Assembly (NCBI RefSeq): GCF_035594765.1
Contig: NC_085842.1
Location: 103,330,782 to 103,394,781, forward strand
Direction: 5' to 3'
Source: Anolis carolinensis
Lineage: Eukaryota
Length of the DNA stretch: 64,000 nucleotides
Shown here: in pieces, positions 1 through 64,000 of the stretch
Numbering within the stretch: position 1 is the first letter of the stretch
Layout of the letters: every line of letters begins with the position of its first letter
Program-made: the position numbers and the translations under genes
Notes under the pieces: model-generated
Database searches by the model: none
Seen by the model: the letters and a program-made list of their open reading frames with translations, nothing else
Told to the model about the DNA's origin: nothing

Positions 1-512
1 AGGTTTACACTTTCAAAAACAGAGTTGCAAACTTTCTAGTTTTTCTTATTATTATTATTATTTCTTTTAAATATATATATTTTAAATACCAAAAAATGCA
101 GAAATTAAAAAAGAAATAAAATAAGAATATTCACAACAAAAAGAAAAAGAAAGACAAAAAAGGACTAAGAAGTAAAAATATGACTTTTTCTCTTTATTTT
201 ATTTTATTTTATTTTATTTACTATATTTATATCCCACTTTGTGTCACTCCAAAGGAGATTTAAAGTGGCTCACAGTACGGCAAAATTCAATACCACATAT
301 ACAAACAGTAAAAAATGCAAGATATCATATACAAAAGCTGAATAAAAACATATAAATACTATAAACTGTTAAAAGCCATAAAACCAAATCTTTTTTAGTA
401 TTTAATTAAGTATGTAATATATTGATACCTTTGTCACAAAAATAAATTGCATTCCTTTCTTCCTCTAATATATGTTTGCTAATCACCAAAAACTAAAATT
501 ACCAAAACATAT

Positions 513-723
513 GGAGCCCCCGGTGATGCAATGGGTTAAACCCTTGTGCCGGCAGGACTGCTGACCAAAAGGTTGGCTGTTCGAATCCAGGGAGTGGGGT
601 GAATTTTCGTCTGTCAGCTCCAGCATCCCATGTGGGGACATGGGCAACATCCTTGCAGATGGCCAATTCTCTCACACCAGAAGCAACTTGCAGTTTTCTC
701 AAGTCACTCCTGACATGAAAAAA
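513..723 (+). mobile_element. tRNA-headed SINE with Vingi-derived body and tail (AnolisSINE2-like), internally deleted
   Basis: A-box-like GGTGATGCAATGG and B-box GTTCGAATC. 3' half matches the copy at 7870-8130 (GGGCAAC.TCCTTGCAGA.GGCCAATTCTCTCAC...CTCCTGACATG-polyA). The segment between GGGGACAT and GGGCAAC is missing. Confidence 0.8.
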
Positions 724-1269
724 CCCCAAATCATATTATTTTTATTTAGCAAAAAGTATGTATGTATTCCAGTGTTTGTACAATATTCCGAATACTCCAG
801 TCAATTTATTAATTTATACACACTGGTACATCTGAGTCTGAGTGCTACATTTTCATGGTCTTCATGTGAGGGATGTTGTTTCAGGGCATGTGTGGGCCAT
901 CTCGAGTTCTCCCTTTGTCCAAGGAGGGTTTTGGCATCCAGATCCTACCCTCTAAATGTCAATCCTGTCATTGAACCTTTCCCTGCTGTGGAGCCTGTAG
1001 CAGAAACATCTATCCATTATGGTTCCTCACCAGAAGCCCTTTCTCTTGGTTTTTCTACAGGTCATTTCAGATGAAATCTAAATCATATGTTCACTGGTTA
1101 GACCTGAGCTTAGCAACTACATGGTTCCATCCATACTATGGAATTCTGTCATTTATGATTTCCTGTTTTTAGTGCCCCACAAAACTAAAAAAAAAAAAAA
1201 GCCAGAATTCCATAGCCTGTTGCCTGTTCAGAATTCCATAGCCTGTTCAAGCAGAATCAGAGTTGTGAA

Positions 1270-1497
1270 GTTAGGTAAATAAAAGAGATTCCACCTAAGT
1301 GTTAGGACAGTAAGAGATGTTTGACAGTGGAATATGCTATCTTGCAATGTGAAGGAGTCTCCTTCTCTGGAGGTCTTTAAAACAAAGCTAGATTACAATC
1401 TGCCTGGAGTGCTTTGATTGTAGGTTCCTGCATGGCAAAGAGTTGAACCGGATGACCCTTGTGGTCTCTTCCAACTCTATGATTTTATGATTCTATG
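1270..1497 (+). mobile_element. CR1 LINE 3' fragment
   Basis: TTCCACCT.A..GTTAGG...CAGTGGAA...GGTCTCTTCCAACTCTATGATT followed by an (ATTCTATG)-type tail; same family as 2490-2860. Confidence 0.75.
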
Positions 1498-2489
1498 GGA
1501 AAAAACCCTCTAGATTTTAATTTTAACAGAAGTGTTTAAAATTTTCCTATTTCAGAAAAGAATTCAATACTTTGTACAGCTCCTGATAAAGTAACAACTA
1601 AAGCCCAGAGCAGAATTTCTGCCCCAGTGACAGTGAGTGTGGAACAACTTAATAGTCAGTGAGTTGAGCCAGTTATAATTGTAGCTGATCTTGATGAAAC
1701 ATTGGTTTAAACATGCCTTATGTGTCCCTGAACTGGAAGTTGTTTCGGTGTAGTCCTTAAAGTGGATGAGCATCACTGTTTCTTCCTAACCTTAACCAAA
1801 TTGCTGAGATGAAGGGGGAATCTCTTATTCTGCTGCATGAATGATGCACAGGCTAATTCTGAGTGATCAAATTAGGTTCCCTCTGTTTGAAGATAAAATA
1901 CCTATTACTGAATTGAAGAAGATACCCTTAGGGTTTTAGTTTTGCCTTTGCTTTATTCCATTAGGCTTATTATAAAGACTTTGTGATTCAGTAACTAAAT
2001 GGCTGTTTCCTACAATAAATTTATTTTAATGATAATAAATGAGTTTGAAATGGCTTTTCACATTACAGCCAGATGAGGAATCACTAGGTAGAGGTAAAAC
2101 TTTATATCAAAGTAAACTGAACCGATGAAATCACAATTTTCAATACCTGAGGCCACTAATTTAAGATCCCAAGCTAATGAATGGCATTTAACACCAGCCT
2201 TTATAAATGAAAAAATATGTCATGACTACAATGATTCTGAATAGTTTACATTAAAATCACTTGGTGGCTGTTAAGAGGAAATTAGTTTGCAATATTCATT
2301 GTCAAGCTTGGTTTAGTTCCTGTCAAATAAGTCCATTAATTTCAGGAGTTGTGCAATGCTTCACATATAGATCTGGAAATTTTTTGGAAAATTGGTTACC
2401 TATCCCACTGTTACTAGTTAATGGGGAGAGAAATTGTGATTGGGTTTCTAAATGTCCCACCACGAGGACATGAAAAAACAGAGAAGCAG

Positions 2490-2860
2490 CTTAAGGAGCT
2501 GAGCTTGTTTAGCTTGCAAAAGAGAACGTTGAGACGTGATTGCCATGTTTAAATATTTAAAAGGCTGTCATAAAAAAGGGAGCAGACTTGTTTTCTGCTG
2601 TCCTGGATATTAGTACTCGCAGCAATGGGTTCAAATTTTGGGAAAGGAGATTTCACCTGAACATTAGGAAAAATTTCCTGACCTGTTCAACAGTGGAACT
2701 CTCCGCCCCAGAGTATAGTAGAAGCTCCTTCATTGGAGGCTTTTAAACAGAGGCTTGATCGCCATCTGTCAGGAGTGGTTTAATTGTGCTTTTCCTGCAT
2801 GACAGGGGGTTGGACTAGATGACCTATGTGGTCTCTTCCAACTCTATGATTCTATGATCC
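2490..2860 (+). mobile_element. CR1 LINE 3' fragment
   Basis: Degraded ORF2 C-terminus (LKELSLFSLQKRTLR..., FHLNIRKNFLT, WNSPP), 3' UTR and CTATGATT tail. Confidence 0.85.
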
Positions 2861-3129
2861 TAGGAAATCTGATGAAGATACTCCCTTTCACAGGTTTTCC
2901 TACACTGTGAAGGTTATGCCTACTCATCCTTCCTCAGACTATATTATACACTCACGTTAATTGCTTATCCTTTAAATTCCACAAGTCTCACGCATGTACC
3001 TTTAAGTTGCCTGTGAGCTTATAATGATTATGTGAATTTTACAGGTTTTTCTTAGGCAATGGGAAAAACCCTCTGCTTTGCTACACAATCAATATTACAT
3101 CATTGAAATAATGTGTAGGATAAAATGGG

Positions 3130-3718
3130 GTTCCTGGTCTCAAAGCGTACTTGTCTTTTATGTGACTCTGTGTGGTAGGACCTGGATGTCCAAGTGTATA
3201 TCCTATTATTTTCATAGTCTGTCTTGTCCCTGTTAAATTTTTTTCAACTTGAAATCCTTAACTTGTGAGTACAGTTCCTTACATTTCCGTTCAATCTCTC
3301 CAAGATGGGTTTGGAGAGACTGCTCCTTATTTATATCCTCCAGAAGGGAGGTTGCTTTCTTTTCAAATTCTTCTGTCAGCGAATTGGTTTTTTGAATGAT
3401 TAATACCATTAAGTCCAGGGAACATTTGTTAAGAATAGCAGCCCAATTTTTCAAAAAAGTGTCATCATCCAGGAACATTCCTGGGGGTTTGTGCAATCTC
3501 AGTCCTCTTGGAATCATGTTGTTTTTAATGTAATCCGATAAAGTGGAAGCATGTAAATCAAGTCTTATAAGTTTCTTTTTGGTTTTCTCACATTCCAATA
3601 ACATATCCTGGGTCTGTGGGGACTGGACTTGGGTATCAGAGTCTAGTATAGATCTATCTTTGGTTAATTTAGTGATAAGTGTTGTTTCAAAGCTTAAAGT
3701 ACCCAGCCAGTCAGCCAT
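3130..3718 (-). pseudogene. N-terminal part of the Penelope-like ORF on the inverted arm, frameshifted
   Basis: ORF 3233-3718 has LSDYIKNNMIPRGLRL...W..ILNKCSLDLM, typical of vertebrate PLE N-termini. Removing one A from the A7 run near 3240 continues it as KKFNRDKTDYENNRIYTWTSRSYHTESHKRQVRF. Confidence 0.8.
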
Positions 3719-3763
3719 ACTGGTATGTCAAGTAAAACTAATATAACACAGAAACCTATATAT

Positions 3764-4195
3764 AGTGTAGAGAAAGGTTGTCCTGTTACACACAGTATAT
3801 AATAGAAACGAAGTAGCAAACGTATAATCACCAAGGCACATATATAAACTATTTTACAGCATTATATAAACTATTTCACAGCATTATAGCAAACATAGCA
3901 TTCATGTTTATATATTGCCAAAATAAAGGAGTTCATGAACTGAGGTTAAAACTCAGTATTCAGTGTTGTCTTGAAGCTTGGTAGAAAAAGCATCTCAATT
4001 GATGATCTTTATAAATGAGGGTTGTACCCTTTAAACAAATTATCAAAGTCCCAAGCAAGAAAGAGTCTTCAGAATGTACATTCAAAGAAAGCAACAGCAA
4101 AAAACAACAAGGGTTCCCGGGGTATTCTATGTCCTTGTTTCAGGATGGGTGTCCCTTCTTCAGGTTTAGTTGCTTCTTGTATAGTCTTCTGAAGA
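3764..4195 (-). repeat. Inverted pseudo-LTR copy (432 bp), pairs with 6727-7158
   Basis: Reverse complement of 6727-7158. Both ends sum to 10922, so no net indel. I saw one substitution, near 4186. Confidence 0.95.
4085..4178 (-). ncRNA. Type I hammerhead ribozyme motif (inverted pseudo-LTR copy)
   Basis: Reverse complement of the motif at 6744-6837. Confidence 0.75.
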
Positions 4196-4295
4196 CCTTA
4201 CCTCGTAGGTCTACAACCTTACCTCGTAGGTCTAACAGGACAAGAACCCGACAACAGTCGCACCATTTTTACAGAGGCCAGCACAAACAATATCC

Positions 4296-6492
4296 AACTT
4301 AGTAGTCAACCTGTCTGGCTATCCTTTATCCCCACAAGAAATTAAGATAATCAATAAAGGACTAAGCTTTGTCCCCACGCCTAAATTCAATTTATTTCAT
4401 ACCAAAGTAGAACTCTTTCATTTGTTTAGAACAATTAGACTTAGAGAATATTTTGGACCCAAGGGTAACACAGAATATACCACTCAATTTAAACCCAAAA
4501 GTAAATTCTTTCCCCATACAGACAATATAATGATTAGATCTTTTGAAAAGGTGGTAGAAAGAGATTTAGACATACTCTCCCGCACAAAAACCCATACACA
4601 TGTCAATATGACTTCAACAGAAATAAACACCATTAAAAGATTGGCTAACATGCCGGATTATATATGGAAACAAGCCGATAAGGGAGGTGCAATTGTGCTA
4701 TTAAACAGAAAAGACTATATAAATGAGGCAATGAGACACCTAGAAGATCAAGCTTTCTACAAACCTCTAAGTAAGGATCCTACAAATAAAATACGTAATT
4801 TAATTCGCATAGTCTGCACAGAAGGACTTTCCATGGGTTATATTTCAGAAAAGCAGTATGATTTTTTACAGAAACAAAATCCTAGGATCCCAGTCTTTTA
4901 TATTCTTCCAAAAATTCACAAAGGGGCTTTTCCTCCTCCAGGAAGACCAATAGTATCAGGTACATCCTCCATACTGGAACCCCTAGCACAATTTTTGGAC
5001 CATCATTTACAACCATTTGTCCCCCTCTCGCCATCATATATTAAAGATACCAAGCATTTCATCAATATCATAGAAACATTATCAATACCTCCACAAGCTG
5101 TACTTATGACATCTGACATCACCTCACTTTATACCAACATACCACTGGATGAAGCCAGAACAGTACTAAAAGAATTATTAGACACACGTGAATCCTCAAT
5201 ACCACCGACCCAATTTCTAATTGATCTTTTGGATATAGTTTTGGATTATAATTATTTTAGATTTGGTTCTCAGTTCTACTTACAAACATTTGGCGTCGCA
5301 ATGGGGAGCGCGTTAGCCCCCTCCCTGGCAAATCTCTATATCACTAATTTGGAACAAATGTGGATCTTGAATAGTACTAAGAACGAATTACTACATGATA
5401 TAATATATTATGGGAGATTCATAGACGACATTTTTTTAGTTTGTAATACAGAGGATACAGCCAGACAACTTAGCACTTGGCTAAATACTATACACAATAA
5501 CATAAAATTTACCAGTACCCACAGCCATATCAGTGTCAATTTTTTGGACGTCACAGTTTACAAAAAGGATAATAAACTGTTGGTCAAGAACTATAGAAAG
5601 CCTACAGACAAAAACTCTATTATGCATTACTCCAGCTTCCACCACCACAAGTTAAAAACCAACTTACCTTTTGCACAATTAATGAGATTAAAACACAACA
5701 CCAGTACACCTGAGGATTTCGTAGCAGAGGTATCTCTCTTCAGAGACCAATTTAACGAGAGAGGTTATCCTACAGGAATTCTAAACACTGCCATTAGGAA
5801 AGTAGAAACCATAGATAGAAGAAATTTACTGAAAGACCAAGTAAAGAAACACAATGACCGTATCATCTGGCCCTTAACTTTGACTCAGTTCACTCCAAAA
5901 ATTCACAAAATACTTAAGAAACATTGGCATCTTATTAGAGATATCCCTGGTTGCAAATACTTACCTATGATAGCTAATAAACGCTCAAGAAATCTTAAGG
6001 ATATGCTAATAAGCTCTGATTTAACAACATCTACTATCAAGAAATCTAACCTTAGAGGCCACTCAAACTGTGGACATTGTCAATGTTGCACACAGTCTCT
6101 CAGAACTAAACATTTTTTTACATCCAACTCTAAAAATCCAAATACTACGAAGTTTTACTACACGTATCACTGACCAGGTCATTTATGTTATACAGTGTCC
6201 CTGTGGACTTCTATATGTAGGCATGACCTCCAGATCATTAAAGATTAGAATACTTGAACACCGCTCACGCATCAAAAATAAATCATCAGAGTCTACCCTC
6301 TACTCTCATTTTTTAGAGAAATCCCACTCATATACCAGCTTTACTTTTTGTGCCTTAGAAAAGATCACCATAAAACCTCATGGTGATGTTAAAAGGGTTC
6401 TACTCCAGAGAGAAGCTTTCTGGATTTCCAAATTACAAACTATGCATCCACATGGTCTGAATGATAAATTAGATCTCTCTTGTTACCTGTGA
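4296..6492 (+). pseudogene. Penelope-like reverse transcriptase + GIY-YIG endonuclease, frameshifted near 6115
   Basis: Frame begins upstream of the listed ORF (NLVVNLSGYPLS...INKGLSFVPTP). RT motifs ADKGGAIV, PPGRPIVS, DITSLYTNIP, GVAMGSALAP, YGRFIDDIF. CGHCQCC linker typical of Neptune. After a T-run frameshift: VIYVIQCPCGLLYVGMT...R..EH...REAFWI..L.T..P.GLN. Confidence 0.93.
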
Positions 6493-6726
6493 ATTAGCTT
6501 TGCAATTAGCTCACAATCCTTAAAAGGGAGTAGCCCATATCAGTCAATTTGCTCGCTCTTGGAAAAAGAAAAAGTTGCTATCCTGAGCTGGAATTACAGC
6601 AGAGCCACTACCTAGAAAAGTGAAAGTAAGTTTTTTTGCAAATATCCTTAAATTTTGTTTCATGCTACTGGGTGCTGGTAACAGCAAATCTATTATATTG
6701 TCTCCTTATAATACAGTTTGTAAAAA

Positions 6727-7158
6727 TCTTCAGAATACTATACAAGAAGCAACTAAACCTGAAGAAGGGACACCCATCCTGAAACAAGGACATAGAATAC
6801 CCCGGGAACCCTTGTTGTTTTTTGCTGTTGCTTTCTTTGAATGTACATTCTGAAGACTCTTTCTTGCTTGGGACTTTGATAATTTGTTTAAAGGGTACAA
6901 CCCTCATTTATAAAGATCATCAATTGAGATGCTTTTTCTACCAAGCTTCAAGACAACACTGAATACTGAGTTTTAACCTCAGTTCATGAACTCCTTTATT
7001 TTGGCAATATATAAACATGAATGCTATGTTTGCTATAATGCTGTGAAATAGTTTATATAATGCTGTAAAATAGTTTATATATGTGCCTTGGTGATTATAC
7101 GTTTGCTACTTCGTTTCTATTATATACTGTGTGTAACAGGACAACCTTTCTCTACACT
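6727..7158 (+). repeat. 3' pseudo-LTR segment duplicated in inverted orientation at 3764-4195
   Basis: Direct sequence comparison; contains the hammerhead and a 22-bp tandem duplication (~7037-7080). Confidence 0.95.
6744..6837 (+). ncRNA. Type I hammerhead ribozyme motif
   Basis: Stem I AAAC(6755-58)/GTTT(6817-20), extendable by AAGAAGCAAC/GTTGC(T)TTCTT. CTGAAGA 6759-65. Stem II AGGG/TCCT. GAAA 6781-84. Stem III CAAGG/CCTTG. GUU triplet, predicted cut after 6816. PLE pseudo-LTRs are known to carry hammerheads. Confidence 0.78.
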
Positions 7159-7869
7159 GTTTTAAAGTATTCCAGACAGATTAAACAGCAACTACAAAGA
7201 GGAACTTATGCTTTGTGGCATAAATAACATATCACAGGTAGAATGGCAAGGAGGAGATCAGGACTCTATCTAAAGTTAGTCAGTGAGCCGAGTGCTTCAG
7301 GTAGCAAAAATGGAGTGTCATGGAAATGTAGTGCCTGAAAGAGAAGTGTAGGAGTGTGATCCTCAGAGCTTCTGGGACTTGTGGAATTATCTTTGTTGGG
7401 ACTCATCTATAATTTATCTACACAAAAATCCAGGGCCGATCTGGAGCACAAATGGTGGAGCTGTTCAAATGGTCCACCCCCAGCCAGCAGCATCTTCAGG
7501 AGCAGAGTCCAGATGGTCCAAAAACGGTTCAGCTCTGCTGTCACCCTTATCTGTCCTGTTGTTTCTATCAATGCAGTGGCTGCCTGCAGAGTTCAAGAGA
7601 GTTTCCAGTCACTTCCAGGTGCCTTTGCTGACATCAGCAAAAAAGGAGGAGGGGGACAAACTCCTTGGTTGCAAGGCTGCCATTGTTTGTGTCAGCAAAG
7701 GCACCCAGCAACAGCCAAGAGCTATCCAATTTTACTTCCACAGTGATGGGAACAACAGGACAAATAAGAGTGACAGTCCATTGGGCCAACGGAATTGTTT
7801 GAACTCCACTCCCACAGCTTCCGCAAGTGAGGAGTGGTGCACATAAACATGTTCATAATCTCTGAAGCA

Positions 7870-8130
7870 GCCCCCAGATGGCGTAGTGGACTAAGTGACT
7901 TGAAGGTTGGGTTGCTGACCTGAAAGCTGCCAGGTTCGAATCCCACCTGGGGAGAGTGTGGATGAGCTCCCTCTATCAGCTCCAGCTCCATGCGGGGACA
8001 TGAGAGAAGCCTCCCACAAGGATGGTAAAAACATCAAAACATCCGGGCATCCCCTGGGCAACGTCCTTGCAGACGGCCAATTCTCTCACTCCAGAAGCAA
8101 CTCCGGTTGCTCCTGACATGGAAAAAAAAA
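7870..8130 (+). mobile_element. tRNA-headed, Vingi-derived SINE (AnolisSINE2-like), full length
   Basis: A box TGGCGTAGTGG, B box GGTTCGAATCC, polyA tail, flanking direct repeat ATCTCTGAAGCA (7858-69 / 8131-42). Body resembles the Vingi 5' end and the tail resembles the Vingi 3' end (TGACA.G.AAA). Confidence 0.88.
7993..8088 (+). ncRNA. HDV-like ribozyme fold inside the SINE (probably inactive)
   Basis: P1 (C)GGGGAC/ATCCCCT; P2 TGAGAGAA/TTCTCTCA; P3 GCC/GGC; L3 TCC.. pairing with GG; P4 CGTC/GACG; GGCCAA with putative catalytic C8077. Confidence 0.7.
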
Positions 8131-8145
8131 ATCTCTGAAGCATAG

Positions 8146-8420
8146 TTTATTTTTATTTATTTACAACATTTATACCCTGCCCTTCTCACCCGACGGGACT
8201 CAGGGCAGCTTACAAAAATTGGCAAAATTTAATGCCCAAATTACAATCATAAAAACAAAACAATATAAACAGATCTGTTAATAACATTGTTAAAACACAT
8301 TATAAAAACCTTAAAAACATATATATAATTAATTCCATTCATCCGAGATCCTCATGCTTCATCCTTAAATCAGGCCATGTCAACTTTGTCATTTACTCAT
8401 CAAAAGCTTGGGCATATAAC
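8146..8420 (-). mobile_element. L2-type 3' tail fragment
   Basis: Minus strand reads GTAAGCTGCCCTGAGTCCC..GGGTGAGAAGGGCAGGGTATAAAT then (TAAA)n. Similar tails at ~195-370 and ~49890-50110. Confidence 0.65.
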
Positions 8421-9056
8421 CATAAGAAAAGAGGATGGTGGCACTGACCTATGTGGAAAGCACACCAGTTAGCTTTGTAGCTAATATGCTGTCCACACTC
8501 AACCCCAACTTGGTCCTGGCCAAGAGCCCACCATTTCATGTAGCACTAGTATACTTACAAAATTATTTCCTATTTCTGTATTCACATCTAGATGGTTTTA
8601 ATCAATGAACTTCCAAAACCTGTGTAGCCTTAACAAAGTGAGGATGATGGCAGGATGCAGTAAGAATATAAGAGTTTAGCATTCACATCTATAATTTGAA
8701 TAATAAAATGACAAAACTCTGTGAGCAGTTCTAGATAAAGTCAAGCTGTTAAATTAATTGAAATGTTAAAGTACTTGGTGCCCCATGGAGTTCATAAAGA
8801 AGAGCCTTTCACAGCATAGGCTCAATTTGACATAGGACTCCTGTTATGTGCAATTTACTGACAGGACCTTGTAAAGGGGTTAGATTCAGCAAAACCTCAG
8901 CTAAAATATTCTTGGAGAAGATTGTTAATCAACATCAGACAAATTCTGTTTCTGGACCACTGCTCCCTGAATTCCTTAGCCAGCATGGTGATAGAAGGAC
9001 TGGAAGCTAGAATAAAAAATAAATTCTATTTAAGAATCCATATATCATAACACATG

Positions 9057-9363
9057 CAGTAGAGTCTCGCTTATCCAAGCTTCTGGATTATCCTAGCCAT
9101 TTTGTAGTCAATTTTTTCAATATATCGTGATATTTTGGTGCTAAATTCGTAAATACAGTAATTACTATGTAGCATTACTGCATATTGAACTACTTTTTCT
9201 GTCAAATTTGTTGTATAACGTGATGTTTTGGTGCTTAATTTGTAAAATAATAACCTAATTTGATGTTTAATAGGCTTTTTCTTAATCCCTTCTTATTATC
9301 CAAAATATTCGCTTATCCAAGCTTCTGCCGGCCCATTTATGTTGGATAAGTGAGACTCTACTG
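9057..9363. mobile_element. Tc1/mariner-type MITE (TIR CAGTAGAGTCTCRCTTATCCAA)
   Basis: Terminal inverted repeats; TA on the right, TG on the left; four complete copies in the window. Confidence 0.88.
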
Positions 9364-10353
9364 TATAAGAATACAGCAAGATGTCTCTAAGACTCATAGG
9401 TAATTAATACATTATGATAATTGGTCTTAGCTGTGTTTTATTCTGATAGAAATAAGCAAGGAAAATGGTACAAATATTTCACATATACTAGGCTTAAGTC
9501 ATAAATATTATTGCAAGGCCATGAGCATGGTCAATACTAAGCATTTATGTGAGTTGAAATTCATCTGGAGAGTCTAAGGGCATATCTACACAGTTACCAT
9601 ATTGCCAAAGTCAGGGAATGCTCTGGAGCTTCCCTGTATTTTGGGGTCATGTAGACAATTGGACTGGTTCTGAGCTTCACCAGGGACAGGGGGTTGACAC
9701 CTATCTTGGTGGTCCTGTTGCTGTTGTCATCTGAACATCATTGAGTGCCATTGCTGATGTCTTTAATAGTGCTTGTGCATGAGCATCCTTAGAAATCTCC
9801 TCCCATGGGTGCCATTGCTGGGATGGAGGTGGGCAGTAAAGCTACTCCTGGGGCTGGTGCACCAGATTGGGGCGTTCCTGCCTGTGTAGGTGCACCCTTA
9901 GGTTATCCTGTTTAACTCAGTGCCTGGCTAATTGCAATTTGAGTGTTCTATGCCTTTCTCCAGAAAGCACTGCATGGAACAAGTGTATTGAATTAGACAC
10001 TCTGAGTCCCTCTGTGAGGGAGAAAGTGTGGGATATAAAACTAAGTAAATAAAATAAATAAATACTGAATACAAATTTAAAAATACATAATCAATTAGGC
10101 ATGGGTGCTGCTTAAGGTCATCTGCCTTTCTGCTTGTCCCCCTCTGGGTCTGCTTTCTTTCATTTATCTTCATTTGCATTCCTGGGCTTCTACCATATTC
10201 ATTTCCATGAACAAAGTTCTTGTTTGAGATTCAAGTTTGCTACTGACTGTCTTCCAAACTCTTCTGGATTTTCTGCTGTGTTTCCTCTATCTCTAATAAT
10301 AAAAACCACAGCTTAGGATATAACTATGTAGATACATGCAATACACACATACC

Positions 10354-10634
10354 CAGGGCCAGATTTAGGACAAATGAGGCCCTGTGCTAGTTAAGTTATG
10401 AGGCCCCTTCCTTGGGCCCAGTAAGCCTACACTGCCTGCTTTGTGGCACGCTCCCATAGATTATACACTCTGTCGTTATGTATGGAATCCATCTAAAACA
10501 GAATACCTTCAAATTTAGAATTGCACCACATAAGCAAAATCCATTGTAAAATTGGCAAGAAGATTCCCCCCCCCCCCCAGCCAACAGGGCCTTGTGGTTA
10601 AGCACACCTAAGCACAATGGTAAATCCAGCACTG
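10354..10634. mobile_element. Degraded hAT-type MITE
   Basis: CAGGGCCAGATTTA...TAAATCCAGCACTG termini; imperfect 8-bp TSD CACATACC/CACACCCC. Confidence 0.5.
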
Positions 10635-11444
10635 CACACCCCTCAATAACTCAAAATAGATTATAACTTTAAATCCAACTAATCCTACTGTTTCTCCTCA
10701 AAGTCTTATCCTCCAAACTGAAAAATAAAGGAATTGCATATTGCATGCCATGTAACATTAATCCCCTTTCCAGCAAAATTAGATCTGGCACAAAAAGTTA
10801 TATATGGAGTTATCCTTTTGAACAATTTTGCACTATAAGCATCCAGTACAACCAGCAGTTATTTTATTCACATAAGAACCAATTTTTGATACTACAAAAA
10901 TGTTAATGGTATTCGGTGAAACACGTAGTGAAACGAAATATTCCTAATGTGAACACCTGCTGCAAGTGAACTCTGAATTCTTTCTCCTCTCAAAAAGGCT
11001 GGAAAGATATTTCATTCATAGCTGTTTAAATATCACCATCACCAAAAATGGCAACAAAAACAATATCAGTCTGATACATCCACGGGTAACAGAAAGATTA
11101 TTTTCTGTTTTGGGTTTGAGTTCACAATCCTTGGGATGTTACACCAAAGACATAAAGATGGGGATTAAAGAAGAACAATATAGCACTTTAGGCTGCCAGA
11201 AATCAGCATACGTTTATAATATAAGAGGTCATAGCAGAGATCTGTGAAAAATTCTGAACAAAAGACAAACATCATTTTGCAAAATTTACACTTGTGTGTT
11301 TATACTCATTTAATGTCCATTGGCTGAAGGAGTAGGCATAACTGACTATATCCCATGTCATCTCTAACCCCACCCCCCAGAATGGAACAGTTTCACCCCA
11401 ACATGTTAATTTTGCCTAGAACATATAGCTTTATGGTCTAGAAA

Positions 11445-11800
11445 CTTAGAGAGCTGGGTATGTTTAGCCTGAAGAAGAGAAGGTTAAGAAGTGCCATGAT
11501 AGTCATGTTTACATATTTGATAGGATGCCATATTGAAAGGGAGCAGGCTTGTTTTCTGCTGTTTTAGAGAAAAGGACATGGAGCAGTGGATTCAAACTGA
11601 AGGAGAAGAAATTCCACCTAAACGTTAGGAACAACTTCCTGACAGAAACAGTTGTTCAACAGTGGAATATGCTGCCCAAAGTGTGGTGGACTCTCCTTCT
11701 TTGGAAGTTTTTAAACACAGGCTGGATGGCCATCTGTTGTATTCTGCTTGCCAGGGGTTTGGACTGGATAGCCCGTGTGGACTCTTCCAAATCTATGATT
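11445..11800 (+). mobile_element. CR1 LINE 3' fragment
   Basis: LRELGMFSLKKRRLR...FHLNVRNNFLT...QQWNMLP, followed by the 3' UTR. Confidence 0.82.
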
Positions 11801-12029
11801 ATAACTGAGCATTTCCTATTAGCAAAAGCTAATATTTTTGTTTGGTTTTGATAATACTTTAAACACCCCTTTAAACACCCCTTTATAATATGAATTGGGA
11901 GAACTTGATGGTTTAAAGATAAAAAAGGAAGTTGGCAGAAATTAGAGTAATCCATCTTTGCCATTCAATTCTGCTTTTAGTAAAATTCAAGTTTCTCTCA
12001 TTTCATGGACCAGCAGGTTAAGCTTTACA

Positions 12030-12230
12030 AAGAACTTCCTAGCTGTAAGAGGAGTTCAGCAGTGGAACTCTCTGCCTCAGAGTGTGGTGGAAGCTTTTTC
12101 CTTTGAGGCTTTTAAATAAAGGCTGGATGGCCATCTGTCAGGGATACTTTGATTGTGCTTCTCCTGCATGGCAGAGGATTGACTAGATGATCCATGTGGT
12201 CTCTTCCAACTCTATTAATCTATGATTCTG
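12030..12230 (+). mobile_element. CR1 LINE 3' fragment
   Basis: AGAACTTCCT...CAGTGGAACTCTCTGCC...GGTCTCTTCCAACTCTAT..CTATGATTCT. Confidence 0.8.
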
Positions 12231-13330
12231 AGTGCAATATTATGGATGATCCAAGCCTGGGAGACTACAGAAGACCTCTCCACCCCCATCTCCCTTTCCC
12301 TTTCCCTCTCCCCCCAATTGTTGTTTCTTTTCCCCCTGCTTCTATTAGTTAGGTCCTAATTTCATGGTCTTTATCAGTAATGTCATAGCTTTAAGCCTGT
12401 GCCTCATTTTATTACCTATAATTTGATTAGAAGATATTTTGCTGAGATGCATGTCAAACAATTGCTAAATAAACAATTTAGCCCTAGTCCTGAGAGACTG
12501 AAAAAGTTTTCTATTGAAATGGATTGAATTATAGTGTGAACCCAAGCTGTATAGTCTATTTGAAAGGCTGTATCTACTTTTCACTATTTTTAAATCTTCA
12601 GGGGAATGCTTTCTCCCAACACCATCAAAAGGAGGTTTTGCTAGGACACAGGAGAGAGCCCCTCCCTCTCCCTCTCCTTCTTTCAAGTGAAGGGAGCTCG
12701 AGAGAAGGAGAGGGAGTGGGAGGAGGAAGCGCCCCAGAAGCGCCCCACAATTGCTGCTGCAGCGATTGCAGGGTGCTTCCCAAAGGGCGAGGGCAATCTG
12801 AGGGCAATCCTGGCAATCCGAGCAGTTCCGGTTATCCAAGATTGGGCCCACTCCTTTATCTCGGATAACTGAGACTCTACTGTACCTACTTTGAAAGCAG
12901 TTTTTATTCTCCAGAAACTTAATTTTTGTGCCCGCCACAAACTATGTTGAGTTGGTTGAGGCTATATTGACCTCATACGGGCTGATTTACTTGTTGAATG
13001 CCGTTTCCTCACTCCTTTCATCATGGAACCCATTACACAACACACATCTACTTCCAGCTGAACTCTGTGGTCAAAGGGGAGAGGAAGTGGCATATGTTGT
13101 CATGGTGGCAACATGGGACACTTTCTGTGTTATCTTTGTTACAATGGGGGAAGCTGCATGATGATAGGGCATGAGATGGGGCAAGCAGTAAATCAGGCAG
13201 TAAGTCAGGCGATGTGGGGCAAAGGGTTTTCCACGCCCCCTGCTGGGACCCCATGGATTTGCTGTGATGCATGGCAAATCCTTCACTCACTTAATGTCCT
13301 TAGAAATATTGATTGAAAAATGTGCTACAG

Positions 13331-13456
13331 CAGTGGTTCTCAACCTGAGATCCCCAGATGTTTTTGGCCTTCAACTCCCAGAAATCCTAACGGCTGGTAA
13401 ACTGGCTGGGATTTCTGGGAGTTGTAGGACAAACACATCTAGGTTGAGAACCACTG
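13331..13456. mobile_element. Palindromic hAT MITE (TIR CAGTGGTTCTCAACCT)
   Basis: Perfect 16-bp TIR; perfect 8-bp TSD TGCTACAG; internal inverted repeat. Confidence 0.92.
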
Positions 13457-14893
13457 TGCTACAGGATGTCCTGCAAAAACAAAGCTTTTGCAGTTTAATA
13501 AACTTTTTCCATGTTTTTATGATAGAACCATTAGGGAATAACATTTATAACCCAGGAACAAAAATTGTTACATAGTGTCATTTATATCAAGCAAAAGGGT
13601 TTGGGTGGAATTGTGCTCTCTTCTTTATTATGCTTTTCTCTTTTTTATTATGTTTTATGGCTTTTATATTGTTTTAATCTTTATCATTAAATTGTTTTTA
13701 GATTTGTATAAATAACCTTTTAATTGAAGCTTGTGTTTTCAGTGCTGCAGGAAGCCTTGAATCCTTTACAGCCATTTTGAATCTCTTTTTTTGGAAAGAA
13801 AAAGTGGGGTATAAATGACCATAACAACAACAACAACAACAACAACAACAACGATAATAATAATGACACAGGTGGAATATTAGTTAAATAAACAGATAGA
13901 TAAATAAACAAAACTTAGCCAGTTGGTATCTGATGTCAACTAGAAAAGAAATGAGCATCCTACTTTTTACCGCATCTGACGGGGGAAGGCTTGACGGCAT
14001 GCTCCACTTCACCAGGCCTTTACACAGGGAGCCTGCCTGATCCCATTACATGATGTACTACTACTTCTGGCAGGGCTTCATGCTTAAAGGGGTGGCAAAG
14101 TGGAGCATGCTTCCCATGTTGCCTTGGAGCAATGGGAGGAAGCCAACAGTTGACGCTTCCCCCATGGGATCACCCTGTGGGCAAGCTGGACAATGGAGAG
14201 CATAGGATGACGGGTTCCCCATGCGCTCTGACACAAAATGTGCTATGATCAGTGATACTCCAAGGTGGGCACATTGGAGTTAAGCATTAACAATGTGATT
14301 TTAAAACATTCATTCTTCTTGGAGTGAGTGTGTGTCTGTGAGCAGAGTAAAACGGAAAGAGATTGAGAGAAAGAGAATACGTGTATTATTGCTCAAAATT
14401 GGGGAGAGAAAGAATGTTGCAAAATCAAAGAAATTAGTGTAAAATATAGTATGGTCAGTGATTCTCCAAAATAGACTCCGGTAATGGCAAATATACACAT
14501 TAAGATATTTTTTCTCAACCTATCCAGTTTATTAGAGGTGCTATGCAAGACTGTAATCATCAATTTATTTATCATCTAAATGTATTGATATCATAAAGGA
14601 CCTCATCACACAAGGAATGTTTAGCATCCTAGGATGCTTCTGTCCCAGTTGAGCAACAAAGCCCCTTGCCGCCCATCACACAACATAGCCTCACTTCTGG
14701 CAGGGCTCAGTTGCTCAATTGGGGAAACAGAGCAGTAGGACACTGCGTCACCAACATGCGAGCCTCCCCGTGTTTCCTTTGGAACAATGGGGCTACCACG
14801 GGAACAAGGCACATGGTGATGCTTCCCCACAACTGATGGGAAAGCATCACTACCAGCTGTGCGGGGCACGGCACACCAGGATTGTCCAGCTAC

Positions 14894-15171
14894 CAGGGCC
14901 GTAGCCAGAAAAAAAATTCGGGAGGTGTTTTGAAAATTTCGGGGGGGGGGGGGTTTAACCCCTAGCACACACCCCTCCCTGCTACAAACCTGTCAATATC
15001 TGCTTGAGATAGTGCCTGGAGGGACTCTTAATGTTTTGTGTCTCATAGACTTAGCATGGGGTTTTGGTTAACCAGTTAAAATTCATGAGTATACCAGGGT
15101 TTTTTTATAACCCGTAAAATTTCGGGGGGGGGGGGTTAAACCCCTAAAACCGCCCCCTCGCTACAGGCCTG
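14894..15171. mobile_element. hAT-type MITE with G-runs
   Basis: CAGGGCCGTAGC...GCTACAGGCCTG termini; TSD CCAGCTAC/CCGGCTAC (7/8). Confidence 0.8.
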
Positions 15172-15706
15172 CCGGCTACCCAGGCAATTTTCCATGGAGG
15201 TTGACAAATCAGCATGGAGGACCTCATCAATGTGATGAGATCCTTAATCACCTTCAAAGAAGAGGGGGACTGAAAAGAAAAGTATTCAGTCCTACGTTTG
15301 CAGACAATGAGAGACAAATATGCTGCAACAGTTGTGCAAGAGCAATGTAACTATGAGAATGCTACTTTATTATCATTTCATCACAGCTGTATCTCAGTTA
15401 ACAAGGCATGTGGGGTTCCTTTTTACAAAAGCTTTTTACACATAAACCCTAGCCCCATACTGTTTTCTTCCTAATCCTTTGTCTAGCTGGAAGCTTTTCA
15501 TTAGAGTTGGGATATGGAGAATGGTGAAGGAGGGCTAGAGAATCACATATTCTAGTGTAAGGATGTAGTGGCATGTTATCAGTAAATAGTGACCAAACAA
15601 AGCATATTCTGGAAAAGAGTGGGAGTCTAATGTAGACTATTCTAAGGGTAGCTGGGTATGCCTGCCTGAAACAGGCAAGAGAAATAACACTTGCCTCTAG
15701 AATCCC

Positions 15707-15847
15707 TGGCCCTTTCCACACTGCCCTATATGCCAGGATCTGATCCTAGATTATATGCTTTGAACTGGATTATATGAGTGTCCACTGCCAAATAACCTGG
15801 GAAAAGCAGATATCTGGGATCAGATATGGCGGTGTGGAAGGGGCCCC
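15707..15847. mobile_element. PIF/Harbinger-like MITE
   Basis: GGCCCTTTCCACACTGCC...GGCGGTGTGGAAGGGGCC inverted termini; related copy at 37578-37709. Confidence 0.65.
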
Positions 15848-17849
15848 TTACTGATCATGGATGAACACACAATAGCAAGAAAAAGCAGATAGCTTGCCTC
15901 TTCAGTTACCCCTTTTTTAAAGCATTGATTTTACAAAATGGAGATCATAAGAAAAGTGGAAGCTGGAGGAAAAAAGGGATGCATTTTGGAAGAAGTCTTT
16001 AAGTGTGTATAAGATCTGAAATTTTTGTTTACTTATGCATAATTTACTTGATCTGTTTATTTTATTTCACAAGTACATATTTATTTTTTAAAATGAAGTA
16101 TTTGCTGAACCACATAATTAAATAGCTAACAGTTTTCTGTCCTTTCATGACACCCCAGTTCTACAAGCTAAGGGGATTACTTCATGCTATGTATTAATAT
16201 TTTCTCACAGCCACATAGCATTGCCAGCATGCAAGCTGGAGATAGCTCCAATATTTTTAATGGTTATAGGGAAGCAGGATTTTCAGCAGGTGTTGGTTGT
16301 CACACAAACAAGTAAAAAGAAACATTTGCTGAAATTCCTTTTTCTTCATAATCATAAAGGTAAGGGAGACATCTCCAGTTTTCACTTGGGCAACCCTAAC
16401 AAACAACGGAGAGTTAATTTCATGGGGATGGATGGAAGAAATTAGATGCTATAGCTTCTTCTGCTACAAACAATTGGAATGGTTGTTGATATATAATAAC
16501 TGAGGGATATGAGCCAAATGGCATCTAGACTACAAACAACCTGACAGATCAAACCCCTCTATTTTTTTCTGACTCCTGCTGTAGTCAGGTGACAAGGGAA
16601 AGATAGAGGTAGCTCTAGGTAAACAACAGAGAGGTGCAGCTGTGCCTTTATGACTTGATCTTCATCTCGTTACCCATGAGCTCTTGTGCTTTGTGTAACA
16701 GCTGTGGCTTACAATACACTAAACTCCAGTTGTATGCGTGAAGCAAACTTTTAATCCCCAAATGTTTCCTCCTGGAACCTCCTTTCCTAAGCAGCTTGTC
16801 ATGATTTTCTGAAAATAGCTAATTCCATGGCACAGTGCAAAGGTCTGTGCATGTATTCCCAGATGTAAGAGCAGCTGAGCCTGAGAAATGAGGAGAGGTC
16901 ATTACAATTTGTCAAAATCTATGGCTCTTTGCCCAGACTTACTTTTGTTCCATTTTTCTCTTTAAGGTAGTTAATTTCATGGGGTGGGATAGGAGAAGGT
17001 AGATGAATCATTGCAGACACTCTTCTGTTATTGTGCACCATTTATTAACTGTGTACCTGCTAGTGACAACTTCTTTTTCTGTTATACATACCTATCAAAA
17101 TAGATTTTAGCCATTTATATTGCCCTTAACTTAGTGATAGTTTTGGGGACAGTATGTGTGGCCACCTTTGGTGATAACGGTGTTCCCATTGTGCCAGTTT
17201 ATACAACTGACTATAACGAATTCAATATTTCTCTTCCATAAAGACCTTTTATAATTGCAATCAGATCTACAATTTGAACCAATACTGGGTCCATAGGGAG
17301 TTAAATTATCAGTCCAGCCCTTCAAAGGTCTACTATGTAGTACACGGATAGGCAAACATTTTGACACAGGGAGTGCATTGCATTATAAAATTTGACAGAT
17401 GGGCCATGCCAGTGGCAGATGGATGGAGAGTGTGTTAGGTATTTTTACCTTAGTGTGTAGTCCATGTACAGCTAGCTCTCCTTCTTAGCAAATCTGGAGT
17501 TTGCGTCATTTAAACAGCAGACACGCAGACACCAGAAGTGTCTTTCCAAAACAGGAAGTCTTTATCTCTTGTAGTTCAGAAATACAATAACATGATCTCT
17601 CTTTCTTTCTACTCACAACAAATTCTTTGCCATATTTCTCTCCCTCAAACAGCAACAACAATCCATCAGGAGAAATGTTACATTTGCTGTCTCAATTTAT
17701 ACAACAATTAACCCATCCACTATTACATTACTTCATCTCTGCTGCCTTGGAATACTGTATAGTTGCATCAGAATCTGGATTGCTTCATGGTTATATCAGC
17801 CACTGAGATTTGTCTAGTCATCCTGATTTCATAATCAATCATGTATATA

Positions 17850-18170
17850 CAGTAGTCTCACTTATCCAAGCCTCGCTTATCCAAGCCTCTGGATTATCCA
17901 AGCCATTTTTGTTGTCAATGTTTTCAATATATCATGATATTTTGGTGCTACATTCGTAAATACAGTAATTACAACATAACATTACTGCGTATTGAACTAC
18001 TTTTTCTGTCAAATTTGTTGTATAACGTGATGTTTTGGTGCTTAATTTGTAAAATCATAACCCAATTTGATGTTTAATAGGCTTTTCCTTAATCCCTCCT
18101 TATTATCCAAGATATTCGCTTATCCAAGCTTCTGCCGGCCCGTTTTGCTTGGATAAGTGAGACTCTACTG
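17850..18170. mobile_element. Tc1/mariner-type MITE
   Basis: Same family as 9057-9363; TA on both sides. Confidence 0.88.
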
Positions 18171-18250
18171 TACTTCACTTATATACAAATCTCAACAGAG
18201 TGTTTGTGTGAACTTACTGAAAAAAATGAACATTCCTATTTATACTGCAT

Positions 18251-18379
18251 NNNNNNNNNNNNNNNNNNNNNNNNNNNNNNNNNNNNNNNNNNNNNNNNNN
18301 NNNNNNNNNNNNNNNNNNNNNNNNNNNNNNNNNNNNNNNNNNNNNNNNNNNNNNNNNNNNNNNNNNNNNNNNNNNNNNN
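18251..18379. other. Assembly gap
   Basis: Run of N. Confidence 1.
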
Positions 18380-18787
18380 ACTCAAGGCAGGTCACAGCAC
18401 AGTTAAAAACACACAAATACTACATGAAAATTCTACAAACACACATTAAAATTCAGTTCATAAAAGATACTGATCAAAACATTTCTGTAAAATACACATC
18501 AATTACAATACAATATTTGAAATGAAAAACAATTTTAACCCACATAAACTTAATAGGATTTCAATGGAAGGCCACAGGGGCCATCCAGTCCAACTTCCTT
18601 CCGACATGCAGAAAAAGCTCAAACCGTCCCTGGGAGATAGGAATCCAGCCTCTGTAGTGGTGTGTAGTAGTAACAGAAGCAATCCCAGGGGCCATCCAGT
18701 CCAACCTCCTTCTGTCATACAGGAAAAGCACAAAGCACTCGAGAGATAGCCACCCAGACTTTGTAATAATAAATAGAATGAATGAAT

Positions 18788-18845
18788 GAATAGAATAGAA
18801 TAGAATAGAATAGAATAGAATAGAATAGAATAGAATAGAATAGAA
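18788..18845. repeat. (TAGAA)n microsatellite
   Basis: Perfect pentamer array next to antisense CR1-tail-like units. Confidence 0.95.
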
Positions 18846-19132
18846 CAGCAGAATCCCCACGGGGGCATCTAATTAATCTCCCGTCTGCCATGCAGGAAAA
18901 GCAGAAAGCACCCCCTGAGTGGTGGGAGGGAAATAGAGTTTTGGAAGAAAGGAAGCCGAAGGGAAAAGGAACTGGGTGATGAGAAAGGTGAGGGGAAAAG
19001 GGCCTGGGCAGCGAGGGTGATGAGGAAAAAGGGATCTGGGTGGTGAAGGTGGCAAGGAGAAAATGGTCTGGGTAGCAAGCGTGGCAAGGAAAAAAGGGTC
19101 TGGGCGGTGAGGGTGATGAGGACAAGAGGGCC

Positions 19133-19580
19133 TGTCCCGTTTTGTCTTTCAAGAACAGCCTTAAGACACCGTGTTAAGTAAATAAAACTGCTTTACTTCA
19201 GCAAAACATAAAGTACAGTACACTCAGTGAAATAATGCAAAAGAAAGCCAGGAAGTCTTACTTCAGACAAAGAAACAGGCATAAATCCAGATGCAGACTT
19301 GGAGCAGGCACACAGAGAGTGAAGGCATTAGAGTCAGTTTGTTACCAGCAAGAGCTGACTGCATCTGCTTCTGCTTTTATAGCCCTGGGTCCCCACACAG
19401 CTGCTAGGGCAGTTCCTAATTACTCAGCTGTATTTCTGGCAGCTAATCTAGCTGAACGACGTCTCTGCTCTGTTTCCTTTCGCCTCTCCTGGAATGAGGG
19501 TACTGGCAAAGTTTCCTCCTCAGACTCCAACTCACCCTCAGATTCATGAACACTTTCCTGCTCCCCTTCCTCTTCTGACA
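19133..19580 (-). mobile_element. Solo LTR (Gypsy or BEL type), 448 bp
   Basis: TGT...ACA termini; perfect 5-bp TSD GGGCC; minus-strand CTATAAAA (~19375-82) with AGTAAA downstream (~19191). Confidence 0.8.
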
Positions 19581-21569
19581 GGGCCTGAGCAGTGAAGATG
19601 GTGAGGAAAAAAGGGTCAATGTGCACATGAAGCCCACCACTTTCCACAGCATGAAAGGAGGAGGAGGGGGAGAAAAGGTGAGCACCAGGGCCCCAGACAG
19701 AAAGAAAGTCTGTGTGTCAACATCGACTTCCACCGAACCAGTGCAGAAGTAGGGAGGGAGTGCTTTTGCTACTGCCTTGGAGGACCCCTCTGGCCGGAAG
19801 AAAAAGCCCAATGAACTATATCGGGCCCACAGGCTATAGTTTGCCCATACCTGATCTAGTAGGACCTGTCTCCTAGTAAGAGTGTTTATGATTACAAACC
19901 TTATATAAATCCTAGGGTTCATCTACATGAGCTTAATACCTCATAATTTTGTAATCAATTCTGGCTGTCCCCGTGACATTCTTACTCTTCCAAAGATTAT
20001 CACAGGGTTAAACCAGTCAAGAAAAGCTGAAAGATGGTTATGTTGGCTTCTTTGCTGATGTCGGCATGGGGTGGCTCCTACTGTCAGGAGCTCTCACATC
20101 TAGGCCAGCCTGGTCAAGACTGCATTTGCCCTGCTGGGCAGGAAAGTGATGGGCAAGCACAACCAATGCAATCTTAACTTGACACTGCCATAGGTTGGGG
20201 ACAGTGTGTGTGGCTACCTCCAGAGACAATTTGGAGCATTTCTGCTCTAGACTGGCTCTGAATTAACTGGCTGGTGGTGATGAGGTCATACAAAGTCACA
20301 GGTGACCCCTTGAGGTGAGCAAGAAAAACATACTATGAAGACTGCTTTGAAGGATCCTGCCAATAGGTCAGGAAAATACCAAACAAAATTCAGTGTAAGA
20401 AGGTACTTCACACTGGGGCATGAAATCATACCTTCAGTTAATGGTCTGAACTGACCTTAGGAAACAGATATTATAGTTAGAGTATGAAGCTCAATGGAAA
20501 TGTGTACTAAATTTTCAAAAGTAGTGGGGAAAAGGCACTTTTCTTTGGGAAAATGTGATAGTAGTGGCTCCCTGATTCTCTATGGTGTCCTTTTAAGTAA
20601 TAATGGCCTTCCTTTCCTGAAATGGAAGTGAAGCAGGAAACAAGGCCCACAAATGTGGCAACAGAGATGCCACAAATTTGGCAACAGACATAGGATGGCA
20701 TTTTCATTACCAAGCAAGCTGACTGGATAGGATGAGAGCACATGCTATATGTGCAGACGGTCCCTGGTTCCATCCCCCAGCATCTTCAGGAAGAGTTAGG
20801 AAAGAATCCTGGCTGAAACTCTGGAAAAAACATCACCTGGTGGACTAGATGGATCAACAGTTTAATTTAGCACAAGATAGATTAGATTCCTATGTTCCTA
20901 TGGCCATCCAGAAACAATACTTGTTGGCCTATACATTTGACATCAGTGTTGAGGAGACAGGAGTCAGTTTCCTTCACAGTGGTGAATCAGATGCCCTCTA
21001 CTTCATTACATATGTGTGTGCATGCCCACATTCATATGTATCTCCTTCACACACACTCATACCTCGCTCTCCATGCATGTGGCAATTATTCCTACACTAT
21101 ATTTGTGAGTTTTCTTGAAGAACCTGAATTGCCATTTTTAGAAACAGGTGCTGGACTTTGGTAGAAATTGGTCTGAGGGTATTTCTTATATTATTACATA
21201 TGTAATAACTTGCCAGTAAATGTCACAGATGAGAGAAAATTAGTTCACAGGACTGTTGGATCATCTCTGAAGTACCATGTGTCCCATTTCTACTTACATT
21301 TGCTTGAAATTGGTTCCCATTGCTTTGAACAGCCCTCTCTTGTCTACAGTTGCCTGGTAGCTGTTGCATAGCATGGTTTATTGGAACCTTGCAAGTCCCA
21401 ACTGATTACTTATTTCAAAGGCTAGGCGGAGGGAGAGATTATTTGAAAGCATAGAAAATAATTCCAGGGAAAACAGAGACTTGCTATTGGTATCTGCGAC
21501 CAGCAGTTAAGTATACCATGACATGCTGACATTGGAAGGGCTTCTCTGAATGTGTGAGATGGCTAGATC

Positions 21570-21861
21570 CAGACATGTAGCCGGGGGAGGGGGGGCTTGA
21601 GGGGCTTCTGTCCCCCCCCCCCCCCGAAAGTCTCAGAGTGGTCCGCGAGAAGGCCTTACATTTATTTTTTAAACTGTTATATTTATTGATATCATGATCT
21701 GATCACCATGCTCAACATATCCCATATGCATGAGGATATTGGGATAACGATACAAAAGGTTTGCTAGGGTAGATCCTCCCCCACCCAGACTCAGCCGCCC
21801 CCCCCCCCCCCCGAAGCAAAATCCCAGCACCCTCCGAATCAAAATCCTGGCTATGGGCCTG
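21570..21861. mobile_element. hAT-type MITE
   Basis: CAGACATGTAGCC...GGCTATGGGCCTG termini; perfect 8-bp TSD GCTAGATC. Confidence 0.85.
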
Positions 21862-23804
21862 GCTAGATCCCTAACTTATAGATGTTTATCTCACTAAGAA
21901 TCTTTGGAAAATGACCAAAAAGGAAAGCAGAACGCTGTTCCTAATTGCACTTGCAGACTTGTATGTGAAATTTTAAGACAGACCCATGTTACTTTGTTCC
22001 AGGATAAAAAGGAAAAGGCATTCCTGTGGCATCTTTAGATGCATCTGCAGAAGTGTTCTGCAATCCACAGAAGCTTATGCTGAAATAAATTGCTGGATCT
22101 CAATTTACCTTTTTATATACCAATTGTGCTTCCAGTCTGGTGTGTTATGGAAATATTTCGATCCTACACATTTATAATCTTTTGACTACTTCTAAATTAT
22201 CATAAGCTTCCCAAGAGACATTGCTATTATGAAAATAGTGTAGTATAAAAATATAGATCATTTAAAGATATTTAGCTACTATAATATAGTACAGTATTGA
22301 TGACCAGGACCCTCCATGACAATTATGCAATTTTACATCTTTTTTAGGCCTATGACAATGTAAATATGTTTTTTAGGTTTTCAAAGGAATTGGCCAGTGG
22401 AAAAAAGGTGTGATTTACGTAGGTTCTGGAACCTAACTCTGCCATATTAGCAAGGCATGCCTATATCATTCAATCCAATGCATTTGCTAGATAAGACACT
22501 CTATTCCCATATTAGCATAATATAAAGACAGTAAAGATGGAGCTCAATACATTTTATCTCCTAAAGGTGAACTTCTTTAATAGAATTTGGGGAAATTCTT
22601 TAATAGATTGCCTGTAACGTCTTGTCATAAGAACAGATCCTGATATTTTCATTTATGTTTGAAATATACTTAGGGCTCCAAAAAGGATGCAGGTATGTTA
22701 GACTCAGTTTATAACCATATATATGTAAAGGACTTTGCCTAAATTTAAGATTTCATACCTTCTGTCTGAATTTGACTATAACAGCTCTCATGAAACCTCT
22801 GCCATCCCTCCTTGCTTTTAAAATATCCTGGTTTCTCTCTCTGCCTTTGCTTCCTACTTCCCTCCTTTCTCCCCAACTTACTTACAATTGCTGCAAATTG
22901 AGCTCAAAGTGCAGAAAGAAGCAATATAATATAATTCTTATATGGCTCTAGGTCTTATGATGTTGTTGAGGAACTTTAGAAGGAAGGAAATGTAGCATTT
23001 TCTGTGTGATGTTAATATTAGAAGGGACTGAAATTCCATCAAGTTCAATGCTGGCAATGAATAGTAAGTATAAAGAATTCATATAACTAGAAAAACTGAA
23101 TACACCATGATTGGATAATGGACAGTTGGACACCTCTTAGGGTCTCATCTCACAAGGGGGGAGGAAGCAGGTGAAATTGCTTTCTTTGCATGACGTTCCA
23201 TGGTGTTCTGTTTTTAAAGAAGACAGATAATTTACGCACCCTCATCACACAGGATCACCTCCTTCCCATTTCAAGGATACCACCACATTTTTTTGAATGC
23301 CCCCTTTATGTCCCTACACTAAAGGAGACAGGCATCTTTTTTGAAGCACGTCTTTTCATAGGATCTTCCCTTTTAAGCGCCTACTCTCAAAGAGACAAGC
23401 ACACTTTTAAAAACACTTATTTCAATAGAAAACCATCTTTAAATCACTAATGGAAACAGAAGGAGTATTAGTAGACCACCCACAAAAATAACTACACTGA
23501 AAAAATCGCAAAGTAATCAGACAAATCCTCCACTTTCATTCCAAGGAAAATACCAGTTTTTAAGTACAGTAGAGTCTCACTTATCCAACACTCGCTTATC
23601 CAACGTTCTGGATTATCCAACACATTTTTGTAGTCAATGTTTTCAATACATCCTGATATTTTGGTGCTAAATTCGTAAATACAGTAATTACTACATAGCA
23701 TTACTGCATACTGAACTACCTTTTCTGTCAAATTTGTTGTATAACATGATGTTTTGGTGCTTAATTTGTAAAATTATAACCTAATTTGATTTCTTTATTT
23801 CGTG

Positions 23805-26800
23805 TCAAAAGCATTGCATAACAAATACATTTAAAGATGATGAAAAAAAAATAGAGGAAATCACAAACAACCAAATAGTTTTAGACCAGAAACGGGCAAC
23901 AGCAACCGCATTGTCCGTAGCTTTAAACAACTCCTCCTCCATGCATGAGGCAGGACATTGTGGGCAAGCATACATATGCGGAGTTGTTTGTTCTGCTCCA
24001 CAGTCACACAAGGTGGAGGATTCCTCCAGGTAGTGCCACGTCACCAAGTTGTCTTTAGATCTGCCCACTCCACTTCTGAGTCTGTTCAGGGACTTCCAAG
24101 TTGCCCATTCTTGGTTTGCCCCTGGGGGAAGACCCTCATGGGGGGCCATCCAGTTAGAATTGCCAGGTTTAGCTGCCCAGAGGGACACCCATGCTGTTGC
24201 TGGAGGAACATCAAGAGGAGTGGTGGTTCTCATGAAGCCCTTCCTTGATTTGAGTCTGGTGGGAGGAGGCTGATAGTCATGCAGTGGGTGGCTTTCACAA
24301 TGTTCAACCTTATTTCTCTCACAGTTAGCAGCAACTTCCCATCGCACGTCAGAAGGGGCAATGCCAGCTAACTTGTAGAGTTTATCAACAGGTGTAGGTT
24401 TAAGGCATCCTGTGATTATTCTGCATGTTTCGTTTAGTGCTATGTCCACTTGCTTTGCATGGGCAGACTTTTGCCAGACAGGACAGGCGTACTCAGCAGT
24501 TGAGAAAGACAAGGCCAGGGCTGATGTTCTTATTACTTGTGGGTCTGCACCCCATGCGCTGCCAGTCACTTTCCGCAGGATGTTGTAGCGTGCAGCTACT
24601 TTGTGCTTGGTGTTCGTGCAGTGTTTCCTATATGTTAGTGTTCGATCTAAGGTGACACCAAGATATTTAGGATGGAAACAGTGTTCGAGCTCTTGGCCTT
24701 CCCAAGTAATTTTCAGTTTCCTGTTGGCTTCACGGTTACGTAGGTGGAAAGCACACACTTGTGTCTTGGCAGGGTTGGGCTTCAGGTCGTTCTCTTTGTA
24801 GTAGCTGGAGAGGTCTTTCAAGGCATTAGTGAGTTGGTTTTCAACTGTTTCAAAATCTTTTGCTTGTGTTGTGAGGCCAAGGTCATCAGCATATATAAAG
24901 CTCTTTGTGAGTGGTGGTAGTGGCTGATCGTTCGTGAAGATGTTAAATAAGGTCGGTGCAAGAACGCTGCCTTGGGGTAAACCATTCTTTTGCCTCCTCC
25001 ATCTGCTTTTCCGGCCCTGAAACTCCACATAGAAGCTGCGGTTTTCCAGGAGGGTCTGGACAGTTTTTGTAAAGTCAAAGTCCCAGGTGATATGGTAGAC
25101 TTTATGCAGCATTTTTCTATGTTGCACCGTGTCATAGGCTGCCGTAAGGTCCACAAAAACTGTTCCCGTAATGCAGCCTTTCTCATAGCCTTCCTCGATA
25201 TGCTCAGTCAGATGAAGAATTTGACCTGTACAGTTTTTCCCTGGTCTGAAAACAGCTTGTTGTGCAATAAGCTTGGGTTCGATAACAGGTCCTAGTCGAT
25301 TTAATAGCATCCTCTCATAGACTTTATATAGATGACATAAGAGGGAGATTGGTCGGTAGTTCCTGGCATTGGAGGCATCTTTACCAGGTTTTAAAATGGC
25401 AATGATCTTAGTTTTCCTCCGTGCTCTGGGAATCTGTTTGTGTGCCAAGCATTGATTATAGAATTTCAAAAGCCAGTTTTCAGCTTTGGGGCCCAAGTGT
25501 TTGATTTGCTCCATCATCATCTAGGCCAGGTGCTTTACCAGTCTTACATCGCTTGATGGCTTCTCTGAGTTCTTTCAGGTTTAGAGGAGAAAACAACTGG
25601 TGGGTTTCAAGTTCTGGCACCCTGTTGATTTTCATCTTTACTCTGCTGCAGTTAGTTTTCCCATTCTGAATTAGCTGGTGAGCCATCTGGTCTGGTGTCA
25701 CGTTTGCGTGTCCATGGTTGACCAAAGGGTCACTATCCAGGCGTCTCAGCAGTTGCCAGGCTTTTCGGCTACTCTTGGACATGTCAAGGTTCTCAAGCAG
25801 CTCTATCCAACGGTCTTTCTTAGCATTAGCTAAGGCTGTAGATAGTTTTTGGCCTGCTTCTATAGTCCCATCACTGTATGGATTCTCTTGAAATAGTCTG
25901 AGATATTCCTGTAGCTGATTTAGCGATTTTTCGTTTAGGCCTGGTAGGTAGCTTGTGCGGCAGCCTCTAGGGATTGAGAGCCTTGAGGATCTTTTCACAG
26001 CTTCTACAAACAAGTCATAATTTTCTGTAGAAGGTTCTATATCAGAAATAGCAGCTTCCAAAGTCTCTGTAAACTTTGTCCAGTTAGCTTTATTGAAGTT
26101 ATATCTTCTGCGGAATGGGACACTTTTTGGTCTTACAGCTGCATATGCTACGCAGCATATTGGTCTGTGTTGTGTGTTCGGTATCGGGTTTAATACCCTT
26201 TTGATGCATTGGTGGATTATGCTTTCCTTTACAAAAATCAGATCAGGGTTATAACCACGCTTCCATCGGCCGCTATTAAAAGATGGTGGTAATTTACTGT
26301 CATGGAGGAGGCTCATTCTACTGTTGTCGGCCCACGTTAGAACTGCTTCGCCATTTCTATCATCTTCGTCATAGCCCCAGACACAGCTATGGCTATTGAA
26401 ATCTCCCACAACAAAATGGGCTTCATGATTGTGGCAACTGGTTGGGGGTGTAAAATAGAAATCAGCCCCAGGTGGTTTATAGAGTGATGATACGGTGCAA
26501 CTATCAAGTTCCACAGATAAGATTTCAATATTGTTCTCTTCTGTGAGGGAAGTTGCAGAGATTGCTACACCAGATCGTACAAAAATGGCACTGCCATATT
26601 GCCTGTGAGGTCGTTCCACTGCCAGTTGCATTCCAAGAATTTTTGGTCTTCGCATTGTGATGTCTCTGTGTGTTTCCTGTATACATAGGATGTCACATGA
26701 AATGTCCTCAGACATTTTGGCTAATAGTTCTTCCTTAGCAAGTGACAAACCTTCTATATTAATAGACATAATCGTTAGCAATGGTCTTGATAAAGACCTT

Positions 26801-26814
26801 TGGTATTCATCCAT
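23805..26814 (-). pseudogene. Vingi APE endonuclease + reverse transcriptase, one frameshift near 25510
   Basis: SINIEG, LCIQETH, VGDFNSH, PDLIF, TQHRPI (APE). KAPGLD then frameshift. NYRPISLL, FVDLTAAYDTV, GLPQGSVLAP, YADD, KYLGVTLD. C-terminal CDCG...H...C. Confidence 0.92.
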
Positions 26815-26834
26815 TCATCCAATGCTTTTGGGGT

Positions 26835-26923
26835 GGAAAGATTGGCCACTTACAAGAAACATTGCCCAGGGGAGGCCCGACTGAATTTACTCAATCTTCG
26901 AGGAGGCTCTTTCCGTGTCCCCC
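26835..26923 (-). ncRNA. HDV-like ribozyme at the Vingi 5' terminus
   Basis: Minus strand: P1 GGGGGAC/CTCCCCT (G1.U); P2 GGAAAGA/TCTTTCC; P3 GCC/GGC; L3 TCCTCG; then GGGCAA...TGGCCAA as in HDV; putative catalytic C at 26845. Confidence 0.78.
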
Positions 26924-28105
26924 TAATTTGATGTTTAATAGGCTTTTACTTAATCTCTCCTTATTATCCAACATATTCGCTTATCCAACGTTCTGCTGTC
27001 CTGTTTACGTTGGATAAGTGAGACTCTACTGTATTTCTATGTGCAAGGAAAGGAGTGAAGTTAATTTCTACCCATCTTTAAAATTCTCCTGTTTCTACAC
27101 ACAAATATGGAGTCTCACAAGCAACCACAAGAAGCAGTTCTGCATTGTTTGATGGGCTCTGTGGGATTTCATATTGAACTGTGCAGAAACAGAAGAAAAC
27201 TTCAATATGATGAGGTCTTTAGAACCAACAAGTATTGGTAACTTCATTGGTGTATCTGAAAAAAAACATGAATTACTTTCAGAAAAAAATAACTAGCCAG
27301 CAGCTGTGGCCTGTTGTTTTCCAAACAACTGTTGAAAAAACATCTGATGGTTGTTCTGGCTCATAAGAATTTTCTAGCCATTTTGAGGTTTTTTTTTCCC
27401 CACAGATGCTACAACATAGTATAACAGGCAGCATGTCATAAAGAAAGGGCATAGAGATTTACTGAAATGGAGAATCTAAAAGTGCAAATATCAGAAGGAA
27501 GTAGAAGAAAGAAATGTAAGAGCACATGCGGGCAAGGAGAGTGAATGTGATTGAGCCAAAGCACAAGAAAGTGTACTCTGTAAATATTATGAAAACATAT
27601 AACAAGTACATTCCTCTTGATAACTGAAAGTAGCCCTTGGAAATTTTCTTAGCATTTTTTTAGACTTCTGAAAATAAGGGACAGGAAGCAGAATGCATTT
27701 TTGCTTAATATTCTAGAACTGATTTGTTAATAATCAAATTGCATGTAGACATTTGTGTTTAAACTGCAAATTTTAAAATATTGTAATATTGTGGCAGCAA
27801 GACAATATCAAGGTATCAATGCATACTTTTACTCTTTCATTGTTCATGCCTTGTCAATGTGAACAATGAAGTAAGTATCTATGTAATGTTCTTAAGGAAT
27901 GGTTTGTCCATATCTGTTTGAAGGAAAAGAGGAAAGAATGCCAATCTGTACAATCCGTATTATCAGTTAAACACTTGTCTGTTGCCAGTCTTTCTTTTAT
28001 CCTATATAAACTTATATGCTTGATTAGAGTGGCCAAAATTGGGTGTCTTATGGGACCAAAATGAAGAATGTAGCATGATTTTGGATCTAACTCACTAATT
28101 ACTTT

Positions 28106-28640
28106 GGGCCCTTCCAAACAGACCTCAAAAGCGAGACTTGTTTCGCTTTTACCATAGGCGTTCAAACAACATCTCCTGTAAAAGTGAATTAATGTGGAGT
28201 AAACTGGGTTTCCTGGCTTACTCCACATTAATTAAATGCCTCATTTAATCTGGATCTTAATGAAAGATCCGGGCGTAAAGAGGCATTGGGCCTGTGCGGA
28301 CTGACTACCAGGACTTCTCCTGCAGTCCTGGGGGTCAGTCCCCAGTCATCCCACTTCTTCAGCCTTTGAAGAGCCCAAAAGAGCCTTCCCCCAAGCTCCA
28401 AATTTTTCCCCTAAAGCTTACTGAAAAGGGTCCCTGGCAGCCATGAAGCCTCTCCTTGTGTCATCCTGAGTGGAGGAAATGGTGCATGAGGAGAGCAAGT
28501 ATGTTCCTCCTCACTCCTCCCATCTCCACAGGTGTCATTTCCTCCACTCAGGATGACACAAGGAGAGGCTTCATGGCTGCCAGGGACTCTTTTCAGTAAG
28601 TTTTAGGGGCAACATTCAGGGCTTGGGTTTGGCTTCATGC
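28106..28640. mobile_element. Foldback Harbinger-like non-autonomous element (right end unclear)
   Basis: Starts GGGCCCTTCCAAACAG; central 74-bp inverted arms 28408-28481 and 28536-28609. Confidence 0.55.
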
Positions 28641-29715
28641 TATTATCCCCTGTAGCCACCCCTGAGAGAAAAGCCAGAGTTTGGCTTGGGGGGTAGGGAC
28701 TGGAATTTGTGCTGAAGCAAGTTACTTTAATCTGTTTGGTGTGAGTTTAGCTATGCCCTTTGAATGCCTCCAAAGATTTCATATGTCTGTATTCCCTCCT
28801 CCTTAAGAAAAAAAAACCCATTCACATTTGCACTTAGGCTAACATTTGTAAAAATGTTGGGAAAGATACCAAACTTTTGGGGATTTCAGGTTAAAGGTAT
28901 ATAAAACATTCTGAACCATTGTTCAAAATATCTTCACTTGTTCAGTAAAATCCAGCAAGAACACCAGAATAAGGGTAGTCTACATGGTCAAGAAAACCTG
29001 GGCTCATGCTGTAGTCATTTCAAGCTGTTTCCACAATGTTCACCTACGTCTGGTGAGTATTGTGGGAGTTTCAAGGGTAAATTGATTTTCCCTGCTTCAG
29101 GCAAAGTCAGGAGATACTCCAGACTTTGCTGGAAATTATGGGATATCCTGAGACTTTGGGGCACTATGAACAATGGGATCAGGTCCAATTTAGACAGGTC
29201 CATTGTCCAGATGGGACACAAATACCATCACATTTTTCCAGGGCTCATCAGTAAATCAGATGTTGATTTATCTGCTATGCTAGGCTGAATATTACAGCAC
29301 CGCAGATACAATTTGGAAATTGTGCTTGCTCTTTGTAAGTAAATTTGTTTGTGTATCATAGTCCTTTATTGTTCAATTGCTGCTGCTTCAAATCATTGAC
29401 TTAATTTGATTATATTAGCTTGCTCTGCTGTCTGCACTACAACTTCCTAGCAAGTATATTTATGAGTGTAATGAAGGTTGTAGTCAAGTACTCCAACAAA
29501 GTATCATTTTGAGGAAGCCTGGAATAAGATAATATGCTAATGCCCCAAATAGTCCTCATACAAAATATGTGTACTTACTCTGATCTGTGTTCCCACTTAG
29601 AATTAAAACATACATAAAAACAAGCACTGAATATCAGCAGGGATGACTAAAAACATTTTATTTACTGATACAGAACAGCAAGTGCACTCTCACAATACAC
29701 AGCACATCACCGTCT

Positions 29716-29763
<48 letters not shown>
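29716..29763. repeat. (CT)n microsatellite
   Basis: Perfect dinucleotide run. Confidence 0.95.
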
Positions 29764-29766
<3 letters not shown>

Positions 29767-30822
29767 CACAAAAACAGAAGAGATGGAATTAGGTTATTTT
29801 CATAGAACCATAGAATAAAGCCATCCAAAGTGTGTGCAGCAGCTATTGCTTTTTATTATATATTCCCCACACATTTATTTATTTATGTGTCATCTTTCAT
29901 TCACAGCAAGAGTTTCACTGCTCCTCCTCACCTTTCCATAGAGTAGCTCTAGGACTGGTACTGTTTTGAGTACTGCTTGGTGGATGTCAGAATCCCAAAA
30001 AGGCTTATGATTTGGCAGATCCACAATCTTTCTGACATACTCTGAGAAATTTCATACTCTGTCTCACTATTGACTCCATTGCTGGAAAGCAAGCAATGGT
30101 AAAGGAGCATTGTGCCACCATGTGAGAAGAAGGAAACCTTCCTCAGTGGACATCCCATCTCCTCAGGTCTTCCATTTTGCCCGAGGTACATTGTTACATT
30201 CAGTTGTCTGACCAACAAACACTCTAGAAATAAATTGATTTTTTTAGACTTCCCCGCCATTTCTGGATGCCACCCACTATTGACAAATAGAACTGGCCTA
30301 CTGAAACCACAAATCAAATATTCTCCTGTGTTCAAACAATTTCCATTTATTGAAATTGTACCAAAATTTGTTTCTCTCCAAATTTTCAAAGATTATGTGT
30401 AAAGAAGACTAGAAATTGAGTACATTTTAATAGTAAAATGCCTGCATAATTTCTCCATTGGTTTGAAATATTTTGTTAGATTTCTGCTGCTCGATGTGTG
30501 CACATAATGTTACTTTTATTTTATATTAGAGTGAAATATTTGTGGTTTTGGTTTGTAGTAATTGTTGAAAATGTATTCATTTTACAGGCTGTATTGCAAA
30601 TGTAGCCTGAAAATATCTACATTGTATTTTGCCACAAGCCTAGCATAAAAGGCTATAATGATGGTAATTCAGCTCTGTTAAAACCATTCCCTGTATTCAG
30701 CCAAGGGAAAATGCTATGCTAATAACAATTCCATTCAGCAGGCTTTCCATCAACAATTCAAGGTACTGTCTGAAAGTAGTTAGTGCTCACATTCATACTG
30801 CATACTGTCCAGACATGTCTTC

Positions 30823-30880
30823 GAAGAGGAGGAGGAGGAGGAAGAGGAAGAGGAAGAGGAAGAGGAAGAGGAAGAGGAAG
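30823..30880. repeat. (GAG)n/(GAGGAA)n microsatellite
   Basis: Seen directly. Confidence 0.95.
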
Positions 30881-31491
30881 TCACACAAAGCCACTGGTTT
30901 TTCTATGCCAAGAGTGAAACCTGAAAATATTTCTTCCTTATAAGCAGGGCCGGCCCAAGGAAATTTTCAAGTGTAAGCGAAACAGGATTTTGGTGCCCCC
31001 CCCCCCTAAAAAAACCCAATCACCAAGAAATAAAAGGTAGAAGGTAGAGGTGAATAGAATGGATAAAAGAGTTTACCTTACAACCAGAAGTTTATTAACA
31101 ACATTATGTTCATATAGTAACATTACATAGAATTAACGCCCATCTTGCATTTTAATAAATAAATATTTTAATAAACTTTGCAACAATTTTAATTTTTTTG
31201 TTATTTCTAGACTACAAGTACTACACAAAGGTTTCCTGGTTGTGATATCTCTTCAGAAGATTTTTCAGACTTCGGGCTAGCTTCAGATCAGTTTTGTTTG
31301 GGAGAACGCAGCCCCAGGAGAATAGACACTTCCTTTCTCAGGAAGTGAACTCTTGTCCTTCAGAAGTGCCACGCCAGCGTGGACCATTGTAATGGGAGTG
31401 GCAACATAGCCAGCCTATGGCCCCTTCACTTGAGTGGATATTTTAACATCCAGTTTTCCTTAACACAAATTAACTTGAACACTTTTAAAAA

Positions 31492-31700
31492 TTAAAACCT
31501 GATTTTTCTGACTTTCAATTTGGAAAACTCATGTACTAGGGAATCTGTGTCCATGTCATCCAACAAGCTATTTTCAATGGCCAAGGTTGATAGTCCACTC
31601 AAGCGCTCTTGACTCACAGTAGATCTTAAGTAATTTTTTATAAGTTTCAATTTTGAAAAACTCCTTTCACCGCTGGCCACGGATATTGGAAGTGTTAACA
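31492..31700 (-). pseudogene. hAT transposase C-terminal dimerization domain remnant
   Basis: LLTLPISVASGERSFSKLKLIKNYLRSTVSQERLSGLSTLAIE...F...K.RK. The upstream part of ORF 31492-31869 is antisense Penelope sequence, not transposase. Confidence 0.88.
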
Positions 31701-32051
31701 GAATTCCAGACAGGAAACAATCAGGGCCAGCTAACACCTCCCAACAAAGTATTCCCATCATCAAAGTCTGGTAAATCCTCTGTTTTCTCACGGCCACAGA
31801 TGGTAGAAGCACATACCATATCGCAAAGAACACCACTCTGAAAACAGGAGAATTCCAGACAGGAAACAATCAGGGCCAGCTAACACCTCCCAACAAAAAA
31901 TTCACTCAGAGAGGAAACAGCCAGGCTGTAAAGCTGCAAGGCCATTACATCCTTATCATTTTTCCTAATTGCAGCATTCATACTTGCCTCTAACAGACAA
32001 AAAAACAAAACAATCAGAAATATTGTATATTCACAACCTTTAAGAAATAAT

Positions 32052-32380
32052 ATCCCCTGATGGCACAGCATGTGAAAGCGCTGAGCTGCTGAAATTCTGG
32101 ACCGAAAGGCCGCAGCAGGTTTGAATTGGGGGACCAGAGTGAGCCCTCACTGTTAGCCCCAGCTTCTGCCAACCCAGAAGTTCAAAAACATGCAAATTTG
32201 AGTTCATCAATAGGTACTGCTCCAGCGGGAAGGTAACGCCGCTCCATGCAGTCATCCCACATGACCTTGGAGGAGTCTACGGACAACGCTGGCTCTTTGG
32301 CTTAGAAATGGAGATGAGCAGCAAAACCCCGAAATAAGACATGACTGGACTTAATGTCAGGGGAAAACGTTTACCCTTTA
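32052..32380 (+). mobile_element. Sauria SINE, degraded
   Basis: tRNA-like head, ...GGCTTAGAAATGGAGATGAGC...GACTGGACTTAATGTCAGGGGAAAAC.TTTACC.TTTA tail. Confidence 0.8.
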
Positions 32381-33490
32381 GGGTTGTTGTATGTCTTTCG
32401 GGCTGTGTGGCCATGTTCCAGAAGTATTCTCTCCTGACATTTCACCTACATCTATGGCAAGCATCCTCAGAGGTTGTGTGGTATATTGGAAACTAAGTCA
32501 GTGAGGTTTATATATCTGTGGAAGATCCAGGGTGGGATAAAGAACCTTTGTCTGTTGGAGGCAGGTGTTGTTGTAATTAATCACCTTGATTAGCATTTGA
32601 TGGCCCTGTGGCCTCAAGGCTGGCTTCTTCCTGTCTGGGAGAATCCTTTGTTGGGAGGTGTTAGCTGTCCCTGATTGTTTCATGTCTGGAATTCCCCTGT
32701 TTTCTGAGTGTTGTTCTTTATTTACTGTTCTGATTTTAGAGTTTTTTTAAATACTGGTAGCCAGATTTTGTTCATTTTCATGGTTTCCTTCTTTCTGTTG
32801 AAATTGTCCACATTGCAGACATGAATCAATCAGGGCCAGCTAACAACTCCCAACAAAGGATTCCTCCAGGGAGGAATCAGCCAGGCCTTGAAGCGCAAGG
32901 CTTTTCAATGCTAATCAAAGTGATTAGTTGCAACATTGGCACTTGCCTCCAACAGACAAGAGTTCCTTCTCCCACCCTGGAACTTCCACAGATATATAAA
33001 TCCCACTTGCCTAGTTTCCAACAGACCTCACACTTCTGAGGATGCCTGCTATAGATGTGGGTGTTTCATATATTGCATTGCTTTAGTTTTGAATAGACCT
33101 CACAACAGTTGAGGATTTTTTGTGTGTCAGGAGTGACTTGAGAAACTGCAAATCCTTTCTGGTATGAGGGAATTAGTAGTCTGCAAGGATGTGGCACAGG
33201 GGACGCCCAGATGTTTTGATGTTTTTACCATCCGTGTGGGAGGCTTCTCTCATGTCCCCGTTTGGAGCTGGAGCTGATAAAGGGAGCTCATCCATGCTCT
33301 CCTCGGGTTGGATTCAAACAGGCAACCTTCAAGTCAGAAACCGAACCATTAGCAACCCATCAGTCCTGCCAGCACAAGGGTTTAACCCACTGCGCCAACA
33401 GGGGTCTCCCTGCCGTAGATGTGGGTGAAATGTCAGGAGAGAATGCTTCTGGAGCATGGCCATACAGCCCAGAAGACTCAGTGCAACCCA
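32381..33490. mobile_element. Head-to-head Penelope (Poseidon-like) 3' fragments with minimal hammerhead remnants
   Basis: 32381-32815 (minus) and 32816-33490 (plus) are the same family as 47231-48380. Hammerhead remnants at 32433-32473 (-), ~33033-33062 (+, partial) and one split by a SINE. Confidence 0.75.
33116..33409 (-). mobile_element. tRNA-headed Vingi-derived SINE
   Basis: Reverse complement matches 7870-8130 and 513-723; keeps GTCCCCT as the P1 3' strand. Confidence 0.82.
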
Positions 33491-35439
33491 GATCCTGGGA
33501 GAAGTTTGCCGTCCTCTGAAAGGCAGCACTGTCTAAAGCTATGTCCCTTTAATGAGGGGGGTCCAAAGCCGCCTCGGGTTCTAGGTGGAGCAAGGGTCCA
33601 AACGAGCTCCTCTCCCTCCTCCCTCCCTCCCCGTACCTGTCGAAAGAGGCGCCCCAAAACCCAGCGAGTGAGGGAGGGAGGAGCGGAGTGTGCGCGGGGG
33701 TAGGTGGGTGTGGCTTCACTCCCACGAGCCCCTTTCTGGAGGGCGGGGCAGGGCAGGCGCTTCCTCCTGGCGAAGACTGCTGAGGGTGCCAGGTGCACGC
33801 GCAGGCTCTTCTCCCCATAAAGGTCGCCAGGTCGCTCTCGATTTTTGGGCCTCCAAGTTGGAGCCCTTGCCCCTCAAGAGCCATGTCGCCCTAAATGACT
33901 GGGCGCATGCCTGCGTCCAGCAACTTCAGCGCTTTGGCGCGGAGCAGCGGCGCGGCGGCAGCGGCGGCGCCCCGTAGCGCGTGCGCCCGAGGCCGCAGCT
34001 TAACCGGCCTCATACATTAAACCGGCCCTGCTTATAAGTGGACAAAAGTATAATTTTGTAGATTGACGATCTCAAAGTTTTGGGACAGCCTGTCTTAAAA
34101 ATTTTTTTAAATCAGTATCAACTTGTTTGGTCATTTGAATAAGTTATTCTTGGAAATATCAGATCATGTCAGGGAGGTAATTGCAAGAGATATGTAAAAA
34201 TCATTATTATGTCATCTGGGTTCAGATAATTTCCACTAAGAGATCATTCACAATGTACAAATATTGCAGTTTGACACCACTTTATCTGTAACAGAGATGT
34301 TTGATAGATTCATACAATGCCACAAAGCTGTTAGCTGATATTTTAAAAAGAATAATTTTTAAATACTCAAAATTAATGAACACGTCTGAGGCAAACAATA
34401 TGAGCTATGAGAATACAAAGCATTGTTGTATCTTTCTGCAAGACATCTATTTGCAGAACAAAATCCGCTAATATGTTGCAGACAAATTGAACCTCAACAT
34501 GCTGTACTCATTTCTAGAAAATAGGAACAAAACTGCAATTTTCTTCACATATATCTTTTTAAAATGTGCTTCAGTCTATCAAATTGGTTCTCAGGTAAAT
34601 TGAAGTACTTGGCAGACTGTAATTTATAAAATGCTAGATCTGGCATTACAAATTTCAAAGGGCTATAGAGTCACATTTTTATTAGCTATATGAAAGATAG
34701 ACTTAGATTGGAAATATTAAACAGCTAGACAAATAAATATGCCATTCAAATGTCAAGAATATAAGGCCAGGTTACTACCAGCTGATACCAATCAATTATA
34801 TCAAGCAAGGACTATTGTATGTTTATTTGAACATAAACTCCTTTGCATTCAGTAGGGGTACATCTCCACTGTAGAATTGATGCAGTTTGACATCACTTTA
34901 ACCACCATGACTCAATGCTATGGAATCATGGTAGTTATAAATTGGTGAGGAACTAGGACTATTTGGCATAGAAAGGAGGCAGAATTGGCTCTGGAGAGAA
35001 CACTTGTGAAAGCAATATGGATAAGAAATGGATGATAGGATGCATTAAAAGATACCAGGGGTGTACCTTCACTGGTACTTTAAGCTGGGGATGGGAGAGG
35101 GAGCAATCAGCTCAGTGGCTGTTACATGATGGATGGAGCTGATATAGTGTAACACAGGCCAAGACTGCTTAATGTAACCTTGAACCACATTAACAGAGAT
35201 CGCTGAACACTCTCGAGCTGGAGTCACCAGTGACTTCAAGCATGTTTAATAAACTGTGCCACTTCATATTTGGAACCAAAAAAGTACCAAGGCACTGCAG
35301 ATCGAGTCATTAGGAAATGACATCGAAGTGTTCTCAAGGGACCTCCTTACAAAGGGTAGTGGATCTGTAATGCATTGTGGTGAATCTGTGCGATCCCAGT
35401 GGGAGGTGTGGAGAACCCATCACTCCATACTCCCACATC

Positions 35440-35832
35440 GCCTAACTTACCTGGAACCCCAGATGGACAGGAAAAGAGATTTAAAGATGTGCTTAAACCC
35501 AACCTTAAAAACTGTGGCATAGATACCGAGAACTGGGAAGCCCTGGACCTTGAACGCTCTAACTGGAGGTCAGCTGTGAGCATCAGTGCTGCAGAATTCA
35601 AAGATGCACAATGGAGGGCTTAAGGGAGAAACATGCAAAGAAGAAGGCACATCAAACCAACCCTGACTGGGACCAATTTCCATCTAGAAACCAATGTCTT
35701 CAGTACAGAAGAAGATGTGGGTTAAGAATAGCTCTCCACAGCCACTTGCGCATCCACTGCCATGACACTACACTTGGAGGGCCATCATCCTTGGTCTACG
35801 AGGAATCACCTAAGTAAGTAAAGTAAGTAAGT
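35440..35832 (+). mobile_element. RTE LINE 3' fragment
   Basis: GQEKRFKDVLKPNLKNCGIDTENWEAL...; (TAAG)n tail; same family as 37987-40747. Confidence 0.85.
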
Positions 35833-37986
35833 CATGAGATCAATGGTGTGGGGGGTCAACTGGGCAACACCTCATCATTGATCAGATAGCTGAGCAACTT
35901 GTTCTTGCTGAAGCCAATGGCCATTTCACCTAACAGAGAAACAATTTTGCCAGTAGAGCTCTGCCAGGGAGGTGCTTGGCTGGGAAGTCAGCAGCAGCAT
36001 CCCCAAATTATTATTTTATTATTAACTTTATACCCCGCTTTTCTCCATGTGGGAACTCAAGGCAGCTAACAATCTCAAAGAGGAAGAAACCCCCAAGCAT
36101 CAAGGAAAAGAAGAACTTTCACCATTAAAACAGCTGTAAGTCATATGTTCCTACGACATCAAAACATACGCATTTTTGCTAGTATGGATGAGGCCTGGAA
36201 AGCTTCTCATTTTTAAAGGTTACAACTTAAAGTGAACAGTGAAAATATTTGTGATAAAGTTTACTGATAGACACTGAGGCACTCTGTTACAATATAAGCA
36301 TAAGGTATTGGGAAGCGTGGTTGAATCAATCTCATTCTACTTCAAAAGGGGAAATCAGGTTGGTGAATATTGTCATCATTCCCCTATTATGTTAATTTGC
36401 ATTTCATAGTATTCCCAAAGTTTTCATTTTAAAAGTGCATCACAGAGGAATTTTCCATGGATATCCCATCCCAACCCAACAGAGGTAGAGCAGCTGGTTT
36501 GAAAATGAAAAGAAAAATACAGTTATTCTGTAATACAGTAAGGAAAAGTAGAGGATTATATAAGGGTCCAAAAGTTAATGCAATTAAAATAACTTCAAGA
36601 AAATTGAGGCATCAGATTAGGATGTCTGAGTAATTAGCAACGCTTTTGGGGAATTCGTAAAATATACAGTACTTTATTTAAAAATCATATTTTTAAAAAT
36701 TCTAAAGTGTGTTTTAATCATAAATGTATTGAATGAGGAAATAAAATACAGTTCCTAAAATGATTAATTATAAACATATGCATTTATTGTGTCAATTACA
36801 AATAATATAAAGATGTTAGGCAAAGTTATCAATTGTGTAAAGCCCCTAACGTAGACAATCAGCCTTTGGTACTATCGCATAAACACCTATATTTTAATCA
36901 AGGTGAGAAACCAGAAAATGATTATAGAAAATATTAAAGAAGCTGTTATTATCAAATAAATTCTTGAATTATTTACATTTCAACTATCCAGTAGTGTTGT
37001 GCATTCATGTGGAATTGCTATTCGTTTCATTCGTGTCATCTCATTTTCATATTTGTGTCCTGCTAACAATAATAGGGTGTCTATACGACATGAATTTTCA
37101 TCTGGATAACGAAAAACATGAAAATCTTTGTGCCATTGGCTGCAATGGGAGGGCTTCCAAGGCTACCCTCCAGCTCGGTTTTTGGGCTAGAGGAGTAAAA
37201 ATCACCACACACTGGGGGCATTTCAACCACTTTTAGCCCACCAACTTTTAAAACATTTGGGTCTTCCCCAGAGTACTATTGTGATTCACAGTCTTTCCAT
37301 TCAAGTGAGGAAAAGTATCCTTCTCCAATTAATTCTTCATTTCCCCCACTGCCCAAATCTCCTCCTCCCCTTGGTGTGTAATGTAACGCCAGGCTGCTGT
37401 AGTAGCAAGGGATGGGAAAGGGGAAAAAGGAAAACCAGGGAGAGGAATAATTGTTTTTTCCCTATTGCTGCCAGTTAGAAGGCTAAGCTCCACCCACTTG
37501 ATTTCCTAGCAACCCACTCAGACCAATCTTCCACAGATTATCTAATTTGCTCTGGATTATATGGCATTGTAGACTCAAGGCCCTTCCACACAGCTATATT
37601 ACCCATTTATAATCTTATATTATCTGCTTTGAACTGAATTATCTTGAGTCCACACTGCCATATAACCCACTTCAGTGTGCATTTTATACAGCTGTGTAGA
37701 AGGAGCCTCATATCATCCAGTTCTAAGCAGATAATATAAGATTATAAATATACAGTAGAGTCTCACTTATCCAACATAAATACCCCGGCAGAACGTTGGA
37801 TAAGCGAATATGTTGGATAATAAGAAGGGATTAAGGAAAAGTCTATTTAACATCAAATTTCATTATGATTTTTCAAATTAAGCACCAAGACATCAGGTTA
37901 TACAACAAATTTGACAGAAAAAGTAGTTCAATGTGCGATAATGCTATGTAGTAATTACTGTATTTACGAATTTAATACCAAAACAT

Positions 37987-40747
37987 TGGAACAAATTGGA
38001 GTCCTCCATCATCACAGCCTGCAAAAAAACCATTGGATACCAAACTAAGAAACATCAAGACTGGTTTGACGATAACGACAAAGAGATCCAACAGCTAATT
38101 GATAACAAAAAGAAAGCCTTCCAAACATGACAGAGAGACACCAACTGTGCTGCTAAGAAAAAAGATCTATGCCAGTGCAAAAGCTGAGGTCCAAAGGACC
38201 AGAGGACTCAAGAACATCTGGTGGACAAAGAAGGCTGAAGAAATCCAACACTTTGCAGATACCCATGATGCTCAGGGATTTTTCAAAGCCACAAAGAACA
38301 TTTACGGACCAAGAAACCATGGCATACAGCCTCTACGCTCATCAGATGGAACCAAACTTCTGAAGGACAAAACATCAATTGCACTACATTGGAAAGAGCA
38401 CTACCAGAACCTGCTGAATCGCAGCTCTAATGTGGCCAAAGAGGTTCTCTCACAAATCCCACAACAACAAACCAGAGATGAGCTTGCAGCACTGCCTAGT
38501 TTGGAAGAAGTCAGCAATGCCATCAGCCAACAAAAAAACAACAAAGCCAGTGGACCTGATGGGATCCCTGCTGAAATCTTCAAAGAGGGTGGACCTGAGT
38601 TGATACAACAACTCCACCAGCTCATTGAAAAGGTGTGGGTGACCGAGAAAATCCCAGCAGACTTCAAGGATGCCACCATCATCACCCAGACAGAACAGAC
38701 TGTAGGAACTATCATGGTATCTCCCTTCTAACCTCCGTTGGGAAAATTCTCGCAAGAACCCTTGCAAACCGCCTTCTCCCTGTTTCAGAAGACACCCTCC
38801 CAGAATCCCAGAATGGCTCCCGCCCCTCCAGGGGAACAGTGAACATGATCTTCACTGCACGACAGCTCCAAGAAAAATGCAGGGAACAAAATCAACCTCT
38901 GTACATGGCATTCATTGACCTTGCAAAGGCATTTGACACAGTGAATCACAGCGCTTTCTGGACCATCCTCCAAAAAAATCGGGTGACCTGACAAATTTGT
39001 GAACATCCTTCAGCTCCTCCATGATGACATGATGGCAGTAGTCTTGGACAGCAACGGCTCCCAAAGTGACCCATTTAAGGTGGAATCAGGTGTCAAGCAG
39101 GGATGTGTTATTGCCCCTACCTTATTTTCCATCTTCATCACTATGATACTTCACCTTGTTGATGGGAAGCTTCCCTCCGGAGTGGAAATCATCTATCGGA
39201 CAGATGGCAAGCTATTTAACCTCAGCAGACTGAAAGCCAAAACCAAGGTCACCACAACATCTATTATAGAACTCCAATATGCCGATGACAACGTAGTCTG
39301 TGCACACTCAGAAGAATTCCTACAAGCCACTCTAAACACCTTCGCAGAAGCATACGAGAAGCTCGGCCTCTCATTGAACATCGAGAAAACCAAAGTACTC
39401 TTCCAACAGGCACCAGCTAATCCCTCTGCAATGCCAAGAATACAGCTTAATGGTGTCACATTAGAAAATGTTGACCATTTCCGATACCTTGGCAGCCACC
39501 TCTCCACAAAAGTCAACATCAACATTGAAATACAACACTGCCTGAGCTCTGAGAGTGCAGCATTTTTCCGAATGAAGCAGAGAGTGTTTGATGATCGGGA
39601 CATCCGTAGAGATACCAAGGTGCTTGTTTATAAAGCCATTGTCCTCCCAACCCTGCTCTATGCCTGCGAAACGTGGATGGTCTACAGACGTCACACTCAA
39701 CACCTATTTATTATTTTATTTATTTACAGTATTTATATTCCACCCTTCTCACCCCGAAGGGGACTCAGGGTGGATCACATTATACACACATAGGGCAAAC
39801 ATTCAATGCTCATAAACACATCAAACAGAGACCGAGACAGAGGGATGCAGAGGCAAGTTAATCTTCTCCTGAGGGGATGTTTGATTCTGGCCACGGGGGG
39901 AGCAGCTGCTTCATCATCCACTCTGATGGCACTTCCTCATTCCAGGTCATAAATTAGTTAACCTTGTCTCCTCACTTTTTTTATAAGTGGTACCTTATTT
40001 CCTACTTGATAGATGCAACTATCTTTCGGGTTGCTAGGTCAGCAACAAGCAGGGGTTATTTTTTATTTTTAATTGATGGGTGCTCACCCCGCCACGGGCT
40101 GGCCTCGAACTCATGACCTCATGGTCAGAGTGATTTATTGCAGCTGCTCAACAGCCTGCGCCACAGCCCGGCCCCTAGAGCGTTTCCATCAGCGTTGCCT
40201 CAGAAAAATCCTGCAAATCTCTTGGGAAGACAGGCAGACAAATGTCAGCATGCTGGAAGAAGCAAAGACCACCAGCATTGAAGCGATGCTTCTACACCAT
40301 CAACTCCGCTGGACTGGCCATGTTGTCTGAATGCCCGATCACCGTCTCCCAAAGCAGTTGCTCTACTCCAAACTCAAGAAAGGGAAACGTAATGTTGGTG
40401 AGCAGGAAAAGAGATTTAAAGATGGGCTTAAAGCCAACCTTAAAAACTGTGGCATAGACACTGAGAACTAGGAAGCCTTGAGCTCTCTAATTGGAGGTCA
40501 GCTGTGACCAGCAGTGCTGCGGAGTTTGAAGAGGAACAAATGGAGGGCTTAAGGGAGAAACGTGCCAAGAGGAAGGCCCATCAAGCCAACTCTGACCAGG
40601 ACCGCCTTCCACCTGGAATCCGATGTCCTCACTGCGGTAGAACATACAGATCAAGAATAGGTCTTTTCAACCACCTAAGAACCCACCCACAGGACCCCAT
40701 GGCTGGAAGACCATCATCCTCGAACTACGAGAGATCGCCTAAGTAAG
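37987..40747 (+). mobile_element. 5'-truncated RTE-clade LINE, frameshifted
   Basis: KASGPDGIPAE, NYHGISLL, FIDLAKAFDTV, GVKQGCVIAP, LQYADD, FRYLGS, LRWTGHV, C-terminal CPHC...H...H. (TAAG)n tail. TSD TACCAAAACAT (37976-86 / 40748-58). Confidence 0.92.
39707..40173 (-). mobile_element. tRNA-headed SINE with L2-type tail, inserted in the RTE
   Basis: Minus strand GGCCGGGCTGTGGCGCAG (A box), GAGTTCGAGGC (B box), tail GTGATCCACCCTGAGTCCCC..GGGTGAGAAGGG then (TAAA)n. Removing it restores RTE YRRHTQHL|ERFHQRCLR. Short CCTA duplication. Confidence 0.85.
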
Positions 40748-41029
40748 TACCAAAACATCACAATGGATTGAAAACATTGACTACAAAAACATTGACTACT
40801 AAAAGGCCAACTGCGCTGGATAATCCAGAACATTGGATAAGCGAATGTTGGATAAGTGAGACTCTACTGTAATATGAAATACTTACTGTGATATAATAAT
40901 ACCGAACCATATAATCTCTAAAACCAGGACCGTAAATAAAGAGCAACACTCTGAAAGCAGGGAAATTGGGAATTCCAGAAAGGAAACAATCAGGGACAGC
41001 TAATACTTCCCAACAAATGATTCTCCCAG

Positions 41030-41510
41030 GCAGGAAGCAAACAGGCTTTGAAGCTGCAAGGCCATTAAATGCTAATCAAGGTGGCTAATTGCAGCATTCA
41101 TACCTGCCACACTAAGACTATTCATTGCTATTAAAACTGGCCAACCAAGGATTCCGCAAGATAGAAAGTGGCCAGGCTTGCAAGCAGCAAAGCTATTCAG
41201 TGCTATTCAACCTGGCCAACCAAGATTTCCCCTAGATAGAAAACCCCCAAGTTCTGAAGCCACAAGGTTATTCTGCCCCATACAACCAGGCCTAGAAAGG
41301 ATGCCCTATGTAGAAAGCAGCCAGGCTTTTAAGCTGCAAGACTATTCAGTGCAGTTCAAGTTGGCCAAACAATGATTCTCCTACAAAGGAAGTAGCCAGG
41401 CTTCAAAGCGGCTCTTTGATTGAGGGTGCTACTCCAGCTACTCCAGGAAATGGCCAGGCTTTGAGGCTGCAAGGCTATTCACTGCTGGCTAACAAATTAT
41501 TCCCATAAGC
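41030..41510 (+). repeat. Degenerate ~60-65 bp tandem array derived from a Penelope 3' segment
   Basis: Repeated GCCAGGCTTTGAAGCTGCAAGGCTATTCAGTGCTATTCAACCTGGCCAACCAAGGATTC-like units; the first unit is continuous with Penelope sequence. Confidence 0.7.
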
Positions 41511-41752
41511 CACAGCAATGCGTGACCAGGCAAAGCTTGTGTGTGTGTGTGTGTGTGTGTATGTGTGTATAGAGAGAGAGCACCCATTTGGCAGGCACAC
41601 ATCTGATGTAAAGCAAAGGCATTCCTCTCCCAGACTCAGCTTAGGGTCCCAGAGTAACTATTCATTATTAATATGAAAATTATATCACCCATTGTTACAC
41701 ATCAGCTGTAATGGAATGCAGCCCTCTGCAGTATGAAAGGAAAACAAAAAGC

Positions 41753-42360
41753 AATAATAAATAATAATAATAATAAAACTTTATTTATACCCCGCCACCA
41801 TCTCCCCAACGGGGACTCGGGGCGGCTTACATGGGGCCATGCCCAGACACCATACAATATAACAAAATAAAACAACATATCATAACACAATATAACAGTG
41901 CAAAAATAATCATATACAATACAGCACAAATCAGAGAAAACAGTAAAAAACAGGGCGGGCCACATGAACACTTAATTAAAAACTCGGGAGAGAGAGACAT
42001 AGGAATAGGGGGAAACAGGGAAATAAAATGGTGGAGCAGTCTAAAGGATAAAAACCAAGGGGAATGGCCAGAGCAATATATTACATTTACTCCCCAAAGG
42101 CACATCGGAAAAGCCATGTTTTTAGATCTTTCTTAAAGGCTAACAAGGTGGGGGCTTGCCTAATCTCAGTGGGCAATGAATTCCACAGTCGGGGGGCCAC
42201 AGCAGAAAAAGCCCTCTCCCTCGTTCCCACAAGACGGGCCTGGGACAGAGGCAGTGGCGAAAGGAAGGCCTCCCCGGATGAACGAAGGGAACGAGCAGGT
42301 TTATGGTAGGAGATACGGTCCCTAAGGTAGGTGGGTCCCAAACCGTTTAGGGCTTTATAG
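41753..42360 (-). mobile_element. L2 LINE 3' fragment
   Basis: GPTYLRDRISYHKPARSLRSSGEAFL...RAFSAVAPRLWNSLP.EIRQAPTLLAFKKDLKTWLF; 3' stem-loop and (TTA)n tail. Confidence 0.9.
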
Positions 42361-44851
42361 ATGCTTTATGTCTGCAGCTTTCATTATCGTTTTGTCCTAT
42401 CATTCATATGAAAATGTCCTCATTTGTTTTATGTAGACAAACAGTCAAAACGAAATGATAGCACGATCAAATGAAGGAAAAAAATTTGCGCACATCTCTA
42501 CTATCCAGCTATACTTTTTTTCTCACTAATGTAGACTGGATACAAATCATGTGAATTGTAGTTTTTAATGTTTTTTAGCCTTCTCTGCCAAAGACAGCTA
42601 ATGCCTCACCAAACTACAAATCTCAGGATTCCATAGCAATAAGCTGTGGCAGTTAAAGTGGTATCAAACTGCATTAATTCTGCTGTGTAGCTGCACCCTT
42701 AGACAATATCATTTTTATACGATTTGGCAAGTGCATTAATAACACCATAGATGGCCACTTTCCCGATCATAACTAGCCAGCCTGTGCTTTTTCCTATCTC
42801 AATGACTCAAAGAAGCCACTGTATAGGCAAAAAAACAACAACTTCAGTATACAGGTCAAGAAGGTTGATGTGGTTTTCTAAATGGCTGAGACTACTGCTT
42901 TTCAGCCTGTCTGCTGTGGGGAGCTGGCTATTACTTTTTTCACACTGGCCTGGACTGCTTATTTATTTACTTGCTCGGTTTTTCCTTTCTATTCTAGAAC
43001 TCAAAAAAACATGTTTTAAAAGGATATCATCTGAATACATCCATGTTGGCTAGTAGCAGATGAAATATCTTTTTTTCTAATTCATTTACTGGATCTGAGG
43101 AAATCAGACACTGTAACATGAAATAGTTATTGACAAATCCATTGGTATTTATTGAAAAACGATTAAAAGAGCTGCCAGTATTTGTTAGAAAATATATTTC
43201 AGTTGGAGACTCACCTGGGATAAGTCCCATCCAACGAAAAGAACTTAGCTCAGAGAAAACATGCATAGGCATACATTGCAAAATTGATGTTTGTGAACAC
43301 TTAAGAACACTTGATATTTGTGATGGAAAATTATCTAATCTGCACTCCCACAATTGTGCAGACTGGATCTTTCACTTCATTAAGTTTTTTGATACAGTTC
43401 TTAGTTAAAGAACATACCAAAATTGATTTACAAATATGTGTTTAAAGATGACATATAGAAAAAATATGTAAAATGTTTTCTTGTTGTTGAGTGTCTTCAA
43501 GTCATTTCCAATTTCTTGCAATCCTAAGGTAACCCTATCACGGGGTTTCTTGGCAAGATTTGTTCAGATCTTCCTTTGCTCTCCTCTGAGGATGAGGAGA
43601 GCATAGGCTGAGTGGAGTTTCAAACCCTGATGATCCAGTGCTCAAACCATTTTGTCACTGGCTCTCTTAAAATACGTTTTAAATGTGCATTTCTATATTA
43701 ATATTGTGAAATTTAATTCAAATATTTTACAAGCAATAGTGTGGAAGAAATGATAAAACAGACTTATAAATGAACAGATGTGAGTAGCGTAGACTTCTCC
43801 ATCATTTCTATTGGTTAAAAATTCAACGCACAATAACACTGAAAAATCAGCTCTCTAAAAATGTTTCAATACTGGCATCCAAACATCTACTGAACATTTG
43901 CACTTTGAATGGTATGGTACTTCACCCTCTTCTTCACTAAATTCTGTATATAATTAAGTTTTTCTCTTGACTAATTAAATGAGAAACAGTTTATCATCAA
44001 ATATGACGATTCACTGAAGAGGCTTTCATTCAACATGCTCTCATAGCTGTGTGCAAAACATTGTCCATGTTAGACAGTCATTAAATGTGACTTGGGGTTA
44101 AATTGCTTTCTTGGAGTGGAATGTTTTCAAAATAAATAGTTTTCCCAGAACTGTACTGTATATTCTCAATGGATTAAAAAACAGATCACATTGTCTTCAA
44201 CTGACATTCCTTGTCAAAGTAGATTTTCCAGACATGAAACAAAAATACAATACCTATTTTTTGACAAGACATGAGACCATGAGCAAAAGCTTAACACTTC
44301 CCTGATTCATTTATATATATTTGTTTTCATTTGCGCTTCCACTAATTATTATCCCCTTTTTCATTTTGAAAATCAGTCCTTGGCTAATAAAACGTTTTTA
44401 TTGAGAAAACTGGAAAACACCCTCTTTTCCAAAAATATGCTAGTTTTTGATGCTTGCTGCTTCCTTCATCATACCAGTATGGTATACAGTTCATGCAGAG
44501 AAAAAAGGATGTTGTAGGAGTTACAAGCTGCAAAGACTTTCATTTTTAATTGTACTTCCTTTTTACTGATATATATTAATTTATTTTGGCCACAATCCAG
44601 AAGTTCAATACAAAAACATGCATAAATAACATTAACATTTACAACATGTCTAAAACATTGTAGATACAAACAGAACATAACTGAAAGCTATGGACTAAAA
44701 TATGTTGTGTGATTTATACAAATATGAAATAATTTAAACATGCAAGTTAAAACATTATCATATCCAATTCACTACTTGCTCCCTTAATTTAATAACAGTG
44801 CACAAAACTTAGCTACTTTTAAAGTGATCTGTGATTGTCTACCCTCTATTA

Positions 44852-45647
44852 CAGTGGTTCCCAAACTTATTTGGCCTACTGCCCCCTTTCCAGAAAAAAT
44901 ATTACTCAGTGCCTCCTGGAAAGGGGGGCGTGGCTTAGAGAGGTGGGCGTGGCTCCTGCTCAAGAGGGTGGTGCTGAGCCTCTCCCCTAGTCCAAGATGC
45001 AGGGTTGGGAGGGGAGATGGGTGGGGCCACAAATTGGCGGTCAGGACTGGGTTAGGTGGAGTTACAAGTTCTGAGGCAGGGCTGAGCCTCTATCCCTGTC
45101 CTGCGGCGCCTGCCAGGACACAGGAGGCAGGGCTAGAGGAGGGGGCGGGGCCTCTTCCCAAGTGCCTGATGGGGCTGAACCTCTATACCCCACCCCCGTG
45201 TTCTAACAAGCACCTCAGGGGAGGTATACAGAGGCTCAACCCTGTCTTGCGCTCTTGGGAAGAGGCCCCGTCTCCGTGCCTAGCCCTGCCCTTTAGTCAT
45301 ATAAGGCCTTTCAGGACAGGTATAGAGGCTCAGCCCTGTCTTGGGCTCTTGGAAGGAGGCCCAGCCCACTTCCCTAGCTCCGCCCTCTGTGTCCCAACAA
45401 GTGCCTCAGAAGAGGTATAGATTCTCAGCCCTGTCTCGGGCTCTTGGAAAGAAGCCATACCCACTCCTCTAGCTCCGTCCCATATGTCCTAACAGGTGCC
45501 TCAGGTGCTCAGCCCTGTCTCCAGCACTTGGGAAGAGGCCCCGCCCCTCCCCTACCCTGGCCCCGTGTCGTAATAGGTGCCATCACCACCCCCTGGATTG
45601 CTGCAGTGCCCACCAGGGGGCAGTAGTGCCCACTTTGGGAATCACTG
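44852..45647. mobile_element. Non-autonomous hAT (Charlie-like) element with opposed internal tandem arrays
   Basis: TIR CAGTGGTTCCCAAA/TTTGGGAATCACTG; perfect TSD CTCTATTA. Confidence 0.88.
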
Positions 45648-46542
45648 CTCTATTAGATACTTTAAACAGTAAACATATTTGCCTGCGATTTTTTGCGTAG
45701 CAGGAGTAGTGAGTGCAGAACAAATGTCCCTGTAGAATTAACAAAATAATAGGAGATGCCTGATGAGTTTCGCTTCATATCACCTGCATGGATTTTCTTG
45801 CCTCCAAATCTACTCTGTAGTAGTGCTAATGGCAGGACATTATATCTGGTTAAGGTGAAGGAGTTCCTAAATTTAGGGATATCTAGCTTAGATACATACC
45901 TCACTGACAAAAATAATTTCCCCATATCTTTGATTTCCAGCTACATGAGCATTTCCCTCAAATGAGATCACAACTTTACATCCCAGATATATTGCTTAAT
46001 CATGGATTTAGCTTTTTCATATCCAAGGGTTATTAAAGCCTGAAGCATGAATCCCACACATCTCAGCTTACTTTTTAGTAAATCCCTGTATGGTTAACCA
46101 TTTCCATTGATTGGCTAACTAATAAATTGCTTATGCTCAAATGTGGCCATTTTCACTGAAAATATATTCAGCAGTATGTAAAGTTTCATCCACTTTGGAC
46201 AGATATTAAATATGACTTATAGTTGATGAGTACAACATTGCTAAATGAATTTAATACGAAACTCATCTGACAAATAAGCTGAGGAGATTCACATGTTACC
46301 ATCTCTCTCTCTCTGTGTGTGTGTGTGTGTGCATATTTTCTGGCTGACTTAATAAATGTGTTTTTTGGATTCTGGATGTGGTTTATTAGTCAGCATCAGC
46401 TCCGGTCCAACATGGAGGCTAGTGAGGCCCCTGCTTGGAGTGCACGGTCCCCTGGGGCGCTGTTGAGGTGCCCCCCCCCGTGGGGACCACCGACTCAGTT
46501 GAAGCCTTCTGCCTTTGGCGGCGGTGGGCATGGCTCTCTCTT

Positions 46543-46697
46543 NNNNNNNNNNNNNNNNNNNNNNNNNNNNNNNNNNNNNNNNNNNNNNNNNNNNNNNNNN
46601 NNNNNNNNNNNNNNNNNNNNNNNNNNNNNNNNNNNNNNNNNNNNNNNNNNNNNNNNNNNNNNNNNNNNNNNNNNNNNNNNNNNNNNNNNNNNNNNNN
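46543..46697. other. Assembly gap
   Basis: Run of N. Confidence 1.
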
Positions 46698-47230
46698 AGA
46701 AGAGAGAAAAAAGAGTCATGCCTGCCGCTTGGCCTTCTCCTCGCCCTGCCTTGGAGCCATCCCCATTTGGTTTTGCTTCTTTCCAAACTTCAACCAGGAA
46801 CCAGTTAGGCTTAAAGGGGAACACCAGAGCCAGGCGAGCCTTCCTAAAGGGAATCCTTGGAGCCAGAGGATATCCCTTTAAGAGATATCTCGCTCCCGGA
46901 AAGGATTATGGCACCAGCTCAATTGCAACAGATTCAGTGCCGTGTAATCATGTGAGTTGCAGTTTTACAAAGTCCCTAGCCTTCCCTGCAGAAGAGAGCC
47001 AGTACCATGCCAAACTACAACTCTCAGTTTTCTGTCAGATTGTTTTGGATTTCAACTCCCACAATTCCTAACACCAGACATGGGCAAAGTTTGCCCTTGC
47101 CTAGTATAGAAGCATTCTATTCTTCTTCTCCAGACATGCCAACAGTTTGTATATTAAGTGATAAAATCCTGGGCATTTTTTCCTTTAATGCTAAAAGTTC
47201 ATAGGTTGTTCAGCAACAGCCTACTGGCTG

Positions 47231-47442
47231 GGTTGCAATGAGTTTTCAGGGCTCTATGGCCATGTTCCAGAGAAGCATTCTCTCCTGAAGTTTCACCCAC
47301 ATCTGTGGCAGACATCCTCAGAGGTTTTGACGTCTGAGGGAAACTAGGCAAGTGGGGTTTATATATCTGTGGAAGGTCCAGGGTGGGAGAAAGAACTCTT
47401 GTCTGTGGGAGGCAAGTGTGAATGTTGCAATTGGTCACCTTG

Positions 47443-47493
<51 letters not shown>

Positions 47494-48380
47494 TTTATTT
47501 TTATACCCCGCCCCATCTCCCCGAAGGGACTTGGGGCGGCTTACATGGGGCCTTGCCCGATAAAACAATCAAATATCAAAACACAGCAATAAAACAGTTA
47601 TCCAATAAAAACATCAATTACAGTAAAAACAATCGTTAAAATCAACATAAAACATACAATATTAACACTGGAGACTAATTCATAGAACCCAGGCAACGTG
47701 CAACATGTGCCGAAATGGGCCAAAATGGGGAAGGTAATTTCACAGTTAAAATGGACAAAGTGCAATATAGCATTGGCAACACCTCAAGAATGGGGCTATT
47801 ATAAAATGGGCAGATCGATCAGTCCAACACCAGATTAAGTATCAAAGGCCTTTTGAAAGAGCCAGGTTTTTAAGCTCCTACGGAAGGAGAGGAGGGTGGG
47901 GGCCTGCCTGATCTCTCTAGGAAGCGAGTTCCAAAGCCGGGGGGCCACGACGGAGAAGGCCCTCTCTCTCGTCCACACCAACCGCGACTGCGAGGGTGGT
48001 GGGAGCAAGAGGAGGGCCTCCCCCGACGAGCGAAGAGAACGTGCGGGTTCGTAGGGGGAGATGCGGTAGGGGGAGATTAGCATTAAATAGCCTTGCAGCT
48101 TCAAAGCCTGGCCGCTTCCTGCCGGGGGGAATCCTTTGTTGGGAGGTGTTACCTGGCCCTAATTGTTTCCTGTCTGGAATTCCCATTTTCTGGGTGTTGT
48201 TCTCTATTTACTGTCCTGATTTTAGCTTTTTAGAAATATTAGTAGCCAGATTTTGTTTATTTTCATGGTTTCCTCTTTTCTGTTGAAATTGTCCATGTGC
48301 TTCTTGTGGATTTCATTGGCTTCTCTGTGTAGTCTGACATGGTGGTTTTTAGAGTGGTCCATCATTTCTGTGTTCTCAAA
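47231..48380 (-). mobile_element. 5'-truncated Penelope (Poseidon-like) element with minimal hammerhead
   Basis: Minus strand encodes a GIY-YIG tail (FENTEMMDHSKNHHVRLHREANEIHK..DNFNRKEE). Hammerhead remnant at 47284-47324. TSD TACTGGCTG (47222-30 / 48381-89), inside a hAT MITE that ends at ~48449. Confidence 0.82.
47447..48074 (-). mobile_element. L2 LINE 3' fragment inserted in the Penelope copy
   Basis: RISPYEPARSLRSSGEALL...RAFSVVAPRLWNSLPREIRQAP; (TTA)n tail; GATTA duplicated at the junctions. Confidence 0.9.
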
Positions 48381-48720
48381 TACTGGCTGTTAGGAATTGT
48401 GGGAGTTGAAGTCCAAAACATCTGGAGGGCCAAAGTTTGCTCATGCCTGATTTAGATCTATCTCAAAAAAGGGTATATTTGGGTATGACCTTGGAAACAT
48501 CTGGCTATAGTGCAAAATGTTTTCAAGTGTTGGGTTTTTGAAGCTGCACAAGATGGCTTTAAGGCAATTTCTGACCCCTCAGCCAAAACATATACAGCCA
48601 ATTTCAGTAAGCTGGAAATAATGTCTTAATCATGTATCCAGCTCAATAGCAGATTGTGATGGGAAAGTTCTGGAAAGTGCAGTATAGAGCAGGCATGGGC
48701 AAACTTTAGTCCTCCAGATA

Positions 48721-48721
<1 letters not shown>

Positions 48722-48772
<51 letters not shown>
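48722..48772. repeat. (TTA)n microsatellite next to an L2-type tail
   Basis: Seen directly; adjacent CTGCCCTC..TCC..AAGGACTGAGGGCAGCTT resembles the L2 stem-loop. Confidence 0.85.
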
Positions 48773-48773
<1 letters not shown>

Positions 48774-63030: not shown

Positions 63031-64000
63031 AGGGAAGAAATAATAAATTATATTAATCCCTCATCTTAGAAATCAATTAATATTTTGTAAAATGTATTCA
63101 TAAATCAAAGTGATGTGACTTTACCAGGTTTGCCTATCCCCAAACAGTCTTTGATCTGAACTGCTGTTATGTTTGTACATTTTTTCTGACAGCATGCTTG
63201 AAAATACTAGTCATTCTCATCTGTGCAAGGAAAATTAATAAATAATTGGATCTTTGATTGGCTTATCATTTAGCTTTCTGGTTTTCAAATATTAAACATG
63301 ATGTTATTCATATTACCTACTGGCAAATGAAAAGGCCTAAATCATGGTTCTTGAGAAATCTACAACTCTCTGTTTTTAAACTAAAAAATATTAAGTAACA
63401 GATCTTCATTAAGGATTCCACAAGCATCAAGCTAAACCCATTAATCCATTGAAGTTATACATACCTTTAGAAAAATGGATCAATAAAGGTATATAATAAG
63501 AGAAGGCATGATTTTTAATGCAGGGAGTGATAGTGATGGAAAGTCTCACAATGAAGTACAGAACAAGGATATGAAAGAATGCTGATGAGATTCTGGGAAA
63601 TGCAAAAAAGTTGAATTATTTGTCACATCCCTACTTGAATATAAGCCCCACTGATTTAATGGAACCTGTTCCCGGCAAGCAGGGATATGATTGTGACTTT
63701 CTAACTGAGCTATATTAATATTTATTTAAAATATGGATGGCTTATTTCTAGGAAAGATGGGTATAGTACTGTGATTGTGGGGCACATTGTTTCATATGGT
63801 TATTCCTACTATTAGTCCATCATATATTCTGTGAATTTACTTCCCTAATGCAGTAAAACATAAGTTTTTTTGTTCCCACTCCTACATTCATGACAGCAAT
63901 TAACAGACCTGCTTCTATAATTATGACATTTACCCATAGATAGAAATATGTTTGCTTTCCATCAAGAACAGAATGATGTTATTCAGAGCATCATCATCTC

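Follow-up and report, generated by a model that had tools for sequence, protein, structure and literature searches.

The hammerhead motif studied here lies in a 64-kb stretch of green anole (Anolis carolinensis) DNA, hereafter the window, and we read it, with a probability of about 0.7, as a terminal-repeat hammerhead belonging to a Neptune-like Penelope element. In this reading, selection maintains the three-helix fold of the motif, its form is common to lizard and gecko elements, and its cutting would probably depend on a dimer or a protein. As judged from comparison with related sequences, it is confirmed as a genuine, non-chance hammerhead motif of a Penelope-like element. The identification as a hammerhead is carried by the intact core, by the position of the motif in the element, by homologous motifs in related elements and by the covariation of their stems.

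The features of the motif and of its host element are collected in Table 1. A reading made earlier from the letters of the window alone (hereafter the sequence-only reading) had proposed a complete type I hammerhead with CUGAAGA, GAAA, GUU and three stems, and both the coordinates and the sequence match this description. All type I invariants are present (C3 U4 G5 A6 N7 G8 A9, G12 A13 A14, the A15.1-U16.1 pair and a base other than G at position 17), with A6784-U6815 as the A15.1-U16.1 pair. By descriptor, stems I, II and III measure 4, 4 and 6 bp, respectively, and helix I is open. The traits that had been singled out as unusual, i.e. the 6-bp stem III, the CCCGGG in its loop, the bulged and extended stem I and the GUU triplet (U17), are each real in the window sequence; GUU is rare among cleavage triplets. 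An extra A follows A9 (A6766, for which pairing with U6780 is also possible), and the 10.1-11.1 pair is A-U (or G.U), against the usual G-C. The motif had also been described as present on both strands, which is true in the sense that identical copies occupy two sites in inverted orientation, about 2.5 kb apart, and not in the sense of one locus read in both directions. An extended outer stem (6727-6735/6849-6857) was predicted in the window and absent from the prediction for L001, a related anole family, and was dropped.

Table 1. Coordinates of the hammerhead motif and of its host element in the window
Feature	Position	Strand	Remarks
N-terminal ORF	3233..3718	-	161 aa; 56 % identity to the N-terminus of L001; past a frameshift continues to ~3142
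Inverted arm copy	3764..4195	-	Followed by the N-terminal ORF on the - strand
Second hammerhead copy, inverted	4085..4178	-	Sequence identical; core 4163-4157; predicted cut 4106/4105
Reverse transcriptase (RT) ORF	4422..6173	+	Pfam RVT_1; frame open upstream to ~4196
GIY-YIG endonuclease ORF	6070..6492	+	Pfam match; frame differs from that of the RT ORF
Downstream terminal repeat arm (pseudo-LTR part)	6727..7158	+	Stops 45 nt short of the start-codon position
Hammerhead, + copy	6744..6837	+	94 bases; core, three stems, predicted cut 6816/6817
Stem I, distal 5' strand	6744-6753	+	
Bulged U in stem I	6754	+	
Stem I, proximal 5' strand	6755-6758	+	AAAC
Core	6759-6765	+	CUGAAGA
Stem II	6766-6769 with 6777-6780	+	AGGG with UCCU; loop 6770-6776 (7 nt)
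GAA	6781-6783	+	
Stem III	6784-6789 with 6810-6815	+	ACAAGG with CCUUGU; 6 bp
Stem III loop	6790-6809	+	20 nt
Palindrome in stem III loop	6801..6806	+	CCCGGG
U17	6816	+	Predicted cut between 6816 and 6817
Stem I, proximal 3' strand	6817-6820	+	GUUU
Stem I internal loop	6821-6826	+	
Stem I, distal 3' strand	6827-6837	+	

The two hammerheads sit in a 432-nt inverted repeat whose arms (3764-4195 with 6727-7158) are identical at 431 of 432 bases, the sole mismatch (4186/6736) falling outside the motif. Within the downstream arm, the + copy lies 267 nt past the GIY-YIG stop. The host element has the Neptune layout, i.e. an RT followed by a C-terminal GIY-YIG domain (RVT_1 and GIY-YIG Pfam matches), and its RT-to-endonuclease linker bears CGHCQCC, the C columns of which are conserved in the protein alignment. 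A Cys motif CX2-5CxxC in this linker has been reported for Neptune and is shared with Nematis (PMC8557442); the host is most safely worded as a Neptune-like Penelope element. The RVT_1 and GIY-YIG matches, the arm at 6727-7158 and the Neptune/Nematis-type Cys motif bear out the original proposal that the hammerhead belongs to a Penelope-like element and sits in its terminal repeat. The proteins nearest to the host element are all from Anolis carolinensis, and two closer copies of the window's own family, P0001 and P0002, show 98 % and 83 % identity, respectively.

Positions 3142-7158 consist of an inverted piece (4195 to ~3142) and a direct piece (4196-7158), which together make approximately one full unit plus a terminal repeat, with only ~20-25 codons absent at their join. 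This arrangement looks like a twin-priming-type 5' inversion of a single insertion whose template RNA still had its two hammerheads uncut. A 21-nt tandem duplication (4203-4244, + strand, unit starting ACCTTACCTCG) lies exactly at the inversion junction. The copy carries at least two frameshifts (6070-6173 and ~3233-3245), yet its repeat arms are 99.8 % identical; the stop of the N-terminal ORF falls in an A-run (TTGAAAAAAATTTAA), and homology to L001 goes on in another frame. Inverted arrangements, a published trait of Penelope-like elements (PMC8557442), were seen again in L001, L003, L005, L007, L094 and L095. The insertion is flanked by a SINE-like repeat in four copies (1343-1495, 2709-2862, 11677-11811 and 12078-12230; 66-85 % identical) that ends in CTCTTCCAACTCTATGATT.

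It had been suggested that cleavage would define both the 3' end of one unit and the 5' end of the next. The ends of the DNA copies speak against this: in the window, the predicted cut falls 90 nt downstream of the point where the inverted arm begins, the downstream repeat extends 342 nt past the cut, and none of the arms in L001, L003, L094 and L095 ends at the cut site, their distances from the motif being variable. Predicted cleavage therefore does not set the ends of integrated DNA, and the RNA template of the window insertion apparently contained two hammerheads that had not been cut. With copying from uncut RNA, any cleavage would serve another step (e.g. the processing of read-through transcripts) or would be inefficient.

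A strict type I descriptor applied to both strands of the 64 kb gave two matches only, both of them the copies listed in Table 1. In 300 simulations of the window with a first-order Markov model, chance produced 0.007-0.06 matches per 64 kb, the value varying with stringency. This descriptor excluded an extra A before stem II, a 2-bp stem II and single core changes, and among relatives it matched in L001 only; the motifs of the other relatives were recovered with a relaxed descriptor combined with reading by eye, and evident false matches of the relaxed descriptor were found at 2237 and 20335 in the window and at 6222 and 7761 in L002. The window also holds, at 32470 on the - strand, a minimal hammerhead-like match (core CTGAGGA, a 6-bp stem II plus an extra base, GAAATGTC and a 3-bp stem I), which lies outside recognised Penelope ORFs and may be either a chance occurrence or a remnant of another element. 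The Rfam hammerhead search that the sequence-only reading had put forward came out negative, with no match of any hammerhead family at the gathering score or at E-values up to 10, whether the 64 kb, 301 nt or the 94 nt of the motif were searched. L007, a relative of canonical appearance, was likewise unmatched; because Rfam misses even this textbook-shaped motif, we regard its models as insensitive for this lineage and did not count the null result against the motif.

DNA of relatives was taken around related RT genes and included other anole families (L001-L003, L009, L010 and L093-L095; 52-65 % protein identity), gecko loci (Paroedura picta L004-L006 and Eublepharis macularius L011) and loci from further assemblies (L007 and L008). 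In L001, L002, L004-L006, L008-L011 and L093-L095, a homologous motif was found beyond the endonuclease stop, at a distance of 200-900 nt; that of L007 lies in the inverted arm, and that of L003 is a minimal form. The motif was thus present in every squamate-type locus with enough flank, and L012, whose contig stops shortly after the ORF, had none. With the window, L001 and L009 as training sequences, a covariance model recovers the untrained L007 and L008 sites (E-values of ~2e-5 and ~4e-5, respectively), and a second-round model, run with filters off, recovers those of L002, L004, L010, L003 and L011 with E-values from 0.004 to 1.7, the weakest of which are insufficient alone. The sites found by the second model coincide exactly with the descriptor coordinates. 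Blastn of the non-coding tail against L001-L003 gave no match. By the Smith-Waterman method, the 666-nt non-coding tail scored 45 and 40 against the tails of L001 and L009 (shuffled maximum, 31; second-best, 25), and the hammerhead is the sole significant similarity between these tails and that of the window element.

For covariation, seven distinct sequences were aligned by fitting to the model; L011 and L003, which MAFFT misaligned, were left out. The proportion of paired cells was 86 %, versus 36-48 % when partners were slid; both sides had changed in 9 of the 14 pairs, and the observed covariation score was reached by none of 500 shuffles. Double changes affect all four pairs of stem I and three of the six pairs of stem III. 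Stem II is 62 % paired and is blurred by a one-base register shift due to the extra A, and the pairs A15.1-U16.1 and C15.2-G16.2 are retained in all seven sequences. A fitted alignment somewhat favours structure, and the same swaps are visible in the raw sequences, where the stem I strands beside the core read AAAC/GUUU, CUC/GAG, CAAC/GUUG, AUAUC/GAUAU, CCAG/CUGG and ACAACCA/UGGUUGU. On the two points for which an alignment had been advised, covariation and the base at position 17, stems I and III covary strongly in the seven sequences, and position 17 is U, A or C, and never G, across ten families.

Stem III forms a series among these relatives. In L003 it is reduced to a palindrome only, L007 has a 4-bp stem with a GGCC loop, and L010, L008, L004, L011, L009, L001 and the window have stems of 5-6 bp with loops of 6-20 nt. 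The loop palindromes are ACCGGU in L008, UCUAGA in Paroedura, GGCC in L007 and CCCGGG in three anole families, the last being kept in L001 and L009 although the remaining loop has diverged; in L010, L002 and L011 the loop palindrome is missing or short. The closed stem III, the palindrome and the non-G base at position 17 recur in relatives. All ten squamate-type families, and the majority of the metagenomic relatives, carry the extra A after the core. The pair next to GAAA is G-C in seven of ten relatives, and U occupies position 11.1 (A-U or G.U) in the window, L001 and Paroedura.

Conservation of the catalytic parts is uneven. Every invariant core base is kept in the window, L001, L004, L007, L009 and L011, and well-formed homologues elsewhere carry core changes, namely U4A (L003:6685 and L010:7307), U4C (L002:6064) and A6U (L008:3030); the ORFs are intact in three of these four elements. 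Stem II measures 2-5 bp in relatives and is short in most of them, consisting of two A-U pairs only in the young copies of Paroedura. Six identical copies of the L001 family from three loci (L093:1799 and 5374, L094:2951 and 5374, L095:1547 and 5755) differ from L001 by one change in stem-loop II and by the loss of 2 nt from the 3' strand of stem I, which leaves a C.C mismatch; this deletion is the majority variant of the family and weakens stem I. Given the core changes, the weak stem II and the stem I deletion, catalysis may not be strictly maintained across relatives. In L094 and L095 the paired hammerhead copies are again inverted. L003 further contains perfect-hairpin repeats (656-755 and 7100-7180) with sub-threshold Rfam matches on both strands to lizard-type mir-5408, mir-3160 and mir-5429, which are probably palindromic repeat elements.

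Farther from the window element, we scanned 80 metagenomic loci with distant Neptune-like RTs (31-39 % identity). Descriptor matches were obtained in 21 of the 80 (24 matches) and mostly correspond to the minimal form known from publications, in which stem II is long, A9 is followed by an extra A and a 4-8 nt palindrome (e.g. AUAU or ACCGGU) replaces stem III; the anole L003 motif is of this minimal form too (GAAACCGGUC). The signature described for Penelope hammerheads comprises an extra nucleotide, G10.1-C11.1 and a palindromic stem III position (PMC4209133). The metazoan minimal forms (Cervera and de la Pena 2014, PMC4209133) and the window motif are both of type I, reside in terminal repeats and share the extra nucleotide between A9 and 10.1, a stem III palindrome and a short core-side stem I. 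They differ in that stem III is absent or of 1-2 bp and stem II of 6-8 bp in the published forms, whereas the window motif has 6 bp and 4 bp, respectively; in the palindrome, which stands at the stem III position in the former and inside the 20-nt loop of a closed hairpin in the latter; and in the 10.1-11.1 pair (G-C versus A-U).

Three further systems bear comparison. The Poseidon element of Anolis carolinensis (PAc) shares genome, superfamily and terminal-repeat location with the window element; its hammerhead needs the element's protein in order to cleave and is not required for insertion in vitro (Frangieh et al. 2024, PMC11167929), and the same study found no RNA-seq ends at the cut site. 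The window element belongs to a different clade, and its motif, with a full stem III, is located ~390 nt before the ATG. Type I hammerheads of newt and axolotl satellites and retrozymes are weak as monomers and active as dimers through a stem III palindrome and a long shared helix (PMC7229834), a behaviour that parallels the energetics computed for the window stem III; the window hairpin, in contrast, is closed, and the window repeats flank a 3-kb coding element. Fungal and protist Penelope-like elements lacking an endonuclease have a large helix III, and a single motif was active in one tested case (PMC4209133). These hammerheads resemble the window motif in being of type I, in Penelope terminal repeats and with a long stem III, a likeness of description; their hosts are telomere-associated, endonuclease-free and non-animal. 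In the papers compared, stem III is described as minimal or very short in animal endonuclease-bearing elements, and a large helix III is described for fungal and protist elements only.

Folding energies place the hammerhead of the window copy at a disadvantage. The hammerhead fold, at -9.2 or -11.9 kcal/mol versus a minimum of -17.4 or -22.4 kcal/mol, is less stable by 8-10 kcal/mol than a competing fold that joins the stem II 5' strand to the stem III 3' strand (AAGGG with CCCUU); under a folding constraint, the hammerhead structure is feasible. The hammerhead fold is the predicted minimum in L010, and in L001, L007 and L004 it misses the minimum by 1-2 kcal/mol at most. Nearest-neighbour models of this kind leave tertiary contacts out. 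Within 6766-6815, the strands of stems II and III can swap partners (AAGGG with CCCUU, UCCU with AGGA), which buries GAAA in a loop, and pairing of the stem II 3' strand with the stem III 5' strand looks possible by eye in several relatives.

For the stem III region, a duplex of two copies is computed at -19.9 kcal/mol, versus 2 x -4.4 kcal/mol for separate hairpins. The native loops of the window, L001, L009 and L008 rank in the top 2-6 % of shuffled loops for duplex promotion, and those of L004, L011 and L002 show no enrichment over shuffled loops; Fisher's combined p over independent lineages is ~0.04 (hand calculation). For the loop-loop dimerisation raised as possible by the sequence-only reading, the modelled pairing of two copies through the stem III region and its loop is thus only suggestive: the duplex is favoured and four families agree, and three do not.

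The same reading had inferred that the ribozyme may cleave as a monomer, and the energy gap makes efficient monomer cleavage doubtful for the window copy. In this alternative, the 6-bp stem III would remove the need for a dimer and each copy would cut itself efficiently during transcription. Stem III is indeed a true hairpin, in which relatives show compensatory changes, tertiary contacts with loop II could come from the bulged extended stem I, stem II can form co-transcriptionally ahead of its competitor strand, and the relatives in which the hammerhead fold is minimal or nearly so fit the idea as well. We nevertheless consider such a self-sufficient monomer unlikely: besides the competing fold, the hairpin formed by stem III and its 20-nt loop contributes -4.4 kcal/mol only, the conserved loop palindrome would be without a role, and several relatives, like the window insertion, were copied from RNA uncut at this site.

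Somewhat less probable still is that selection preserves an RNA structure no longer serving mainly as a ribozyme, i.e. a protein-binding or folding element, or a relic carried along. The U4A, U4C and A6U changes, some in elements with intact ORFs, and the very weak stem II of young Paroedura copies would fit this explanation, as would the other anole Penelope element, in which hammerhead mutants had no effect on insertion in vitro and RNA-seq revealed no cut ends (PMC11167929), and the Naiad elements, which thrive without hammerheads (PMC8557442). A mere hairpin scaffold, however, needs no such exact retention of catalytic positions as is seen in the six sequences with a full set of invariant core bases, in the constant exclusion of G from position 17 and in the A15.1-U16.1 and C15.2-G16.2 pairs of all seven counted sequences. 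As for chance agreement with the hammerhead consensus in AT-rich repeat DNA, the silence of Rfam and a free-energy z-score of merely -1.9 for the 94-mer could be cited in its favour, but the low number of expected matches, the location of the motif where it is expected in a Penelope element and the homologues at the equivalent position in nine related elements, with covariation, leave it effectively refuted on comparative grounds.

We retain the reading of a terminal-repeat hammerhead whose cutting probably depends on a dimer or a protein. Going beyond the observed motif, its position, its homologues and their covariation, we infer that read-through transcripts of repeat-ORF-repeat or tandem copies would be cut after position 17 (6816/6817), giving a 2',3'-cyclic phosphate and a 5'-OH. 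The window copy would most likely cut slowly as a lone monomer, and cutting would probably need either the element's own protein or a second copy, the two copies being paired by way of the palindrome and the self-complementary stem III region around it; protein help is also possible for the window hammerhead because that of Poseidon is protein-dependent (PMC11167929). A more speculative and rather improbable extension is a switchable hammerhead in squamate Neptune-like elements, in which the ancestral palindrome for dimerisation would have been kept in the newly closed stem III loop. As long as a copy is alone, it would mostly escape cutting and provide a full-length template; cleavage would be triggered once the 5' and 3' copies of one transcript, or two transcripts, pair by a loop-loop contact or by an extended duplex of stem III, and the competing stem II/III fold would represent the off state.

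A hammerhead in a Penelope terminal repeat is expected, and what this one adds is the closed stem III with its embedded palindrome, against published animal forms that are described as minimal and active only when paired. Rfam scans overlook this hammerhead lineage. Across ten lizard/gecko-type families, the motifs grade from the minimal form with a palindrome into a closed stem III of 4-6 bp with a loop palindrome, a series that provides a natural construct set for asking whether and how hammerheads that depend on dimers gain self-sufficiency. As copies are evidently being made from uncut RNA, this series could also reveal of what use the ribozyme is to the element.

Follow-up and report, generated by a model that had tools for sequence, protein, structure and literature searches.

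The body of a SINE in the genome of Anolis carolinensis looks like the 5' end of a Vingi-type LINE and appears to be a disarmed version of the HDV-type ribozyme fold found there. The SINE copy lies at positions 7870-8129 of a 64,000-nucleotide stretch of contig NC_085842.1, hereafter the window, and coordinates are those of the window, on the plus strand unless stated. We favour, at odds of about two in three, the reading that the body comes from the 5' end of a second family of Vingi elements, with an HDV-type fold that is likely self-cleaving at its first base, G1. Cutting has likely been lost in the SINE because +1 is C, -1 is G and, in this subfamily, G25 is missing; selection for template use has likely kept the stems. 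A tRNA head would have been joined to an internally deleted RNA of this second family, and only a non-cutting junction could have passed on the internal Pol III promoter. Once the junction was non-cutting, later decay of the active site would have been free, and the Vingi protein or the stability of the RNA may depend on what remains of the fold or sequence.

According to the sequence parse and the subfamily consensus, the copy at 7870-8129 is a full member of the young short-tail subfamily, composed of a tRNA-type head, a linker, the Vingi 5' ribozyme-derived body, a Vingi 3' tail and an A-run. It is flanked by a 13 bp target-site duplication (TSD), AATCTCTGAAGCA (5' copy 7857-7869, 3' copy 8130-8142). 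The head contains an A-box-like (7879-7889) and a B-box-like (7933-7943) Pol III motif, called from what we take to be the A/B-box consensus; ARAGORN called no tRNA for the head. The linker (7944-7992) ends in a G at position -1. The tail (8089-8129) consists of the remaining Vingi 5' UTR fused to the Vingi 3' end, with a hairpin (GCAAC 8097-8101/GTTGC 8106-8110), the motif TGACA(C/T)G and the A-run. Between SINE subfamilies this hairpin (8097-8110) becomes shorter yet stays paired, its third pair passing from G-C through G.U to A-U, which amounts to covariation inside the SINE, though confined to the tail and to CpG sites. A box-bearing head, TSD, A-tail and high copy number, together with a body and tail that match the 5' and 3' ends of a Vingi element, are the features of a tRNA-derived SINE of the SINE2-1_ACar type. 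The SINE presumably also resembles Sauria SINE/Squam1. The window holds a second, long-tail copy at 33116-33409 on the minus strand, with C at +1 (33260) and decayed P1.1 and J1.1/4, and a third at 513-723 with T at +1 (633). The third copy carries no fold because a deletion has removed the region from the 5' strand of P2 through U37.

Taken one element at a time, the SINE body (7993-8088) can be parsed in the same way as the 5' end of the LINE at 26923-23791 on the minus strand. The layout used for both folds was assumed to be the HDV order P1, P2, P3, L3, P1', P1.1, GCAA, P4, G-C75-N-R-A, P2', and the numbering and layout of genomic HDV were presumed to apply. As potential pairing, the five helices P1, P1.1, P2, P3 and P4 occur in the body in nested double-pseudoknot order. 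P1 (7994-8055; strands 7994-7999/8049-8054) has six of seven pairs in the consensus and is down to five Watson-Crick pairs in this copy, because CpG decay has changed G31 to A at 8049. P2 is formed by TGAGAGAA (8001-8008) and TTCTCTCA (8081-8088) and is identical to that of the second Vingi family. P3 (8009-8011/8046-8048) is followed by U20 (8012), and P1.1 pairs CC (8013-8014) with GG (8056-8057). L3 contains an inserted hairpin at 8020-8044 (GGATG 8020-8024/CATCC 8040-8044), J1.1/4 is GCAA (8058-8061) and P4 is CGTC (8062-8065) with GACG (8072-8075). J4/2 contains G74, the catalytic C75 (8077) and A77/A78 (8079-8080), and C75 is present in all subfamily consensuses. The sequence-only reading had described the same fold built from other paired sequences, and the P2, L3 hairpin and P4 of the SINE were indeed found in place of the Vingi GGAAAGA/TCTTTCC and GATTGA/TCAGTC.

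Two parts of the active site are lost. At the cut site, a C (7993) replaces G1 and faces U37 (8055). In L3 the U20.G25 pair with C24 is gone; the young sequence is TCCCAC, with neither C24 nor G25, and the old one is TCCCAGC, with A24. The genomic HDV ribozyme shares its helix order, GCC-UCC-CG, GG-GCAAC and G-C75-N-R-A layout with the SINE body and the Vingi fold, but both differ from it in a one-base J1/2 and a hairpin inserted after C26, and the SINE also in the lack of G1 and G25. Rfam (E<=1) gave no HDV-type match to the SINE or the Vingi 5' end in the window, where the inserted L3 hairpin may hide one; the evidence for the fold is therefore motif parsing and comparison and not a library match.

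The LINE in the window, here called Vingi-1, is a full-length, frameshifted Vingi-type element of 3.1 kb (23791-26923, minus strand) with APE and RT domains and no match to an RNase H domain. The names Vingi-1 and Vingi-2 are inferred labels, assigned by agreement of architecture with published elements and not by Repbase sequence. The 5' end (26834-26923, minus strand) has an HDV-type fold with G1, U20, C24, G25 and C75, although this copy has a G31-to-C change and CpG decay in P4. Because the TSD overlaps two of its five G, the G1 of this copy is not assignable from the window alone, but other copies settle it. Five G directly follow unrelated flanks in 25 of 30 Vingi-1 ends. Nine full-length copies with a resolved TSD, from 16 regions, start exactly at G1 in six cases and are ambiguous by a G in three, where the TSD ends in G. 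L3 in the Vingi-1 copies reads TCC(C/T)CG, with C24 and G25, and the five helices together with G1, U20, C24, G25, C75 and A78 are present in the 5' ends of both Vingi-1 and the second Vingi family. The fold at the Vingi 5' end thus appears live; the exact start at G1 fits cleavage, and precise transcription initiation would look alike. The Vingi-1 copy sits inside a 266-base repeat (23565-23790 and 26925-27040) that is also found at 9100-9365, 17907-18172 and 37749-37986.

Vingi-1 is not the donor of the SINE body. A second Vingi family, found by a search for intact L3, has the SINE's own P2, GGAT/ATCC hairpin and CGTC/GACG, but its L3 is TCCCCGC and its G1, G25 and C75 are intact. The 5' ends with SINE-type P2 adjoin, in inverted orientation, a Vingi-like RT in 14 of 35 loci (32-59% identical to the RT of Vingi-1, and 32-62% over all loci with such an RT), and an APE frame comes directly after the 5' end in 4 of 30 further loci. 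The 3' end of the family matches the old SINE tail. Among 48 copies GGGG is kept in 15, and G1 is present in 10 of these 15; copies L158, L196 and L307 begin at G1. Two head-less copies, L307 with five G and L169, combine the internal junction of the SINE with donor-type L3. By these sequence features the SINE body derives from the second Vingi family. Surviving copies of the family are mostly 5'-inverted, the inverted piece being the ribozyme plus about 40 bases (L122, L131, L133, L134, L155, L159, L162, L163, L166, L175-L179), and forward full-length copies are rare (4/30). Ribozyme-only retrocopies of about 120-140 bases were also seen, with their own TSD, a start at G1, an end just past the start codon and no element 3' end (L048, L158/L187, L196).

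The origin of the body changes the meaning of the paired differences from Vingi-1. In P2 both strands differ in four of seven pairs with none broken, and the chance that four changes face each other is 1/35. Since the second Vingi family already has the P2, L3 hairpin and P4 of the SINE, the compensatory changes predate the SINE. They separate two autonomous Vingi families, and the stems were inherited unchanged, so the earlier view that this covariation shows the SINE to have kept the fold does not hold.

The loss of the active site can be ordered across the SINE subfamilies. For the old family, 90 of 1,192 tail matches were read, six of the 90 being one SINE inside a larger repeat; position +1 was C in 41, T in 31, A in 4 and G in 1, and was unread in 13. 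The old copy in the larger repeat has an identical flank at six places (L359, L378, L386, L421, L425, L434). Eight headed copies with donor-type L3 have T (5), C (2) or A (1) at +1. G at +1 occurs in 117 of 12,500 SINE matches, and head or linker sequence is retained in 29 of the 30 that were read, mostly as G-run slips or point changes. The sequence-only reading gave this position as C, C and T in the three copies of the window, which is what was read (C 7993, C 33260, T 633), and the change is family-wide. The T at 633 stems from CpG decay of the C typical of the family and is no separate loss (68 C, 21 T and 1 A among 90). All subfamily consensuses have G at -1. In L3, the old family has A24 in 84/86 and G25 in 67/73, and in the mid and young families, including the copy at 7870-8129, L3 is TCCCAC without G25, from either a G deletion or a C loss plus G-to-A. 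C75 is retained in 82/89 old and 100/103 readable young copies. Read from these subfamilies, disarming began with the C that already stands at +1 in the oldest headed copies and the G at -1, and either C24-to-A or the loss of G25 came afterwards. Disarming through loss of G1, as earlier proposed, is thus correct in part and incomplete. At one place (L317/L318, G000:C11:30.0 Mb) the old SINE body is repeated in tandem with a period of 154 bases.

The roles of G1:U37, U20:G25 and C75 in the HDV ribozyme are published (PMC1874588, PMC13635239). Changes at G1:U37 lower activity, G at -1 is the slowest base at that position and more than 25-fold slower than U, and G25A is about 3000-fold slower (PMC1874588); no cleavage by G25A was seen within 60 s (PMC13635239). 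From these effects the young SINE is expected to have next to no activity. A return of G1 would by itself probably not bring cutting back in the young subfamily, and a C1-to-G reversion is likely to fail there because G25 is also gone. It had been suggested that many SINE copies could cut host pre-mRNAs; this is unlikely, and the present data lend no support to the idea that SINEs cut host transcripts on a large scale.

The genomic start points of head-less copies give a footprint of cutting. Candidates for starts at +1 and +2 were taken as four G behind a non-head flank, which misses +3 starts, and gave 101 matches. Of these, 70 were read and contained 12 head-less and 2 inverted copies, with a TSD-resolved start at +1 in one and at +2 in one; the 31 unread candidates resemble G-run slips. 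Head-less GGGGAC copies with their own TSDs, proposed earlier as a check, thus exist but are not in excess at +1/+2. The peak is instead at +3. A GGGAC start was counted by hand in 59 of 100 listed rows (118 matches), and 22 of 36 GGG-start rows that were read are head-less, with two duplicate pairs and with L480 and L445 scored by eye against the automatic flag. In 12 copies the border of the TSD falls exactly at +3. Scaled up, there are about 160 such starts in 16,000 copies (1.0%), about four times the neighbours; for comparison, each position from +4 to +6 has 0.27%, and the head has 0.12% for each base (13/91). Short, mid and long-tail subfamilies all contribute, and an apparent bias toward older subfamilies was rejected since it was gone after 20 more loci.

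The excess at +3 implies that some event ends the RNA or cDNA at the ribozyme boundary, which may be slow or shifted cleavage or a reverse-transcriptase pause. The fold may accordingly be damped and not dead, cutting slowly at +1 with two bases then lost, or in a slipped P1 register, with the +3 copies as its products; the retention of C75 would fit this. A plain cut at +1 does not explain the +3 starts, because copies of Vingi-1 and of the second family with TSDs start at G1 with no loss of two bases. A one-base slip predicts starts at +2, which are rare, the +3 peak is present in subfamilies without G25, and a pause or junction preference of the reverse transcriptase at the P1 boundary gives the same footprint. 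We consider residual cutting possible but doubtful. Whichever the source, about 99% of the copied SINE RNAs were not cut at this boundary.

The stems of the body are conserved between subfamilies. Across five SINE subfamily consensuses, P1, P1.1, P2 and P3 (38 nt) have no changes apart from CpG decay, and the head plus linker (130 nt) has 24 hand-counted events. From these, 7.0 changes would be expected in the stems (Poisson P 0.0009, which is overstated as head changes cluster). Both strands of P1, P3 and P1.1 are perfectly complementary in all five consensuses. P1 is deleted in 1 of 100 SINE rows, so an amplified P1-less subfamily was rejected. Stem invariance amid a changing head, linker and loops suggests selection on fold or sequence, and on this sequence evidence selection on the fold is likely. 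Covariation support across the SINE subfamilies was looked for, and no compensatory change in the ribozyme-derived stems was found; the stems are invariant instead. Two-sided pair changes in the 90 old copies were rejected as covariation, as 25 of 34 lie at two CpG pairs of P4 and are mostly CpG decay. The 5' strand of the L3 hairpin is missing in 20 of 90 old copies, and P4 has lost one pair in the young families. A 3-base insertion at the P3/P1 junction (G000:C1:231057-2330533) was present in 11 of the first 19 rows and in none of the next 81, across tail types; it was rejected as a subfamily since it is confined to one 2-Mb region, where it may reflect local conversion or an assembly artefact.

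Between subfamily consensuses the unpaired U20, GCAA, C75 and A78 are as invariant as the stems, and together with the lack of compensation within the SINE this makes structure inseparable from sequence recognition. The idea that selection kept the fold and damped the catalysis agrees with the invariant stems and the lost core letters. The body may instead be kept as a sequence tag or as another fold, made of P2 and a new 8-bp L3/P4 helix in the young families, with a pseudoknot that no longer forms. In nested folding of the young families (ViennaRNA, pseudoknots unscored), a non-HDV rod comes out 2.6-3.6 kcal/mol more stable than either pseudoknot half. This rod has the lowest predicted energy for the mid and young consensuses and for the copy at 7870-8129, and when only nested folds are considered, the probability of P1 in full-length RNA of the young SINE is 0.0. 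Two lineage changes, T-to-C in P4 and an added A in L3, build the 8-bp helix, and in young SINE RNA the rod would show as a helix of CAAGGAUG with CGUCCUUG. This alternative fits the absence of covariation within the SINE but leaves the full complementarity of the P1, P3 and P1.1 strands in five consensuses to be explained, and only two changes support the rod in an energy model that ignores pseudoknots. We rate it as unlikely, a little below residual cutting. It is improbable that the body is a neutral passenger, a relic of an internally deleted Vingi ancestor unchanged by chance: genomic copies decay equally in stems (7.0%), loops (6.3%) and linker (7.1%) and few master lineages were sampled, all in one genome, but neutral decay of copies is expected anyway, the masters have no stem changes against about seven expected, and no lineage without P1 has amplified.

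That Vingi-derived SINE bodies are known, as the sequence-only reading stated, agrees with the published link of SINE2-1_ACar/SINE2-1B_ACar to their partner Vingi-2_ACar (PMC5786205, PMC4494074, PMC3747384). SINE2-1_ACar, from the anole lizard, has like the present SINE a tRNA head and Vingi 5' and 3' parts; Sauria SINE/Squam1 is listed in a separate row (PMC3747384). The SINE/Vingi link is thus published, as is the conflict over loss of the head, since a 5' ribozyme would truncate the SINE head (PMC5786205, section 23). In the available parts of these papers the Vingi 5' end is not folded, the six ribozyme-bearing clades do not include Vingi and disarming by point changes does not appear; the match made here is by architecture, not by Repbase sequence. 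A search of the literature on Sauria SINE, Vingi and ribozymes, with patents and some earlier ribozyme and Vingi papers outside its scope, found no report of a Vingi ribozyme or of a disarmed one in a SINE.

Other non-LTR elements also carry an HDV-like ribozyme at position +1 and have internally deleted derivatives that share it, namely L1Tc/NARTc with L1TcRz and ingi/RIME (PMC3185411) and R2 with its SIDEs (PMC3414825); Ingi is the sister clade of Vingi. The L1Tc, ingi and R2 derivatives are head-less and their ribozymes cut, whereas the present SINE has a Pol III head upstream and has lost core letters. In R2 templates, the HDV fold and its C aid the template apart from cutting, and deletion of P2 or a change of the catalytic C is strongly inhibitory (PMC11331408, section 6). 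The requirement for P2 and the catalytic C in R2 5' modules is, by analogy only, in line with the retention of P2 and C75 in the SINE; the R2 fold stands at the RNA 5' end in an engineered system, and the SINE fold is internal, behind the head. In alligator, SINE2-1_AMi with Vingi-2_Gav (PMC5786205, supplement) is a separate SINE with a tRNA head and a Vingi 5' end. Its consensus, read by eye, can be parsed as an HDV fold that keeps P2, P3, the P4 hairpin and C75, whereas +1 is C, P1 is weakened and a C replaces U20. SINE2-1_AMi is known there from its consensus only and base 1 of Vingi-2_Gav is not displayed; it is a lead to a second disarmed case, not a computed result. A wider view is that Vingi-dependent SINEs arise only by domesticating the LINE ribozyme: cutting would be switched off at the head junction, the C75-bearing pseudoknot would stay on as a module that the template requires, lizards and crocodilians would each have taken this route independently, and the +3 copies would record leftover shifted cutting; we regard this as speculative.

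One anole Vingi element has been used in gene-writing templates (PMC13708176), and the present results suggest that the 5' UTR of such anole elements contains an HDV-type ribozyme. The SINE subfamilies would form a natural, dated series within one genome, leading from a complete ribozyme to a fold that does not cut, in which the structural role of the fold can be separated from its chemistry. For Vingi, the series would answer the published puzzle of a SINE carrying a LINE 5' end that would remove its own promoter. Elsewhere in the window, at 3233-7158, identical 432-base inverted repeats (3764-4195, 6727-7158) enclose a long RT-like frame (4236-6173) and, after it, a short one, an arrangement that we take to resemble a Penelope-type element.
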